Assembly (NCBI GenBank): GCA_963755715.1 | Contig: CAVWLW010000073.1 | Coordinates: 64,001-128,000, forward strand | DNA length: 64,000 nt | Source: an uncultured delta proteobacterium | GTDB taxonomy: Bacteria > Desulfobacterota > Binatia > UBA9968 | Direction: 5' to 3' | Part shown: positions 1 to 64,000 of the stretch, piece after piece | Numbering within the stretch: position 1 is the stretch's first letter | Layout: each line of letters begins with the position of its first letter | Notes under the pieces: model-generated | Database searches by the model: none | Told to the model about the DNA's origin: nothing | Seen by the model: only the letters and a program-made list of their open reading frames with translations | Made by a program: the position numbers and the translations under genes

Positions 1-972
1 CTGCAGGATCGTTGGGCTTACCGGTCCCGGGTAGACGACCGGTTCTTTGGGCTCTCCGAGACGCAGGTGTCGCGCTTGTTCGAAAGCGCCGATGCGTTAG
101 TTAACTTGACCGGCTCGACGCAGCTCTTCGAAGAGCACGCTCGCGTCCCGGTACGTATTTATCTTGAGACTGATCCCGTCACACGCCAGATTGAGTTGGT
201 TCAAGGTGATCGCAAGGCAATCGACCTACTCGAAGCTCACACGCATTATTTCACCTATGGCGAAAACTTCGGGGCGCCGGATTGCAGTGTGCCCTTAACC
301 CGGTTCAATTACCAGCCAACGCGCCAGCCCATTGTTCTAGATTGGTGGACACATGACGCACGGTTAGGATCGGAGCTAAACGATCAGCCCAACGTTCGGG
401 CCTGTTTCACGACGATAGCGAAGTGGCGACAACCGGGCAAAGATATCGAGTGGAACGGAGAGACTTATTCCTGGAGCAAGCATGTCGAGTTTCTAAAATT
501 CATTGATCTGCCACGTCGTAGCGGACAAGAGTTCGAGCTCGCCTTGGCATGGGAAGACGAGAAAGACGAAGAGGCGATTCCCCAATTGACATCGCATGGG
601 TGGAGAGTCATCGACGCAATCTCGCTGTCATTAAACATCGCGCCTTATCGCGAATATATCCTCGGCTCACGGGGCGAGTTTACCGTCGCCAAGGACCAAA
701 ACATTCGCCTTCGAAGCGGCTGGTTTAGTGACCGAAGCGCTTGCTACTTAGCCGCGGGAAAACCCGTCGTGACTCAGGACACCGCCTTCGGTAACATCCT
801 GCCAATCGGCCGCGGGCTTTTTGCTTTTCGGAATATGGAGGACATCCTGACGGCAATCGACACGATTGAGAGCGATTATGAACAACACTGCCGGGCTGCA
901 CGTGAGATTGCGGAGGAGTATTTCGCCGCAGAGAACGTGCTGCGCAGTCTAATTGAGCGAGTCGGTCTGTGA
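1..972 (+). CDS. Glycosyltransferase-like protein (GT-B fold, CgeB/GT1-like), 5' truncated by the window edge
   Basis: Frame is open from base 1 (LQDRWAYRSRVDDRFFG...). C-terminal motif GWFSDRSACYLAAGKPVVTQDTAF; paralog of the next gene. Confidence 0.75.
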   Translation: MQDRWAYRSRVDDRFFGLSETQVSRLFESADALVNLTGSTQLFEEHARVPVRIYLETDPVTRQIELVQGDRKAIDLLEAHTHYFTYGENFGAPDCSVPLTRFNYQPTRQPIVLDWWTHDARLGSELNDQPNVRACFTTIAKWRQPGKDIEWNGETYSWSKHVEFLKFIDLPRRSGQEFELALAWEDEKDEEAIPQLTSHGWRVIDAISLSLNIAPYREYILGSRGEFTVAKDQNIRLRSGWFSDRSACYLAAGKPVVTQDTAFGNILPIGRGLFAFRNMEDILTAIDTIESDYEQHCRAAREIAEEYFAAENVLRSLIERVGL

Positions 973-1179
973 GAAAGCGCGAATTGGTGTCATCGCTGGA
1001 GTTTTTAACGTTAGAACCGGGCTATGAGAGAGACTAACTAATCGCGCTTTACATTTCGACTCGCGATTAATGGGCGGACAAGTTGTCAGCTCATCTTGTT
1101 GGACTAAAAAGTGACGGTGTTGATGATTCTATATGAGCAAGTTTCGCCAAGCACTGAATTCGCTGCCTGCTTTTGAAAA

Positions 1180-2399
1180 ATGACGGCTTCTTCTTTGCGT
1201 GTGATCGTCACAGGTTTCATTGGTCACCAGCGTTTGCTGGGGGGCGTCGCCTGGGACTACTTGAATGTAGTACTGGGCATGAAGCGGCTTGGACACGATG
1301 TCTATTACATAGAGGATTCAGGATGCTGGCCCTACAACGACGTTGATGGTCCGTCAGGAGGCGACTGGACAGATTGGAACCCGCAACCGACTGTCGAGCA
1401 TCTCAGCAAGGTCATGTCAGCTTTCGACCTTGATCATAAATGGGCTTATCAGTTTCCGCCTAAGTCTGAATGGTTTGGGCTTTCGAGTATGGATCGAAAA
1501 GAAGTCATTGAATCGGCCGACCTGCTTATCAATGTATCCGGAACTCTCGAAAAGCCGTGGGATTATCGAACAGTAAAGAGATTAATTTATATCGATACGG
1601 ATCCAGTATTTTGTCAAATAGGAGCGGAAACCGGCGCCGATTCAAGGATAATGAGAGCAACGTTTAGATGCGCACGATGTATTTTTTACACTTGGTGAAT
1701 GCTTGAGTTCTAACGACGCAATTCCAAACCTAGACTACAAGTGGAATACCACAAAATATCCTATCGTTCTCGACCAGTGGCGTGATGACTCAGCTGACCG
1801 GAAATGGATTTACAACAATAATGAATTGGACAAGCTATGATTCGCTTACTTACCATAATAAGCGCTATGGGCAAAAAGATGCTGAATTCATGAAGTTCAT
1901 AGAACTGCCGCAGAAAGTCTTCCCTACCCCGCTTGAAGTCGCCCTATATAAACCCAGAGTGAAGAGTTCACGCAATTTTGCGGTTTCAGCACCTCTCGAT
2001 CTTCTAGAATCATCAGGATGGAAGATTGTTGATGCTTCGGAGGTTTGTCCCGATTTCTATACTTATCGTCGATATATTCACCAATCAAAAGCGGAATGGA
2101 GTGTGGCCAAAGGTGGCTATGTCGTAGGGAGATCGGGTTGGTTCAGCTGTCGATCAGCCTGCTATCTCGCTGCCGGTCGTCCCGTGGTTGTCCAAGATAC
2201 CGGCTTCAGCAAAGTGTTACCGGTCGGCGAAGGCGTAATCGGTTTCAGCACATTTGATGAAGCTGAAGCCGGCATTCGCGAGGTCGAAGCAAACTATCAA
2301 CGGCACGCGAAAGCCGCGCAAGATATCGCCGAAGCGTATTTCGACTCAGACAAGGTGTTAAACCGCCTGCTGGAGATAGCTATGGATCACAAGGGATAG
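1180..2399 (+). CDS. Glycosyltransferase-like protein, paralog of the preceding gene (frameshifted at ~1660-1790)
   Basis: ORFs 1180..1698 (GGVAWDYLNVVLGMKRLGHDVYYIED) and 1782..2399 (GWFSCRSACYLAAGRPVVVQDTGF) form one protein matching the upstream paralog. Confidence 0.7.
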
Positions 2400-3329
2400 G
2401 TGATAAAGGCGGCGTTTTTGTTGCCGGACTGGTGCAAAGTACGCGAAATACTCGGAGGCTTTATGCTCGTACCGGATCGCATGGCCAAATTGTGGCAAAG
2501 TGTAGAAGCAGGACAAATGAGTCCTGAAGATTGCGTAAGCGAACAAGAAGTGTTGTTGGAGCCTTACCGCGCAGAATGGACAAAGGCGCAATTGTGTAAC
2601 GGGGAGACGGACCTCCGAGCCAGCCTGCTAAAAGAAGTAGCCGCCTACTATCACGTTTCGGATCTCGCCGAGATTGATCGCGTCGTGTGATTCGGCGGTC
2701 GACACATTAAAGTCTGAGTGGGAAAAAACGGTCGACTCTCGGCAGCGCTCCAGCGTAGAGAGTTTCTACGAAACCAAGACGCACATCTACGATCTAATGA
2801 ATTGGCATACGCTGAGGGACGACAGCGGACCCTTGGCGTACGTCGTGGCCCTGCAGATCGCGCGCGCCCACAGCGTCCGCAGCTGCCTGGACTTCGGTTC
2901 CGGTGTGGGATCCGGAGGGCTGTTATTCTCCCGCGCCGATATCGACACGACACTGGCGGACATTTCCACTACGCTTCTTGATTTCGCGCGGTGGCGCTTT
3001 GACCGACGGCGGCTCCCCGCGCGCTTTGTGGATTTGAAAGATACGTCCTTGCCGGAGTCTAGCTTCGATATGATTCTGGCTATGGACGTGTTCGAGCATC
3101 TGGTCGAGCCGGTAGAAGTAATCCGAGCGACTTTGGCGTGCCTATGAAACCAGGCGGGCTATTGTTTGCACGAATTCACGCAGCGGTAGACCCGAGCCAT
3201 CCGCAACACATTGTGGAGGACTTCGGCCCAACCTTTGCCAGGATGGAACAGCTGGGTTTCATGGAGAAATGGCGTGATCGAGCATTGTGGGGGCATTTAC
3301 TTTTCCAAAAGTGCGGTTCACCGAATTGA
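2400..3329 (+). CDS. Class I SAM-dependent methyltransferase (frameshifts near 2680 and 3130)
   Basis: Motif I LDFGSGVG and FDMILAMDVFEHL across three consecutive ORF pieces. Likely start is ATG 2463 after GGAGG. Confidence 0.7.
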
Positions 3330-3541
3330 GCAATGGGCGTAGGTTGTGAACTCGTCAGCTAGAGTCTTGTTGGTATTGTTTGCAACGTCGGAACTTGGCT
3401 GTCGATTTCAAAGAACAAGACACTGAAAAAATGCGTGAAGGTAATTACGAAACCCGATGCAAATCTACGCGACTGAGCGATCCGCAGGCTTCGCCACGGA
3501 TCGGGATTCGTTTGCGGTTGAACTTCTACAGGATAAACAAC

Positions 3542-4230
3542 ATGTCCAAACAAAACCTGAAAGTGAAAGAAAACTGGCGCCACTGGACGCCCGAGCTAGC
3601 CAAGATTTTCTTGCGGTCGGGTCCGGAAGGAAAGAGTCATCCGTCCCGGGTGCGAGTCCTTAGCTTGCTCGAAGGTCTGTCATCCGTTCTCGACGTTGGC
3701 TGTGGTAATGGCGTCATGTTTGAAATGATCCGCGAGAGAAGGCTTGATCTGGACTATCTCGGAATTGATGTAACCGAAAACTTTTGCAGGTGGCACGCCA
3801 GCTGTTTCCAGCTGACGCTCATCGGTTCCGGCAAATGTCACTGTATGACTTAAAGAAATTGCGGCGCAAGTTTGACGCGGTCGTGTGCCGTCACGTGCTT
3901 GAGCATTTACCGGATTACGTCCCCGCAGTTCAGCACCTGTATTCCTGCGCTAGGAAAAAACTGATTCTTGTATTTTTTCTACCTCCTCAGCCTCTTTCGT
4001 CTGGTCGCAAGCGAGACGGGAAGTTTGAGCGTGATTTTTATAATCATACCTACGACCTAGGAAAATTCGTTAATCATCTTTCAACCGAGCTTTCGCCCCC
4101 GCCTAGCGAGATTCGAATCCATCTTCGACAGGGAAAGAGCGATTCCAGGATGCCTTGGGCAGATCGCCAAAACGTCATTTACGAAGTGATTCGGCCGACC
4201 AAGAAAGGGCCTCTGACAACGTTGAAATGA
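3542..4230 (+). CDS. Class I SAM-dependent methyltransferase (frameshift ~3780)
   Basis: VLDVGCGNG in the first piece, FDAVVCRHVLEHL in the second. Confidence 0.75.
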
Positions 4231-4333
4231 AGGGAGTCGGCAGTCGCTACAGAAACGAAATTGTTTAGACGCGTTGGCCGCTAGATACTGCGGTCTACGG
4301 CTAGTCTCTGTGACTAATACGTTTAAGTGCTTG

Positions 4334-5491
4334 ATGACCGAGATCAAGACTCAAAATGACCGAGCCCATTATATGCCCCAGCTTGATGGCCTGCGGGCGT
4401 TCGCCGTTGGCGCTGTGCTGATTCATCACTTTTTTCAGCCAGCAAGGATTGCCGGCGTGGACCTTGCCCTTCTGGGCGTTTGGCTTTTCTTCGTTCTAAG
4501 CGGCTTCTTGATAACGGGAATCTTGTTACGATCACGGGATCAAGTGGACTATGGTGGCTCTCCGAGCGGTTTCGTCCTCCGACAATTTTATCTCCGCCGC
4601 TTCCTACGCATTTTCCCCTTGTACTATTCGGTACTCTTTATGGCGGCAACGATTGATCTGGGCGACGTGCGTGACACGATCTTCTGGCATTTAACTTACC
4701 TATCAAACTATCTTTTTGCGACGCGCCAGTATTGGGGGCCAATGACCGCCCACTTCTGGTCATTATCAGTCGAGGAGCAGTTTTATATCTTGTGGCCTGC
4801 GCTGATTTTGTTTGCTCCGCGTCGACTTCTGCTGAAACTTGTCATCTCCGCGATCGCTATCGGCCCAATCTTCCGAGTGGCTGCCCATTTTCTTGACTTT
4901 AACTGGATTGCACGGCTGACCGTTTTACCGGCGTCCCTCGATGCTCTCGGGCTTGGGGCCCTATTAGCCTACTGTTCACATCATGCGGGCGAGAGACCGA
5001 TACTGATCAAACGTCTTAAGCAAGGCATCTATTGGCTAGGCGTCCCCGGCTTAATCGTGCTTCTTGGCCTGCAAAAACTAGAAAACTATAACCTAGTCAG
5101 TGATGTGACGGTGAATTCGTGGTTCATTGAACCCGTGCTTTGGGCACTGATGTTTGTCTGGGTGATCAATCGCGCCTCATTGGGATTTACCGGCGTCGGA
5201 GCCAAAATTCTCGAGTTCAAGCCGCTGGCGTACACAGGCAAGATAAGTTACGGAATTTATGTCTACCACCCATTCGTATATGCGCTTCTCCCTATTCTGT
5301 TCTACAGGACAGGCGTCGATTTTTTTCTTCTGCCGCGACTGCTGCAGTTCGGGCTGCTTGTTGGAACTACAGTGGGAATGGCCGCGCTGTCGTGGTACTT
5401 CCTTGAAAGCCCAATCAACTCCCTGAAGAATCATTTTACTTATGCTGAGCAGAACGCACGCAGCGGGATCCAACGGCTCAAAGCAGTTTGA
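4334..5491 (+). CDS. Acyltransferase family 3 (OafA/YrhL-like) membrane O-acyltransferase
   Basis: LDGLRAFAV, FFVLSGFLIT, RRFLRIFPLYY, HFWSLSVEEQFY and ISYGIYVYH signature motifs. Confidence 0.92.
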   Translation: MTEIKTQNDRAHYMPQLDGLRAFAVGAVLIHHFFQPARIAGVDLALLGVWLFFVLSGFLITGILLRSRDQVDYGGSPSGFVLRQFYLRRFLRIFPLYYSVLFMAATIDLGDVRDTIFWHLTYLSNYLFATRQYWGPMTAHFWSLSVEEQFYILWPALILFAPRRLLLKLVISAIAIGPIFRVAAHFLDFNWIARLTVLPASLDALGLGALLAYCSHHAGERPILIKRLKQGIYWLGVPGLIVLLGLQKLENYNLVSDVTVNSWFIEPVLWALMFVWVINRASLGFTGVGAKILEFKPLAYTGKISYGIYVYHPFVYALLPILFYRTGVDFFLLPRLLQFGLLVGTTVGMAALSWYFLESPINSLKNHFTYAEQNARSGIQRLKAV

Positions 5492-7139
5492 CTGTGATTC
5501 CCTCACGTACCCAGGCAGCCGCTCTTTATCTTTATTAAAGACTTTGGCTCCAGGTGCAGTTCTGCTTTTCATATACTCCTCCGCCATTTTTTTGCTTCAT
5601 CCTTTGCCTAACCTCCCTTTTCACGATGACTGGACTTACGCTTGGAGCGTTGAACATTTTCTAAACACGGGTGAACTCCAGGTTCTTGACTGGTCCGTTC
5701 ACTATCCATTCGTGCAAATTCTTTGGGGCGCCTTGTTTTGCCTACCTTTCGGGTTTTCATTTTCTGCTCTTAGAGTTTCCACAGTGGTGCTCGCGTGGGT
5801 TGGGGCCGTGGCCTTATATGGTACGTTGCGCGAGTTGGGACGGGCTCGCAGCGAGAGTCTTATTGCCACTGTTGTCCTTGTTGCCAATCCTGTGTTTTTT
5901 GTCCTGGGCTTCTCCTTCATGACGGATGTCCCGTTTGTCAGCTTCGCCAGCGTGGCATTTTTCTTCGTCACCCGGGGACTTTCCCGGAAAAGCCCTTCTC
6001 AAATCTATCTCGGGTGCATTTTTGCGGCGTGTGCCCTCTTCATAAGACAAATAGCCGTTGCGATACCAGCCAGCCTACTGCTTTATTTTCTTTTTACGCC
6101 ATCTCACAGGTCGTGGAGATATCTTTTACCCACCAGTGGAATTTGTTTACTGTTCTTCCTTGCCCCTATTTTAATTGCTCAAATCTTTGGTGTGACGTCC
6201 GCGTCTAAATCGCTGACGACTTGGGTGATCGATTTTTGGCTTCATCGTTATACCCAAGCAGTGCCCGGCCTACTGCGAATCTTCATCCATACCGGCCTTG
6301 CCCTTTTCCCTCTGAGCATGCCTATAGTCGCCTCTGTCTATAGGCGTCCTTTGTTTTGGGTTGTTGTTGCCGCTTTATCTATTCTAACGGCCTGCTCGAT
6401 TTTGATTGCGGGTGAAATTCCCAATGTGCAAGATGGCATGTGGCAGTTGAATACCCTCGGCAGAGAACGTCACTTATTGCAGGGCTCGCCAGCTCGTGAT
6501 TTCTTGCCTCCGTGGTTGAATCCTCCTCTTTTCGTACTTTCGCTTTTTTCTTCTGCGGTGGTTATTGTGAAAGTGGTCGATGTGATCCTTGCCGGTATTG
6601 GAAATCCACTTGGCCTTTTCGTTTTGTACGGGTCCATTCAGTTTGCCCTAATCATGGTTCTCTGGTTCTTTGGTCCATGGGGTTCTGATCGGTACTCTAT
6701 GGTCCTATTCCCGCCTCTGATCATCATACTTACGAATAGCCAGATAAAAGCAAAGGTGGTGGCGCTCGCAGGTGTCACCGTTCTGTTTGCTTTATCGATG
6801 CTCGTAACTTGGAACGAGACCCAAACTAGTCGCGCTATCGCTCAAGGGGTAGCATGGCTGCGCGCAAGGAATATTCCTTTTGCCAGTATTGATGCAGGAT
6901 ACGTGTTCAACGGCTGGAACCTTTATGCCCATTCCGAAAATCTACCGCCTGGAGCTATACCTGGCAGAGATGTTCCTTTGGTCACATCAGCGGAGAAGAA
7001 ACCTTATGTGGTCGCAGCTTCTCCTATAGCGGGCTATAGAGTAATTCATGAATATAGCTGGGCAATTCCACTCACATCTTTCAAGCCTAAAGTTTACGTA
7101 GTAGAGCAGCTATCTCAAACGTCGAAGAACAAAGACTAA
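5442..7139 (+). CDS. GT-C fold (ArnT/PMT, GT39-like) membrane glycosyltransferase
   Basis: PFHDDWTYAWSV acidic motif after TM1, SFMTDVPF, many TM segments. True start may lie slightly downstream. Confidence 0.75.
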   Translation: MLSRTHAAGSNGSKQFDCDSLTYPGSRSLSLLKTLAPGAVLLFIYSSAIFLLHPLPNLPFHDDWTYAWSVEHFLNTGELQVLDWSVHYPFVQILWGALFCLPFGFSFSALRVSTVVLAWVGAVALYGTLRELGRARSESLIATVVLVANPVFFVLGFSFMTDVPFVSFASVAFFFVTRGLSRKSPSQIYLGCIFAACALFIRQIAVAIPASLLLYFLFTPSHRSWRYLLPTSGICLLFFLAPILIAQIFGVTSASKSLTTWVIDFWLHRYTQAVPGLLRIFIHTGLALFPLSMPIVASVYRRPLFWVVVAALSILTACSILIAGEIPNVQDGMWQLNTLGRERHLLQGSPARDFLPPWLNPPLFVLSLFSSAVVIVKVVDVILAGIGNPLGLFVLYGSIQFALIMVLWFFGPWGSDRYSMVLFPPLIIILTNSQIKAKVVALAGVTVLFALSMLVTWNETQTSRAIAQGVAWLRARNIPFASIDAGYVFNGWNLYAHSENLPPGAIPGRDVPLVTSAEKKPYVVAASPIAGYRVIHEYSWAIPLTSFKPKVYVVEQLSQTSKNKD

Positions 7140-7222
7140 CCTCCGTAGGCAACTGTGCTTGGTTGCAGCAAATCACAGTATAGCCGTAAACTTTTTTCTG
7201 CCGTTGGCACCTGAGCAGTTTG

Positions 7223-8900
7223 ATGTCGAGAAATAAACTTACGCTGCTCGGAGCGCTATTTCTTCTCCTCGTTTTTGTCGCGCAGGGAATTTTATTCATC
7301 CAAGCCAACTCTCAAACTGTCGATGAGGCCATGCATCTCGCAGCAGGCTATTCTTATCTTGCGAAAAAAGACTTTCGTATCGAGCCGCAAAATCCGCCCC
7401 TCATTAAGGAACTTCTAGCTCTTCCACTTTTTCTCAGTTACAGACTGCCTTTCAATCCAGATCCTCAACATTGGCGCGACAGCAGATGGTTACTTGATCG
7501 GACGGGACTTACTTTACAACTCGACGCCCAGTGCGGATCGAATGCTTGCTTTGACTCGGTTCCCTAATTTATTTCTCGGCACCATCCTGGTAGCGCTCAT
7601 CGGATGGTGGGCCTACCGCCTTTGGGGCAGTCGGGCAGCCTTGCTGGCCATGGCGCTTGCGTCTTTCGAACCCAATCTCGTTGCCCATTCCTCTCTCGTG
7701 ACCACCGATATCGGAGTCACTTTGTTCATTTTTCTTACCGTCTATCTTTTCTGGGAATATGTGAATCGACCCACATGGACGTTTTTGGTCGGTACCGGCA
7801 TTTCGACAGGTATGGCCCTGGTTGCCAAATATTCAGCCGTTCTGGTCATCCCGATAATTGCTCTGCATCGTTGCTGCTTCTTTTTTGACTGGCAGCAAGC
7901 CTGCTGTTCCGTTGCCCAAAACGTGGAACCCAAATAAACCACGACACAAACTTCTCCAAGCGGCGGCGGTTCTTTCGCTTATACTTTTTGTTGCATTGCT
8001 GACGATTCCTCCAGCCTACTTGTTTCAAGGATTCCAGCCCTGGTTATCCGGCTTTCATCAATTTCTGACTTTGTCACAGGAAGGCTTACCGGCCTTTTTC
8101 TTTGGCGAATATTCTTGGCACAACTGGTGGGGCTATTTCCCGCTCGCCTTTCTCATCAAGACACCCGTGGGCAGCCTGGTGCTCGTCACTATCTCGCTTG
8201 TTTTCTACCGCACCGGGAGTCCTCTCGGATACCGCCAAGCATTATTTCTTGTGCTACCGGTTACCCTAATCTTTCTCGCCATGACGCAGGCGAAGACGAA
8301 TATCGGCCTGCGTCATATTCTTCCCGTTTATCCGTTTCTCTTCGTCCTGGCCTCGCGTACGGCGACCCTTCGCTTTCGCCGCCCTTCGCTCGCGCTGTTA
8401 CTGATTGGGATCCCGCTCGCCTGCACGGCTATATCGTCGTTGCGCATCGCGCCGCATCAGCTTGCGTATTTCAACGAATCGGTCGGCGGTCCGGAGCAGG
8501 GTTACCGTTACTTAAGCGATTCCAATCTGGATTGGGGCCAAGATCTAAAAGGACTGAAGGCGTACATGGAAAGGAAAAGCTTCCGATTATCTATCTGTCC
8601 TATTTCGGAACGGCACCGCCGGCGTATTACGGCATTCGCTACCAAGATGTCGCTAGTAAAGGCACCCTAGGACCGCCCCCGCCTGAGAAGGTTCCGGCCG
8701 ATGCACCGCGCAAGATCCTTGCGATCAGCGCTTACAATTTGCAAGACGTTTCGAAAGCCGACAATCCGCTGTTTCGGTGGCTCTGGACGCGACGACCGAT
8801 AGCAAAGATCGGCTACTCGATTTTTGTCTACGATCTGACCAATGATCAAGAAGGTATAATTAAACTGGAGGAAATTTACGTTAAACCAAGATCACCCTAA
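7223..8900 (+). CDS. GT-C fold (ArnT/PMT-like) membrane glycosyltransferase (frameshifts ~7490, ~7860, ~8570)
   Basis: TVDEAMHLAAGY, NPPLIKEL, HSSLVTTD, IGLRHILP, SDSNLDWGQDL and PIAKIGYSIFVYD motifs spread over four ORF pieces. Confidence 0.8.
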
Positions 8901-9018
8901 CGCCCAAGCTGTGGGATCAGCATTTGACCTTCTTCTTGGCGACAACCGAAACTGCTCGGCTGATAAGTCGCAAACAGCCCTTTGACGTTTGGTCGGCGGT
9001 GTGGGATGGCGGGAGAGA

Positions 9019-9768
9019 TTAACGCACCGCCTCAAAGGCCATCGATTCCCAACTGTTGATCAGCCAAAGATCCGAGCCTTCGTTGCGTGTACGAATTTCA
9101 ACCTGGCGGAAAACGGGATCGGTCTTCTCGTCAACACGGTATTCGGTGATCTGCCTGAATCCCGCCAGTTCGAAACTCTTGCGTAGCGTTGCTGGGTCGT
9201 AGAGGAACTGATGACCCCAATCACGGACTTGGCGGTTAAAGATATATGCACCGGTCACGGGACTCTCGGGCCAGCCATGGAATCGCATCTTCGCCTCCAT
9301 GAACCGCTTTGCGTCGGCATCCGGGTTTTCTCTTAATAATTGAACGAATTTTGCCAGATTTGGGGATACGATGCGCAATTTTCCACCTGGTGCAAGTACG
9401 CGATAGCACTCCTTTAGCATTGCTAGACCGCCTTCCCAAGGGACAGCCTGGATCATATGCTCGCTAAAAATGTACTGGAAGGATCCATCTGGGAATGGAA
9501 ATGGTTTGGTAGCATCGACGTAGACCTCCTCACCGGTGGGGAAAATATCGGTATTCAACCATTCCGTCGGGTCGTTACCGCCAGCTCCAAGATGCAGCTT
9601 GCGAATCGAGTGTGATTCGAGATAATCGCGAATGACTCCTGGGTCCCTGATCTCGCGCCGATAAAAGTTGTTCGCTATGTTTCGGACATTGGTTATGGCC
9701 AGTGAGGCAATGCATGCGATCATGGCCAATAAAAACCACCAGAACCAGTTTGCTTTTGTGAATTTCAT
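9019..9768 (-). CDS. SAM-dependent methyltransferase-domain protein with N-terminal TM anchor
   Basis: KLHLGAG, WLNTD, FPFPDGSFQYIFSEHMI, ECYRVLAPGG. Confidence 0.8.
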   Translation of the reverse strand: MKFTKANWFWWFLLAMIACIASLAITNVRNIANNFYRREIRDPGVIRDYLESHSIRKLHLGAGGNDPTEWLNTDIFPTGEEVYVDATKPFPFPDGSFQYIFSEHMIQAVPWEGGLAMLKECYRVLAPGGKLRIVSPNLAKFVQLLRENPDADAKRFMEAKMRFHGWPESPVTGAYIFNRQVRDWGHQFLYDPATLRKSFELAGFRQITEYRVDEKTDPVFRQVEIRTRNEGSDLWLINSWESMAFEAVR

Positions 9769-9859
9769 CGCTGCCGAAAGAAGAGAACATTTTCTGGATT
9801 GCGATACCGGCGACCACTTTACGCTGTTCTTAGGTCTAATTTAAATTCCGAGTAATCGC

Positions 9860-10849
9860 TTATTTTAAACCCAAGCATTGCGTCTTCGCCGGCCCTGCGT
9901 TCGCGTTTTCTTGATCGATGAGAAAAAGTTCGTTGGCCCGGGCGAAGCTCATGAGATAGCGTCCCATCACAAGCATCTGGGTGTTGTATTCCATCAGGCA
10001 TCTTCGCTTGTTCGCTAATTCCTGATCCGATAGGGCCAATGAGATCCATTCTGATCCCTCATCGGGAAAGCCCTCGGGAGGATTTAGCCGGGCTCCCATG
10101 CCTGCCCCACTGCCAACCGGCCACTGGCGAAAGTGAACTAAGAAATTGAGGACCTTGGGATCAAACGTCGGATAGTTCTTCCTATATGTCTTTAGGGACT
10201 TGCTAACAAAAAAGTAGGTTGAACAATGATCAGGGTGTTGATCTCTTGAATCAGCGACCGCAATAAGCGACGGATGAAAGTCCAGGAGCAATTTTTCTAT
10301 TTCTCGCTTCACGTCCTCGCCGTTAAATTCTATATTCGGCAGCAACGTATCGTCGACCTGAGGCCGATCGTCTAGCGTAAAAGGAGAGCGAAAATAGGGG
10401 CGCCTGTCAATCCAATGCTTCTGCAGGAGATTGCGTAGCCCACCATCCGGAAAGTTCAAAAAAACTACATCCTCCTTCTTCATTCCCAGAGCGCGAAGCG
10501 CTTGACGCGCTTCCTTTTTGCGCAGCTTTCCATAGTTGCGATAATCCTGTGCAGTGGGGCGAGCTATCCGGGTTTCCTTTTCGACCCCTTCGGGAAAACC
10601 GTCGCCGCTGGTCATGAACACAACTTTCACCGATCCCCCGAGGCTGAGCACCCGCTGAATAAGACCTGCGGCTGCCAGACTCTCATCGTCTGGATGCGGG
10701 GAAAAAACCATGAGTCGGGTGTTCTTAGATAGAAATGGCTCAAGACGCTGCGGTGCGTCTGCTCCGTGTGCGTAAGGAGTTGGCAACAGCGCACAAACAA
10801 GGAAACATAGCAGATATCCTCGCCATGGACTCGACCATTGATTTCTCAT
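9860..10849 (-). CDS. PIG-L/LmbE family deacetylase with signal peptide
   Basis: FSPHPDDE, VFMTSGD, LNFPDG and DQHPDH metal-binding motifs. Confidence 0.9.
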   Translation of the reverse strand: MRNQWSSPWRGYLLCFLVCALLPTPYAHGADAPQRLEPFLSKNTRLMVFSPHPDDESLAAAGLIQRVLSLGGSVKVVFMTSGDGFPEGVEKETRIARPTAQDYRNYGKLRKKEARQALRALGMKKEDVVFLNFPDGGLRNLLQKHWIDRRPYFRSPFTLDDRPQVDDTLLPNIEFNGEDVKREIEKLLLDFHPSLIAVADSRDQHPDHCSTYFFVSKSLKTYRKNYPTFDPKVLNFLVHFRQWPVGSGAGMGARLNPPEGFPDEGSEWISLALSDQELANKRRCLMEYNTQMLVMGRYLMSFARANELFLIDQENANAGPAKTQCLGLK

Positions 10850-11237
10850 TTGTTGATTTCGCCTCTCGATCCAATAAGTCTTAAAATGTCGATCTCCTGA
10901 ATAGTAGCTCCGTATATCATAATCGGCGAACCGACCAGAAATAGCGATGAATGGCTCGTTCGAGCCTCATTATGAAAGATTTTGATGCGCTCTGAACAGG
11001 CGAGCGTCAAGCTCATGCCGCTAGCGAGTTGGATCACCGGGCTCGGGTAACGTACCAGAATTTAAAATGGTGGATTTAACAACTGGGCTCAATCGCCTGC
11101 GGCTGTATGCATAATCATAATAAAGTTGCGCGCAGAGTCAATTCGGAAAGCATGATAAAAGATCCAACCGGCATACCGTTCCGAAGGAATTCAGTACCGC
11201 ACTGAAGATCGTAAGAATCGTAATATTTCGATAACGA

Positions 11238-13172
11238 TTATCCAGCCATCGCGGCGACTGCGTTTTGCCCAGGAACGCCAAGCCCACGTCGAGCCAACTC
11301 AGGCACAGCCGTCACTTCCACGATGGAGGCGGGCCCGTTGCCATTGGTCCGCACCAGAAGCTGGCGAGAATGAAAGGGACGCAGTGTCGCGCGATGGCCC
11401 ACACTGAATACCGTCGTTCCCGCGAGCCGTTCGCGCACCAGTCGATAAAGCCGTGCCTCCGTTGCCTCGTCAACCGCCGAGGTCGCCTCGTCGAGAAAGA
11501 GCCAATCGGGTTTCTGGACCAGCGCTCGAGCGAAGGCGATGCGCTGCTGCTCGCCCGGGGAGAGTTGGAGCGCCCAATGGCCAACCTCGTCGAGTCGAAC
11601 GACTAAGTCACGGAGTCCCACGGCCTCCAAAGCCTCGCGCACTGTCACGTCATCCACCCCACCCGCCGGCATCGGATAACTCACCACTTGCCGAAGTGTG
11701 TCAATCGGCAGGTAGGGCTTCTGCGGCAGAAAGAGGACTTGGGCGCCGCTGGGTCCGCGGATCTCGCCATGCCCAAACGGCCAGATGCCGGCGACCGCGC
11801 GGAACAGCGTACTCTTTCCCGAACCGGAAGCTCCTCCGAGGAGAACTGTGTCTCCACGCAAGATCGAGAGATTCACATCCGCGATAAGCGGCTGACCATC
11901 GGGTAGATAGAGATCCACACCCTCAACTGTCAGATGCATGGCGTCTCCGTCGACGCGCCGGACGCCATCGCCAGTCGCCGCCTGGATGCGCACGCGGTCA
12001 AGCGCCTGCTCGAAACCGGAGAGCCGCTCAACCACCGCGCACCATTCAGCGATCACCTTATACGAGTCGATAAAAAAGCTAAGCGAAGCCTGTACCGCAC
12101 TGAAAGCGCCGATGGTTTGTATGAGCCCACCCAGAGTAAGATCGCCGCTGAAGTAGCGCGGCGCCGCGACAAGCGATGGGAAAATCCAAGCCGCTTGTTG
12201 GTAACCCGAAGTGAAGTAGGTCAGCCGCTTCTGACGGCGCATGATGTCCCACCAGTTCATCACCACCGCCTCGAACCGTTCCCGAAAACCACGGAGCTCG
12301 TCCGCCTCGCCCCGGTAGAGCGCCACTCCCTCGGTGTTCTCCCGGAAGCGTACCAGGCCGAACCGGAAGTCGGCTTCACAACGCTGCTTGTCGTAGTTTA
12401 GCCGGACGAGCGGACGGCCAATCCAGTGAGTGAGCCAAGTGCCGGCGATCGCGTACAAGATCGCCGCCCATACCATGTAGCCGGGCAGCATAATGGAGAA
12501 CCACCCGCGAAGCGGAACGGTGAGCGTTCCGGACAGCGCCCAGAGGATCGCCACAAAGGCAACCAAAGTTACCAGCGCGCGCAGGCCTCCGATGACAAGC
12601 GTGAGGGTATGAGAAATGAGCAGGTGAACGTCTTCAGCGATGCGCTGGTCGGGATTGTCCGTTTCATGCGCCACGAGTTGCATCCGATAGTAAGCGCCAT
12701 CGGCCAGCCAAGCGCGAAGATAGCGCTCGGTAAGCCAGCGCCGCCAGCGGATCTCGAGCATCTGGCTCAGATAAAGCTGGTAGACAGCGAAAAAGATGAT
12801 AAGGACTATAAGCCAGGACAGACCGATCAGCTGTTGGAAGAACAGCGCATGGTTCTTATCCTGCAGGGCCGTGTAGAAGGCGTTGTTCCACCGGTTAATG
12901 AGAACACTCATGTGGACCATCGCGAGAGTGAGTGCGACCACGACGACGACCAGCCCCCAAGCCGCCCAGCGGTCCTCAGAGGACCAGTAGGGTCGAATCA
13001 TGTCCCATGCAGTCGGGAGCAATTGCCGCAGGCGAGTTGTGGTTGAATCTTCGGTTGGGCTGGGACTGGCGATTTCGCCATCGGTCGAACTTTGAACGCT
13101 GCCTGCAGGCTTCTGCTGATCGCCAACGGCAGAATTTTTTTGCTGCTTTCCGTTATCCAGCTGCCTGCGCAC
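11238..13172 (-). CDS. Fused ABC transporter permease/ATPase, YddA/BacA(Rv1819c)-like (ABCD family)
   Basis: DNPDQRIAED, EADFRFGLVR, Walker A GASGSGKST, signature LSPGEQQR, Walker B WLFLDEATSA. Confidence 0.92.
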   Translation of the reverse strand: MRRQLDNGKQQKNSAVGDQQKPAGSVQSSTDGEIASPSPTEDSTTTRLRQLLPTAWDMIRPYWSSEDRWAAWGLVVVVVALTLAMVHMSVLINRWNNAFYTALQDKNHALFFQQLIGLSWLIVLIIFFAVYQLYLSQMLEIRWRRWLTERYLRAWLADGAYYRMQLVAHETDNPDQRIAEDVHLLISHTLTLVIGGLRALVTLVAFVAILWALSGTLTVPLRGWFSIMLPGYMVWAAILYAIAGTWLTHWIGRPLVRLNYDKQRCEADFRFGLVRFRENTEGVALYRGEADELRGFRERFEAVVMNWWDIMRRQKRLTYFTSGYQQAAWIFPSLVAAPRYFSGDLTLGGLIQTIGAFSAVQASLSFFIDSYKVIAEWCAVVERLSGFEQALDRVRIQAATGDGVRRVDGDAMHLTVEGVDLYLPDGQPLIADVNLSILRGDTVLLGGASGSGKSTLFRAVAGIWPFGHGEIRGPSGAQVLFLPQKPYLPIDTLRQVVSYPMPAGGVDDVTVREALEAVGLRDLVVRLDEVGHWALQLSPGEQQRIAFARALVQKPDWLFLDEATSAVDEATEARLYRLVRERLAGTTVFSVGHRATLRPFHSRQLLVRTNGNGPASIVEVTAVPELARRGLGVPGQNAVAAMAG

Positions 13173-14263
13173 TAGTCACCTCCGCAGATTCCTTGTGTAG
13201 TCACTTTTCCGTTCGGCGATTCGCCGATTTCTCGTAACAAGACCGCCAAAGTAGCTGCTCGTGCCTGTCTGTTGGAGACGACTGAGCCCGCTGTGATACA
13301 CACGGCATCCCACAGAGGATTCGCGCTACTATCTACGGTTTTCCGCCAATCAAGTCTTTCGAGGAGCTTAAGTTTTCTTTGCCAATCGTAAGGATATTTT
13401 TCGAGCAACGTTCTTCCGACGCCTCCGAGAGCACGCAAAACGACCGCATGAGTATTGATTTTCTCTTGACGGAGTTCGGAAGCGCTAAGTTCTCCACTTT
13501 TGACTTTCTGCCAGTCACCAATGATCTTTGAAAGCTCTGTCCAGTATTCGACAGCCCTCTTGAGAATTTCTGCGTAGACCGGTGATCCCTGTTCAGCGAT
13601 TTTTTTACCCAGCAATTCTTCATTCGCTTCGTATAAGGCGGAAATGGTAAAAAGCTTAGGAGACCTCCGCGGAATCGTTACCTTCTCTTTCTCCACCATG
13701 TCCCGGAATACGTCGACCTGCTCGGCCAGCTCCATTGTGAGCGCGGAAAGGTTATCTCGACGATCATAGAGCATCCCTAGCGATTTTGACGTCTGCTGCA
13801 CGAATCGATTTAAATCTGAGAACATCTGCTGAAGCCGTTCCATACTTTCCGTCTCAAAGAGAAGCACCGAGATTTTTTCCTTCCCAAGCGCAGGATTCTC
13901 CTTGAGTGCCGCAGCAATCGCCGCGCACCGATGCTGGCCATCGTTGATAATGAACTCCACGTTTTCGAGCTCCATCTCTAAAGTTCCAACTTCGGCGTTC
14001 TCAGCTGAAGAGACGAACTTTACCGGACACGAATAGGACGCAGTGATGGACGAAAACAGGTATCCGTCCCCATTTTCGAGGATGTACCTCGTGATGTCTG
14101 GAACTCTCGCCTTGTTCAGAACTCGTTGCGCCCGCAGCTCCGGCGTGCACTGTTCCCAATCATCGAATTTGAATAAATGAGGAATCTCTGAAAGCGGGAC
14201 CAGCAGCGAATAATACTGACGCCCGCCCATGTTTCCCCTTATTACAGGAAAAGAAAGTTTCAT
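13172..14263 (-). CDS. dndB: DNA sulfur modification protein DndB (DGQHR-domain DNA-binding regulator)
   Basis: 363 aa. FPVIRGNMGGRQYY, RAQRVLNKARVPDI, YLFSSITAS, INDGQHR, QQMFSDLN and KLFTISALY motifs typical of DndB. Confidence 0.88.
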   Translation of the reverse strand: MKLSFPVIRGNMGGRQYYSLLVPLSEIPHLFKFDDWEQCTPELRAQRVLNKARVPDITRYILENGDGYLFSSITASYSCPVKFVSSAENAEVGTLEMELENVEFIINDGQHRCAAIAAALKENPALGKEKISVLLFETESMERLQQMFSDLNRFVQQTSKSLGMLYDRRDNLSALTMELAEQVDVFRDMVEKEKVTIPRRSPKLFTISALYEANEELLGKKIAEQGSPVYAEILKRAVEYWTELSKIIGDWQKVKSGELSASELRQEKINTHAVVLRALGGVGRTLLEKYPYDWQRKLKLLERLDWRKTVDSSANPLWDAVCITAGSVVSNRQARAATLAVLLREIGESPNGKVTTQGICGGD

Positions 14264-14290
14264 TTGGTAACCACCATTGTTGCAATCATC

Positions 14291-14410
14291 CCAGCTGTCG
14301 ATCGTTTAAGCATGAGCTGATTTCTAACAGTCGACCAGCTGTTTGTCAATAACCTATGAGCTGTAATATTAATTTATAAGAGCTGATGTATGGAAATCAG
14401 TACAGCTGTA
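14291..14410. repeat. Phased array of six (C/G)AGCTG(A/T) boxes at 22-bp period over the dndB promoter
   Basis: AGCTG starts at 14293, 14315, 14337, 14359, 14381 and 14404, separated by non-repeated AT-rich spacers. Confidence 0.85.
14321..14349 (-). promoter_or_regulatory. Sigma70-type promoter for dndB
   Basis: Minus strand TTGACA (14349-14344), 17 nt, TAGAAA (14326-14321) preceded by an extended TG. About 55 bp upstream of the dndB ATG. Confidence 0.65.
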
Positions 14411-14492
14411 TTGAGTATGAAATTCAAACGACATGAATTCTTAAGATATTGATTTATAATACATTTTATCTAAACGCCGCGAACATGCCGCC

Positions 14493-14670
14493 ACGCCACG
14501 AAAAATCCTACCGATCAGCACGACCAATCTCCAAGACATTTTCAACGCCCGTGGGCCGCCTGGCTGCGCCCGCACCACCCGATCGCAAAAATCGGTTATT
14601 CGATTTTTATCTACGACTTGAGCGGGAACTCGGAGGGATTGATGGAATTGGAGCAGACCTGTGCTGTGTC
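14493..14670 (+). pseudogene. Relic 3' end of a GT-C glycosyltransferase paralogous to 7223..8900
   Basis: Translates TPRKILPISTTNLQD...(frameshift)WLRPHHPIAKIGYSIFIYDLSGNSEGLMELE, versus APRKILAISAYNLQD...WLWTRRPIAKIGYSIFVYDLTNDQEGIIKLE at ~8700-8880. Confidence 0.8.
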
Positions 14671-14708
14671 GCAGGACTGTCACCGAGAGATGAAGTCTCA
14701 CAGTCGCG

Positions 14709-15599
14709 CTAGAACCAATCTCCTAGCTGCCAGGAATAACCCGCCTCGTTCATGAGCTTTCGGGTACTCTGCCACACTTTGTATTTCTCATACATCGACA
14801 GGTCCGACTTCCAGACCTCGGGTCGGGCTTTGCCGATAAAACCGCGAGGCAGCTTTGCCACTGGTCCCGTGCGTGCCCTGACCTCGCCATACACCGGAAT
14901 CGGGGTGCCGCCGGTTTCCATCACGTCGGCTTTGTTGCTGTCGATTGCGAGGTTTATGGCGTCGTCGCTCCAGGAGATACCGAGGAATTTCGCCAAGCCC
15001 TTTAGAGTATCGAGGGGAGAATTCCAAAGGTCCTCATAGCGGATCTCGTGGAATTCCTCCGACGATAGCTTTTTTGCTGCGGCCTTGACTGCTTCGACGT
15101 GCTGGACCCACATGGCCGCGGCCACTTTCGCGCTGCCGGGCGCCCAACTCATGCCCCAACTCCGGGAAGCGGTCATGAGCGAAGCGACCACGTCTCGACA
15201 ATCGCGCATCAAATGAATGAATCGGCTGTCGGGCAGCAGATCCTTGATCTCGGGAATGTACAAAGCATGCGACGGGGTCTTCTCCAGAAACAATTCTTCT
15301 GGTTCCAAACCATCAACGATGGGTTTGAGTAAAGCCGCTAGATAGTTTTTTAAAATGGCCCGAAATTCTTCCTCGCGAAAATAGGCCTGCGGACCCGCTG
15401 CATGACCCAGTCCACCGTTGAGGTGCCGCGTCTTCTGATCGTTCCACGACCGGAGCTGCGGCCCGACATATAAGCTGAAAAAGTGTGATTCTTCCCCGGA
15501 ACGAATCCTTGGATGGCTCGCCAAAAGTTTCTGGAGCCAGGTGGTGCCGCTGCGCGGGCAGCCGACGAGAAACACCATATTCTTGCCTCTGTACTCCAT
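14709..15599 (-). CDS. Sulfotransferase family protein
   Basis: 5'-PSB loop GCPRSGTT, EKTPSH, HLMRDCRDVVAS, IRYEDL. Confidence 0.92.
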   Translation of the reverse strand: MEYRGKNMVFLVGCPRSGTTWLQKLLASHPRIRSGEESHFFSLYVGPQLRSWNDQKTRHLNGGLGHAAGPQAYFREEEFRAILKNYLAALLKPIVDGLEPEELFLEKTPSHALYIPEIKDLLPDSRFIHLMRDCRDVVASLMTASRSWGMSWAPGSAKVAAAMWVQHVEAVKAAAKKLSSEEFHEIRYEDLWNSPLDTLKGLAKFLGISWSDDAINLAIDSNKADVMETGGTPIPVYGEVRARTGPVAKLPRGFIGKARPEVWKSDLSMYEKYKVWQSTRKLMNEAGYSWQLGDWF

Positions 15600-15638
15600 C
15601 GCTACTAGATCAAAGTCAAATGCGCCATCGACGTAAAT

Positions 15639-16496
15639 CTATCGCGCCGGCCTTTCGGCCGGCGCATAAAGAAACCCGGGATATCTTTCCTGTACTCCAC
15701 CGGTTTTTTGCGCGAGGGCAAAAATAGTGTCGCCGCGTTCCCTGGCTTTTAAAAAGCCGAGACTCATAAGGCTCCCGATTTTGAGCAGAGCTCTCATCTG
15801 AAGCGTCAATAGACGTCCGAATTGTTGATCCTGATAAACATCGACCGTCTTAAACTCACTGTTGGTGAAGCCGCAAAGCTTGAGCAGCTCTCTCACTTCC
15901 CAAGGGACATATTCATGGTTGTGACGATCGGTACTGGGACGGCGTTGGTAAACTGGATAGATATTCGGATTGCCGCCGCGCAGAATCCTAAGGACGGACC
16001 GAACCGAAGCGCAATTTGGGGTCGACAATAGAAGATAGCCCTCCGGCTTGGTAATCCGATTAATCTCGGACATCGTCTGCAACGGATCTCGGCTAAGATG
16101 CTCTAAGACTTCCGTAAAAATTACGACATCGAATGATCCATCTTGATACGGAAATGGTCCCTCGATGTCGAAACGATCAACGTGAAAAGAATACCTCTCT
16201 CCATTCCTGGCATTTTGGAGGAAGTTATCCTCGCTTGCGGGTTTCCGCTCCTGAAATGGCTCCGTTAAAGTAATATTTGTCGCCCCAAGAATATCCCTAA
16301 GAGCGGGTACTAGGCTTCCGTAAGACCCCACATCGACGATATGCATCCCCGGCTGGATTATAGCCTGAAGCAAAGATACCGTCTCAGCAAAACGATTCAT
16401 GTGAACTTTCAGGTAATCGTTCACATAGGCCATCGAATTATACTCTGGCGCCAGCAATGCGGTTTCGACGGCTCGTCGAAGCTCAAAAAAGTTCAT
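15639..16496 (-). CDS. Class I SAM-dependent methyltransferase
   Basis: VDVGSYG, FPYQDGSFDVVIFTEVLEHL, LLLSTPN. Confidence 0.85.
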   Translation of the reverse strand: MNFFELRRAVETALLAPEYNSMAYVNDYLKVHMNRFAETVSLLQAIIQPGMHIVDVGSYGSLVPALRDILGATNITLTEPFQERKPASEDNFLQNARNGERYSFHVDRFDIEGPFPYQDGSFDVVIFTEVLEHLSRDPLQTMSEINRITKPEGYLLLSTPNCASVRSVLRILRGGNPNIYPVYQRRPSTDRHNHEYVPWEVRELLKLCGFTNSEFKTVDVYQDQQFGRLLTLQMRALLKIGSLMSLGFLKARERGDTIFALAQKTGGVQERYPGFLYAPAERPAR

Positions 16497-16806
16497 TGAA
16501 TTGGACGCTGGTGGAGATTATGAACAATCGACCGGATTTAGCAGTGTCCGATCATTTTTGAAAAAAGTTGTCTTGCCGTCTATTGAATAAATTCAAGGAT
16601 TCGGTCGATTGTGCTATATCAATCAGCATTTCAATTTATGCAAATATAGCATAACCGCGTAGATAGAGACATGACCTTCCAGGAGAGATACCAAAACTTG
16701 TTAAGATCTAAACATCGCTCATCCGCTTTAAACTCGTTGGGAGTTGTCGTGCTACCAACAATGCAGAACTGCGGAGACTTCGATATTAAACTTAGAAAGC
16801 ACCCCT

Positions 16807-18072
16807 ATGTCCGCCTGGCTGCATCTACCTGACGCTCAATCTAGCCGGCAGATCGCCATTATCTGCGATACGGTCCCATATCCAACGCGGTCTGGGGATA
16901 ATCAGCGCATCGCCGAACTCATTAGCGTTTTAAGGGAACAAGGATGGTACGTGCATCTTGTGCTTTGCGGCCTGATCGAGCGCAGATTTAGAAAAACTTG
17001 TCGCTCGCACGTGGATGCCTTGCACATATACAGTGGCAGGGGACTGAAAACTCATGTTCGAAATGTCGTGCGCCGCACCGTCCGGTTGCTTGATCGGGCC
17101 GGGAAAATCGTCAGCATACCGCCAATAGAAACAATTGCTAATCGACTGCTCGGTCGTTCTATTTCGCCGTTCATTATTAACTATTGGCAACGTTATCCAA
17201 AAGGGCTAAGCGATTTTGTCGCGGAACTAAAGGAGCGTTTCCCATGGAAGGCCGTGATTGTTGAATATATTTGGCTATACCAATCAACAGACAAACTGAA
17301 GAATAGCATCTTTCGATTGCTTGACACACACGACATCCAACACAAACGAGTTGAGGAATTCGCTTCCCGAGGCATGGTGTTTCCTTTACAGATTACCCGA
17401 GACGAAGAACGCCGAATCTTCAACCAGTTCGACGCCGTAATCGCCATTCAAGCTGTAGAAGCGGAAGTAATAAGAGAGATGTGTCCGCAATTAAGAGTGC
17501 TGACTGTAGGTTCGTCGGGATCTTTCCCGACTGTTGAATCGATCAGCCCGGTGGACGGGCGCATACTCTACGTAGGCGGTTATAACGGCGCCAACATCGA
17601 CGGACTGCGTCGCTTCTTTGACTTTGTGTGGCCAAAGATTCTCCGACAAATTCCACATGCAAAACTGCACGTCTGCGGTCATATTTATCGAGCATTTGCC
17701 GGGCAGCGATTCGAAAATGTGAAGTTTCTCGGACACAAAGAACGCCTTGAAGAAGAATATGGCCAGGCTGCCGTAGTCATAAATCCTGCATGGATTGGCA
17801 CCGGCTTAAAGATCAAAACTGTTGAGGCACTGGCACGTGGCAAGGCGCTGGTTACGACGCCGAAGGGAATCGAAGGGCTACCCGACGATGTCGAGCAAAG
17901 TAGTCGCGTGACCGATGACGATGACAAATTTGCCACCGAGGTCATCCGGCTGCTCACCGATCATGGTTGGCGAGAACGTCTATGCGCCTCCGCGGCCACA
18001 TTCGCTATTAACCGCTTGAACAAGCCCGCCGTTTATCGAGAACTTTTCGACTACCTTGACGAACACAAATGA
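16807..18072 (+). CDS. Glycosyltransferase family 4
   Basis: PYPTRSGDNQRI, GTGLKIKTVEALARGKALVTTPKGIEG. Confidence 0.85.
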   Translation: MSAWLHLPDAQSSRQIAIICDTVPYPTRSGDNQRIAELISVLREQGWYVHLVLCGLIERRFRKTCRSHVDALHIYSGRGLKTHVRNVVRRTVRLLDRAGKIVSIPPIETIANRLLGRSISPFIINYWQRYPKGLSDFVAELKERFPWKAVIVEYIWLYQSTDKLKNSIFRLLDTHDIQHKRVEEFASRGMVFPLQITRDEERRIFNQFDAVIAIQAVEAEVIREMCPQLRVLTVGSSGSFPTVESISPVDGRILYVGGYNGANIDGLRRFFDFVWPKILRQIPHAKLHVCGHIYRAFAGQRFENVKFLGHKERLEEEYGQAAVVINPAWIGTGLKIKTVEALARGKALVTTPKGIEGLPDDVEQSSRVTDDDDKFATEVIRLLTDHGWRERLCASAATFAINRLNKPAVYRELFDYLDEHK

Positions 18073-19238
18073 AAATCTTGGTTTTGAGCAAACGTCAGTA
18101 CATGGGAAAAGATCTTCTCGAGGACCGCTTCGGCCGGTTTTGGGAACTGCCTTTGGAATTAGCTCAGCTTGGGCACGATGTGCAGGGGCTTGCTCTCAGC
18201 TATCGGCAGCGACCCGGGGGGACGTTCCTCGATGGCGACGGCTCATCCGGCAGCGGTGTGACATGGAATTCGGTCAATTTGTTAAACGGATATCTCCCGC
18301 AAATCGAGCGATATACGAGATGGGCACTGCAAATATCTCGGGAATTTCGTCCAGATATTATCTGGGCCTGTTCAGATGTCTATCATGCCATCTTCGGGGG
18401 TTGGCTCGCCAAACGTGTCGCATCGCGATGCGTGATCGATCTTTACGATAACTTTGAAGCGTTCAAAGCCAGTCAAATTCCCGGTGTTTTGCCGCTTTTC
18501 CGGCGCGCCGTAAAAGCGGCCGACGGCGTTAGTGCTTTCAGTCAACGATTAGCGGATCACGTCTTGCGGAGCTACCTGCGGTCGAAACCGATATCGGTTA
18601 TCGAAAGCGGTGTTCGGCCCGATCTATTTTATCCACGAGATCAAACCGAATGCCGCCAGCATCTGGGCCTACCACAACACGCCAGGATTATTGGCACAGC
18701 CGGGGCACTGGAACACAGTCGCGGTATCGAAACTCTCTTTGAGGTTTTCGAGCAGCTCTCCGGCCAAGTCGACAATCTTCATCTGGCGCTGGCCGGTCCA
18801 CGCGAACACGGGTTAGCAATTCCCACCGGGTCGCGAGTTCACGACTTCAAAGAACTACCGCACACGGAGGTGCCGGTTTTTTACAATTCATTGGATGTGG
18901 CAGTGGTCTGTTACCGCCACTCAGCACAAGGCGAATACAGTTTTCCTCAAAAAGCCTATGAGATCATCGCTTGTCGCGTGCCGCTAGTTGCCGCCGCGGT
19001 GGGTTCGATGAATGAATTGCTACGAAATTATCCCGACATGCTTGTACGAGCCGGAAGATTCGGTCCATTTAGCGAACACACTCAAGCACCAATTGCGCAC
19101 AAAAAGAATAGTCGAGACGAAGGCGTTCCCTCATGGGCGGATTCAGCAAAACAACTGAGCGATTTTTTTCTGCGGATCGTCGGATGGCGACTCCCTATCC
19201 GCCATGACGCAAAATTCAATAATCAGACGGCACGCTAA
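18069..19238 (+). CDS. Glycosyltransferase family 4
   Basis: LAQLGHDV, RPDII, FPQKAYEIIACRVPLV. ATGA overlap with the previous gene. Possible frameshifts near the C-terminus. Confidence 0.82.
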   Translation: MKILVLSKRQYMGKDLLEDRFGRFWELPLELAQLGHDVQGLALSYRQRPGGTFLDGDGSSGSGVTWNSVNLLNGYLPQIERYTRWALQISREFRPDIIWACSDVYHAIFGGWLAKRVASRCVIDLYDNFEAFKASQIPGVLPLFRRAVKAADGVSAFSQRLADHVLRSYLRSKPISVIESGVRPDLFYPRDQTECRQHLGLPQHARIIGTAGALEHSRGIETLFEVFEQLSGQVDNLHLALAGPREHGLAIPTGSRVHDFKELPHTEVPVFYNSLDVAVVCYRHSAQGEYSFPQKAYEIIACRVPLVAAAVGSMNELLRNYPDMLVRAGRFGPFSEHTQAPIAHKKNSRDEGVPSWADSAKQLSDFFLRIVGWRLPIRHDAKFNNQTAR

Positions 19239-20387
19239 CTTGGTTTCGGCGTTACAATATCAAACACGCCTTCATATCGCATACAAATTCGCCGCCATGA
19301 GAATTCTTTAATGGCGCGACATCGGCCGTATCGTCCCATGGACAAACACGATTCACGGTTCTCCAAAAGCGAGATTACCGCTTGGCTCAACTGGCTATAA
19401 TCACCCGGCTCAACGAGTACGCCACTTTTTCCATCCTCCACCGCATCCGGTATCCCCCCGACCCGCGTCGCGACGACAGGTTTGCCCGCAACTGCGGCTT
19501 CCAAAGCAACGATACCGAACCCCTCGACGTCATCCTTCACGTCTAGCGCTGGCAAGACAACTAAATCACACGCCTGATATAGTTTGATCAGCTCATCGTC
19601 GCTCGTCGAGCCGAGCAGGCGAACGTGGTCGTCAAGCCGGAGCTTTGAAACCACCTTGTTGATTTCGCTGACGACGTCATCGCGGTGCGTCAGTGATTCG
19701 GTCGGGTTACCGCCGACAATTAGAAACAACGCCCGTGGCACTGCGCGGACAATATCGACGAAAGAATTTTCGATAAATTCTTTGACCCCCTTACGTTTTG
19801 CCAGGCGTCCAACGAAGAGAATAGTCTTCCTACCTTTTACTTTCCAAGGTTCTTTGCCTGCGGCGCCATCCAGTGGCACATCGAAACGGTCCGGCTCCAC
19901 GCCTGGAGGAATGACAATGATTCGCTCAGGCGGAACTCCTTTCGATTGCCCCAACCGTGCCGTGTAGCCACTATTGGCAATCACTTTATCGCAACTCTTC
20001 AACCAGCGAACGCACAGTTGCTGGTACAGAAAACTCCGGTAAATAATATCCAAGCCGTGCGTTTGGAGAACCAGCCGCCGACCAAACAGGCGCGCGAGGA
20101 TCAGCGCCAATGGCGTCACCAAAACGCTGCCGCCGAAAATAACGGCGATGTGCCGATTGCGCGACTAAAAGGACAGTCCCCCGCCAAAGCGCGTAAAGCG
20201 CGAAGGGAACTAACCCCGGCAAAGGCGCGCGGGACACATCTTTCTCTTCGAACACGGAGAGTCGAGTATGCGCCGTAATAACATGCACGGAATGTTTCTT
20301 TCGGAGTTCCACGCACAGACTGCCGATGAGATTCTCGATGCCGCCGCGGCGCGGCGGATAGTTCCACGTGATTACAAGGATCTCCAT
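19235..20387 (-). CDS. Glycosyltransferase family 4 (PimB-like; frameshift ~20160)
   Basis: MEILVITWNYPPRRGGIE start, LFVGRLAKRKG, EGFGIVALEA, PVVATRVGGIPDAV. Confidence 0.85.
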
Positions 20388-20395
20388 GCGACAGT

Positions 20396-21100
20396 TTATC
20401 GATGCTTCAGACCGCAGAGGTGATAAACTTGATATTGCCAAGACAACGGCCAAAGCGGTAATGCCAACGCCTGCGTGGCCCGGATGAACCAGAGATACCA
20501 GGGACCGCGAAAGATCCACGACGCCGACAGCACGTGCAGATCACGCCAGCGGCGCTCGACGCGGAGGCCGGCGGATTCAAACAGCGCTTGCCATTCTTCG
20601 AGCGAACGATCCTCTTCGTGAACTTGGGCTTGGTGCGTGCCCCAATAAAGTCCCAATCGTCGAGGTAAAAAACCGCTGTTCGGCACGAGTAGTAAAAATC
20701 TCGCATCCGGCTTTGCACAGCGGACCATTTCGCGCAGCGCCGCTTGCGGGTCTATGAGATGCTCAAGGGCGCCTAGACAAGAAATAAAATCGAATTGACA
20801 GTTGTCGAAAGGAAGCGTTTCAGCCGAGCCACAGTGTAGCTCGACCTTTGGCAAGGTTCGTTGACAAGCGTCAAGTGCTACGCGAGAGAGATCGATACCA
20901 CTTGGGATTGCGCCGAGCGCATGCACGGCCATCAACCACCTACCCGTTCCGCAGGCGACGTCCAGGATCCTAAGATTTTTCCAGGGCTCAAAACGCAGCG
21001 CGAGACGGCGTAGATGTCGAGAGACCCCGACTACATCGCGGGCATTCTTATAGTAAACTTCATCGTAGAAATGCCGGATTTCTTCGCGTTGTGCTGGCAT
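20396..21100 (-). CDS. Class I SAM-dependent methyltransferase
   Basis: ILDVACGTG, LPFDNCQFDFISCLGALEH. Confidence 0.88.
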   Translation of the reverse strand: MPAQREEIRHFYDEVYYKNARDVVGVSRHLRRLALRFEPWKNLRILDVACGTGRWLMAVHALGAIPSGIDLSRVALDACQRTLPKVELHCGSAETLPFDNCQFDFISCLGALEHLIDPQAALREMVRCAKPDARFLLLVPNSGFLPRRLGLYWGTHQAQVHEEDRSLEEWQALFESAGLRVERRWRDLHVLSASWIFRGPWYLWFIRATQALALPLWPLSWQYQVYHLCGLKHR

Positions 21101-21121
21101 AAATATACCCGTAAACGCCGG

Positions 21122-22018
21122 CTAATCTTCTCTATCGCCGCTGAAATGTTCGAAATGCCCGTGTCTTTCCATGCGCAACAAAGCGATCTGCTCGGAGACC
21201 AAGCCGAGCATGAAAACGATCACGGCAGCGGTAAACATGAGCGCGGACATGTTGGTGAACCGGTGCTCGGTGAAGTAGGTATACGCGTAGTTCGACACGC
21301 CGGCCAGAAAAAACAAGATGCTGACCGGCAAAAACACCCGGAACGGCGAAAACAAGGTGGCGATTTTAGTGATGATCAGCAGAAAGCGGATGCCGTCGGT
21401 AACCAAGCTGATTTTACTCTGCCCGGCGCGGTAGAGCGTTTGAATCGGTATGTATTTTACAGTCAACCCCGAGCGTAAAAACGCCAGCGTGAGCGTCGTC
21501 GGATAGGAGAACGTGTTAGGCAACAAATCGATGAAGCGCAACGCATCGCGCCGCGAAAGCACGCGAAAGCCCGAAGTTAGATCCTGCACGTTAAATTTAG
21601 TGACGTACGACGCGAGCAAATTGTAAAGCAGGTTCGCCGCGTAGCGGTGGAATCTCAGCTTAGAGCCTTTGGCGCGGGCGCCGACGACCATGTGGTAGTT
21701 GGTCGCCTCGGCTAGTAAGTTGGGAATATCTTCCGGTTTGTGTTGGCCGTCTCCGTCCATCAGCACGATCAACTTTCCCCGCGCCGCGCGGATACCGCTC
21801 TTGATCGCGGCGCCGTTGCCGATGTTATACGGGTGTCGAACCACGCTGACGCCGGCGTTCAAGGCAATCTCGGCGCTGCCGTCGGCGGAGCCGTCATCGA
21901 CCACGATGATCTCCACTTGCGGCAGTTCGAGTGCTTGGACCTTGCCGAGCAGCGTCGCTAAAATTTCCGCTTCGTTAAAAACCGGAATAACGATCGAGAT
22001 AGCGCACCGGCTAGCCAT
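21122..22018 (-). CDS. Glycosyltransferase family 2 (DPM1/polyprenol-phosphate glycosyltransferase-like)
   Basis: SIVIPVFNE, VVDDGSAD, LMDGDGQH, DLTSGFR, two C-terminal TM helices. Confidence 0.92.
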   Translation of the reverse strand: MASRCAISIVIPVFNEAEILATLLGKVQALELPQVEIIVVDDGSADGSAEIALNAGVSVVRHPYNIGNGAAIKSGIRAARGKLIVLMDGDGQHKPEDIPNLLAEATNYHMVVGARAKGSKLRFHRYAANLLYNLLASYVTKFNVQDLTSGFRVLSRRDALRFIDLLPNTFSYPTTLTLAFLRSGLTVKYIPIQTLYRAGQSKISLVTDGIRFLLIITKIATLFSPFRVFLPVSILFFLAGVSNYAYTYFTEHRFTNMSALMFTAAVIVFMLGLVSEQIALLRMERHGHFEHFSGDRED

Positions 22019-23792
22019 GAATTTGATAGACGGCGTGATTACGGTCGCGAAAGCTCAAGGTGAGCCGGCTCTCGGCGAATCGATTCCACACTTCCCCTTG
22101 CTTGGGCGTCAAATTGTGCGCTAGAAAATCTGTCAGAAGATCCTCGCGGACCATGAGATGGGTAATGTCTTTGCGTTTTAGCTCTTGTTCGATTTGATCG
22201 GCGCTTTCAGCTCCGCGAATCGCCGCCAGCAGATATCCCGGCAACTCGCCGCCGTCATGAAAATAATCTCGCTCGCAATAATACGCTCTCCGGCCGATAA
22301 AGAGAAGATAAATTTTCGCCTTCGGCGGCGTGCTCTTGGCAATGTACTGGAATGAAGTGTACTCGGGGAGCATGCGAGCCAGATAAGCGTCGCGACTGAC
22401 GGCGCCCGAAAGATAGCCGAGCGGCGCCGCTTCCCGAAAATATTTCCCTAGATAAATGCCATGCCAGCCCGCGAAGAACATTAGCGCCGCGAATAAATAA
22501 ACGGGACGCTTAATGCGCAGGTAAAGATTGAAAACGCCGTAAACCGCCAGGATCACCAACGGCGGGACGATGGAGAGAATATAACGAATGCGCATGTCGA
22601 CGAGAAATAATGCGTAGGCGAGAAACAGCAGCGCGAAGCCCGCCAGCAGTTTTTTCTCCTCCAGCCATTTGCCTTTAAATGCCCATGGTAAAAAGACGAT
22701 CAAGATCGGCGTCAGCACGCCGTCGAACAATTGCGGATTGTCGTCCTGCCCGGAAAAAAATACGCGCAAAGGCAAGCCGAAAAGCTGCCAGAAATTTTCG
22801 CCATAGAATAGTTCCCTTTTTGCGAATATGCCCAGCGCACCGTAACCTGCGCCGCCGCTTTGCGCCCGCGCGCCGAACGAGAACCAGCCGCCCAATAACG
22901 GGTAAAATGGATTGCCGGTCTGAAACCAATTTTTTACGAGCCACGGCAAAAACGGCAACAGCGTCAAGCCGCCGAATAGAAGCAGCTCGCCACCCATCGC
23001 GCCAAGACGCTTACGCGGCGGCTTCGCGACGACGAGTAGAAACATCGAACCGATCAGTAGCGCGGCCACCAACCCATTGGGTTTGGTGGCTAGAGCAAAA
23101 CCCAGCGAAATTCCGGTCAGAGCTAGCCAACGGAGTTGGTTTCTTTCCTCGCGCCACCGCAGCAGACACAAAAGCGACGCCGTCGTGTAGAAAGTAATTC
23201 CAAGATCGATGTAACCCCAGTGACTCAGCCGCGCGATGACCGGCATCGACAAATAAATGAAACAGCCAAGCAAGCCGTACACGAGATTCATACGCCGGCT
23301 CAAATAGGCGTATAAAAGCAAACCCGTGAGTAAGGCGAAAAGTCCGTGAATCAATTTCGGAACGAAATCATATCCCCAATAAACCCACGGGGTATAGAGC
23401 ATATCGAGCAGCATCGGATAGTAGGCGTAGGGCGCCATCGGCACTTCGACAATCCGACCGGCATTGGCATAGAGCTTTGGAATCGCCAGGTGATGTGTGA
23501 GTTCATCGCGACTCGTAGGCGGCAGCAGACCGAGCAGGACTTCGAATACGACAAGAAAGAAGACCGCCGCCCAAAGGATCCAGCCAACCCAGTTTGTCTG
23601 CCGTGGAATAGCGAGGAAATTTACAACAAAGAAAATGGCACCGAGAAGGAAGACCAGAGCGACGCTCAAGTTCAGTAAAGGATGGTGAACGTATCCCAAC
23701 AACCCGAAAAGAAAATAGACAGTGGCGCTGGCACCGAGCAAACAGCCGACCCAAACGGTGCGCGATAACAGAATCGAAGCGCGTTCTTCCAT
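22011..23792 (-). CDS. Polytopic membrane protein, GT-C/ArnT-like glycosyltransferase
   Basis: RDELTHHLAIPK, GYIDLG, ATKPNG, NWFQTGNPFYP, RYILS; more than 10 TM segments. Confidence 0.75.
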   Translation of the reverse strand: MEERASILLSRTVWVGCLLGASATVYFLFGLLGYVHHPLLNLSVALVFLLGAIFFVVNFLAIPRQTNWVGWILWAAVFFLVVFEVLLGLLPPTSRDELTHHLAIPKLYANAGRIVEVPMAPYAYYPMLLDMLYTPWVYWGYDFVPKLIHGLFALLTGLLLYAYLSRRMNLVYGLLGCFIYLSMPVIARLSHWGYIDLGITFYTTASLLCLLRWREERNQLRWLALTGISLGFALATKPNGLVAALLIGSMFLLVVAKPPRKRLGAMGGELLLFGGLTLLPFLPWLVKNWFQTGNPFYPLLGGWFSFGARAQSGGAGYGALGIFAKRELFYGENFWQLFGLPLRVFFSGQDDNPQLFDGVLTPILIVFLPWAFKGKWLEEKKLLAGFALLFLAYALFLVDMRIRYILSIVPPLVILAVYGVFNLYLRIKRPVYLFAALMFFAGWHGIYLGKYFREAAPLGYLSGAVSRDAYLARMLPEYTSFQYIAKSTPPKAKIYLLFIGRRAYYCERDYFHDGGELPGYLLAAIRGAESADQIEQELKRKDITHLMVREDLLTDFLAHNLTPKQGEVWNRFAESRLTLSFRDRNHAVYQIHG

Positions 23793-24022
23793 CAGGCTTC
23801 GCGGACGCGCGGCGCGAATCTCGACGTGGTCACGTTACAAAAAGTGCGCAATGTGCCGCCGGGCAGCAAATGAAATAGTTGAATGATCGGCAATTTAGAA
23901 AATGGAAGCAAAATGGGCTTTGCAGGTGTGATTTCCGTTCGGGCGCGAGCGCTGCACCCCAACGGCTTCCGCCAACGCGCTTGAGCTCGATAGTCGAATA
24001 ATCGCGTCGCCTTCCGATCGGC

Positions 24023-24271
24023 TCAATCGGTTTTGTCGATGACCGCAACCACGGCGCCAAACTTAATGAAGTCGCCCTCCCGGGCGCTGATTTCCAACAA
24101 TTCGCCGTTGTCCGGCGCTTCGATCTCGACGTTGACTTTGTCGGTTTCTACTTCAAGCAGCGCCTCGCCCTTCCGCACTTTGTCGCCTTGGTTTTTTATC
24201 CAGCGCAGGATCCTCACTTCATCACTCTCATCGCTCGACCCCAAGCGCGGGATGACGACATCCTTTTTCAT
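24023..24271 (-). CDS. Stand-alone lipoyl/biotinyl-carrier domain protein
   Basis: 82 aa with LEVETDKVNVEIEAP (lipoyl-lysine DK motif). Confidence 0.85.
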   Translation of the reverse strand: MKKDVVIPRLGSSDESDEVRILRWIKNQGDKVRKGEALLEVETDKVNVEIEAPDNGELLEISAREGDFIKFGAVVAVIDKTD

Positions 24272-24289
24272 CGCCGAACCGAAAGCCGC

Positions 24290-24889
24290 CTAAAGCGACT
24301 GAGCCTCGAAGCTGTCCGCGAGCGATTTGAGTTTCAGCGTCTGGCGCATGTTTTCCAGGAAAGCGTTGACGTTTTTGTACTTGGCCGGGATCTCGTACTT
24401 CACCGTGGCACAGAGATAATGCAACTGAGAAAAGATGGCCGCATCGGCGATGGTCAGCCGGTCAAAGATGAATTTCTTGCCGGTATAAATCTGCTCGAGG
24501 GTGTTAAAATGAGCGTCCCATTCTGCTTCCGCTTTTTGCCGCGCCTCCGGTGTTTCGGCCCGGCGCATCGCGTGGTTGGCATGGATCAGGACTTCGTCGG
24601 ACCAATCTTCCAGCGCCAAACAAAGCCCTTTGTTCGCAGCGCCGTCGGGATAAATGCTGTTCGCCGGATGATCTTTCTCCAGACGCGCAGAAATCACGGT
24701 CGAGTCGATGATGCATTCGCCGTTATAATCCGTCGACGGAACTTTTCGTTGGCCGGTGTACTCGAGCAAAGACTTGCGCTCGTCTTTGCGCACGTCGACG
24801 ATCTCATAGGGAACCTTTTTCATCGCGAACACGATGCGAACCTTCTCACAAAACATGGAAGTTTGAGATTGAAAAAGCCTGATAGCCAT
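24290..24889 (-). CDS. Glutathione S-transferase family protein
   Basis: SMFCEKVRIV, GQRKVP, IIDSTVI, LTIADAAIF. Confidence 0.85.
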   Translation of the reverse strand: MAIRLFQSQTSMFCEKVRIVFAMKKVPYEIVDVRKDERKSLLEYTGQRKVPSTDYNGECIIDSTVISARLEKDHPANSIYPDGAANKGLCLALEDWSDEVLIHANHAMRRAETPEARQKAEAEWDAHFNTLEQIYTGKKFIFDRLTIADAAIFSQLHYLCATVKYEIPAKYKNVNAFLENMRQTLKLKSLADSFEAQSL

Positions 24890-25016
24890 TGTTTATTCCT
24901 CCTTCGCCCTGTCATTTCAGTTTAAGACTCTTCGCCAATCGAACAAGAAGCAGATTTCGATTAGTAACCCATGCACGAAATTCGCTAAATTCTCAAGCCC
25001 GTTTGCGTACCCGTTA

Positions 25017-25045
25017 TTGACCTTAGTTCGCTTCATGAGTATCCT
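25017..25045 (+). promoter_or_regulatory. Sigma70-type promoter
   Basis: TTGACC-N17-TATCCT upstream of the 25136 ORF. Confidence 0.5.
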
Positions 25046-25135
25046 TTCCTCACTCTAAAGGGGGAAAGCTTTGAGGAAGCGGCGCGTGTCAAAGACCACC
25101 GCTCGGTTCGAATCTCACGATTTCGGAAGGAAACA

Positions 25136-25348
25136 ATGGCAAAGTATCTACAGTGTAGCGAGTGCGGCAAACTAGCCTTTTACTACGACGACTTCGTCGG
25201 CACGGAGAAGCCCTTCTATCGGCGTTTCATGCGTTATCCGGAAGGGGAAACCAAGCATGAGCCGCCGCGTTGCTTCAGCTGCGGCGCCGTGCCGCGGCTA
25301 ATCCATGAAAACATCAAGGAAGAAAAAGCAGCGGCGGCAAAGCATTGA
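25136..25348 (+). CDS. Small putative zinc-ribbon protein
   Basis: CSECG and CFSCG pairs; GAAGGAAAC RBS before the ATG. Confidence 0.6.
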   Translation: MAKYLQCSECGKLAFYYDDFVGTEKPFYRRFMRYPEGETKHEPPRCFSCGAVPRLIHENIKEEKAAAAKH

Positions 25349-25446
25349 TTCAACCGATGCTGCGCTCGAACGTCGAGATCAGCGCGGCTGAAAACCCGTC
25401 TCGTCCCAATAAGCGACATCGAACCTGCACAGTCTGCAAAATTTAT

Positions 25447-25764
25447 CTAGCGTCCAGCAGCCAGCGCTTCGAGATGCTCTTGCACAACTGCTTCGGGACA
25501 TAGGCGAAGAAAGAGCTTCAGACCCCCCAGGATGACGGCGAGGTCGTCCAACTGTCCGACACCGAATAGAAAATCCGGCACCAGGTCCGTCGGCAAGGCA
25601 ACATAAGCGAGTATTCCCATAAGCACGAGCTTGGGGCCGAGAGAAACGCGCGGATCAATTGCCAAACGGCCAAAGAGTTTCAGAAACTTGGGAAAGTGCA
25701 CGAGCAGCCGCAGAAAGCCGCCCCAGCCGAGTTTCTTAACCAAACCTTTCGTGCTCAGTGCCAT
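25447..25764 (-). CDS. DUF1232/YkvA family membrane protein
   Basis: DPRV, YVALPTDLVPDFLFGVGQLDD. Confidence 0.88.
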   Translation of the reverse strand: MALSTKGLVKKLGWGGFLRLLVHFPKFLKLFGRLAIDPRVSLGPKLVLMGILAYVALPTDLVPDFLFGVGQLDDLAVILGGLKLFLRLCPEAVVQEHLEALAAGR

Positions 25765-25840
25765 GATCGACGTGTGGCCAGGCCGAAGTCGAAAATATCT
25801 CTTGAGCCGGGCCCATCGGCCGTTCGAGATTCATCGGCGT

Positions 25841-27034
25841 TCAGTGCTTTTCGATAACACTCGACGCGGATGCCCGTGAAAACAACGCGACGAAGCCGTC
25901 GCGCACGTCTTTTTTCACCAGCACCAGACCCACTGCCAGGACAACGTACAAAAACGAATAGTAGAACCGAAATTGCGGATCGGGAAAGAGCAACTGGGTC
26001 CAGAACAGCACAAAAACTATCAGTGCTTCGAGCAAGGAGAATGAAAGATTTGCCAAAACCGCCACAGCGAAGATGGACTGCGCGGCGGTCAAAAACATCT
26101 CCTCGACCTGACGCGCATCCATGTGCATGCCACCGGCGCTCTCCGCAGAAACCGCATAAACGATCGGCAGCATGCCGATCAACAGCGTCCATTGATTGAC
26201 CTTCGATGACAGGAGCGCGCCCATGCTGGTACCGGGCTGGCCCTTGAGCGCGAATAGAATCGCGACGATGAATTCCGGTGACTCAGAAGCCAGAGGTGCC
26301 AACCACTGAACCAAAATAAATTCCTCTATGCCGAAAGTCCTTCCCGTCGCCAAAAGCCCTTCCGCGAATGGCTCCGCTGCCGTGAAGATAGTAAAACCGG
26401 AGAGCAGAAAAAAACTAACCGTCCACGCCCGCCGCGGCCTTGTCCCCCAACTTTCGATCATTGCGGCCGGACCCTCCAGTTCCGGCTCGACGTGTTCCGC
26501 CTTCGAGGCAGCGCGCATGTAGAAAACAAAGATCATGATAAGCGCGACTGCGTCGATGAGATCAAGCTGTCCCTTTAAGGGAATAAGAAATGAATAAAGC
26601 GTCGCCAATGCGAGGTAAAACAGTTCAATCTTATGGCTCGGCTCGAGCTCGACCGCTTTTTTGCCGGACTTCAGCCAGTAGGTAATCACGACGGCTGCCC
26701 AACCCACGCCGATCAATAATCGGTTGGCGCCGGTCATGTTCGCAGTCGCAAAAGCGGTGTACTTAGGATCTTTTCCCGCCGACCAGGCAAAGTACATGTC
26801 GACGGCGTATTCCGGTAAAACTGCAATGAGAGCGAGCAGTGCGATGGCCAGTGCCTGGGGAATATCCTTTTGGGAAAGCTCCGCTGCCCAGGACAATAAG
26901 AACGCCGCGCCGAAGATCGCGACTCCAGAGCTCAACGCTTCAAATTGCGGGGTCAGATGAATGCCGGCGAAATGGATCGCGATCCATTGAAGACAAAGCA
27001 AAATCGATGAGCCGATCCAAAGCCAGTTCGTCAT
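25841..27034 (-). CDS. Sodium:calcium (cation) exchanger family protein
   Basis: Repeat motifs [16 protein letters not shown] and [17 protein letters not shown]; about 11 TM segments; GGAGGG RBS. Confidence 0.85.
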
Positions 27035-27121
27035 TCCGTCCCTCCACACTTCTGTGATGTGCCCGCACAATAACTCCCGTCCCTATTTTCATAGGCAATT
27101 GTTTAAGTCAATGACGCAAAT

Positions 27122-27148
27122 AAAAAAGAGCGGGTTGATTACCCGCCC
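27122..27148 (-). terminator. Intrinsic terminator
   Basis: Minus strand GGGCGGGT-AATCA-ACCCGCTC followed by TTTTTT. The G-U pair forms only on the minus strand. Confidence 0.75.
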
Positions 27149-27157
27149 TGGTAAAAT

Positions 27158-27390
27158 TGATGGAGGCAGCGGCACAGTGTAAAGAACCTGTGTTTACCTT
27201 TTCGTTCCGCTTACCCTAGCCGGCATCGGAAGGGCCGCGGCGGGCCGAGCGTCTGATCGCTAGAACCTGATAGAAGCATTCATAGCTGGAAACCTGCTGG
27301 AAACGCTGGCGTGACCGCAGCTATTTTTTGACGCAAATAACGCTCAATAGGTCGAGCCACAGAGAGGCGTGCAGCACGACGTGGCACCCC
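27158..27390 (-). ncRNA. Candidate structured RNA (unclassified; some tmRNA-like features)
   Basis: Several stems (TAGCTG/CAGCTA, CTAGC/GCTAG, CACAG/CTGTG, GCGG/CCGC); ends GCCTCCA directly before a terminator. Confidence 0.3.
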
Positions 27391-27668
27391 AGTCATCGAT
27401 CAAAAGGAGAAATTTATTCGATCCGGCCGTCACAGATTGTTTTCCGGCGTTATCGAATCCCTTACACGCCGACGCGCAGACGTTCCAAATCTTGTTTCTA
27501 GGAAAACTTTGGAACCGTGCTGCCGCGACTAGAATTCTTGCGATTCACTCAATAGCAAGGGTATTGAACCGCGAAAATGTAGCGAGTACGTAAGGGGCCA
27601 GTTAGGCGTGACTGGACCCAGCAAGAGCTCGCGCATGGCGAGGATGATGGCGGAGTTGTCGCCTTTAA

Positions 27669-28079
27669 TCATTGCCGTTCGCCTTGATCAGCGTTGTGGT
27701 GTTTGCGCTTTCCCTCGTCGGCATCGGCCGATGGCGCGCCCTCATCCAGCCAATTTTTGAACTCATGGAGCGAGTGCGCAAGGCGCCACTCTTCAAAAAT
27801 GGCGCGGGCCATGGCGGATACGGCTCCGGCCGATTCCGGCGCGCACGCCAGAGCGCATTGGAGCAACCATTCCTCGAAGGCTTCCGGGTTCGGATCGTCT
27901 TGCACCGCGCGCTGGAGCAAATCCCGCTTGATCGCCAGCCCGATGCCGTCCGGCGTTTGGTCGCGCTTGCGGTTGCGCCGGCGTCCCTCGGCCGCTTCGA
28001 GCGCGGCGAGTAACGCTCCGCAGATTTCCGCGGGCCGAACCGACGGTGGATACAAAGGAGACACTACGACCAACTCCAA
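27669..28079 (-). CDS. Hypothetical protein, last gene of the fdh operon
   Basis: Overlaps the fdhE stop; ALEAAEGRRRNRKRDQTPDGIGL..., ends GAPSADA. Confidence 0.65.
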   Translation of the reverse strand: MELVVVSPLYPPSVRPAEICGALLAALEAAEGRRRNRKRDQTPDGIGLAIKRDLLQRAVQDDPNPEAFEEWLLQCALACAPESAGAVSAMARAIFEEWRLAHSLHEFKNWLDEGAPSADADEGKRKHHNADQGERQ

Positions 28080-28951
28080 GCAAAAAAGGACGGCTTCGGC
28101 ATTGCTTTGCCGACGACGATAACATCCAACGCGTAGCCGGCTCCGTCGGGGCGTTTGTACCCTTGCTGCATCGCCGCGATATCCAAATCGACGCTGGCGA
28201 GATCATCGATCATGACCTTGGCAGGCGGACTGCCCTGAAGCGTCGTAAAGGTTTTCACGTAGCCGAGACAGCGCTTGCACGCGTCGATCACCGAGTTCGA
28301 GCCACTTTTTTCAGGCACCAGCGAGACAAGCTCGTTATGGTCGGTCATGCCGCAGTAAGGACAGAACAAGGCTCGAGCTTGCCACTCGCTGCCGCAGCGG
28401 CCGCAGCGGAAATATCGGCTTCGTTCGATCCCTCGCACTTCGGAAAACGCCGGCCAGGCGCCGCAGACCGGACAATACCCCTCCGTCCAGCTCGGAGATT
28501 TCGATGCTGCCCATCGCCGATTGCACGCGTGCAACAAGGGGACGGGCAAGAGTGTTGCAACCGCTTGGAACGCCTCCGCATCTGCACCGAGATACGCGGC
28601 AATGTCCTTAAGGCGATCGCGATCCTGGCAAAGTGAAGCTTTGAACAAGCTCAACAGGTCTAAATCTCTATGTAGTGCCGGTTCCAAGCTGGCCATCGCC
28701 GGTGTCCCACTGCGATGGGCGATCAAAATCAGCTTTTCCAACAGCCGATGAATGGCACGTCGCTCTAAAGTCAGGGTGATACCCGCTAGCAGCGGAACCT
28801 TGCTTTGCTGTGATTCGCTACGGATGGGGACGAGTGAATCCCACTCAGGATTGATGGACTCGCTTAGGACTTCCTGAACTACGGCGAGCCACGGTTCCCA
28901 CTCTGGGTGCCGGCGTCTGAGATCCTGCAGGCCAGTCTCAATTGCCGTCAT
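28064..28951 (-). CDS. fdhE: Formate dehydrogenase accessory protein FdhE
   Basis: CPVCG, RCGRCGSEW, CPYCG, CKRCLGYVK, DDLASVDLD. Confidence 0.9.
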   Translation of the reverse strand: MTAIETGLQDLRRRHPEWEPWLAVVQEVLSESINPEWDSLVPIRSESQQSKVPLLAGITLTLERRAIHRLLEKLILIAHRSGTPAMASLEPALHRDLDLLSLFKASLCQDRDRLKDIAAYLGADAEAFQAVATLLPVPLLHACNRRWAASKSPSWTEGYCPVCGAWPAFSEVRGIERSRYFRCGRCGSEWQARALFCPYCGMTDHNELVSLVPEKSGSNSVIDACKRCLGYVKTFTTLQGSPPAKVMIDDLASVDLDIAAMQQGYKRPDGAGYALDVIVVGKAMPKPSFFAWSWS

Positions 28952-29181
28952 TTGCGGCTGAGGTCGTTGGCCTGACTGGCGGGAGCCAAAGAAGGATGCT
29001 TGGTGGGAATGATTTTGGGAGTATTTTCAAACGGTCTTGAGCCTTCGTGCATCTGCACAAATTTAGCTCGGTTGCCGACGTCGGCTCCCGGTCCGCCACC
29101 GCGGGTCCGTGCCGTCTCCGGGCTCGTACAGGCAGCGACGTAGAACAAAAGCGCGACGGGGATGATCACCGACAGGCTCAT
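28948..29181 (-). CDS. Small putative lipoprotein in the fdh operon
   Basis: MSLSVIIPVALLFYVAAC lipobox, AAGGAG RBS, ATGA overlap with fdhE. Confidence 0.65.
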   Translation of the reverse strand: MSLSVIIPVALLFYVAACTSPETARTRGGGPGADVGNRAKFVQMHEGSRPFENTPKIIPTKHPSLAPASQANDLSRK

Positions 29182-29182
29182 G

Positions 29183-30088
29183 TCAGACTCCTTGCGCCGA
29201 GAAGACGATGACCAGGCGAAGAATGAAGCCGCCAATCAGAACCAATGCCGCTGCCGTGATGACGTTGCGATCGCCGAGCCATTGCCTGCGCCAGTAGAGA
29301 GCCAAAGGAATCAGCATGCCGATAACGATGACGCCGAAAAAAAGCAACAGGCCCCAAGCGCTAAACCAGGCACGAAATACCGGCCCTAGCGATATCATCA
29401 CCGCGATCAAAACAACAAACTCCAACGCGATCACCCAGGCGTCGACGCGGTGCAGCGCCGCCAACCCGGGCATTGTCCACCGGTATCTTCTTGCAAAGAG
29501 AATCATCGACGCCGCTGATATGGATGCGGCCGAAACGATAAACAGCATGCCGAGCAGAGGCGTGTCCGACCAGATGGGGCGGTTGGTCACCGCAAGTAGC
29601 ACTCCGGTGTAGCCGGCGACGTAAAAGCCAAAAAGCCCACCGACCATGGCAATCACTTTGCTCAGCGTTCCCGGGGGACGAAATTTCCGCCCCGCTGGCC
29701 ATGCCAATTGATTGTCTTCAACGAGCGCTGCCAGAAAAGATATAAAAGCAAATATTCCAAAAATCAAAAGCGCCCACGCGCCAACCGACATGGGAGACCA
29801 GAATTTAAACATCGGTTGAAAAGTGTTCGACTCGATCAACATGTGCCAGAAACGCAGCGGCCGAGTCAGATCAAGAATCAAGAGCAGCGCGCTCACAATC
29901 ACGCAGGGAAACGCTATGTAGTAACCCAGGCGGGCGAGAGGACGATCCTCCGGCCGGCCCACTAGATCGATGAGCGAAGCGAGAAAATAGCATCCGCCGG
30001 CGAGGCTTCCGAAAAAAAAGTATAAGACAATTAGCCAACCCCAGTCCGGCGGCGCGCTAAAAAATGTACTCGAAGGAATCCCGTTCAT
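29183..30088 (-). CDS. nrfD: NrfD/PsrC-family membrane anchor subunit
   Basis: WGWLIVLYFFFG, LDLTRPLRFWHM, SPMSVGAW, YTGVLLA, RPIW. Confidence 0.88.
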   Translation of the reverse strand: MNGIPSSTFFSAPPDWGWLIVLYFFFGSLAGGCYFLASLIDLVGRPEDRPLARLGYYIAFPCVIVSALLLILDLTRPLRFWHMLIESNTFQPMFKFWSPMSVGAWALLIFGIFAFISFLAALVEDNQLAWPAGRKFRPPGTLSKVIAMVGGLFGFYVAGYTGVLLAVTNRPIWSDTPLLGMLFIVSAASISAASMILFARRYRWTMPGLAALHRVDAWVIALEFVVLIAVMISLGPVFRAWFSAWGLLLFFGVIVIGMLIPLALYWRRQWLGDRNVITAAALVLIGGFILRLVIVFSAQGV

Positions 30089-30890
30089 AACCGAGCCTCC
30101 TCGCGCTCCGCTGCGCCGCGGTTGCGAAAATTGAAGATACCGATCAAGCCGACCAGGACAGCGCGCCCAAGAATGGAGAACATCGTAGCCGGATGTCAGA
30201 TTGCGCGTGGGCATCTTGGGATCAGGCGGCAAGCCGTAGACTTCCGGTTTGTCCACCAGCAAGTAAAAGGAATTCAGTCCGCCGAGCATTTTTTCATCCG
30301 CGCCGTAAAGGTACGCTCTTTTTTCGCCGACCTGGTGCAGTTGCTCGACCCGCTTTTGTGCTCTTCCTTTCAGCTCGCTGATTGTCCCGAACTGGATTGA
30401 GTTGGGTCGGGCAGGCCTTCGAGCAGGCAGGCTCCAACCCGCCCTGCATCCGATCATAACAGAGCGTGCACTTCTGCGCGGTCCCTGAGACCGGGTTAAT
30501 TTCAATCACTCCAAAAGGGCAGGCCGAAATACAGTCTCGGCAGCCATTGCACGCGTCCGATTGAATCACGACCGTATCGAATTCGGTGCGAACGATCGCG
30601 CCGGTTGGACAAACTTCGAGGCAGGCCGCCTGAACGCAGTGCTTGCATACATCGCTCATCAGCAGCCAGCGGCCGTCTTTGCGGTCTTCGGTGAACTGCT
30701 CGATGAATTTCACATGGCGCCAGTGGATGCCGTCGAGCCGGCGCGTGTTGTCATAGCTGTCGCCGCTCAAGGTGTTGACGCCGCCGTTAGTGCTGGGAAG
30801 CTGATTCCATTCTTTGCAGGCGACTTCGCACGCTTTGCAGCCGATGCAGACCGTGGTGTCGGTGTAGAAGCCCATCGGTTCGGCCATCAT
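30085..30890 (-). CDS. fdhB: Formate dehydrogenase Fe-S beta subunit (frameshifts ~30400, ~30190)
   Basis: CIGCKACEVAC, CKHCVQAACLEVCP, CNGCRDCISACP, KCTLC. Confidence 0.88.
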
Positions 30891-30906
30891 TCACCTCAAT
30901 CCATTT

Positions 30907-30975
30907 AGTCCTGAGTAATGAGTGCTGAGGACTGAGGTCGCAAACTCAGTCCTCATAGCTCAGTCCTCAGTCCTG
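30907..30975. repeat. Heptamer tandem/inverted repeat (AGGACTG / CTCAGTC units) forming an intergenic hairpin
   Basis: agtcctg agtaatg agtgctg aggactg ... ctcagtc ctcatag ctcagtc ctcagtc. Confidence 0.7.
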
Positions 30976-30976
30976 C

Positions 30977-33900
30977 TCATGCTTTCTCCACGTTGCACAC
31001 AAACGCTTTTCCCTCGTGCATCGAAACGTTCGGATCGGCTATGAGCGACGTCAGCTCGTTGACCACATCGCCTTTGGAAAGTCCTTCATAACCCCAGTGC
31101 CAGGGCATGCCGACCTGGTGAATGACTTTGCCGTCAATATTGAAGGGGCGCATCCGGCGTCGTGACAAGCGCCTTGGCGCGAATCTGCGTGCGCGGGCTG
31201 GATGATCTTGCACCAGTCGAGATTCTTGATGCCTTTCTCTTGGGCTAGCTCGGGACTGATCTCAACGAACAGCTCGGGCTGCAGCTCGGCGAGCCATGGC
31301 ACCCAGCGGCTCATTCCACCCGCCAGGTAGTGTTCAGTCAGCCGGTACGTGGTCAGGACATAGGGGAACTTCGGATCGCCCAACTTGGCCAACTCGTTGC
31401 CGGGGTCCTTCCAGTATTTGTAGACCGGGCTGGTCTGTTGTTTGTAAAGCAAATTGGTGCACCGGCGACTCAACCGCTTCGTAGTGCGTCGGTAGCGGGC
31501 CGTCCACGAGCCCTCCAGGTACGTAAAGCCAACCGAGCCCGTCTGGACGCATAATAAACGGCGCCGTGCCGGGCAATGCGTCCATGCCGGCGGCGCCGGG
31601 TTTCGCTTTGTCGTTAGGCGGTTTCGCTGCGATGTAGTCCGGTACATCGTAGCCGACCCATTTTTTTGCCTCCGCGTCCCACCATACCCACTTCTTTTTT
31701 TCGCTCCACGGTTTCCCTTCGGGATCGGCGGACGCGCGGTTGTACATCACGCGCCGATTCGCCGGCCATGCCCAACCCCATTGCAATTGAGCGCCGGGTT
31801 TGCCAGGCGGGTCGGGCGTGCGCCTATCGGCGAGGTTCTTGTCAGGCGCCGGATAAACTCCCGAATAGATCCACGACGCGCAGGTCGTCGAGCCGTCATC
31901 TTTGAGGTCGCCGAAACCGACGCAGTGGCGGTTCGGATCGTCCGTAAAGAAGCCGTTGATCTCTTTCAGGATTTTTCGCATCGAAGGCTCGCCCTTCTTA
32001 CGTTCGGCTTCGTCCTCGTGCTCGTAGTCCCAAACCAGATTCTTGAAACCCTCGTCACGCGGTAGAGTGGAATTGGCGTAAAGCTTCTTCAGCCGCTTGC
32101 CGAGATCGTAACTGAATTGGGTGTCAGATCGGCAATCACCCGGGGCATCGGCGGCTTTGTGGTGGAACTGCAGCATCCGCTGCGTGTTCGTGTAGGTGCC
32201 TTCGAGCTCGGCGACCTGGGTGGCCGGCAAGTAGAACACTTCCGTTTTGATGTCCGCCATCTTCACCTCGCCGTTCTTGATTTCCGGCGCGTTCTTCCAG
32301 TAATTTACGGTCTCGGTGATCCAATTGTCCTTCACGACCAGCCATTCGAGCTTTCTCAAGCGCCGATCGCTCGAGCCTGGCGTTGAGCGACATGGCGGGG
32401 TTTTGGCCGACAGCAGATCATCCCCCTTACCTTGCCGGCGTTCATTGCGGCGAACATCGCCAAGTGCGAGTGGTCGCCGAGAATCTTCGGATGCCAGTCA
32501 TAGCCGAACTGGTTATCCTTGGTCGCAGCGTCGCCGTATATGGACTTGAGATAGGAGACCATGAATTTCGGCAGGTTCGCCCAGTAACCCAGTGGTATTG
32601 TCTCGGTGGCGATGAAATCCTGCAGCGTGTCATGCTTCCTGAGCACCGACGGCGCGTTCATATACCCCTGGATGGAATGGTAGAGCGTCGGAATATCTGT
32701 CGATCCCTGAATCGAGGAGTGGCCGCGGAGCGCCATAACACCGGCGCCCGGGCGGCCGATGTTGCCGAGCAGAAGTTGCAGCAGCGCGCAGGCGCCGATG
32801 ATCTGAACGCCATAGGTGTGCTGCGTCCACGCGACCGCGTAGGCGAATGAAGTCGTCCGGTCCGCGCCTGAATTGGCCAGAATGGTCTCGGCGACCTTGA
32901 GAAAAGTTTCTTTGGGGCAGCCGGTGGCTCTTCTCGACCATTTCCGGCGTGTAGCGCGCGAAATGGCGCTTGACGGTCTGAAACACGCAGCGTGGATTTT
33001 GCAGCGTTTCATCCTTCAAGGGCGGCGGCCATACGAGAGACGCAACCAGCGGCGCGAATCCCTCTCCCGGCTTGAGTTCCACGGGCTTTGCACTGACCGC
33101 AGGCGGCTTCTCCCTCGCGTACTCCCAACTCGCGCGGTGGTATTGGTTGATAAACCCGTTGAACGGCCATTCCGCTACGCCCGTCTACAGGGAAATCCTG
33201 AACGCGCACGCCGCCCCCCTTCGCCGTTTCCAGGCCGGAAAAGACTCCATCCAAATCTTCCGTGTCCTTGAAGTCCTCCCTGAGGAGGGTCGCCGCGTTC
33301 GTGTAGTTCACGACAAATGTTTTGAAGAACGGGTCTTTGTTCCAGCGCTCACTGTTAATCACATAGTTGATGACGCCGCCCAGAAAGGCGATATCCGAAC
33401 CCGCGCGCACCGGCGCGTAGATATCCGCTACAGCGCTGGTGCGGGTGAACCGCGGGTCGATATGAATAATCTTGGCGCCGTGCTCGACTTTGGCCTTCAT
33501 CGGCCACCGGAAGGCGACGGGATGGTTCTCCGCCATGTTGGAGCCCATGACCACGATGCAGTCGGAGTCGTACATGCTTCGGGGATAAAGGGTTGCCGCG
33601 CCGCGGCCAAATCGTGTCCCCAGACCGGGGACGCTAGAGCTGTGTCATATCCGCGCCTGGTTCTCGATGGCGACAATCCCGAGCCCGCGCATGAGTTTCT
33701 GCTGAACGTGGTTGAACTCAATTTCGAGCGTGGCGCCGCCGAGGGAGAAGATCGCGGGCGTCATATTGACGAGCTTGCCGTTGGGAAGCTTCTCGATAAA
33801 AGTCTCGTCGCGCGTTTTCTTCACCAGCTCGGTGATCCGGTTCATCGCGCGTTCGAGGTCCCATACCTCCCAATCGGTAGCCCCGGGCGCGCGGTGCAAA

Positions 33901-34221
33901 ACCTGGGTCGGGCGGTTCGGGATTGACGTGGAGCTGAAAGATCGCCGCGCCCTTGGGGCAGAGCGTCCCTTCATTATGCGGGCTGCGCGGATCGCCTTCG
34001 ATGTTGACGATCTTGCCGTCGATGGTGTGGATGAGCGTGCCGCAGCCGACCGAGCAATAGGGACAGACGCTCGGTGTCACCTTGGCATTTTTGATTCGTA
34101 GCTCTTGGGCTCGGGCAACAACCGGTCCGAGATTGACCCCGGAGCCGGCAAGTCCCGCCAATGCGGTACCCCCGGCTGCGCCAACAGAAAATCGGAGAAA
34201 GTCACGTCTGGAAACTTCCAT
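30977..34221 (-). CDS. fdhA: Formate dehydrogenase alpha subunit, Tat-exported Mo/W-bisPGD selenoprotein (several frameshifts)
   Basis: SRRDFL Tat motif, CPYCSVGCG...LCPKG, ENQARI-TGA-HSSSVPGLG, ALRGHSSIQG, TTYRLTEH, PWHWG. Confidence 0.92.
33616..33647 (-). promoter_or_regulatory. Selenocysteine TGA codon and bacterial SECIS hairpin
   Basis: In-frame TGA at 33647-33645 at the catalytic Cys/Sec position. GTCCCC-GGTCT-GGGGAC hairpin begins 12 nt downstream. Confidence 0.88.
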
Positions 34222-34889
34222 GGACGCACCTCCAATATTTACTGAGGGGTAGATAGAGCTAGATGAAGCAATAGACCAGACTAAACGCGCCTGTCAAGTA
34301 GCGTTAGGTCGTTTGTGGTAGCAAAATGGGCCTGGACAGGAATATTTGGTCTTTTCAACCTGCAGTGATCGAACTAAACCTCTCTGATCCCTTAACGATT
34401 GGCGCCGCTCCGCCGCGCAGCGATTCACTTCCCCAAACGCGCTGCTGCGAAGCGCGCCACTGACTTTAGCGGCGGTCCGATCAGCGGCAATTCGACCAAC
34501 CGGTTGCGCAGCCGCATCATCGACGATCTGTGCACGTCGACAAGATCCTGTCGGGCGCCGTTTCGCTCGGCCTCCAGCAGCGGTTTTAGCTCGCAAAGTA
34601 TCGACCTCGCGAGAAAGCTGTGCGCTTAACTCTACGTGGACGACGAAATGGAGATTTACTACGAAATTAGAAATCAAGATCAGAATCAAATGGTGCGGGC
34701 GATGAGAGAACGTTGATCCTGGATATACGGGTTGATACGAAAAACTACTCTTTGTCGCTAGACGCTGAGTTCGCTCGCAAAGTTAATGTGCCGAGAGACA
34801 GATCAAGTCAGAACTCTGACCTCCGCAACGCTTCGAGAACCCTCCGAGCAGTTCCGAATCTAACATAGCCAAAGGGCGACTGGATCCAC

Positions 34890-34931
34890 GTGTCGTGGAC
34901 CCTCGACACATGTCGCGTGGCCCCCTCGACA
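34890..34931. repeat. Two adjacent TGTCG-Nn-CGACA palindromes (candidate transcription factor sites)
   Basis: GTGTCGtggaccctCGACAC then TGTCGcgtggccccctCGACA. Confidence 0.5.
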
Positions 34932-35109
34932 CTTTCTTCGGCGTCACGATTGAGTAATCTGAATTTTCCGGTATTCATTCACTTTTCACGATCTTAGTTC
35001 AAAGGCGACCTTGACAGGTCTTTTGCGGATGCAAGAGAAGGCAAGTTCGAAGTCTGCCGATGCAGCGGCGGAAGCCAAAACCAAGGCAACTGAAAAGGGG
35101 TAATTAACC

Positions 35110-35712
35110 ATGAGATTAATATATTTTCCGGCGTGGCTCTTAGTCACTGTTTCGCTCTCTGCCTGTGCATCCATCCAGAGCGCGGGCGACATTGCTCAAG
35201 GAAGACAAGCTCTGTTCGAGGGCAACAACCAAGCCGCCCTCGGGTATTTTCAGGCTGCGGCGCAAGTGGATCCCAATTACCTATACGGCACCGACTTGCA
35301 GGAGGGAACTTTGAGCTTTCTCGGCAGAGCTCAATACCTGAACGGCGACTATACGCGAGCGCGGTCGACGTTGGAAAAAGCGCTGGCTCAGCACAAGGAC
35401 GACAATGTCGCGCGGCTTTACCTCGGGCTTACCCTGGCTCGCCAAGGCGAGACGCAGAAGAGTTTGCAAGATATCGATGCGGGCATGAAAGGAATTTATG
35501 ACTTTCTCGACTCCATAACCGACAGCTTCAGGTTCTCGTTTGTAAAAGATTGGGATCCAGGACGAGACATACGCTCCGCGATTGAAAGAGATCGCGCGAT
35601 GATCGCGAGCGGGAAAATCGACTGGCCGGCACTTATTGCCGATGGAGAATGGATCGCGATGAATATTGAACGAGAACCGGACCTGCGTAAAAAGCCGACC
35701 GTGCACGATTAG
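35110..35712 (+). CDS. TPR-containing lipoprotein
   Basis: LSAC lipobox; TPR-like helices (LGRAQYLNGDYTRARSTLEKAL, ARLYLGLTL). Confidence 0.75.
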   Translation: MRLIYFPAWLLVTVSLSACASIQSAGDIAQGRQALFEGNNQAALGYFQAAAQVDPNYLYGTDLQEGTLSFLGRAQYLNGDYTRARSTLEKALAQHKDDNVARLYLGLTLARQGETQKSLQDIDAGMKGIYDFLDSITDSFRFSFVKDWDPGRDIRSAIERDRAMIASGKIDWPALIADGEWIAMNIEREPDLRKKPTVHD

Positions 35713-36085
35713 TGCGCCAGCAAGAACATCAACGACACAGGTTCCGCTAACCGATCTAAAAGAGTTAACCAGGATAAAGCTCAGCGGAGAGGTTCGCTGT
35801 GGAGAGGCGCGGCAGGTTTTTTGCGCGTGATTATCTGGTCGGCATCGCCCCAGATCAGGAAGCGCACGGCATTGGTCGGAGATTGAAAGGAGCTTTGCCG
35901 CCGTGGCAAGAACCAAGACAGAACTGCGCGAATAAATATCGCATGGCTTCACCCGGGTCGAGGACGTTGCCTACGTTGGCCTTGGTCTGGTGGTTGCCGT
36001 AAGTCTGCTCATTTTGATGACAGTTTCACCCGGCCCCAGATGCGATCATGGGTGAGACTCGATGACCAGGGCCACGGGAAACGTT

Positions 36086-36358
36086 CTATTCGCACGCAAG
36101 GAAACCAAGGAGATCGCTCGCTTCAGCACAACTCAATCCATACTGATGCATGAGCATTGCCGCCGCGTCTTGGCGGCGCCCTTCGAGCAGAGCCTGTCGC
36201 ACGGCAGAGGGAATCTCTCCGTCCGGGAGGAGCAATGGCACAACTGAGAAATGACCGGAGATCTTTCCAGGTTCGCTAAGTGGTTTCTGCTTGCGAGCGG
36301 GTCCTCGGGAGCCGTGGGTTGACCGTCGGATATCGCGCTTGCGATTTCTAGAGTTCAT
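36086..36358 (-). CDS. Hypothetical protein
   Basis: GGAGG RBS; plausible helical C-terminus. Confidence 0.45.
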   Translation of the reverse strand: MNSRNRKRDIRRSTHGSRGPARKQKPLSEPGKISGHFSVVPLLLPDGEIPSAVRQALLEGRRQDAAAMLMHQYGLSCAEASDLLGFLACE

Positions 36359-37159
36359 GCGATCGATTCCTCCGGATAGCTAAAACATTTTCTTGGATGA
36401 TTTCCGAGCGTCTACCCAGGACAATAACACCAGCGTTCTCGAACCAACTCATCGTGACCAATTCTCGTTGATCCCTTGATGACGCATGTCCAAAACAATG
36501 CACAAGGCCAAATCGCTGCCGTGCGCTCGGAACTAAGAGCGGCTGTGTGCGGCTGAAATTTCGCCCGCCGACACGTTCGTTCGCGTCGCGCTTAACCGCG
36601 TTTGCGAGCCAGCGCTCGCTGCGTCTCCCGGACGGCTGTGCGGACCCATAAAGTTGTTCCCGCCAGAAATACAATCGGCATGATCAGTGTAGCGAAGGTC
36701 ATAGAATTCACCACCTCTCCTTATATCGCAGATACAAGTGGCAACGATCGTGCCAGAGCACCTCCAGTTTTTTGTTATCTGCAAATGATGAGAATCGCAC
36801 GGGACACCAACGATCGCGTATTCACGTTAACCAAACCCTAGCTAAAGAGCATGTCGCTCCATCGGCACACGCCGAAATAGTGACGTCCGGAAAAAGCGAG
36901 GATGTTTCATCGTGGCGGAGAACTCGCGCTAGTGATTGGACACGTGGGCTTGTCAGGTACGCCGACTTGGCGCGTCACTACTCTTCGATACCGGGGGCAA
37001 CGGCTGGAAACGACCGGCCTCAAGCAAAAGCCTGATTCGACACCTGTCGAGTATAAGGCGCCATTTTTTCGTCACTAGTAACCGCGCACGCTCTTGCGAG
37101 ATCACCATAACTTCCCACACCCTGCTATCCATAAGCGTTTTCTCGACATTGATAGCGGG

Positions 37160-37174
37160 TGGCATATCGATTGC
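37160..37174 (+). promoter_or_regulatory. Sigma54 (-24/-12) promoter
   Basis: TGGCATATCGATTGC = GG-N10-GC, 40 bp upstream of ATG 37215. Confidence 0.75.
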
Positions 37175-37214
37175 GCTTAGGATCCTTCAACAATAACGAA
37201 AGGAGGTGAATCAA

Positions 37215-37517
37215 ATGAAAAACGCAAAATCACTTTTAGCCGCTCTGATTCTTCTCGGTAACATCATAGCGAGTGGTGCAGCTCTAGCCGCCGACGGTAC
37301 TATTTCTAAGACCGAAGAGGTGCCGGGCAGCTACTGTCATGAGAAGTTTCCCGCGATAGAAGGAAAGAGTTTGGCTGACGACGACCCGGCGCTCAAAAGC
37401 AAGAAGTCAGGAGATGTCATCGACTACTACGGACCGTGCACTGAGAGTCCGGTCGGGCAAGATCAGGCGCAAGAGCAAAAATTGGAACGAGAACATCGCA
37501 TGGAGAACAACTACTGA
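37215..37517 (+). CDS. Small secreted hypothetical protein (two Cys)
   Basis: AAGGAGGT RBS, signal peptide ending ALA-ADG, YCHEKFP...DYYGPC. Confidence 0.7.
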   Translation: MKNAKSLLAALILLGNIIASGAALAADGTISKTEEVPGSYCHEKFPAIEGKSLADDDPALKSKKSGDVIDYYGPCTESPVGQDQAQEQKLEREHRMENNY

Positions 37518-37966
37518 AACGACTATTGCCGTAATGGTTGGAGGGGGGAGTAACGACCCCCTTCAGACCATTGCCTCCAGCCGACAATTATCTTTCCCCG
37601 AAAAGATTGAAGAACGACGAAACCACTGCGGCGATCCAAATCGCACGAATTATTTGCGACGGGGTGTCTTGGCATCGAAGATCAATGTCCCGGATATCAC
37701 GTCAGAGAATCATGATCTGTCAGATTTGTCTCGTAGCAGATTTCAATCTTCGTACTCACGCCAATGAATGGGGCCCCCCCGAGGATGCTCCAGATAGTAG
37801 GTCTCACTGTTCTGTAGCACCGAGCATCCAGAAATCGCGACGAGAAGTAGGAAAATTAACAGCGCAGTGTACTTCATGATAGGTTGTCGTGGCGGTTTTT
37901 GAGCGCACCTGTCGTTCCGGTTGCACGGCGTTCGCTCCTTTCTGCTTCACCTTGACGGTTTTCTAG

Positions 37967-38191
37967 CTAGAAGGAGCTGACCTCTGATTCGACGCGAGTT
38001 TTGATTTCAATCTCGTTGACAAAGACGTACGTGCTAACACCACTGTCCCATGCGACGCTAATAAGCTGACGCCCAAGGTTATCGATGACGCCCTGAATGG
38101 TCCCCTCGGTGAATCTCCCGAGCCGCCCCCCGTGGGTTCTGATCTCCTTCGTGGTGTGACATCTCATGCCCTTTTGGATTCCGTTGATCAT
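37967..38191 (-). CDS. Small hypothetical protein (beta-rich)
   Basis: AAGGAGG RBS; preceded by a sigma54 promoter. Confidence 0.6.
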   Translation of the reverse strand: MINGIQKGMRCHTTKEIRTHGGRLGRFTEGTIQGVIDNLGRQLISVAWDSGVSTYVFVNEIEIKTRVESEVSSF

Positions 38192-38237
38192 TTGCGAATT
38201 CCTCCTTTTCGACGCCTCCAGATAATGACTTCAAAGG

Positions 38238-38252
38238 GCAATCCGTATGCCA
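38238..38252 (-). promoter_or_regulatory. Sigma54 (-24/-12) promoter
   Basis: Minus strand TGGCATACGGATTGC. Confidence 0.75.
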
Positions 38253-38313
38253 TCCAACGGCAAGATATTTCTGAGCGCCCGACGCGATTAATTATCGACC
38301 GGACGACGGCCCG

Positions 38314-38347
38314 AGTCGTCATATCGACGGACGTCAAAATGACGACT
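38314..38347. promoter_or_regulatory. Candidate enhancer (UAS) between divergent sigma54 promoters
   Basis: Perfect inverted repeat AGTCGTCAT-N16-ATGACGACT with internal CGTCA/CGACG half sites. Confidence 0.55.
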
Positions 38348-38448
38348 GAGTAACGTCAGTTTTCTTTTTGCGAAGTCATTATGAGGATCGCTGGCCGAGT
38401 CAATTCGTGAGCTTGCATGAGGATTGACCAGAGCCGGGCGGCGGCGCA

Positions 38449-38464
38449 TTGGAACAGGATTTGC
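38449..38464 (+). promoter_or_regulatory. Sigma54 (-24/-12) promoter of the mdtABC operon
   Basis: TTGGAACAGGATTTGC = GG-N10-GC, about 30 bp before ATG 38493. Confidence 0.65.
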
Positions 38465-38492
38465 CCTTACAAAGACGCTGAGTGAAAAGTTG

Positions 38493-39707
38493 ATGCAAGA
38501 AACTGAAAAGAACGACTTTCCAAAGCGGACGCGTTCCCTCACGTTGCTCAGACACTGGAAGATTGGTTTGCTGGCGGTCTGTCTAGCGGCAGTGATTGCC
38601 TACGTTTTCTGGAGCAATTCCGGCGGAGCCCAATCGCGCGCCGCATCCCAAGGGCCGGTTTCCGGCGCGCAAAGCGTCCCGGTTGCCACAGTAGCAGCAA
38701 AAACCGGTTCCATCCCCGTCTACCTCACCGGCCTCGGCTCTGTTACCCCGCTCAACACTGTGACAGTCAAGACTCAGGTCAACGGGCAGCTCATGAGCGT
38801 CCGGTATCAGGAAGGCCAAATCGTTCGTGCCGGCGACTTGCTGGCTGAAATCGACCCGCGCCCACTCCAGGCCCAGCTGACCGAGTTCGAGGGACAGCTG
38901 GCGCGTGACCAGGCTCTGCTGGACAACGCGCGCCTCGATCTCCAGCGTTTCACAGTGCTCGTCCAGCAGAATGCAATTCCAAGGCAACAATACGATACGC
39001 AAGTATCCCTTGTGCACCAGCTCGAAGGCACCGTCAAAAACGATCAGGGACTGATCGAGGGTGTTAAAGTGCAGCTTATCTACACCCGCATCACCGCGCC
39101 GGTCAGCGGGAGGGTCGGGCTGCGCCTGGTGGATCAAGGGAACTTCGTGCAAACGACTGACACCACCGGCCTGGTTGTGATCACGCAACTCCAGCCGATC
39201 ACGGTGATCTTTACTGTCGCCGAGGACAACATTCCGGCCGTGCTCGACAAGCTCAAGCATGGGGTTCGGCTGCCGGTCGAGGCGTATGACCGCGCGCTGC
39301 AACGCCGCCTTGCCACCGGATACTTATTGACGGTGGATAATCAAATCGACGCGACCACCGGCACCGTCAGGCTGAAAGCGCTCTTTCCCAACGACGACAA
39401 CGCTCTTTTCCCCAACCAGTTCGTAAACGCGAGACTCCTGGTGGAAACGCAACACGAGGCCACGTTGATTCCGACGCCGGCCATTCAGCGCAACGCCCAG
39501 GGCGCCTTTGTCTACTTGGTGAAGCCCGACCAAACCGTGGCGCTGCATACGATTTCGGTGGGCACAACCGATGGCGAAATGACGGCGGTAGAGGGATTAA
39601 AGGCCGGCGATGTCATTGCGGCCGACAATTTCGACAGGCTGCGCGACGGAGTCAAGATAGCCGCGCGAGATCGGTCGGCGAATGCGCACGGCGGGACCGG
39701 GGCGTGA
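38493..39707 (+). CDS. mdtA: RND efflux membrane fusion protein MdtA/MuxA
   Basis: [50 protein letters not shown]. Confidence 0.92.
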
Positions 39708-42700
39708 GTCCTTCTCGTCCGTTCATTCTTCGGCCGGTCGCGACGTCGTTGTTAATGGCAGCCATTCTACTCGTCGGCATCGCCGGCTATCTGCAATTGC
39801 CTGTTTCGGCGCTGCCGGAGGTCGACTACCCCACGATCCAGGTGCTGACTTTTTTCCCCGGAGCGAGTCCGGATGTCATGGCCTCCGGTGTTACCGCGCC
39901 GCTCGAGAGGCAGTTCGGTCAGGTACCGGGCCTAAACCAGATGACCTCGACGAGCTCGGGCGGAAGCTCGGTCATCACGTTACAGTTCTCGCTTAACCTC
40001 GATATCGATGTGGCGGCGCAAGAGGTACAGGCGGCGATCAATGCAGCGCAGACCTTTCTGCCCAGCGATCTTCCCAGTCCGCCCATCTACAGCAAAACCA
40101 ACCCGGCGGATACGCCGGTTCTGACCTTGGCGTTGACATCGAATTCCATGCCGCTGTCGAAGGTACAGGACCTGGCAGATACACGCCTTGCTCAGAAGAT
40201 CTCACAGTTGCCCGGTGTCGGACTGGTGACCATCAGTGGTGGCCAGAAGCCCGCTGTTCGGGTTCAAGCCAATCCCACGGCGCTCTCATCCTACGGCGTC
40301 AACTTGGAGGATGTGCGCACGGCGCTGCAGCAGACAAGCATCAATCGCCCCAAGGGCAACTTTGACGGGCCGCACCAGTCGTACCAAGTCGGCGCCAATG
40401 ATCAGTTGTTGACGAGCAAGGAGTACCGGTCGGTTGTCGTCGCCTTTCGCAACGGGGCGCCGGTCATGCTGTCGGATGTGGCAACGGTGATGGATGGCGT
40501 CGAGAATGTAAACCAGGCCGCGTGGAGGAACAACGTCCCGGCGGTCATCGTCAATATCCAGCGCCAGCCCGGCGCCAATATCATTCAGGTTGTCGATCGC
40601 ATCAAAACGCTTTTGCCACAACTGAACAGTACGCTGCCCTCGTCCATTCAGGTCTCGGTTCTGACGGATCGCACCTTGACCATTCGCGCGTCGGTCGAGG
40701 ACGTCCAGTTCGAGCTCATGTTGACCGTGGCGCTCGTGGTGCTGGTGATTTTTCTCTTCTTACGGAATGTCGCGGCGACGATCATCCCGAGTGTTGTGGT
40801 ACCGCTGTCTCTCGTGGGCACGTTTGCCGTGATGTATCTGCTCGGCTACAGCCTCAACAACCTGACCCTCATGGCGTTGACGATCTCGACCGGTTTTGTT
40901 GTCGATGACGCGATCGTCATGATTGAGAACATCGTTCGTTACATCGAAGAGGGCGAGAAGCCGCTGGCGGCGGCGCTGAAGGGAGCGGAGCAAATCGGGT
41001 TTACCATTGTATCGCTGACGGTTTCGCTGATTGCCGTATTGATACCGTTGCTGTTCATGGGGGACATCGTCGGGCGCCTGTTCCGGGAATTTGCGATTAC
41101 CCTCAGCGTCACCATTCTTGTCTCCGCAGTGGTCTCACTGACCCTCACTCCCATGATGTGCTCTAAGTTGTTGCGGCACAAATCCTCGAGCCAGCAGGGA
41201 CGCCTTTACCGGGCATCGGAGCGCGCATTCGACAGTATCATCGAGTTTTATGGCAAGACTCTCCGATGGGTGCTGCGCCACCAGACCGCGACTCTGTTTA
41301 CGGCCGCTGCCACGCTCGCGCTGACCGCGTGGCTTTACATCATCGTCCCGAAAGGGTTTTTCCCGGTGCAGGATACCGGTGTGATCCAGGGCATTTCCGA
41401 AGCGCCCCAGACCACTTCCTTTCCTGCGATGGCCCAGAGACAGCAAGCCCTCGCTCAAGTCATTCTCAAGGATCCCGCGGTCGAGAGTCTTTCCTCGTTC
41501 ATCGGTGCGGATGGCATCAACACCACCCTTAATAGCGGGCGCATTCTCATCAATCTCAAGCCGCTGGCCGAGCGCAGAATAAGCGCGACTGAGGTGATGC
41601 GCCGGTTGCAGCCGGCGTTGGCGAACGTCGACGGACATCAGGTTGTACATGCAGCCGGTGCAGGATTTGACCATTGAGGATCGGATCAGCCGAACGCAGT
41701 ATCAGTATACGCTGGAAGATCCCGACGCGAATGAGTTGAGCCTATGGACCGCGCGGCTGGTCGACAAGCTCAAGGCGCTGCCTCAGCTCCGCGATGTCGC
41801 CACCGATCAGCAGACGGAGGGTTTGCAAGCGGCGCTTGTCATCGACCGCGTGACCGCTTCCCGGCTGGGGATCACGCCACAGATGATCGACGACGCCCTT
41901 TACGACGCCTTCGGTCAACGCCAGGTCTCAACCTTGTTCACACAGTTGAATCAATATCACGTGGTGCTGGAAGCCCTGCCGGAGCTCCAGCAGAATCCGG
42001 CCAAATTGGCAGAGATCTATGTCCGTTCCTCAGCCACAGCTCCGACATCACCACCGGCTACCGGTTCGGACGCGTCGGTCGCGATTGGACCTTCGACTTC
42101 AGCGGCGGCAACGGTAGGCTCATCCGCGCCTAGCACGACAACGAGTATTCCTACCACCTCCAACATCAATGGAGCGGCCGTGCCTCTCAGCACGTTTACT
42201 CATTTTGAGTCGGGCACCGCGCCCCTTGCCATCAACCATCAGGGGCAATTCCCTGTCGTCACCATTTCATTCAATCTCGCTCCCGGCGCCTCTTTGGGAG
42301 AGGCCACGAATGCAATTGAGCAGACGCGCAAGGAGCTTGGCATGCCGCTAAGCATCCAGGCGGCATTTCAAGGCACGGCAGAAGCGTTTCAAGCCTCGCT
42401 GGCCAATGAGCCAGTGCTCATTTTGGCAGCGCTGGTGACCGTCTACATCGTGCTCGGGGTTCTTTATGAGAGCTACATCCACCCGATCACGATTCTGTCC
42501 ACCCTGCCCTCGGCCGGGGTGGGCGCGATTCTAGCACTGCTGATCTGCCGCTCGGAACTGAGCGTCGTTGCGCTCATCGGCATTATCCTGCTGATCGGCA
42601 TCGTGAAAAAGAACGCGATCATGATGATCGATTTTGCGCTCGACGCCCAGCGCCATGGGGGCAAAAGCCCGGTGGACGCGATTTATCAGGCGTGTCTGCT

Positions 42701-42950
42701 GCGCTTTCGTCCCATCATGATGACCACCCTGGCCGCTCTCTTGGGTAGTCTGCCGCTGGCTCTCGGTTCCGGGATCGGTTCGGAATTGCGCCGGCCCCTC
42801 GGCATCACCATCGTGGGCGGACTGCTCCTGAGCCAACTCCTTACCCTATACACGACGCCGGTCATTTACATCTTCTTCGACCGGCTTGCCATGAAAACCT
42901 CAAAGTTCCGCGCCGGCCAAGAAGGCGCGGAGCCCGTTCCAGTGGAGTAG
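39704..42950 (+). CDS. mdtB: RND efflux transporter MdtB/MuxB (frameshift ~41640)
   Basis: [60 protein letters not shown]. Confidence 0.92.
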
Positions 42951-42952
42951 CC

Positions 42953-45900
42953 ATGAGCCTTTCCGCCCCATTCATTCACCGGCCCGTGGCGACCGTTTTA
43001 CTGACCGCGGCAATTGCACTGGCGGGGGCCGTCGCCTTCACGGTCCTGCCGGTATCGCCGCTGCCCCAGATTGACTTCCCCACCATTACGGTGGCAGCGG
43101 CTTTTCCGGGAGCAAGTCCCGAGACCATGGCTTCCTCGGTCGCGGCACCGCTGGAGCGGCAGTTCGGGCGGATCGCCGGCGTGACGGAAATGACGTCAAC
43201 GAGCTCTCTCGGCGCGACTGCGATCACACTGCAGTTCGACTTGAACCGGAATATCGACGCGGCGGCGAGAGACATTGAAGCCGCCATCAATGCCGCTCGT
43301 GGTTATCTGCCGACTGATCTGCCGAACAATCCGACGTATCGAAAGGTCAATCCGGCAGATGCGCCAATTCTGATTGTGGCGCTGACGTCGGACGTCTACG
43401 ATCCCGGCCGCCTCTATGATGTGGCCTCGACGATCTTGCAGCAGAAGCTGTCGCAGATAGACGGAGTCGGGCAAGTCACTGTCGGTGGCAGTTCGTTGCC
43501 TGCTGTGAGGGTAGAGGTGAATCCCACCGCGTTGAACAAGTACGGGCTCGGCCTGGAGGATATTCGCAACATGTTGAGCGTACAGAATGCCAATCGGCCG
43601 AAGGGACGGATAGCGGATGATACGACCACGTCGGATCTGGCGGCGAACGACCAGCTCCTCAAGGCCGACGCCTATAGGCCGCTGATCGTCAGCTATCAGA
43701 ATGGCGCTGCCCTCAAGTTGTCGGATGTCGCCAACGTACAGGATTCGGTGGAAGACTTACGAGCGGCCGGAATAACCAATGGAAAGCCGTCCGTGCTGGT
43801 GGTTATTTCTCGCGAGCCGGGGGCGAATATCATCGCTACCGTGGACCGCGTGCGGGAGGCCCTTCCTCAGCTCAAGGCTTCCATTCCTGCAGCGATCGAT
43901 CTCACGGTTGTCCTCGATCAGACGACCACGATCCGGGCATCCGTGCATGACGTGGAGCAGACGCTGCTTATCTCGATTGGGCTCGTCATTATCGTCGTGT
44001 TCATCTTTCTCAGAAATGTCCGCGCAACGTTTATTCCAAGCGTGGTGGTCCCGGTCTCGTTAATCGGCACCTTCGGGGTGATGTATTTGTGTGGTTACAG
44101 TCTCGACAACCTCTCGTTGATGGCGCTCACGATTTCAACCGGCTTCGTCGTCGATGACGCGATTGTCGTCATCGAAAACGTGACCCGGCATCTCGAGCAG
44201 GGAATGCGACCGATGGAAGCCGCGTTGAAAGGAGCCCAAGAAATCGGCTTCACGGTACTGTCCATCAGTATCTCGCTGGTTGCCGTATTCATTCCGATCT
44301 TGCTGATGGGTGGCATCGTCGGGCGCTTGTTCCGCGAATTTGCCGTCACCCTCTCGACTGCCATTCTCGTTTCGCTCGTCGTTTCATTGACCACCACTCC
44401 CATGATGTGCGCCAGGCTTCTCAAGCACCAGCGCGAGGAAGATCACGGCAGACTCTATCGGGCGAGCGAGGAAGTTTTCCTTTGGGTACTGCGCCTGTAC
44501 GAACACAGCCTTGCATGGGTCCTGCGCCACGCGGCCTTGACGCTGGGTGTTCTCCTGCTCACGATCGGCGTGAATGTCTATCTCCTCGTCATTGTGCCTA
44601 AAGGATTTTTTCCGCAGCAGGATACCGGGCGCATCATTGGAGGCATTCAGGGTGTCCAAGATACGTCCTTTCAGGCGATGCGGCAAAGGATTACGCGCTT
44701 CGTAGACATTGTTAGAGCTGATCCGGCCGTAGCCAACGTGATGGCCTTTACAGGCAGCGGGGCAGGCACGACGACGAATACCGGCAGAGTATTTATGGCG
44801 TTGAAGCCGCTCGAGGAGCGCAACGTCAGCGCAGATCAACTGATCAATCGTTTGCGGCCAAAACTGGCGACGGTGCCGGGAGCGGCGCTTTATCTGCAAG
44901 GGGTGCAAGACTTGCGCATCGGAGCCAGGCTGGGGAACGCGCAATATCAATACACGATTCAGAGCGATAATCTTGAGGATTTGACCCGATGGGGGCCCAC
45001 TCTCCTCCAACAAATGAGGAAGCTCCCCGGCCTGGCGGACGTCAGCAGCGATCAACAGAACAACGGCCTTCAGGCATCACTCGTATACGACCGTTTGACG
45101 GCATCGAGATTAGGAATCACGCCGCAGATGATTGATGACACGCTCTCCGATGCCTTCGGGCAACGGCAGGTATCGACGATGTTCACGCAATTGAACCAGT
45201 ACCACGTTGTCATGGAAGTGGAGCCAGAGTTCTGGCAAAGCCCGGAAGGACTGAAACAGATCTACGTTCGCGCGGCTAACGGCGGCGGTGGTTCCGCTAA
45301 GCGCATTCACCCATTACGAGCCAACCACGGCGCCCCTCGCTGTGAACCATCAGGGACAGTTTCCGTCGGTGACGCTTGTCGTTCAATCTTGCGCCCGGTG
45401 TCGCCCTCAGTGATGCCGTAAGCCGCATCCATCAGACTGGAACAGAGTATGGGAATGCCGGCGACAATTCATGGAAGCTTTTCCGGGACACTGCAAGCGT
45501 TCCAGGCGTCTTTGGCGAACTCAACCCCTTCTGATTACTGCCGCGCTGATAGCAGTCTACATCGTGCTCGGGTATTCTCTATGAAAGCTACATTCACCCG
45601 ATCACGATTCTATCGACTCTGCCGTCGGCGGGCATGGGCGCGGTCCTGGCGCTGTTGATCTGCCGCACGGATCTCAGTGTGATCGCTCTGATCGGCATCA
45701 TCCTCTTAATTGGTATCGTGAAGAAGAACGCGATCATGATGATCGATTTCGCGCTCGAGGCGGAGCGCCAGGAAGGCAAGAGCCCGCAGGAGGCGATCTA
45801 CCAGGCATGCCTGTTGCGCTTTCGGCCGATCATGATGACCACGATGGCGGCGCTCTTCGGGGCGCTGCCCCTGGCTTTGGGGACGGAGTCGGGTCGGAGC

Positions 45901-46073
45901 TGCGCCGCCCGCTCGGCATCGCCATCGTCGGCGGCCTGATCGTGAGCCAGATGCTCACCTTGTACACCACGCCGGTGGTGTATCTCTATCTTGACCGCTG
46001 CCGGCTGTGGTTCGAGCGCCGCCGACAGAACTTGCGCGACCGATGGCGCGCAGAAGCAGCGCCGGAATTGTGA
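42953..46073 (+). CDS. mdtC: RND efflux transporter MdtC/MuxC (several frameshifts, 45280-45900)
   Basis: [44 protein letters not shown]. Confidence 0.9.
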
Positions 46074-46076
46074 TCA

Positions 46077-47546
46077 ATGGGTTGCATGCAGAAAATATTG
46101 CGCGCCGCGATGAAACATCGCCGTTTCGCCCCAGCGATCGTAGCGGCAATGCTGATGCCCTTGAGCGCATGCATGGTAGTGGGGCCGGACTACGTCCGGC
46201 CTACGGTCATCACGCCCGATGCTTACAAAGAGATCGACGGCTGGAGAGTCGCGCAGCCAAAGGACGACCTGATCCGCGGCGCTTGGTGGGAAATCTTCGG
46301 TGATCCCCAGCTGAACGCGTTGGTTGCTCAGGTCAGCGTCTCGAACCAGAACCTCGCCGTGGCGGAGGCACAGTACCGCGAGGCTCAGGCGCTGGTGCGT
46401 GAGGCCCGCGCTAGTTACTTTCCGACGGCGACGATCGGCATCGGCGCCAACCGATCGAGCTCATCGACTACCACCGGGGGAGGTCCAGCGTCGCCGAGGA
46501 CTGCCATTTCCAACTATTCATTGCCTCTCGACGTATCGTGGGAGATCGACGTCTGGGGTCGAATTCGCCGCACGGTGGAGTCCAACCAGGCGAGCGCTCA
46601 GGCGAGCGCTGGAGACGTGGAGGCCGCGCGCCTGAGCGCTCAGGGGGCTTTGGCACAGAATTACTTTCTATTGCGCGAGCTCGATGCGCAGAAACAGCTC
46701 CTGACAGAGACAGTCGCTGCCTTTCAGAAGTCCCTAGATCTCACCGAGGGACTGTATAGCCAAGGAGTGGACTCCGAGGCGGACGTGCTACAGGCGGAGA
46801 CCCAGCTCAAGACTACGCAGGCCCAGCTCATCAATGTGGGCGTCCAGCGCGCGCAGCTCGAGCACGCGATCGCGGTGCTGATTGGGAAACCGGCCTCCGA
46901 TTTTTCCATTCCGGCCACGCCCCTTGCAGGTACACCGCCGGAGATTCCCGTCGGCGTGCCCTCTGAGTTGCTCGAGCGCCGGCCGGACATCGCTGCCTCC
47001 GAGCGGAGCGTTGCGGCTGCGAATGCACAAATCGGCGTTGCCGAAGCTGCGTTTTACCCAACGGTCACGCTCAGCGCCTCCCTTGGCTTGGAGAGCTCGA
47101 GCCTGGGGAAATTGGCCACGGCGGCGAGTCGCTTCTGGTCGGTAGGGGCGTCCATTTCGGAGACCGTATTCGACGGTGGCCTGCGGCGGGCGCAAACCGA
47201 CTTCGCGCGGGCGGCTTACGACGCGACCGTCGCAACCTATCGGCAGACCGCGCTGACCGCCTTTCAGGGGGTAGAGGACAATCTCGCTGCGCTGCGTATC
47301 CTCGAGGAAGAAGCTGGGGTGCAGAACGAAGCGGTAAAGGCGGCGGAAAAGTCCGTCGTCTTGACGATGGACCAATACAAGGCGGGCACCGTCAGCTATC
47401 TCAACGTGGTTACAGCGCAGACAATCGCCCTGACGAACGAGACGACTGCAGTCCAGATCCTCGGCCAGCGCATGACCGCTGCCGTGCTCCTCGTCCAGGC
47501 CCTGGGCGGCGGTTGGAACATCTCCGACCTACCATCGAACCCGTGA
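46077..47546 (+). CDS. Efflux outer-membrane factor lipoprotein (NodT/OprM family)
   Basis: LSAC-MVVGPDYVRP, WWEIFGDPQL, SWEIDVWGR, PSELLERRPDI, ALGGGW. Confidence 0.92.
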   Translation: MGCMQKILRAAMKHRRFAPAIVAAMLMPLSACMVVGPDYVRPTVITPDAYKEIDGWRVAQPKDDLIRGAWWEIFGDPQLNALVAQVSVSNQNLAVAEAQYREAQALVREARASYFPTATIGIGANRSSSSTTTGGGPASPRTAISNYSLPLDVSWEIDVWGRIRRTVESNQASAQASAGDVEAARLSAQGALAQNYFLLRELDAQKQLLTETVAAFQKSLDLTEGLYSQGVDSEADVLQAETQLKTTQAQLINVGVQRAQLEHAIAVLIGKPASDFSIPATPLAGTPPEIPVGVPSELLERRPDIAASERSVAAANAQIGVAEAAFYPTVTLSASLGLESSSLGKLATAASRFWSVGASISETVFDGGLRRAQTDFARAAYDATVATYRQTALTAFQGVEDNLAALRILEEEAGVQNEAVKAAEKSVVLTMDQYKAGTVSYLNVVTAQTIALTNETTAVQILGQRMTAAVLLVQALGGGWNISDLPSNP

Positions 47547-47657
47547 GCAACAAGCGACTGGGATTGAAGTCGATTTGCATCGCTCCGACGCTTGAATGAA
47601 AAGTTCAACGCCGGTGCAAGAGATTCGTTGATGACATTAAACGAACGTTCTGACGAA

Positions 47658-49064
47658 CTAGCGCTTTACCGGCTGTGGCAGATCTTTAGATGCCTCTTCC
47701 TGCGTCAATGGAGAGTAGTTTGTATTCCGTGCGATGCCAAGTTTTTGCATTTTAGACAACAAAGTAGTGCGCTTGAGGCCCAGCCGGACTGCCGCGCCAT
47801 GCGGTCCTCCGATGACCGCGCCGGCTTCCCGCAAAGCCTGCAGGATTCGCTGCCGTTCCACATCTTCCAGCGTGCCCGCCATAGATGCCAAGACTCGATT
47901 GGATTCTTGCAGGTCGCTGACTTGAATCTGCAAAACGTTTCCTGGCGTCATTATCACGGCTCGTTCGATCAAGTTTTGGAGCTCGCGTATGTTTCCCGGC
48001 CAAGAATAACGACAAAGCGCGGCCATCGTCTCTTCGGGAACCACGTCAATTTGCTTGTTCATGCGCTGTGAATATTTATCCACGTAATATTGCACCAAGA
48101 GCGAAATGTCCTCCGATCGCTCGCGCAGCGGTGGTATCCGAATTGGAAATACGTTCAGCCGAAAATACAGATCTTCGCGGAATTGTTTTTCGGCCACCAT
48201 CTCTTCCAAATCACGGTTCGTCGCCGCTATCAGCCGCACGTCGACGCGAACGGTTCGGGAGTTTCCTAGTCGTTCAAACTCCTGCTCCTGCAGGACCCGC
48301 AAGAGCTTAGGCTGCAGCTCCAACGGAATATCGCCTACTTCATCGAGAAACAGCGTCCCTCCGTTCGCCAGCTCGAAGCGGCCGATTTTCTGTGAAACCG
48401 CGCCGGTAAAAGCTCCCTTTTCATGACCAAACAACTCGCTTTCCAATAACCCCGAGGGAATCGCCGCGCAATTGAGCTTGACGAAGGGACGATTGGAACG
48501 GGAACTGACGTTGAGGATCGCTCGCGCGATAACTTCCTTGCCGGTGCCGGTCTCGCCGAGAAGCAGCACGGTCGAATCCGTCGGCGCTACGACCTCAACT
48601 TGATTCAAAACGTTTCTTAGTGCGGCGCTCTTGCCGACTATGTCGCCAAATTTATGGGTGGCAAGATCCCCTTTTTGCTTCGGCGCCCGCTGATTCCGGG
48701 CGATCCCTTGCTGGATCGCATCCAGCAGGTCCTCATCATTGAAAGGCTTGGTTAAAAACTCCAGCGCGCCGGCTTTGATCGCTCGCACCGACGTCGGAAT
48801 GTCGCCGTGACCCGTGAGAAAAACAATTGGGATCTGAATATCCGCCTTGGCAAGCTCCTGTTGCAGATCGAGTCCGCTTAGCCCGGGGAGCTGCACATCC
48901 AGCACCAAACAGCTCGGTGCATCGGTTTGCGGATGGGCCAAAAACTCCTGCGCGGAGGCAAAGGCCTCGACCCTCAACCCCACTGATCGGATCAAGCTGC
49001 TCAGAGCCTCGCGCACTGACGCATCATCATCCACGACATATATAAGAGGAGCTATCTTACTCAT
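47658..49064 (-). CDS. Sigma54-dependent response regulator (REC-AAA+-HTH; FhlA/HyfR-like AAA+)
   Basis: REC domain, GETGTGKE, GAFTGA, LFLDEVG, WPGNIREL, RLGLKRTTL. Confidence 0.93.
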   Translation of the reverse strand: MSKIAPLIYVVDDDASVREALSSLIRSVGLRVEAFASAQEFLAHPQTDAPSCLVLDVQLPGLSGLDLQQELAKADIQIPIVFLTGHGDIPTSVRAIKAGALEFLTKPFNDEDLLDAIQQGIARNQRAPKQKGDLATHKFGDIVGKSAALRNVLNQVEVVAPTDSTVLLLGETGTGKEVIARAILNVSSRSNRPFVKLNCAAIPSGLLESELFGHEKGAFTGAVSQKIGRFELANGGTLFLDEVGDIPLELQPKLLRVLQEQEFERLGNSRTVRVDVRLIAATNRDLEEMVAEKQFREDLYFRLNVFPIRIPPLRERSEDISLLVQYYVDKYSQRMNKQIDVVPEETMAALCRYSWPGNIRELQNLIERAVIMTPGNVLQIQVSDLQESNRVLASMAGTLEDVERQRILQALREAGAVIGGPHGAAVRLGLKRTTLLSKMQKLGIARNTNYSPLTQEEASKDLPQPVKR

Positions 49065-49276
49065 GGGGGCACCTCTTTCCTTTGCTACAGGATCTTCAGT
49101 AAGAAAATTAACCGTGTCCTATTCGCCCAACCCCGACAGCTACATGATGTCTCTGCTTGTCATGGGTTGTCAACGATTGTTACCTATAATTAACAATCCA
49201 TCTGGATAGGCGTAGGTTGGGAAATTGTCCGGAGTTTGTTTTATCTTTTGCAATCTCGAAAATCTTTCGTTTTATG

Positions 49277-49663
49277 TCATTTAGACTTGAGAGCCGTGTC
49301 GATTGCCTTCAATAACGCTTCCTCGCTGAATGGTTTGAGTAAGTATTCCACTGCGCCGCCGTTGAGGGCCCGCACCCGCGCCTCTTCATCGCCATGAGCG
49401 GTGATGAAGATAACCGGGATCGACATATGACTGGCAGCTAAGCGACGTTGAAGCTCGAGTCCATTCATGCCAGGCATGCGCACATCGAGGATCAGGCAGT
49501 CCGTATCGGAGAGATGATTCGAATTCAAAAACTCTTCGGCCGAAGCAAACACCAGAGCTCCGAACCCGACAGAACGGATTAAACCGCTGAGAGATTCGCG
49601 GACCGAGTCGTCATCATCGACGATTGATATAAGTGGAAGAATTAGGCATGCTGACTCTTTCAT
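49277..49663 (-). CDS. Single-domain response regulator (FixJ-like REC)
   Basis: IVDDD, LDVRMP, FITAH, LLKPF. Confidence 0.9.
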   Translation of the reverse strand: MKESACLILPLISIVDDDDSVRESLSGLIRSVGFGALVFASAEEFLNSNHLSDTDCLILDVRMPGMNGLELQRRLAASHMSIPVIFITAHGDEEARVRALNGGAVEYLLKPFSEEALLKAIDTALKSK

Positions 49664-49703
49664 ATCGCTGGTGATGATTTAAGTTAGCAGCGTTTTAAAC
49701 GAA

Positions 49704-49726
49704 GAATCTATTATACTTTGGTATAG
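49704..49726 (-). promoter_or_regulatory. Conserved 23-bp operator-like motif, copy 1
   Basis: GAATCTATTATACTTTGGTATAG; 22/23 identical to 63393-63415; palindromic core TATAC-N4-GTATA. Confidence 0.65.
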
Positions 49727-49785
49727 GTGGTTAAGAGGCCTTGAGCTCCGCCGCCGCTCCTACAATATTTTGGCGCGAGGAATTC

Positions 49786-50391
49786 TCAGCTTCTCACACA
49801 TCCTGACCAGATCCGCCAGAGACTCCGCCTGCATTTTTTGCATGACTTGACCGCGATGAACTTTGACAGTGATCTCGCTGGTGCCCAGCTCGGCGGCGAC
49901 TTGTTTGTTGAGCATGCCCGGAGACCACCAACTCCATCACCTCTCGCTCGCGCGGCGTCAGCGATTCGTACCGGGCCATAAAGTTCCGCCATCTCGGCAT
50001 GTTGTCGGCGTGCGGCCCGGTCGCGTTTTATCGCCTGATGAATCGCATCCAATAGATCCCGATCACGGAATGGCTTGGTAAGAAACTCAATGGCTCCCGC
50101 TTTCATCGCCTGCACCGAGGTTGGAACATCGCCATGGCCCGTAATAAAAATAATCGGAATCTCAATGTTGGCTTCCGCCATCCGTTTCTGCAGATCGAGC
50201 CCGCTCAGACCCGGCAGTCGAACATCCAAGACCAGACAGCTCGGCACATCCGACCGCGGGCGTGCCAAAAACTCCTGTGCAGAGGCAAAGGTCTCAACTC
50301 CCAAGCCGGCCGATCGAATCAGACTTCCCAAACCTTCTCGCACTGACACGTCGTCGTCCACGACAAAGACGATTGCTTTGGGTCCGGCCAT
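49786..50391 (-). CDS. FixJ/NodW-family response regulator (REC + LuxR HTH; frameshifts ~49980, ~49915)
   Basis: REC domain, then [18 protein letters not shown] in a shifted frame. Confidence 0.85.
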
Positions 50392-50399
50392 AGCGCTCC

Positions 50400-50910
50400 C
50401 TAGAGGTACTTCAAAAGCGTAAATTGAAATGTTGTACCGGGACTCTCATTAGGTACGGTCCAAAGGTGCCCGCCGTGGTTCTCGATAATCGAACGACTGA
50501 TCGCCAGCCCCATCCCCATTCCCTGCGATTTGGTGGTGTAAAAGGTATCGAAAATCTTTTCCAGATTCTGCCGAGTCGATCCCAATACCGGAATCTTGCA
50601 CGGCGACGAGTACTTTGTCTGATTCATGTTGACGAGAACGGATGAACAACTCTCGAGGTCGATCGGCTACTGATGCCATCGCTTCGATACCGTTCATCAC
50701 CAGATTGAGAATCACTTGTTGAAACTGGATCCGGTCACCCATCACAAACGGCAGATCATCGGCTAGCTCTGTCGGTAATGCAACACGATTTCGTCGCACT
50801 TCACCCTCGGCAAGCGCAATGACCTCCCCAATGGTGTCGTTGATGTTTAGTCGCACTTTCTCTGTATCCGTTTTCCTGACGAGCGCTCGAATGCGCGCGA
50901 TCACCTCACC
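50400..50910 (-). pseudogene. Orphan histidine-kinase C-terminal (HATPase) segment joined out of frame to the upstream kinase
   Basis: GEVIARIRALV...QQVILNLVMNG...GMGMGLAISRSIIENHGG, with no N-terminal part. Confidence 0.6.
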
Positions 50911-53852
50911 CTGATCGCGAGTCCCATCCCCATTCCCTGCGACTTGGTGGTGTAGAAAGTATCGAAGATCTTTTCAAGATTCTGCCGATCAATCCCGATC
51001 CCAGAATCTTGCACGGCGACGAGCACATTATCGGATTCGTGCGGAGAGGATCGAATAAGCAGGTCCCGCGGTCGATCCGTGACCGTATCCATGGCTTCGA
51101 TACCGTTCATCACCAGATTAAGAATTACTTGTTGCAACTGGATTCGATCGCCCAATACAGGCGGGACATTGGTGGCCAAGTCCATGCGTATCGCCACTCC
51201 TTTTCGCACCGCTTCATTTTGCATCAGAAGGATGACTTCCTGAATGGTTTGGTTAATGTCGAGGCGCACTTGCTCGGTATCGGTTTTTTGTACGAGCGCT
51301 CGAATGCGCGCGATCACCTCGCCTGCCCGATTGCCATCGCGGACAATGCGGCTCACGGCGTTGCGCGCTTCGTCGAGGTTTGGGGTCGCCGCGGCAAGCC
51401 AGCGCAGCGAGGCATTGGCGTTTGCGATGACGGCGGTGAGCGGCTGGTTGACTTCATGCGCAATCGAGGCGGTCATCTCGCCCAGAGTTGCCACCCGCGT
51501 AACGTGGGCGAGCTCCATCTGTGCATGGTGCAACGCATCTTCGGCGCGCTTGCGCTCGATGAACTGACCTATCTGGCTGCCTATGGTAGCCATCATGTCG
51601 AGCAGATCCTGATCGGGCTGCCTGATCTCGTAGCTGAAGAACTCCATGACCCCCAAAACTTCGCCGCCGAGCAGGATGGGAAAACCGAAGGCCGCGTGCA
51701 GCACTTCGCGCGCGGCGATGGGCGCGCGCGGAAAATTAGCATCACGGACGACATCGGGAATGTACAGGGGCTCACGGCTGAACCAGACTCGGCCGGGCAG
51801 CCCGATCCCGGGGATAAAAGTGGTCGCGTGGCTGGTGGCCTCAAATTCCGGGACCTCTATGGATTCTTTATGCCAAACCTCGACGCATCGTAGTACGCCC
51901 GCCTCTTTGTCTAGGCTCCATAGCGCCCCCACGTCCCATACCAGACACTCACACACGGCTCGAAGAATTTTTGCAGTGGCTTCCTGGAGAGTAGCCGCCT
52001 GCGCCAGTATCTGTGTGACGGTATGTTGCGCCACTAGGCGCTGCTCGGCCTGCTTGCGCTCGGTGATGTCTTGCACCGTGCCGAACATGCGCCGGGGCCG
52101 GCCCGACTCGTCCCACATGACATCGCCCTGACTATGCACGAGTCGCACCTCGCCGTTGGGCCGGACCACTCGGTACTCCACATCGTAGCGCGGGCCACCC
52201 CGAAGCGCCTCCGCCACGGCTTTAATTACGATCTGTTTATCTTCGGGATGAACCAGTTCCGGCAATTGGGCTAGGTTTAGAATCCGTTCTTGCGGGCTGC
52301 AGCCCAAAGATGCGGTAGGTTTCGTCCGACCAAGTGATAAGATCCGTATCGGTGTCGCGCTCCCAGTGGCCGACGTGCGCGAGGCTCTGGGCTTCTTCCA
52401 GCTTGCGCTCGCTTTCGCCCTGGTTGCGAAACATCAATAAGCTGGTCAGAGCATCTTCCAACCGTCGGCCGATCTCCTGGAAAAGCCGCTCTTCCTGCGA
52501 GTGTCCAGACTCGCGGGTACGAGCACTGGTGCAGCCCCAACATGTAGGGCTTGTCCCCTTTGGGATAAACCGCCATGGCAATAATGAGACTGTATGCTGA
52601 AACGCTTCGCCGTTTCTGCCGGCAGCGAATGTTCCGATGCCGGACCAAATCGCACAGGACCACTGGAAGCTCTGACGGTTTGGAACGCCTTCGCGACGTC
52701 CGGAACCACGGGCAGATCGAGTCCCAAGGCGAAGGCACCGGGAAATTCGGGTCGAACATGTTCCATCGACACTTTCCACGATGCAGCCTCCGGATCACAG
52801 GGATAGACCAGCCACGCTCGATCGCAATTAAAGATCGCAAGCATTGCGTCAAGCACATCGCTCATCATCTGCTCGAGGTCGTTCGTTCCCTGGATGGCTC
52901 GGTTAACCTGATCCATGCTCTCCAGGAACCAGAGATGAGCCTGGCGCTCCTCCTCGGCCCGCTTACGCTCGATCGCGATACTCGCAAGATCGGTGATCTG
53001 TTCGATGATGCTTTGCTGTTGTGGCGTAGGACTTCGCGGTTCGCGGGAGTAGATCGCGAAGGTTCCCAGCACCCGGCCATCCGACGCGAGTACCGGCGTA
53101 GACCAACACGCTCGGAGCCCGTGTGGTAAGGCCAGCTCGCGATAGTTGGCCCACAGCGGATCCGTGGCGATGTCGGAGACGATTACTGGTTCTTTGCGAT
53201 AAGCGGCCGTTCCGCACGATCCCGCGGCAGGACCGATAAAGCCACCGTCGATCGCGTCGGTATAGCTCTTTGGAAGGCTCGGCGCTGCGCCGTGCCAAAG
53301 GCGATTGCCATCCGGATCCAACAACAGAATCGAAGCCAGAGAACCTTCGGACAGCTCTTCGACAAGCCGGCACAAGGCTTCGAGGATCATGGAGAGGGAA
53401 TTGCCTTTGGCGATCATTTCTAAAAGCCGTTTCTCTTCCGACAGTAATGCTTCGGCGCGCTTGCGCTCGCCTCTCTCCTTCGCTTCACGTAATGCTCGGT
53501 GCACCGAGGGCGCAATTCTCGATAGCCGCTGTTTTAAAATATAATCGGTTGCGCCAATCTTGAGTGCTTCAACCGCCACTTCTTCGCCCAGGGTTCCAGA
53601 GACAAAGATGAAAGGCACATCGGGACATTTTTCCAGGGCGATTTTCAATGCAGAAAGGCCGTCGAAGGAGGGCAGGGTGTAATCTGTAAGGATCAGGTCA
53701 AAACCCCCGCGCTCGATTGAAGCGAAGAAATCAGCCTGAGTGTCAACGCGTGTTACAGCACAGATAATGCCTTCGGTCTCAAGAATTCCCTGAATAAGTT
53801 CTGCATCCGTGGGGTTATCTTCAAGATGCAGAATACGCAAAGGAGGCTTCAT
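50901..53852 (-). CDS. Hybrid sensor kinase REC-GAF-GAF-PAS-GAF-HisKA-HATPase (frameshifts; truncated after the G2 box)
   Basis: LHLEDN REC, GSCGTAAY GAF, ASIAHEVNQP H-box, ends GMGMGLAI. Confidence 0.8.
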
Positions 53853-53887
53853 AATTACTATCTAGCTCGCTTTTGAAATCATTCTGG

Positions 53888-54340
53888 TCATTTCTTTCTT
53901 ATGCTTCCTGGTGGCGGCTCATTGATGACTGCCCAGAAAATGCCAAGTTCTTTGATCGCATTGACAAACTCGTGGAAATCAACCGGCTTTACCACGTAGG
54001 CGTTCACGCCAAGTTTATAGCTTGCTACCATGTCTCTTTCCTCACGAGAGGATGTGAGCACTACCACAGGAATCATTTTCAGTTTCTCATTGGATTTAAT
54101 CTGCTGCAGCACCTCCAAGCCATCGACCTTGGGCAACTTTAGATCGAGCAGCAGGACAGCTGGGTTATCACTGGTGCGCATCTTGAAATTCCCCCGGCAA
54201 TAAAGATAATCCAGAGCCTCTTCGCCATCACGCGTGACGACAACCTCGTTGGCAAGGTTATATTCCTCCAGAGCTGTCAGAGTAAGTTCCACGTCTTTGG
54301 GATCGTCCTCCACGATCAAAATACGTCCTAACTCGCTCAT
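53888..54340 (-). CDS. Single-domain response regulator (Rcp1-like)
   Basis: ILIVEDD, LLLDLKLP, VVLTSS, YVVKPVDF, FWAVIN. Confidence 0.92.
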   Translation of the reverse strand: MSELGRILIVEDDPKDVELTLTALEEYNLANEVVVTRDGEEALDYLYCRGNFKMRTSDNPAVLLLDLKLPKVDGLEVLQQIKSNEKLKMIPVVVLTSSREERDMVASYKLGVNAYVVKPVDFHEFVNAIKELGIFWAVINEPPPGSIRKK

Positions 54341-54343
54341 AAT

Positions 54344-55849
54344 TTACTCCTCCCATGATTTAGGAACCGAGAAATAAAAGGTTGCGCCTTGATCGACCAG
54401 ACCTTCAGCCCAGACCCTGCCGCCGTGACGATGGATAATGCGCTGAACGGTAGCCAGTCCTATACCCGTGCCTTCAAATTCTTCAGCCCGGTGCAGACGT
54501 TGGAATACGCCAAATAGCTTATTTACATACTTCATGTCGAAACCGACTCCATTGTCTCTAATGAAAACGACGATATCGTTTTCCTTCCCATCGACGCAGC
54601 CAATCTCAATCTCGGGTTGCGGGCGTTTGCGCGTAAATTTAACCGCGTTGGATACGAGATTCACCAGTGCAAGTCGCAGCATCGCACGGTCGCCATACAA
54701 ATTGGGCAATGCGTCAATTCTCCAACCCACATTGTGCCCATCTGTCTCCGGTCGTACTTCACTTAAGACTTCTTTCACAAGCTGTTCGAGGCTCACCATT
54801 GTTTTTTGGGTCTCAGCACGTCCGATTCTTGAAAAGGCCAGCAGGTCATCGATCAAGTCGCCCATTCGTTTTGCCGATTCCAGTATCATCGTCATATACC
54901 GGCGGCTCTTTTCATCGAAACTTGAAGAGGCGTTTTTTTGAAGCAGCTCTGCATACCCGGCCATATGGCGAAGTGGCGCGCGCAGGTCATGCGATATGGA
55001 ATAAGCAAATGCTTCTAATTCTTTATTGACCATTTCAAGGTCTCCGGTGCGCTCGACGACCCTTTGTTCGAGCTCTTCGTTCAGTTTGCGAATTTCTCCT
55101 TCCGCTCGCTTGCGCTCGGTGACGTCATTGTTTGTCTCCAGGATCGCGTCGGGCTGCCCCTGGGCATTGCGCTGCAGCGCCCACCTGCTCCCCACAATGA
55201 GTTTTGTCCCGTCCAGTTTTGTGTGGGTAAGATCTCCTTCCCAGCGGCCACTACGCAGCAACTCCGCGTTAATCTCTTCAAGCGGTGCGGGAAAGATCGT
55301 TTGCAACAAGTCGTGAGTGCGCCGCCCAACCGCGTCCTCTGCCGTCCACCCGTACAACTCCCGAGCCCCTCGATTCCAGTAAGTGATGACATCGCTCATA
55401 TCGCGGACGAAGACCGTATCATGCGTCAGATTGAGAAGGCTCGCCTGCTGGGTTCGCTCAGCCACTTCAATCTCGAGTTTATCCCGCGCCTCCCGAAGCT
55501 CTCGCTCGATCCGGCGTCGCCTGGAGCTGAACCACGCCATTATGAATCCGAATAAAATAAAGAGGACAAATAAAGGGCGATCAGCAGGATGGACGTAGAA
55601 ACTGAACCGGGGCTCCGCAAAAAAGTATTCGAAGCTCAGGACTGCCACTAAAAGCGCGAGGGCACCCGGCCCGTTCCCCGCATACCAAATCGTTATGGCT
55701 ATGGCGCCGAGCAAAAGCGGGAATTCGAGGTTGGGGATCGCGTAGACTTGCGCGAGGAGCGCCAACCCCAATGCGATTGCAACGGAGACGATTGCCAAGC
55801 CGAATTTCAGCACTGTGACGCGCGGCGATGAAATTTCAGGTTTCGACAT
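54344..55849 (-). CDS. Membrane (DUF4118-like) PAS sensor histidine kinase with a Cph1-type transmitter
   Basis: TM bundle, PAS (YWNRGARELYGW), FAYSISHDLRAPL, FQRLH, GTGIGLA. Confidence 0.92.
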   Translation of the reverse strand: MSKPEISSPRVTVLKFGLAIVSVAIALGLALLAQVYAIPNLEFPLLLGAIAITIWYAGNGPGALALLVAVLSFEYFFAEPRFSFYVHPADRPLFVLFILFGFIMAWFSSRRRRIERELREARDKLEIEVAERTQQASLLNLTHDTVFVRDMSDVITYWNRGARELYGWTAEDAVGRRTHDLLQTIFPAPLEEINAELLRSGRWEGDLTHTKLDGTKLIVGSRWALQRNAQGQPDAILETNNDVTERKRAEGEIRKLNEELEQRVVERTGDLEMVNKELEAFAYSISHDLRAPLRHMAGYAELLQKNASSSFDEKSRRYMTMILESAKRMGDLIDDLLAFSRIGRAETQKTMVSLEQLVKEVLSEVRPETDGHNVGWRIDALPNLYGDRAMLRLALVNLVSNAVKFTRKRPQPEIEIGCVDGKENDIVVFIRDNGVGFDMKYVNKLFGVFQRLHRAEEFEGTGIGLATVQRIIHRHGGRVWAEGLVDQGATFYFSVPKSWEE

Positions 55850-55915
55850 GCCTTTGCAGCCTCAGATGTTCATCCTGGTCTTGTTCCACGATAAGGGCGA
55901 CTGCGTCTGCCTCAG

Positions 55916-57841
55916 TCATGACGCCGTCCCGTCACCAGCCGGCAAGGTGAATTGAAATACAGCGCCTCTGTCGTCATTCGCTGTCGCCCAGAGTCGCCCG
56001 CCGTGCGCCTCGACAATTGAGCGGCTGATGGCCAGTCCCAGGCCCATGCCGTGAGGCTTGGTTGTATAGAAAGCCTGGAAGAGGCCATCGAGACTACCCG
56101 GATCCAAGCCAGGACCCGAATCTCGAACTGCCACCAACACGCTCTCCGAATCATCTTTGGCGCAACCGATTAACAACTCTCGCGGCGCATCGCTGATTCC
56201 GTTCATCGCGTCGATGGCGTTGATCATCAAGTTGAGAATCACTTGTTGCAATTGAATTCGATCTCCCAGAATGCGCGGCACGTCATCGGACAGTTGGGTT
56301 TGTAGTGACACGCGATTCTCATACACTTCGCTGCCCACTAGCGCGATGACTTCACGTATCGTTTCGTTGAGGTCGACCCAGTCTTTCCGCGATGGAGTTT
56401 TGTTGACGAAGGCGCGAATCCGGCCGATGATTTCGCCGGCACGATGACCGTCTGCGATGATACGCGCGGCGGACTCTCGGGCCTCCTCCAGGTTCTGCGC
56501 CGCGAGCCAGCGCAAGCAAGCACTGGCGTTGTTGACCACTGCGGTAAGCGGCTGGTTGATTTCATGGGCGATAGAGGCTGACATTTCTCCCAGCATGGCC
56601 ACTCGCGTGACGTGGGCCAACTCTGCCTGTGCATGGTACAGCGCGTCTTCGGCCTGCTTGCGCTCGGTCACGTCCATCACGGTACCCACGGCCTCTACGA
56701 GATCGCCGGATGCGTTGAAAACAGGATGACCTATGGCATGGATGTATTTCATCGCACCGTCTGGCAGAACGATTCGGCAATCCAGTTCGTAGCCCGTCCT
56801 CTCGCTGACTGCTCGCTCGAGGATTTCGGCGGCCTTGGCTCGATCGTCCGGATGAATCCGCTGGCGAAATGTTTCGAATGACGGCATCCCGTGTTCTGGA
56901 TCGAAGCCGAATATGCGGAAGTGTTCCAGCGACCAGTGGACGATCTGTCTGGTGGCGACATTGAATGCCCAACTGCCCGTATGGCTCAGTCTCTGCCCCT
57001 CAGCCAAATAGGTTTCAGTGCGATGGAGAGACTCGTTTGCCCGCGCCAATTCTGCGGTTCGTTCTGCGACCAACCCCTCCAGATCGTCATGAGCACGATG
57101 GAGCGCCTGCTCTGTCTGCCGGCGCACGGCGATCTCGCCCTCCAATTGGGCGTTTTGCCTGGCAAGCTGCTCAAGCATGCCGTTGACTGTTTGTGCAAGA
57201 GTGTCGAGTTCGCCCGATCCGCTTGGCGTTGCGACGCGGCGTGAGAGATCGCCTTCGACGATGGCCGACGCCGTGCGGCTGATTTCATGCACCTCGAAAA
57301 GCAGCGCACGTCGAATCATCCAGCCGAAAGCAGCACCCAGGACCAACACGAGGCCCATTGCGCCTGCAAGCCCATACCAGAAGCGGTCGACGAGCGACTC
57401 GAAGCGGACGCTTTCGCGGCCCATCAGAAGGTGGTACCCGCCCGGTAACGTCACATGCGAAGCGACTACCCGCATCGTCGATCCGCCGCGCAGACCTATC
57501 ACCAGTCCATACGTTCCGGGTGCGTCGGGGACCTCGGCGGGCCACGCGGTCAAATTTCCAGCGAGCCGCAGTTTCGACGCGTCTGCGAAGACCATGATTT
57601 CGTCCCTGGGCAAGCTTCTCGCCTGTGACTCCATCGCTGTAGTAAGTCCCTTCGCGCCTTCGCTGTGGAACACCTCGACCAGGCGTTGCAGGTCCTCTCC
57701 CTGAACGTACGCCCTGAAGGTCGAGAGGTTCGCGCGCCAGGCATACCAAAGCGGAATCGCAAACAAGGCGAGCATGAGCACGCTGAGGACGACGTAAGCA
57801 AGCGCTAACCTGGAAGGAGAGAGGCGGAAGAATCTGATCAT
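55916..57841 (-). CDS. HAMP-PAS sensor histidine kinase
   Basis: Two TM helices, HAMP (GDLSRRV...ELDTLAQTVNGML), PAS, SIAHEINQP, HATPase. The ORF track extends the start to 57874. Confidence 0.9.
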   Translation of the reverse strand: MIRFFRLSPSRLALAYVVLSVLMLALFAIPLWYAWRANLSTFRAYVQGEDLQRLVEVFHSEGAKGLTTAMESQARSLPRDEIMVFADASKLRLAGNLTAWPAEVPDAPGTYGLVIGLRGGSTMRVVASHVTLPGGYHLLMGRESVRFESLVDRFWYGLAGAMGLVLVLGAAFGWMIRRALLFEVHEISRTASAIVEGDLSRRVATPSGSGELDTLAQTVNGMLEQLARQNAQLEGEIAVRRQTEQALHRAHDDLEGLVAERTAELARANESLHRTETYLAEGQRLSHTGSWAFNVATRQIVHWSLEHFRIFGFDPEHGMPSFETFRQRIHPDDRAKAAEILERAVSERTGYELDCRIVLPDGAMKYIHAIGHPVFNASGDLVEAVGTVMDVTERKQAEDALYHAQAELAHVTRVAMLGEMSASIAHEINQPLTAVVNNASACLRWLAAQNLEEARESAARIIADGHRAGEIIGRIRAFVNKTPSRKDWVDLNETIREVIALVGSEVYENRVSLQTQLSDDVPRILGDRIQLQQVILNLMINAIDAMNGISDAPRELLIGCAKDDSESVLVAVRDSGPGLDPGSLDGLFQAFYTTKPHGMGLGLAISRSIVEAHGGRLWATANDDRGAVFQFTLPAGDGTAS

Positions 57842-58021
57842 AGGTCTTCGGTATTCAGCCGGCGCGGAGTTCACCTACGCGCGGCTAATCTCCAATGATA
57901 TAACCGCCGGGGTCCAGCGGGTTGTGATCGTAATGGAATGACGGGGTGTTAATTGGTACTGCACAAAAGTCTCCAACGTATCGGCAAGCCTTGCGTCTCC
58001 GGCGATCATTCGAATACTTGG

Positions 58022-60850
58022 TCAACGGTCGTGGGTAAAGCACGTCCCGTCTTCCTTCAAAAGCGTAAATTGAAACGTCGCGCCGGGACCATCATTCGGT
58101 ACGGCCCACAGCTTCCCGCCGTGGTTCTCAACAATCGATCGGCTGATCGCCAGTCCCATACCCATGCCTTGCGGCTTGGTGGTGTAGAAAGTATCGAAGA
58201 TCTTATCGAGATTCCGTGGGTCGATCCCGATCCCGGAGTCTTGGACGGCGAGGAGCACGTTATCGGATTCTTGCGCAGAGGATCGAATAACCATCTCCCG
58301 CGGTCGATCCGCGACAGTATTCATGGCTTCGATACCGTTCATCACCAGATTAAGAATCACTTGTTGTAACTGTATCCGATCTCCCAACACAGGCGGGACA
58401 TCGGCGGCCAAATCGATTCGTAGCGCCACACCTTTTCGCACCGCTTCATTTTGCATGAGTAGGACGACCTCTTGAACGGTTTGGTTAATATCCAGCCGGG
58501 TCTTCTCCGGATCCGTTTTCTGAACAAGCGTCCGAATCCGGGTAATGACGTCACTCGCGCGTTTGCCATCACGGACAATACGCAGCAAAGCTTCCCGCGC
58601 TTCATCGAGGTTTGGGGTCGCCGCAGCAAGCCAGCGCAGAGAGGCATTGGCGTTGGCGATGACGGCAGCAAGGGGCTGGTTGACTTCGTGGGCAATAGAC
58701 GCCGTCAATTCTCCCATTGTCGTCACCCGTGTGACATGCGCGAGTTCCGCCTGCGCCTGACGCAACGCTTCTTCGGCGCGCTTACTCGCCGTAACGTCCA
58801 TCACCGTGCCAACATACTCGAGGTTCATCGATTCATCTCTTACGGCAAGCGCCACAACGTGGACGTATTTGACAGATCCATCCGGCAGGAGGAATCGATT
58901 TTCAAAATCCATATCCGTTCCGCCCTGGACTCCGCGATCGAGAGTCTCTTGTACCCGAGCGATATCTTCCGGATGAATCCGTTGGAATACCATTTCGAGT
59001 GTTGGCTTAGCTCCTTGATCGACCCCAAGAATTCTATACATTTGGTCCGACCAGAAGAGTTCTCCACTGGTAACATTCCAGCCGAAACTTCCCGTATGAC
59101 TCAATCTCTGTGCTTCAGCTAAGTAGGCCTCGCTTTGCCGGATCTTCTCTTCCGTCTGCTTGCGCTCGATGCCCTGGGCGATGGCGTCGGCGACCGATGC
59201 GAGGGCGTCGAGTGTGGCCGCTGAAAGCCGCCGGCGAGCGAACATCGCCATCACTCCGACTACACGATCCTGGACCATGAGCGGATAGCCGGCGAAGGAA
59301 ACCATTACCTCATTTTGTGCCCAGGCCTTGTCGCTTACCCACGGATCGTTTAGGACGTCATTGGTCAAATGGGGTTTCTTCTCTTGAGCGATCACACCGA
59401 TCTTCAGCTTTCCGACCTGGATGTGGCTGTGCGGACCGTCGAGATGCGTGTACATCCCGGCACTGGCCTGCAGTTCCAAAAGGTTTTTATCTGTGTTGAG
59501 GGTCCAGATTCGCGCGAAGGCCGCGTCGAGGTGGCGCACGATCGCCTCTGCGCATCCGCGCAAAATCTCTCGCGAATGGGCTGGCTTGGAAAGAGCAGCG
59601 CTCACATCAGCGCGAACACTCGCCTGACGTGCCTGTGCGGCGCGAATTTCCTCCGCTTGCTTGCGGTCCTCGATATCGGTATTCGTCCCATACCATCTAA
59701 CGATGTTTCCCGTCTCGTCATGCAGCGGTACAGTGCGGAACAGAAACCAGCGATACTCGCCGTCAAATCTCCGCATGCGCGCTTCAGATTCATTCGGTGC
59801 TCCAGAAGCCAGGCTTGTGCGCCATTTCTCCACTAAGTTTGTCGAATCTTCGGGATGAATTGCGACCGTCCAGCCCCAGCCCTGCGCTTCTCCCGCAGAG
59901 AGGCCCGTGTAATCGTGCCAGCGTTGATTGAGGAATTCGGCGGAGCCGTCGGGCAGAGCGCACCACGCCAGCGCAGGGATTGTGTCGATGATGATTCGAA
60001 GTTGATCTTCCGATTTTTTGATTTCGACGAGCGCCTTTTCCAAAGCAGCGTTCGCATGGTGCTGCTCGGTGATGTCCATCACCGAGCCGACATACTCCAG
60101 CTTCCCCGAATCATCTCTCACGGCATGCGCCACAATGTGGACGTACTTGACAGATCCATCAGGCAAGAGGAATCGATGTTCGAAATCCAGATCCATTCCG
60201 TTCTGAATTCCGAGATCGAGAGTCTCTCGTACGAAGACGATGTCTTCCGGATGAATCCGTTGAAACACCCGTTCGAGTGTTGGCTTAGTCGCTAGGTCAT
60301 ATCCAGCAATTCGATATGTTTCTTCGGACCAGAAAATTTCTTCTGTAGAAACGCTCCACGCGAAACTGCCAGTCTGGCTTAATTCCTGCGCTTCAGCCAA
60401 GAGAGCTTCGCTGCGTCGCAATTCAGTGGTCCGCTCCGCCACTTTCATTTCAAGTTCATTGCGGGCCTGGCGAAGCTCTAGCTCGCTCCGGCGCAAGGCT
60501 GCCTCGGCTCGCCTCCGGAACGTGGCGCCGCAGCCAACAGCCACTCCTGTCATTCCGAACGTCAGAAAGCGGGGCAGGTCGAAGAACCCCGCGATCAACG
60601 GATAGTTCATGGCTATCAGCTGAGGCAGTGCGAACGTGGCGAGCAGCGCGGCGAGAAACCCCGGCCCCGCACCGCCGAACCATGCTGCGGCGACGATGCC
60701 AGCCAGGAACAGCCCGGTTGGATGAAGAAAAGGTCCGATGACCGAAATGTGGAGCAACACAGCGACTGCGACACAAACAGGGGCCAGCGCATACCGCGAG
60801 GCCGTGGATTCTTCCAGCTTCGCCAGGAAGCGATGAGTACCGTCAGCCAT
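58022..60850 (-). CDS. Multi-sensor histidine kinase (TM-PAS-PAS-GAF-PAS-HisKA-HATPase)
   Basis: Repeated PAS/PAC blocks, GAF, ASIAHEVNQP, GMGMGLAISRS. Confidence 0.9.
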   Translation of the reverse strand: MADGTHRFLAKLEESTASRYALAPVCVAVAVLLHISVIGPFLHPTGLFLAGIVAAAWFGGAGPGFLAALLATFALPQLIAMNYPLIAGFFDLPRFLTFGMTGVAVGCGATFRRRAEAALRRSELELRQARNELEMKVAERTTELRRSEALLAEAQELSQTGSFAWSVSTEEIFWSEETYRIAGYDLATKPTLERVFQRIHPEDIVFVRETLDLGIQNGMDLDFEHRFLLPDGSVKYVHIVAHAVRDDSGKLEYVGSVMDITEQHHANAALEKALVEIKKSEDQLRIIIDTIPALAWCALPDGSAEFLNQRWHDYTGLSAGEAQGWGWTVAIHPEDSTNLVEKWRTSLASGAPNESEARMRRFDGEYRWFLFRTVPLHDETGNIVRWYGTNTDIEDRKQAEEIRAAQARQASVRADVSAALSKPAHSREILRGCAEAIVRHLDAAFARIWTLNTDKNLLELQASAGMYTHLDGPHSHIQVGKLKIGVIAQEKKPHLTNDVLNDPWVSDKAWAQNEVMVSFAGYPLMVQDRVVGVMAMFARRRLSAATLDALASVADAIAQGIERKQTEEKIRQSEAYLAEAQRLSHTGSFGWNVTSGELFWSDQMYRILGVDQGAKPTLEMVFQRIHPEDIARVQETLDRGVQGGTDMDFENRFLLPDGSVKYVHVVALAVRDESMNLEYVGTVMDVTASKRAEEALRQAQAELAHVTRVTTMGELTASIAHEVNQPLAAVIANANASLRWLAAATPNLDEAREALLRIVRDGKRASDVITRIRTLVQKTDPEKTRLDINQTVQEVVLLMQNEAVRKGVALRIDLAADVPPVLGDRIQLQQVILNLVMNGIEAMNTVADRPREMVIRSSAQESDNVLLAVQDSGIGIDPRNLDKIFDTFYTTKPQGMGMGLAISRSIVENHGGKLWAVPNDGPGATFQFTLLKEDGTCFTHDR

Positions 60851-61001
60851 GGCTGCTGACCTTCCATAGAACATAAGCCCTGAAGGTCGAGATGTTCATG
60901 CGCCTGGCATACCAGGGCGGAATGGGCAATATAGCGAGCACGGGCACGCTGAGCGCGATGTAACCGAGCGCCAACTGGGAGAAGCGGAAGAACCTGATCA
61001 T
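60845..61001 (-). pseudogene. Relic N-terminus of a paralog of the HAMP-PAS kinase
   Basis: MIRFFRFSQLALGYIALSVPVLAILPIPPWYARRMNISTFRAYV then stop, versus MIRFFRLSPSRLALAYVVLSVLMLALFAIPLWYAWRANLSTFRAYV at 57841. Confidence 0.75.
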
Positions 61002-61142
61002 ATGCGTTCGGTATTCAGCCGGCGTGAGTCCGCCTGGTCGTTATGGTACTGCACAAAGTCTCCAACATATCAGCACGCCTTGCACCTCCAGCGATTATCT
61101 CCAATGCATGGTCAGCGGTCGTGGGTAAAAGCACGTCCAGTC

Positions 61143-63264
61143 TTACTTCAAAAGCGTAAATTGAAACGTCGCCCCGGGACCGTCATTGGGCACGGCCCAA
61201 AGCCGTCCGCCGTGGTTCTCAACAATCGAGCGGCTGATCGCCAGTCCCATCCCCATTCCCTGCGACTTAGTGGTGTAGAAACTATCGAAGATCTTGTCGA
61301 GATTCTGTGAATCGATTCCAACACCGGAGTCTTGGACAGCGACGAGCACTTTGTCGGATTCGTGCGCAGAGGATCGAATAATCATCTCTCGCGGTCGGTC
61401 CGTGACAGTATTCATGGCTTCGATACCGTTCATCACCAGATTAAGAATCACTTGTTGCAATTGGATTCGATCGCCCGATACACGGGGGAGACTGGCCGCC
61501 AGGTTCATCTTCAGCACCACGCCGGATTTTTGTATTTCGCTGTGCGTCAGACTCACAACTTCTTGGATGACTTCGTTAATGTCCAGAAGCGTCTTCTCAG
61601 TGTCGCCTTTTTGGACCAATGCACGGATGCGTCTGATCACATCGCTGGCCCGGTTGCCGTCTCTGACGATTCGCGATATCGCATCCCGCGCTTCGTCTAA
61701 GTTCGGTGTTGAATTGGCAAGCCAGCGGAAACAAGCGTTAGCATTAGCAACCACGGCCGCAAGCGGCTGATTGATCTCATGAGCGATCGACGCGGTCAGT
61801 TCTCCCATGATCATAACCCGCCCTACGTGCGCCAGTTCGCCTTGCGCCTCGCGCAGAGCGTGTTCCGCGCGGCTGCGTTCCGCGCGCGTGCGCAGCGCAG
61901 TCACCCCATAGGCCAGATTATCCGCCAGCTCCGTGAACAGCTCCACTGCGCGTTCATCGAAAGCACTCGATTGTTCAGCGTAAAGAGTGAGGGCGCCAAA
62001 CGGTTTGCCATCAGATATCAACGGCAGTGAGATGTTCGAACGGTAGCCCCGTTTCAGGGCCTCATCCCGCCACGGCGCGATACTCGAATCGGTTTCAATA
62101 TTCTTGGTCCACGTAGGTTTGCCGGTCCGGATCGCAGTGCCGGTAGGCCCATGACCTCTTTCAGTATCTTCCCAGGTAGCCTTGACGCTTTCTACGTACC
62201 CTTCGTCGTATCCTGCTTGCGCCACCGGCCGAATCGACTTTTCCAAGTCAAGCTCCCGGTAACCGACCCACGCCATCCGCAGTCCGCCGGCGTCCACGAG
62301 AATACGACAGGCCGCCTGCAAGAGTTCGTATTCATCCGTGGCATGAACCAGAGCCTGGTTGCATTGGTAAAGAGTCTGCAAGGTCCGGTTCAGCCTGGCC
62401 AACTTGTCTTCGGCTTGTTTGCGCTCCGTTACGTCGAGCAGCGCACCGGAAAACCTGACTAAGGTACCGTCCGTATTCCGGATCGCTTCGGCCATGCTTT
62501 GCACGAAGCGAATCGAGCCATCAGGGCGGATGATGCGATATTGGATATTGTAAGGCCTACCGTCGCGAACCAGCTGATCGTAACGTTCCATCGCATATTG
62601 TCGATCTTCGGGATCAACAATGCGCTCGACAAAATCTTTGCGAGCCCAGGCGCCGTTTTGCGGATTCAGGCCCAAGATGCGAAATATCTCATCTGACCAA
62701 CGGCTCGCCCCAGTGAAGCAGATCGATTTCGTAGCTTCCCAGATGGGCGATCCTCTGGGCCTGCTTGAGCTGGGCTTCGCTTGATCGGAGCGCTATCTCG
62801 GCTTCTTTTCGCTCAGTGATTTCTCGCTAGCAGCTCTTGGTTGGCGCGCTGAAGCTCCACGGTGCGCTCTTGCACCTTCAATTCCAGCTCGTCGCGGGCC
62901 TGCCGAAGTGACTCTCTGGCGCGCTTCTGACTTGCGCTCAACCAACTGATCGAGGCCGCAGAAAGGAAAAATACAATCATGCGCGGCAAGTCCTCCGCGC
63001 TCAAGGCTCCAGAGTATAGTAGGGCGACGTAAAGTGATAGTCGATCAGCCCGACTGAAAGTGAACTCGCGAGCAATCCGGGTCCAAGCCCGCCCAGCCAG
63101 CTGCTGAGCACGACTGCACAAAAGAACAATGAGTTGGGTGTGGGATCAAAGTAGGTCCTCAGCAACTCTTTGATAATAAGCGCGGTGGCGACAGATAAGA
63201 CAGCGAGCCCGTACCTGAGAAGGATCGACGTGATGCGCCGTTTTGGCGTCCCAAACTTCGACAT
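61143..63264 (-). CDS. TM-PAS-GAF sensor histidine kinase (frameshifts ~63020, ~62830, ~62720)
   Basis: DUF4118-like N-terminus (GGLGPGLLA), PAS, GAF (GHGPTGTAIRTG), SIAHEINQP, HATPase. Confidence 0.85.
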
Positions 63265-63392
63265 AACTTTACGTCCAATTCACAGCATCTTATCCAAACG
63301 CAGCGAGCATGGATTGGCCATGCCGAACTCTTGGGTCGTTCGGGATTGCGTCAGTCGCGCACCAAGAGATATCTAACCGCGTCGCGCGGCGG

Positions 63393-63415
63393 GAATCTAT
63401 TATACTTTCGTATAG
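63393..63415 (-). promoter_or_regulatory. Conserved 23-bp operator-like motif, copy 2
   Basis: GAATCTATTATACTTTCGTATAG, upstream of the first kinase of the array. Confidence 0.65.
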
Positions 63416-63646
63416 TGTGTTGAAAGCGCCCACACAGCCAGATAGAAAATTCCGTGCTGGTCGGCTGAAGCTTTTGCAGCCACGCCGAAGCGGAATAAGC
63501 TTTAGCGCTGTACAGGGTTATGAAACGGTCCGTTCCGCTTCCGCGAGCCCGGAAGAACACTCAGCACTCTACGCTGCTTGGCCCCGGATCCATCGACTCG
63601 CAGTGAAATCGATCGAGACTGGCGCGAAGTTCGGACGCAATCCGTT

Positions 63647-64000
63647 CTAGCGGTGCTGTAATTCATCCAGCTGTTGCTGGCTCTGGTTGAGCCGTTCCTG
63701 AAGCTGTTGCTGGTTCAACTCACGCTCGTTTTGGAGTTGCTCTAGTTGGTCTGGCCGCCGCAGCTGTTGCTGGCGTAGTTGGTTCAACTGCTGATCGTCC
63801 TGCAGCCGCTTCAACTGCTGCTCGTTCTGTATTTGATTCAATTGCTGCTGAACGTCATCGAGCCGGTCCTGTCGCTGAACGGGATTGGTTTGGCCGTGCT
63901 GTTGCAGTTGGTCCAACTGCCGCTGAACCTGATTTAATTGCTGATCGCGCTGGAGCTGGTCGAGCCGTTGTTGGTCGCGCAGCTCGTTCGCTTGCGCGCG
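63647..64000 (-). CDS. Glutamine-rich coiled-coil protein, 5' part outside the window
   Basis: Open frame from the window edge; repeated QQLNQL/QLDQLQ units. Confidence 0.65.
   Translation of the reverse strand, partial: RAQANELRDQQRLDQLQRDQQLNQVQRQLDQLQQHGQTNPVQRQDRLDDVQQQLNQIQNEQQLKRLQDDQQLNQLRQQQLRRPDQLEQLQNERELNQQQLQERLNQSQQQLDELQHR

Follow-up and report, generated by a model that had tools for sequence, protein, structure and literature searches.

Here we show that a dndB gene and the ABC transporter gene directly behind it form a real, conserved, and undescribed two-gene unit in uncultured bacteria of the Binatia. The pair was studied in a stretch of 64,000 nt (hereafter the window), for which an earlier note, made from the sequence alone, had proposed a new module joining a phosphorothioation regulator to a transporter. 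In all 9 relatives of the same genus that could be evaluated, the ABC gene comes directly after dndB, and the pair is under purifying selection. We put the probability at roughly 0.55 that a mobile autoregulatory cassette, made up of a periodic operator-like array and DndB, has captured a transporter gene, rather than the pair being left over from dndBCDE or controlling a distant dnd locus.

The dndB-ABC pair and its junction

The dndB gene occupies positions 13172-14263 of the minus strand (363 aa as assembled, 369 aa in relatives) and is followed on that strand by an ABC half-transporter gene (11238-13172, a 644-aa ORF). Base 13172 is common to both ORFs and the junction reads ggaggtgacTAGTG. 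As read from the sequence, the transporter GTG start (13170-13172, minus strand) lies inside dndB, and a Shine-Dalgarno-like hexamer, GGAGGT (13178-13183, minus strand), is found within the 3' end of dndB, 5 nt ahead of the GTG; the earlier note's reading of this site is correct, and the site is kept in 10 of 10 loci. The 1-nt overlap of TAG and GTG is present in the assembly, but hinges on an extra T (13199, minus strand) that is private to it, shifts the last dndB codons, and creates the TAG stop (13172-13174). None of the 4 aligned genus relatives has this T, nor do the DNA and RNA-library contigs aligned there; without it, dndB encodes 369 aa and runs on for another 15 nt to a TAA, giving the 20-nt overlap with the ABC ORF that is seen in relatives. 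Since other genes of the window also look frameshifted (two AcrB-type genes and one histidine kinase), T13199 may be an assembly indel.

A stop/start overlap is by itself common. Here, the overlap and its SD-GTG arrangement are conserved in 10/10 loci, and an 18-nt segment at the junction, GGAGGTGACTAGTGCGCA, is kept in all of them beyond chance while its flanks have diverged; dual coding accounts for part of this conservation. The junction is not unique to this contig and is very unlikely to be a misassembly, either of which would have counted towards refuting the earlier note: 10 or more genomes share it, and soil DNA contigs as well as RNA-library contigs from two studies (13057-13351 and 13041-13283) span it. 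RNA-library contigs may contain DNA and are no proof of a single dndB-ABC transcript, and gaps in their coverage (14418-14800 and 10934-11201; X15 and X17) were unusable as a signal because the flanks vary between strains.

Within the genus the pair is patchy, being found in 12 of 31 genomes, and it travels as a unit amid flanks that differ between genomes. No genus genome in which the contig permits a check carries this dndB without the ABC orthologue, and none carries this ABC orthologue without dndB; ABC orthologues of at least 72% identity were found only in genomes with dndB. In two genomes (G003 and G029) dndB and the ABC gene are apparently broken together, although these breaks could be indel errors of long-read assemblies. 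Values of dN/dS indicate purifying selection on dndB (0.07-0.14), and range from 0.15 to 0.40 for the ABC gene overall and from ~0.4 to 1 over its first 60 codons. The two genes differ in GC content (0.495 for dndB and 0.604 for the ABC gene, compared with 0.37 for the array and 0.56 for the genome) and in GC3, and synonymous divergence between the same genome pairs is 2-4 times higher in dndB (0.356 vs 0.080 between the window and G018). Judged from GC content and from the ABC homologues that occur without DndB (below), dndB and the ABC gene appear to be of different origins.

The ABC protein matches ABC_membrane_2 (194.9 bits, residues 65-341), SbmA_BacA (132.2 bits), and ABC_tran (67.2 bits), and among solved structures it is closest to 6tqe (E 8.9e-97, residues 55-623), which we take to be Rv1819c; its match to ABCD4 has an E-value of 1.4e-50. 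It is thus an Rv1819c/BacA/ABCD-type transporter, in line with the earlier note. Substrates of Rv1819c, BacA, SbmA, and ABCD4 transporters include cobalamin, bleomycin, and peptides. All ATPase motifs are intact (Walker A GASGSGKST, signature LSPGEQQR, Walker B with catalytic Glu LFLDEATS, H-loop GHR), and most of their residues are invariant in 11 ABC sequences. An N-terminal extension of ~45-55 aa (approximately residues 1-55) occurs only in DndB-linked forms and is poorly constrained. The gene is the sole ABCD/SbmA-type transporter gene of the genome; homologues at 48-69% identity in related genomes, including some of the same genus, lack DndB, the array, and the extension. No Rfam family, cobalamin riboswitch included, was matched at E ≤ 1 between positions 10700 and 14800. 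Complex prediction for DndB with ABC residues 10-644 gave a score of 0.00, which carries no weight either way.

The surroundings of the pair in the window are a glycan-biosynthesis island and not a defence island. The earlier note had tentatively extended DndB control to the PIG-L and methyltransferase genes that follow, a suggestion that finds no support: of the 9 loci with sufficient flank, only 4 have these genes behind the pair (the window, L109, L110, and, in another arrangement, L111, as opposed to L108, L025, L026, L027, and L041), and PIG-L has its own promoter-like site.

A DndB lineage without dndCDE

DndB is annotated everywhere as "DNA sulfur modification protein". The window protein belongs to the family by all profiles applied: PF14072 (352.7 bits, cut-off 29.1, residues 5-347), TIGR03233, the equivalog model that NCBI uses for naming DndB (344.8 bits, cut-off 328), the DGQHR domain (229 bits), and PADLOC DndB (361.6 bits). 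The signature INDGQHR spans residues 106-112, with DGQHR at 108-112; in 27 DndB sequences all of these five residues but Q110 (conserved to at least 90%) are invariant. In the Rx4-6H motif typical of HEPN domains, R265-QEKINT-H272, R265 does not vary and H272 is conserved to at least 90%. The identity claimed in the earlier note is thus secure.

In the predicted structure (pLDDT 89.5) a ParB/Srx-like N-domain carrying DGQHR is followed by a helical C-domain carrying R265-x6-H272. Compared with solved structures using VIA, the N-domain ranked PadC (Z 7.6, rmsd 3.2, 100 aligned), pNOB8 ParB (Z 7.2), the repressor KorB (Z 6.4), and sulfiredoxin (Z 6.0) highest, all of ParB/sulfiredoxin fold, at Z values that are middling by the tool's own note. 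The best Foldseek match was ParB-N with a probability of 0.99 but an E-value of 5e-3, nothing being found at E ≤ 0.001, and the DndB sequence matched no PDB chain. On the model, the N-terminal domain is of the ParB/sulfiredoxin fold. The C-domain (~170-350) aligned with generic helical proteins only (Z ≤ 5.6), none of the solved structures pointing to a DNA-binding fold. In the literature, DndB is portrayed as a ParB-like protein with a C-terminal HEPN domain and tied to abortive-infection and toxin-antitoxin systems (PMC3632139, in the portion available), and a DndB-like protein bound ATP and GTP (an excerpt of PMC12704722).

Of the 62 ORFs called in the window, 60 were scanned against Pfam (all except 36772-37035 and 63647-63916), and none encodes PAPS_reduct/DndC, DndE, an SMC-type DndD, or a class-V aminotransferase; for dndFGH and ssp the scan has no dedicated models. 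Across the genome (7.4 Mb, 76 contigs, 93.6% complete), profile searches revealed no DndC or DndE and a DndD match at 21 bits only, below the cut-off, and tblastn with DndC, DndD, and DndE of one canonical locus gave 0 matches; the absence of DndE rests on tblastn, since the DndE family profile matched in no control genome. No DndC was found in the 12 pair-carrying genomes of the genus, whereas the same search gave matches above the cut-off in 4 others from the order. The lack of dndC, dndD, and dndE noted earlier in the window therefore extends to the searched genome, although a dnd locus in the missing part is still conceivable given 93.6% completeness.

In a DndB tree, 35 DndCD-linked rows fall on one side of a branch (SH-aLRT 99) and the window DndB falls on the other, in a 41-row group without DndCD; the tree is a quick search with a midpoint root and SH-aLRT as its sole support. 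This lineage without adjacent dndCD comprises 41 of the 76 public loci in the tree, plus the window. Together with the lack of dndCDE in the genome, this indicates that DndB annotations over-call phosphorothioation. Homologues in the clade do not retain dndCDE and vary in the gene that follows, as shown by the gene-neighbourhood survey that the earlier note had called for. The nearest relatives (L028-L031, L034, L064, and L073; 48-68% identity) have, in place of the ABC gene, a gene for a ~790-aa partner, which argues against a former dndBCDE regulator that has lost its operon.

The array upstream of dndB and its distribution

Upstream of dndB lies an operator-like array (14292-14408, minus strand) in which six (C)AGCT(G/C) hexamers recur every 22-23 bp (individual sites at 14292-97, 14314-19, 14336-41, 14358-63, 14380-85, and 14403-08). 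Their AGCT cores are found at -33, -55, -77, -99, -121, and -144 from the dndB ATG, with spacings of 22, 22, 22, 22, and 23 bp and AT-rich spacers (GC 0.37). A triple-site pattern gave 3 overlapping matches, all at the array, versus 0.00 expected from 100 shuffles. Chains of at least four AGCT sites 21-23 bp apart occur twice in the 7.4-Mb genome, and only the six-site array, whose conservation shows in the genus alignment, reaches five sites or more. The other, a four-site chain (C54:186650-186718), was considered as a second DndB target and rejected; it is probably a chance occurrence, as it lies within a gene and has mixed flanks.

The array contains a putative promoter with a weak -10 (14321-14349, minus strand), reading TTGACA (14344-14349), a 17-nt spacer, and TGt-TAGAAA with the -10-like hexamer at 14321-14326. 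A consensus promoter scan missed this site because its -10 lacks the final T; in relatives, the TTG and the TAGAAA region are conserved. The S. enterica DndB box, TACGN10CGTA, does not occur at the dndB promoter, and its single match in the window (62193) is at chance level. For DndB of S. enterica, experiments have shown autorepression, with binding to short palindromic boxes that recur in the promoter of dndB itself (PMC4507180, as far as the excerpt goes), a precedent that serves as analogy only, given the lack of that box here.

Of 80 public loci, 15 have an array of 4-8 sites in the 300 nt preceding dndB, and the 925,580 bases of these loci contain no other; periodic chains of at least five of any 4-mer occur in 13/80 upstream windows versus 0/3428 control windows. 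All arrays are confined to one 28-row DndB subclade (SH-aLRT 99), with 0 in the 35 DndCD-linked rows. In other phyla, the 22-bp-periodic SAGCTS array precedes DndB relatives regardless of the downstream gene, and a TTGAC(A)-like hexamer is in phase with an array site in the arrays compared. Behind array and DndB, four kinds of cargo were seen: a ~790-aa protein, a ~100-aa protein, nothing, and, in one genus, an ABC transporter. Many array-bearing dndB genes stand alone, and such solo cassettes are common in other phyla, one being carried on a 15.4-kb Neorhizobium plasmid. Neighbouring genes in the DndB clade encode TIR, Schlafen/AlbA_2, caspase-helicase, SNF2, and Eco57I-type and N6 methylase proteins, as well as the mobile-element proteins IS21 IstB, integrase, and relaxase. 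In phage and plasmid collections all DndB matches fall below 60% identity, and none of those inspected includes a DndB-ABC pair. The available portions of PMC10853773, PMC12704722, PMC8569181, PMC4507180, PMC3632139, PMC8313283, PMC12137116, and PMC11662687, supplements aside, make no mention of such a pair or of a periodic array upstream of dndB; gene-neighbourhood tables in the PMC10853773 supplement, outside this scope, may list such contexts. Across loci, the DndB lineage suggests a portable, self-regulating switch that can be connected to different cargo genes.

Proposed working of the unit and relation to known systems

Under the capture reading, the unit would consist of the six-site array over a sigma-70-like promoter, dndB, and an overlapping, translationally coupled ABC transporter gene. 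DndB would bind the array cooperatively, with one dimer per palindrome-like hexamer and all dimers on one helix face, and would repress its own promoter in a nucleotide-gated manner. This autorepression would set the level of the gene attached behind dndB, the transporter in one genus of uncultured soil bacteria and the ~790-aa protein in the nearest relatives from other phyla. We infer array binding by DndB, repression through it, nucleotide gating, and any substrate and direction of transport; the array could instead be bound by another regulator. A local switch for the transporter, as proposed in the earlier note, is nevertheless the best reading, in that the array overlaps the promoter-like site and is co-inherited with the DndB clade. 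Tight translational coupling, which is more typical of fixed-ratio subunits than of a regulator and its target, counts against a switch. Because many array-bearing dndB genes are solo, DndB may also have an independent role, the array then doing no more than repress dndB. A wider generalisation, in which array and DndB form a widespread, phosphorothioation-independent mobile cassette whose ParB-fold, nucleotide-gated DndB loads onto its own parS-like promoter array and controls or cooperates with swappable cargo, is offered tentatively and is distinctly less probable than capture in this genus.

It is unlikely, yet still worth weighing, that DndB and the transporter form a conflict- or defence-type two-gene system or a physical complex, in which nucleic acid would be sensed or acted on by DndB (ParB-type NTPase plus HEPN-like), with the ABC protein as its effector or its partner at the membrane, and the array would merely repress a potentially harmful DndB. 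The defence-type neighbours of clade relatives, the tight coupling of the nearest ones to their ~790-aa partner (gaps of -8 to +9 nt), the conserved R265 and H272 alongside the reported abortive-infection and toxin-antitoxin links, the patchiness of the pair, and the joint breaks in G003 and G029 all fit such a system. However, the ABC protein is an ordinary full-length transporter, its PADLOC matches are limited to the ATPase domain, DndB-free homologues occur in the same genus, the local island is one of glycan biosynthesis, and the joint breaks may be assembly indels.

Less probable again is hitch-hiking, whereby a selfish array-dndB cassette landed before a resident transporter gene and is tied to it by read-through only. 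The contrasting composition and synonymous divergence of the two genes, the frequency of solo cassettes elsewhere, and the barely constrained N-terminal extension would be expected from such an event; yet it is the pair and not dndB alone that recurs amid different flanks, neither gene occurs alone in the checkable genus genomes, and the overlap with its SD-GTG is conserved throughout. That the pair is a deletion scar of dndBCDE, arose by misassembly, or controls some distant dnd or ssp locus we consider very improbable: DndB does pass the equivalog model and the assembly does contain frameshift-like breaks, but the junction recurs in independent genomes and contigs, DndC is lacking from the pair genomes, tblastn was empty for DndC, DndD, and DndE, DndB lies outside the DndCD-linked clade, and the genome has no second array. 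On the same grounds, the earlier note's alternative of distant dnd regulation finds no support.

The periodic SAGCTS array is a concrete candidate DNA target for a ParB-fold DndB, and its binding can easily be tested, as cultured strains and a 15-kb plasmid carry the array too. If the wider generalisation is true, DndB would not be a Dnd accessory but would serve mobile and defence islands as a general-purpose regulator or sensor, and gating of membrane transport by DndB would be seen for the first time in the Binatia pair. Gating of an Rv1819c/BacA-type transporter would link a nucleotide switch of mobile origin to vitamin or peptide uptake in abundant uncultured soil bacteria.

Like DndB/DptB of Salmonella enterica and Streptomyces lividans, the window DndB belongs to the same Pfam/NCBIfam family, carries DGQHR, and is encoded by the first gene of an operon, which overlaps the second; unlike them, it lies in a separate clade, in a genome without dndCDE, and before a membrane transporter, and the cis-element of its lineage is a 6-8-fold SAGCTS array of 22-bp period as opposed to two TACGN10CGTA boxes in S. 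enterica. The model N-domain aligns with ParB, PadC, and KorB, suggesting a likeness to ParB-fold switches such as KorB of RK2. In plasmid R1, parC spans a promoter. As in ParR-parC, evenly spaced short repeats flank the (here putative) core promoter of the operon for the presumed binding protein; parC has two sets of five iterons (PMC2241845, in the part available). In contrast to ParB and ParR systems, the locus is chromosomal and adjoins no ParA, ParM, or other partition ATPase, and DndB has DGQHR in place of the ParB arginine box and no recognised helix-turn-helix. The transporter shares its ABC_membrane_2/SbmA_BacA membrane domain and intact ATPase domain with Rv1819c, BacA, SbmA, and ABCD4, and differs from them in its N-terminal extension, its start codon inside dndB, and the lack of an upstream Rfam element.

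The modules of DndB with a ~790-aa protein are alike in having the nearest DndB, tight coupling, and, in L030 and L064, the SAGCTS array, but their partner is unrelated to the ABC protein, has no homologue in the genome of the window, and has no match in Pfam (E ≤ 1), PADLOC, or NCBIfam. Its model is of low confidence (pLDDT 50.3, with the N-terminal 330 residues mostly <50). GHKL-like motifs read by eye, and an Atlas lead to HATPase_c_3 in 26-30% of similar-cluster members, point to this partner possibly being a GHKL-type ATPase.

The dndB-transporter junction

In the window, dndB (13172-14263, minus strand, 363 aa as assembled) is followed by an ABC transporter gene (11238-13172, minus strand, 644 aa) with which, according to the ORF calls, it has one base in common; the junction reads ggaggtgacTAGTG, and GGAGGT sits 5 nt 5' of the GTG. 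All libraries agreed on the identity of DndB (Pfam PF14072, 352.7 bits; TIGR03233, 344.8 bits against a cut-off of 328; DGQHR domain, 229 bits; PADLOC DndB, 361.6 bits). The second gene encodes an ABC half-transporter of the ABC_membrane_2/SbmA_BacA type whose ATPase domain is complete. Among solved structures, this protein best matches chain 6tqe (E 8.9e-97, residues 55-623), with ABCD1 and ABCD4 next. Because ORFs, junction, and the profile matches of both proteins agree, the description of this pair in the earlier note, made from the sequence alone, is correct.

The stop-start overlap (TAGTG) described in the same note held in part. An extra T at position 13199 of the window is lacking in all four aligned genus relatives, as well as in DNA and RNA-library contigs that cover this place; without it, dndB encodes 369 aa and reads on to a TAA located 15 nt further downstream, with 20 nt of overlap with the transporter ORF. 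The TAGTG form is thus private to this assembly, while the Shine-Dalgarno-like GGAGG and the GTG are identical in 10 of 10 loci, so that coupling of dndB with the transporter is a feature of the lineage. There is fair suspicion that the extra T is an assembly indel, since AcrB-type and histidine kinase genes of the window also look split: two tandem AcrB-type RND genes (39704-42950 and 42953-45939) are each broken into two ORFs, as is a histidine kinase gene (50449-52307), reflecting either several real frameshifts or assembly indel errors.

Of 30 other genomes in the genus, an uncultured group of Binatia, 11 contain an orthologue of this DndB (84-94% identity). The ABC gene comes next after dndB in all nine whose contig continues, the contig ending in the remaining two. 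Misassembly or a one-off deletion scar as the origin of the junction is excluded, given that the pair is kept across genus genomes and that contigs bridge it. The latter, from RNA libraries of two studies (soil runs), span 13057-13351 and 13041-13283, and are compatible with, but do not prove, co-transcription.

Two observations concern the history of the pair within the genus. In two relatives (G003:C2:117704-120708 and G029:C8:301520-304324) both genes are broken by frameshifts, in the latter also by stop codons, due either to joint decay of the pair or to long-read indel errors. Between the window and its relatives, dndB has diverged at synonymous sites 2-4 times as much as the neighbouring ABC gene over the same genome pairs (e.g. 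0.356 vs 0.080), which hints at recombination within the pair or at separate histories of the two genes.

Separation from the phosphorothioation genes

The whole-genome search for Dnd proteins suggested previously was run on 7.4 Mb in 76 contigs (93.6% complete). Neither DndC nor DndE was found in this genome, and DndD reached 21 bits at most. The DndE family gave no match in any control genome; tblastn with DndC, DndD, and DndE from a canonical (dndBCDE) locus was therefore added, and returned 0 hits in the genome. Among 61 related genomes, four from the order had a DndC above the cut-off, and no DndC was found in the 12 genus genomes carrying this dndB.

A quick DndB tree with midpoint root and SH-aLRT support was built from 77 rows, omitting four loci with a short or broken match (L027, L061, L073, and L059). 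A branch with SH-aLRT 99 separates all 35 DndB encoded beside DndC/DndD from the window DndB, which lies among 41 rows without DndCD. The regulator family is a known one, and this lineage has parted from the system that gave the family its name; what is new is the cis-element and the cargo. In the passages of published work consulted, neither a DndB-ABC pair nor a periodic array upstream of dndB is described.

A periodic array upstream of dndB

Six CAGCT(G/C) hexamers (14292-14408) lie in a stretch of 120 nt upstream of dndB, with cores at -33, -55, -77, -99, -121, and -144 (spacing 22, 22, 22, 22, and 23 bp), and flank TTGACA-17 nt-TGtTAGAAA on both sides. A triple-site pattern matched three times, always at the array, with 0.00 matches expected in shuffles; chains of at least four AGCT sites at 21-23 bp spacing occur twice in the whole genome, as this array and as a four-site chain within a coding region. 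Alignment shows the array to be kept in all genus relatives while its spacers drift.

Among the 80 public loci most similar to the window DndB, 15 carry arrays of 4-8 sites no more than 300 nt upstream of dndB, and no chain of more than three sites was present elsewhere in these loci (925,580 bases). Chains of at least five copies of any 4-mer occurred in 13 of 80 upstream windows, each a chain of AGCT or GAGC, vs 0 of 3428 control windows. The consensus unit is a-S-AGCT-S-t, with S at -1 in 31/33 genus units and 61/62 others, and S at +4 in 95/95. Among the carriers are MAGs labelled Methylomirabilota, Gemmatimonas, Nitrospira, Akkermansia, and Vulcanimicrobiota, together with isolates of Bradyrhizobium, Sphingomonas, and Sandarakinorhabdus and one Rhizobiales strain. 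In the tree all arrays are confined to one 28-row subclade (SH-aLRT 99), and the genes downstream vary (a protein of about 790 aa, an ORF of about 100 aa, or none nearby); the array belongs with DndB, not with the transporter. A solo dndB (L112, NZ_CP025514.1, 6660-7912) on a 15.4-kb plasmid of Neorhizobium sp. SOG26, from which dndCDE is absent, has seven SAGCTS sites upstream, 21-23 bp apart, one gap containing AGATCT; a divergent TIR-domain gene lies on one side, and CopG and two N6 DNA methylase genes on the other. This plasmid offers a tractable model for study of the array. Upstream of another related dndB (L044, -162 to -75), five GAGC(GG) sites spaced 21-22 bp replace SAGCTS, a variant that may represent co-variation of protein and site.

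Structure prediction gave a confident DndB model (pLDDT 89.5), whose N-domain could be aligned to PadC, pNOB8 ParB, the repressor KorB, and sulfiredoxin (Z 7.6-6.0); the helical C-domain gave no clear structural match and carries R265-x6-H272, the motif of the HEPN domain assigned to DndB by Makarova and colleagues (PMC3632139). The DndB of S. enterica is a demonstrated autorepressor that binds short palindromic boxes at its own promoter (PMC4507180), and a recent survey reported binding of ATP and GTP by a DndB-like protein (PMC12704722). By analogy with these proteins, we take the array to be the operator of this DndB clade. Its sites, two helical turns apart, would lie on one DNA face over the -35 and -10 elements, and occupancy by DndB would switch off dndB and any attached gene, here, by genome search, the only ABCD/SbmA-type transporter of the genome. 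DndB binding, repression, nucleotide gating, and a transporter substrate are all inferred components of this scheme.

Partners, origin, and alternative readings

In seven loci from several phyla, DndB is followed by a conserved protein of about 750-815 aa (L028:3842-6289, L029:7120-9495, L030:4548-6890, L031:7101-9515, L034:7149-9530, L064:7112-9457, and L073:2119-4383), with a gap of -8 to +9 nt in the six measured. No family in Pfam, PADLOC, or NCBIfam matches this protein, and its structure model is too poor for use (pLDDT 50); by eye it contains GHKL-like motifs (ExxxNxxDA, DxGxG, and GGTG), and in the Atlas 26-30% of members of similar clusters carry HATPase_c_3. This protein and DndB may form an undescribed two-gene module of defence type. 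A third kind of partner may be an ORF of about 100 aa and no known family that begins no more than 13 nt from the dndB stop in three array-bearing loci (L033:7114-7404, L039:7107-7460, and L043:7122-7424).

Five Binatia-type rows (SH-aLRT 100) nest within a 12-row clade (SH-aLRT 99), in which six of the other seven rows have the partner of about 790 aa; their immediate sisters, L030 and L064, possess both partner and array (SH-aLRT 91). The simplest history would be that a module of array, dndB, and partner swapped the partner for a resident-type ABC gene. The GC contrast between dndB and array (0.495 and 0.37) and ABC gene and genome (0.604 and 0.56) fits such an exchange, the direction of which is inferred, the tree being a quick one with a midpoint root.

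That DndB and the ABC protein instead act as a genuine two-protein conflict or defence system is less likely, and simple hitch-hiking of a selfish cassette is less likely still. The pair itself forms a conserved unit in the genus. ABC orthologues of at least 72% identity occur only in genomes with dndB, and remoter homologues (48-69%) are without DndB, array, and N-terminal extension. In pairwise comparisons of seven sequences, dndB has a dN/dS of 0.07-0.14 and the transporter one of 0.15-0.40; the first 60 transporter codons (about 0.4-1) are barely constrained. The flanks vary by genome, with PIG-L and methyltransferase genes downstream in some and different genes in others.

The pair lies within a large glycan/envelope island (1782-23792) that includes several GT4 and GT2 glycosyltransferases, PMT_2/ArnT-like proteins, an acyltransferase_3, at least four methyltransferases, a PIG-L deacetylase, and a sulfotransferase (14709-15599); ahead of PIG-L lies TTGACT-16-TATGAT (11141-11114, minus strand), which resembles a promoter. 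Genes for a nitroreductase and a cupin adjoin a second, distant DGQHR/DndB-like gene elsewhere in the genome (G000:C10; L003:955-2064, minus strand), which matches PF14072 at 38 bits and GmrSD_N weakly.

Follow-up and report, generated by a model that had tools for sequence, protein, structure and literature searches.

In the window, by which we mean the whole 64,000-nt stretch of DNA analysed here, a dndB-family gene on the minus strand is followed by a gene for a fused ABC transporter and preceded by six short, evenly spaced boxes that lie over its predicted promoter (Table 1). The start of the transporter gene overlaps the stop of dndB by 1 nt, and because of this overlap the two genes probably form one operon. 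Their pairing is conserved in same-genus orthologues; the upstream gene beyond the array is not conserved at the orthologous loci.

Table 1. Features of the dndB locus, with positions counted from the first letter of the window
Feature	Position	Strand	Sequence	Location or content	Basis or remark
Fused ABC transporter gene	11238..13172	-		ABC_membrane_2 / SbmA-BacA-like membrane domain and ABC ATPase	Pfam
dndB-family gene, 363 aa	13172..14263	-		ParB-like N-domain, DGQHR at residues 108-112, helical C-terminal domain	
Box 6, promoter-proximal	14291..14298	.	CCAGCTGT	5' leader, ~30 nt before ATG (AGCT at -33)	Kept in orthologues
Box 5	14313..14320	.	TGAGCTGA	Directly 3' of -10, over predicted transcription start (~14314)	CAGCTC column conserved, 19-region alignment
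Predicted extended -10 (TG + TAGAAA)	14321..14329	-	TGTTAGAAA	17 nt past -35	TGnTAnAA variants in orthologues
Box 4	14335..14342	.	CCAGCTGT	Within 17-nt -35/-10 spacer	GAGCTG column conserved, 19-region alignment
Predicted -35 hexamer	14344..14349	-	TTGACA		Read from sequence; TTGA conserved at ≥80% across 19 loci
Box 3	14357..14364	.	TGAGCTGT	Just 5' of -35	Window and orthologue comparison
Box 2	14379..14386	.	AGAGCTGA		Window and orthologue comparison
Box 1, distal	14402..14409	.	ACAGCTGT		Orthologue similarity stops about here

The first-pass annotation had assigned the gene behind the array to the DndB family, and profile searches agree. The product matched TIGR03233 with 344.8 bits (cut-off 328), PF14072 at 2.5e-105 (352.7 bits vs 29.1) and the PADLOC DndB model at 9.7e-109. 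The DGQHR motif is intact: D108, G109, Q110, H111 and R112 are invariant in one alignment (A1), and, of these, G109 and R112 stay invariant across the 71 rows of alignment A2, with D108 and H111 almost so. A Pfam scan detected no modification-reader domain in this protein, and a sequence search for a solved DndB structure returned two weak, unrelated matches only. The AlphaFold2 model (mean pLDDT 94.4) was aligned by VIA-align with PadC (Z 7.9, rmsd 2.9, 100 aligned), pNOB8 ParB-N (Z 7.7, rmsd 4.5, 168 aligned), sulfiredoxin (Z 6.0) and KorB (PDB 8qa8; Z 5.9, rmsd 3.4, 94 aligned), Z values that are middling by the tool's own note. Foldseek matched the model to ParB-CTP at E 0.011 with probability 0.97, and against the PDB it found nothing at E ≤0.001. 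The structure search thus supports a ParB-like nucleotide-binding fold for the modelled N-domain, in line with the ParB/Srx relationship already noted for the DGQHR domain. No recognisable helix-turn-helix or other DNA-reading element was found in the model. A homodimer was predicted with a score of 0.78 against 0.00 for the best control (at least 93% of contacts common to runs, partner pLDDT 83); of proteins solved as pairs, 20 of 30 attained the mark set for this score, and of those solved as single chains, 1 of 23. The predicted interface is the N-domain (residues 6-21, 53-74, 86-93, 108-112, which is DGQHR, 128-136 and 145-166), and this prediction may reflect ParB dimers that have already been solved.

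Read from the window, AGCTG starts at 14293, 14315, 14337, 14359, 14381 and 14404, giving spacings of 22, 22, 22, 22 and 23 bp, exactly as first described. The pattern AGCTG-N17-18-AGCTG has five matches in the window, every one inside the array. In 100 dinucleotide-preserving shuffles it occurred 0.23 times on average and never five times, which bears out the earlier judgement that such phasing is unlikely by chance. Tandem Repeats Finder reported no repeat over 14200-14500, and an origin of the array by tandem duplication was rejected on this ground; the spacers are unique, as had been noted, and have diverged in orthologues. A scan for further phased arrays, suggested as a way to find a regulon, covered 7,407,624 bases on 76 contigs and returned a single array in 7.4 Mb: the only chain of at least four AGCTG/CAGCT or SAGCTS boxes at 21-23 bp in the assembly is the one at the dndB promoter. 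Two weaker chains occur elsewhere in the genome: C33:69142 has three SAGCTS and C54:186650 four bare AGCT. As both fall within open reading frames, a second array or regulon was rejected; the chain at C33:69142 reflects a GAAGAGCTS coding periodicity.

The consensus of 259 boxes from 47 non-redundant arrays is the palindrome A-S-AGCT-S-T (outer A in 48%, outer T in 57%), so that the conserved core is AGCT flanked by S and not AGCTG, as the first-pass annotation had it. Adjacent intervals (n = 191) measure 22 bp in 151 cases, 21 bp in 13 and 23 bp in 27. Within each unit only the 6-8 bp box is conserved, and not the whole unit by which centromeres and iterons are recognised. Neighbouring GAGCTG and CAGCTC boxes alternate in 60 pairs and fail to do so in 23, a difference that 0 of 2000 within-locus shuffles reached. 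We take this alternation as a hint only, given that related loci were counted and that GAGCTC, the full palindrome, is the box of distant clades. The 22-bp period had been equated with two helical turns and boxes on one face of the DNA. The spacing stands, but 22 bp amounts to ~2.1 turns of 10.5-bp B-DNA, and on relaxed B-DNA the boxes drift by ~34 degrees per step; they would share one face only if the DNA were held near 11 bp per turn.

The relation of the boxes to the predicted promoter is as originally proposed: the box at 14337 falls in the spacer, those at 14315 and 14293 fall downstream of the -10 (TAGAAA hexamer at 14326..14321 on the minus strand), and three lie upstream of the -35. 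The TTGACA hexamer was recovered also in locus L003, and both the -35 and a TGnTAnAA -10 are conserved among orthologues. A strict consensus promoter scanner did not list this minus-strand promoter because it demands T at -10 position 6. Promoter-like sites were found inside 35 of the 47 arrays, with exactly one box in the spacer in 31 of the 47 (counts made without a shuffled control). The sites therefore cover the -35, the -10 and the start of their own operon, the arrangement of a promoter-overlapping operator, for which occupancy and repression are predicted. Since the boxes span the promoter, an occupied array would exclude RNA polymerase, which amounts to autorepression.

The idea had been made to depend on the boxes being present upstream of dndB homologues, and they are kept from 94% down to ~48% DndB protein identity. 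Each of the 10 same-genus orthologous loci for which upstream DNA is available has 4-7 AGCT boxes spaced 21-23 bp apart, separated by diverged spacers. When the upstream regions of 19 loci were aligned, conservation of ≥80% was confined essentially to the AGCT boxes, the -35 TTGA and one -10 T, leaving the spacers unconserved. By BLASTN, the intergenic region resembles the orthologous loci only up to ~147 nt from the ATG, where the distal box lies. Among the matches listed, at least four boxes precede 48 of the 87 DndB homologues whose loci include 150 bp or more of upstream DNA. An unbiased search with all 4-mers detected chains of at least four in 27 of 67 metagenome loci (4 of 2000 random 250-bp windows from the genome itself served as the control value), and the word was AGCT or one overlapping it in 25 of the 27. 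These locus counts overstate the support, because related loci are not independent. Two orthologues with a broken dndB keep seven boxes, which would be neutral if the breaks are recent. That the array arose by chance, or is a functionless remnant of a degenerate tandem duplication, is hardly credible: apart from the AT-rich, low-complexity look of the region nothing speaks for it, and it is at odds with the shuffles, with the silence of Tandem Repeats Finder, with the recurrence at 48 of 87 loci and with boxes that persist while spacers diverge. This pattern of conservation refutes it.

In a quick maximum-likelihood tree (SH-aLRT support, midpoint root), the arrays are gathered in a single 68-row clade (support 98), in which 44 rows have at least four boxes, five have three and three have GACTC boxes. 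No array was found at the loci of seven canonical dndBCDE proteins or in a further clade of 15 rows. Ten rows inside the array clade lack an array within 260 bp. Three loci (L060, L062 and L065) scored only a two-box chain further upstream. At L062, where two more in-phase boxes could be read by eye, a small ORF lies between the array and dndB, and the boxes remain at the operon promoter (-483 to -373). The rows L079, L084, L085, L086, L088 and L118 had none within that distance. The three loci with altered boxes (L074, L078 and L081) group together as a clade whose boxes read GACTC/GAGTC and recur every 21-22 bp; the switch is a single evolutionary event. A changed box at an unchanged period is what would be expected if specificity co-evolves with the protein.

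The carriers of the array include Candidatus Binatia MAGs and an alphaproteobacterial plasmid. In 300 other sampled genomes of the phylum TIGR03233 had no match, so within that sample the dndB module is confined to this genus. The closest plasmid relative is in Neorhizobium sp. SOG26, a cultured strain. Its dndB (product WP_118852925.1, 48% identity) stands alone with no adjoining ABC gene, and its seven boxes lie at -172, -150, -129, -107, -62, -40 and -17. In these comparisons, then, the array goes with DndB and not with the neighbouring genes.

This distribution bears on the question of what binds the boxes. If it were another trans-acting factor, such as a host regulator or a nucleoid protein, dndB would simply be the regulated gene. 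A short AGCT core could be read by many proteins, and the DndB model offers no DNA-reading motif of its own. We nonetheless think such a factor quite unlikely, given that the array accompanies the DndB clade in hosts as unrelated as the Candidatus Binatia MAGs and the alphaproteobacterial plasmid, that the flanking genes differ and no other gene is constant beside it, and that the genome holds no further array to point to a host regulon. By its co-occurrence with the clade, the DndB encoded directly downstream is the most likely binder. The recurrence of the box array before distant dndB relatives makes it most likely a multi-site operator for the protein itself.

The array is probably an operator through which DndB dimers, binding cooperatively, repress their own dndB-ABC transporter operon. 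From co-occurrence and geometry, we infer that the boxes are bound by DndB itself, which would oligomerise there. Dimers joined through their ParB-like nucleotide-binding N-domains would sit on successive boxes, every 22 bp across the -35, the spacer, the -10 and start, and the leader, and would touch one another. The protein lattice, rather than the spacer sequence, would then fix the 22-bp period, and binding would be cooperative. By analogy with the DndB of Salmonella, binding of ATP or GTP would free DndB and derepress the operon. Repression, cooperativity and nucleotide control of the array are thus suggested together by its layout and by the family to which the protein belongs. The array and dndB together behave like a portable regulatory cassette placed ahead of differing cargo genes.

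The cassette is not tied to DNA phosphorothioation. In this genome, which is 93.6% complete, DndC and DndE had no match and DndD had a single 21-bit match below the cut-off. The DndE model matched no control genome either, and DndC had no match in any of the 12 DndB-bearing genomes of the genus. With none of the three above cut-off and an ABC transporter as the probably co-transcribed gene, the phosphorothioation operon that the first-pass annotation had implied was rejected.

To our knowledge, DndB has been known only as an autorepressor of phosphorothioation operons, with one footprinted operator, that of Salmonella. Xia and colleagues (Xia et al., in 2019) reportedly described a modulation of DndB by ATP. 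The DndB (DptB) of Salmonella enterica Cerro 87 is a DNase-I-footprinted autorepressor of dndBCDE that binds short 4-bp elements arranged as TACG-N10-CGTA, twice (PMC4507180). The two systems share the family (TIGR03233, PF14072, DGQHR), a regulator gene that comes first in the operon it controls, sites in and around its own promoter, and very short 4-bp cores at fixed spacing. They differ in that Salmonella has two TACG-N10-CGTA palindromes and our loci have 4-8 single AGCT-core boxes with a strict 22-bp period, and in that the operon here lacks dndCDE and carries an ABC transporter as cargo. In the window TACG-N10-CGTA matches just once, at 62193 and a long way from dndB, and at least one match occurred in 28 of 100 shuffles. 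A Salmonella-type operator at the dndB promoter was therefore rejected, and the Salmonella precedent covers the principle and not the site. One E. coli dndBCDE upstream region has TACGTA boxes with irregular spacing. The first-pass annotation knew of no such operator architecture for DndB, and our literature searches likewise found no description of a phased multi-box operator for this protein.

Repeated sites at an operon's own promoter are familiar from plasmids. The centromere-like arrays parC/ParR (R1), omega-protein heptads (pSM19035) and sopC/SopB (F) double as operators: short repeats with fixed spacing lie around or over the promoter of the binder's operon, and binding is cooperative, filament-like and autorepressing. 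Their binders are ribbon-helix-helix or helix-turn-helix ParB proteins that work with a partition ATPase, on contiguous units of 7, 11 or 43 bp. The dndB array resembles them in having several short repeats with fixed spacing over the operon's promoter; it differs in having only 6-8 specified positions per 22 bp and no adjoining partition partner. Plasmid iterons are direct repeats of ~22 bp bound by Rep initiators, with most of the unit conserved and the origin beside the rep gene. They share the period of ~22 bp and the several copies; the array here, in contrast, has unique spacers and coincides with a promoter. The ten ORFs scanned between 9019 and 19238 include neither a ParA nor a Rep family member. 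KorB of plasmid RK2 is a ParB-family, CTP-dependent transcriptional repressor acting on promoters. Its helix-turn-helix recognises single 13-bp palindromic operators, from which it can also act over a distance. It has in common with the modelled DndB a ParB-fold nucleotide-binding N-domain and is one of its structural neighbours (Z 5.9); no phased multi-box array is known for KorB, and no helix-turn-helix was seen in the DndB model.

These parallels raise the alternative that the array is a loading site of the parS or centromere type, where DndB would be loaded onto the boxes, clamp the DNA as an N-engaged dimer and then slide along it or spread. Any effect on the promoter would in that case be incidental or additional to a task such as DNA marking, bridging or sensing. 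Multi-copy phased sites do recall plasmid centromeres, and the ParB-like fold of the modelled N-domain and the predicted symmetric dimer through the nucleotide-binding domain, DGQHR included, are consistent with it. A DndB-like protein has also been reported to bind ATP and GTP (bioRxiv 10.1101/2025.10.10.680097). We consider this alternative unlikely, because the array is always found on the promoter immediately 5' of the dndB operon, one box occupying the -35/-10 spacer, the genome has a single array, and no ParA-type partner adjoins dndB in the window. The 15-kb Neorhizobium plasmid, moreover, has a separate gene pair, by annotation an 'AAA family ATPase' and a 'ribbon-helix-helix domain-containing protein', that may be a partition system.

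The genes 3' of dndB in relatives vary. They include an ~800-aa family, a dCTP deaminase (PDLC02373, 8.5e-153), a SUKH-4 protein and other defence-type genes. The ~800-aa family had no Pfam or PADLOC match; the only lead is HATPase_c_3, found in 30% of the members of one neighbouring cluster. BrxR/CapW WYL-domain repressors likewise precede variable defence cargo. The likeness lies in a conserved regulator gene and operator ahead of interchangeable cargo, in relatives the dCTP deaminase and defence-type genes, and the difference in a ParB-like fold as opposed to wHTH-WYL and in the architecture of the operator.

Beyond the autorepressor operator proposed for this locus, a broader reading is possible, though we think it less likely than not. 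DndB proteins of this clade, outside phosphorothioation, may be portable nucleotide-gated ParB-fold repressors that form a dimer lattice on mini-palindromes phased at 22 bp and gate costly or toxic cargo, such as the transporters, the dCTP deaminases and the GHKL-like ~800-aa family. Cargo would be released on a change in ATP/GTP state, for example under phage attack, and the proteins would be a ParB-family counterpart of the BrxR/CapW-type defence regulators with a centromere-like operator. Whatever the cargo, a whole DndB clade lies outside any dnd system and ahead of varied genes, in at least two phyla and on many soil metagenome contigs. For this clade a precise candidate DNA target can be named: A-S-AGCT-S-T boxes every 22 bp, for which a GACTC form of equal period occurs naturally. 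The arrangement points to repression by a ParB-fold, nucleotide-binding protein acting through an array of phased sites, which would link the ParB/KorB clamp field with defence-island regulation.

Some relatives in the clade have reader-type C-terminal domains, SeqA_C in P0125 (1.1e-24) and a weak Mrr_N match in P0126, and the Neorhizobium dndB adjoins N6 DNA methylase genes. Both observations would suit a different model, in which the AGCT boxes are DNA modification sites (for instance of an AGCT-specific methyltransferase) that act as an epigenetic promoter switch whose state is read by DndB-type proteins. Expression of S. lividans dndB responds to modified sites near its promoter (PMC6186775). 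We regard this model as very improbable for the present locus: the DndB of the window has no reader domain, AGCT occurs at 3.65/kb, about as expected from base composition (~3.8/kb), and modification alone does not account for the strict 22-bp phasing.

Contigs assembled from RNA libraries have no transcript ends, may include DNA carry-over and are uninformative on the transcription start. No such contig covers the array region at 88% likeness. Contigs reach up to 165 nt upstream of a relative's ATG, past the predicted start, which could be read-through or library DNA. Contigs from four soil RNA-library runs (three studies) cover the dndB of relatives at 88-99% likeness, and two soil RNA-library contigs bridge the dndB/ABC junction in relatives.

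The first-pass annotation had placed six AGCTG boxes over the promoter of the DndB-family gene (dndB), and re-reading the region gave exactly the same coordinates. The pattern AGCTG-N17-18-AGCTG occurs five times in the 64-kb window, always within the array. It averaged 0.23 matches in 100 dinucleotide-preserving shuffles, none of which reached five, and chance is a practically negligible explanation. The genome scan for further phased arrays proposed in that annotation found no second chain of at least four AGCTG/CAGCT or SAGCTS boxes (S is G or C) at 21-23 bp in the 7.41-Mb assembly. The only other phased chains, both weaker and inside open frames, comprise three SAGCTS boxes (C33:69142-69190) and four bare AGCT boxes (C54:186650-186720). 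The former reads GAAGAGCTS, i.e., GAAGAGCT[GC], every 21 bp. As this repeat sits inside a 2.6-kb frame, we attribute it to coding periodicity and rejected it as an operator. Tandem Repeats Finder reported no tandem repeat in 14200-14500; the repetition is confined to the boxes, and the 22-bp units themselves do not repeat.

Features of the dndB region and of a gene family found downstream of related dndB genes
Feature	Position	Strand	Remarks
8-base box CCAGCTGT	start 14291		AGCTG at 14293
8-base box TGAGCTGA	start 14313		AGCTG at 14315
8-base box CCAGCTGT	start 14335		AGCTG at 14337; same unit as at 14291
8-base box TGAGCTGT	start 14357		AGCTG at 14359
8-base box AGAGCTGA	start 14379		AGCTG at 14381
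8-base box ACAGCTGT	start 14402		AGCTG at 14404
-35 TTGACA	14349..14344	minus	read from sequence
TGTTAGAAA with -10 TAGAAA	TAGAAA 14326..14321	minus	after 17-nt spacer from -35
dndB, 363 aa	13172-14263	minus	PF14072 2.5e-105; TIGR03233 344.8 bits (cut-off 328); PADLOC DndB 9.7e-109
Fused ABC transporter, ABC_membrane_2 / SbmA-BacA-like membrane domain	11238-13172		overlaps dndB stop by one base
~790-824-aa family	L052:4108-6477, L057:4144-6579, L061:1768-4143, L062:4122-6515, L082:4296-6770		directly after dndB

Relative to the predicted promoter, one box lies in the -35/-10 spacer, one at the start, one in the leader and three upstream of the -35. The promoter elements predict a transcription start at ~14314 and are kept in relatives. 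A simple scanner did not list this minus-strand promoter, since its -10 model accepts only T at position six. Contigs from soil RNA libraries (four runs, three studies) span the dndB of relatives at 88-99% likeness; two bridge the dndB/ABC junction and one reaches 165 nt upstream of the ATG. Since transcript ends are not visible in these contigs and DNA may have been carried over, they say nothing on the transcription start. Upstream of the array, ~60 bp (14560-14625) match inverted DNA that in other loci lies ~120 bp past the end of the ABC gene (L023:4945-5009, L047:3312-3369, L027:7437-7493); this element could be a boundary or terminator of the module.

DndB orthologues with 84-94% identity occur in 11 of the 30 other genomes of the genus. 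Conservation of the phased boxes upstream of dndB homologues was borne out: all 10 orthologous loci with upstream DNA have four to seven AGCT boxes at 21-23 bp before the ATG (one further locus is at a contig end), and more distant relatives have them as well. When 19 upstream regions of the Binatia clade were aligned, the positions reaching 80% conservation were the AGCT boxes, the -35 TTGA and one -10 T, and the spacers between boxes have diverged. BLASTN similarity among loci runs out at the distal box, ~147 nt before the ATG. The dndB-ABC pair is kept among same-genus loci and the upstream neighbor varies; in one genome (G028) it is a PIG-L gene. Two same-genus genomes have a broken dndB, G029 (L013/L021) by a TGA and a frame change and G003 (L014/L020) by a frame change, and in G029 the ABC gene is split as well. 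Seven phased boxes are retained at both loci.

Box statistics were compiled from 47 non-redundant arrays with 259 boxes. The logo, A(48%)-S-AGCT-S-T(57%), is an 8-bp palindrome whose flanks are AT-rich and otherwise unspecific, and the core hexamers are GAGCTG (97), CAGCTC (64), GAGCTC (63) and CAGCTG (27). Adjacent boxes are 22 bp apart in 151 of 191 intervals, 23 bp in 27 and 21 bp in 13; 21 more are double intervals of 42-46 bp. By raw count, 35 of the 47 arrays contain a promoter-like site, defined by a -35 with at least five of six matches to TTGACA and a -10 whose second base is A, and 31 have exactly one box in its spacer. Neighboring GAGCTG/CAGCTC boxes alternate in 60 pairs versus 23 that do not, a difference reached in 0 of 2000 within-locus shuffles but inflated by kinship of the loci; in distant clades the boxes are the full palindrome GAGCTC. 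In the clade with GACTC boxes, the -35 comes immediately after a box (GGACTCTTGAC). A hairpin-like leader directly upstream of dndB is conserved in long-form relatives (485-516 aa) and the GACTC-box clade, at ~-70 to -30 from the ATG in L085, L086 and L088 and ~-60 to -30 in L074, L078 and L081, and may be a 5'-UTR structure.

Beyond the genus, TIGR03233 had no match in 300 further genomes sampled from the phylum. Among 50%-identity protein representatives we found a DndB subclade at 48-59% identity, and 80 metagenome loci were fetched with its alignment; five whose match began after residue 1 were dropped. The 95 loci analyzed (75 metagenome, 9 genus, 3 further genome, 8 plasmid) include 87 with at least 150 bp of upstream DNA. 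Of these, 48 have a chain of at least four AGCT boxes (one skipped box allowed) and three have at least four GACTC/GAGTC boxes. When every 4-mer was searched without bias, 27 of 67 metagenome loci had a strict chain of at least four, compared with 4 of 2000 random 250-bp windows of the source genome; the chains were built from AGCT or a word overlapping it in 25 loci and from GACT or ACTC in two. A quick maximum-likelihood tree (90 proteins, rooted at the midpoint, SH-aLRT support) places the arrays in a single clade of 68 rows (support 98): 44 with at least four boxes, five with three, three with GACTC boxes, 10 with none and six with too little upstream DNA. Three of the 10 without boxes (L060, L062, L065) have a small ORF between promoter and dndB, and in L062 the boxes occur at this promoter (-483 to -373).

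No array was found in the rows of a separate 15-row clade or of seven canonical proteins, whose loci are annotated dndBCDE in Massilia, Rhizobium NXC14 and Pseudomonas aeruginosa and unannotated in the plasmid collection for Nonomuraea, Arthrobacter, Methylobacterium and E. coli. The E. coli locus (NZ_OL790696.1, L123) has TACGTA-type boxes at -82, -51, -37 and -13 within -83 to -13 from the ATG, including one TACG-N10-CGTA, with no 22-bp phasing; by its sequence, this region fits the Salmonella operator type. The best tblastn match among plasmid records is a solo dndB (48% identity) on a 15-kb plasmid of Neorhizobium sp. SOG26, adjacent to TIR-domain, CopG and N6-methylase genes, with neither dndCDE nor an ABC gene beside it. 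Its upstream AGCT sites are at -172, -150, -129, -107, -62, -40 and -17.

Downstream genes differ among array-clade loci, and none is dndC. The Binatia clade has an SbmA-like ABC transporter. L052-L062 and L082 have a family of ~790-824 aa with no match in Pfam or PADLOC (L052 versus L082, 28% identity, E 1e-92). DxGxG and GG motifs are present in this family, and HATPase_c_3 occurs in some of its atlas neighbors; this lead suggests that it may be a GHKL-type partner. Other downstream genes encode a dCTP deaminase (L073; PDLC02373, 8.5e-153), a deaminase-kinase (L070) and a SUKH-4 protein (L078). The arrayless sister clade adjoins HKD-SNF2, type IIG and type IV restriction-type genes.

Across hosts and cargo genes, the array keeps just one constant partner, the DndB gene immediately downstream, and the box sequence differs in one DndB subclade with the period unchanged. 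The array is probably a multi-site autorepressor operator, at which DndB dimers would bind the boxes over their own promoter cooperatively and so repress their own gene. Binding of the boxes by some other trans-acting factor is quite unlikely.

The first-pass annotation had framed dndB as part of a phosphorothioation operon, and this frame did not hold. The gene following dndB is the ABC transporter, not dndC. In the source genome (93.6% complete) DndC had no match, nor did it in any of the 12 genomes of the genus that carry DndB; the sole DndD match was sub-threshold (21 bits), and DndE was not matched by a model that matched no control genome either. Beyond the ABC gene are a PIG-L deacetylase and a methyltransferase, and upstream of dndB is a sulfotransferase on the same strand. 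Sugar-/sulfate-modifying genes flank the module at 9019-10849 and 14709-19238 (PIG-L deacetylase, two methyltransferases, sulfotransferase, two glycosyltransferases).

DndB autoregulation is already known. DNase I footprinting and mutagenesis showed that DndB of Salmonella recognizes a pair of TACG-N10-CGTA palindromes within its own promoter (PMC4507180); this motif is absent from the dndB promoter studied here. In S. lividans another inverted repeat is described, and modified sites near the promoter have effects (PMC6186775); a modification-based switch at AGCT is a highly improbable account of the array. Searches of the DndB literature found neither a phased multi-box operator nor a solo DndB cassette, and both this operator architecture and the dnd-independent cassette appear undescribed in the literature searched.

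Published comparative work places DndB in the ParB superfamily and questions transcription control as its sole role (PMC10853773; PMC3632139; PMC12065111), and a preprint describes a DndB-like protein that binds ATP and GTP (10.1101/2025.10.10.680097). The AlphaFold2 model of the window DndB (71-row alignment; DGQHR intact at residues 108-112) has a mean pLDDT of 94.4. The best Foldseek matches in the PDB are CTP-bound ParB N-domains (E 0.011, probability 0.97), and none reaches E 0.001. VIA-align Z values, middling by the tool's own note, are 7.9 for PadC, 7.7 for pNOB8 ParB-N, 6.0 for sulfiredoxin, 5.9 for KorB and 4.6 for SspE. The helical C-terminal half has no clear structural neighbor, and no helix-turn-helix was recognized in the model. 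We consider it unlikely that the array is a parS-like loading site for a ParB-type clamp.

For the DndB dimer of the autorepressor reading, a two-copy prediction scored 0.78 versus 0.00 for the best control (partner pLDDT 83; at least 93% of contacts common to runs), a mark attained by 20 of 30 proteins with structures solved as pairs and one of 23 solved as single chains. The predicted interface is the N-domain, DGQHR included, though the prediction may echo solved ParB dimers. Some DndB relatives, 470-560 aa long, are extended at the C-terminus, with a SeqA_C domain (1.1e-24) in one and a weak Mrr_N match in another (P0125, P0126), which hints at fusions of DndB to DNA-modification readers.
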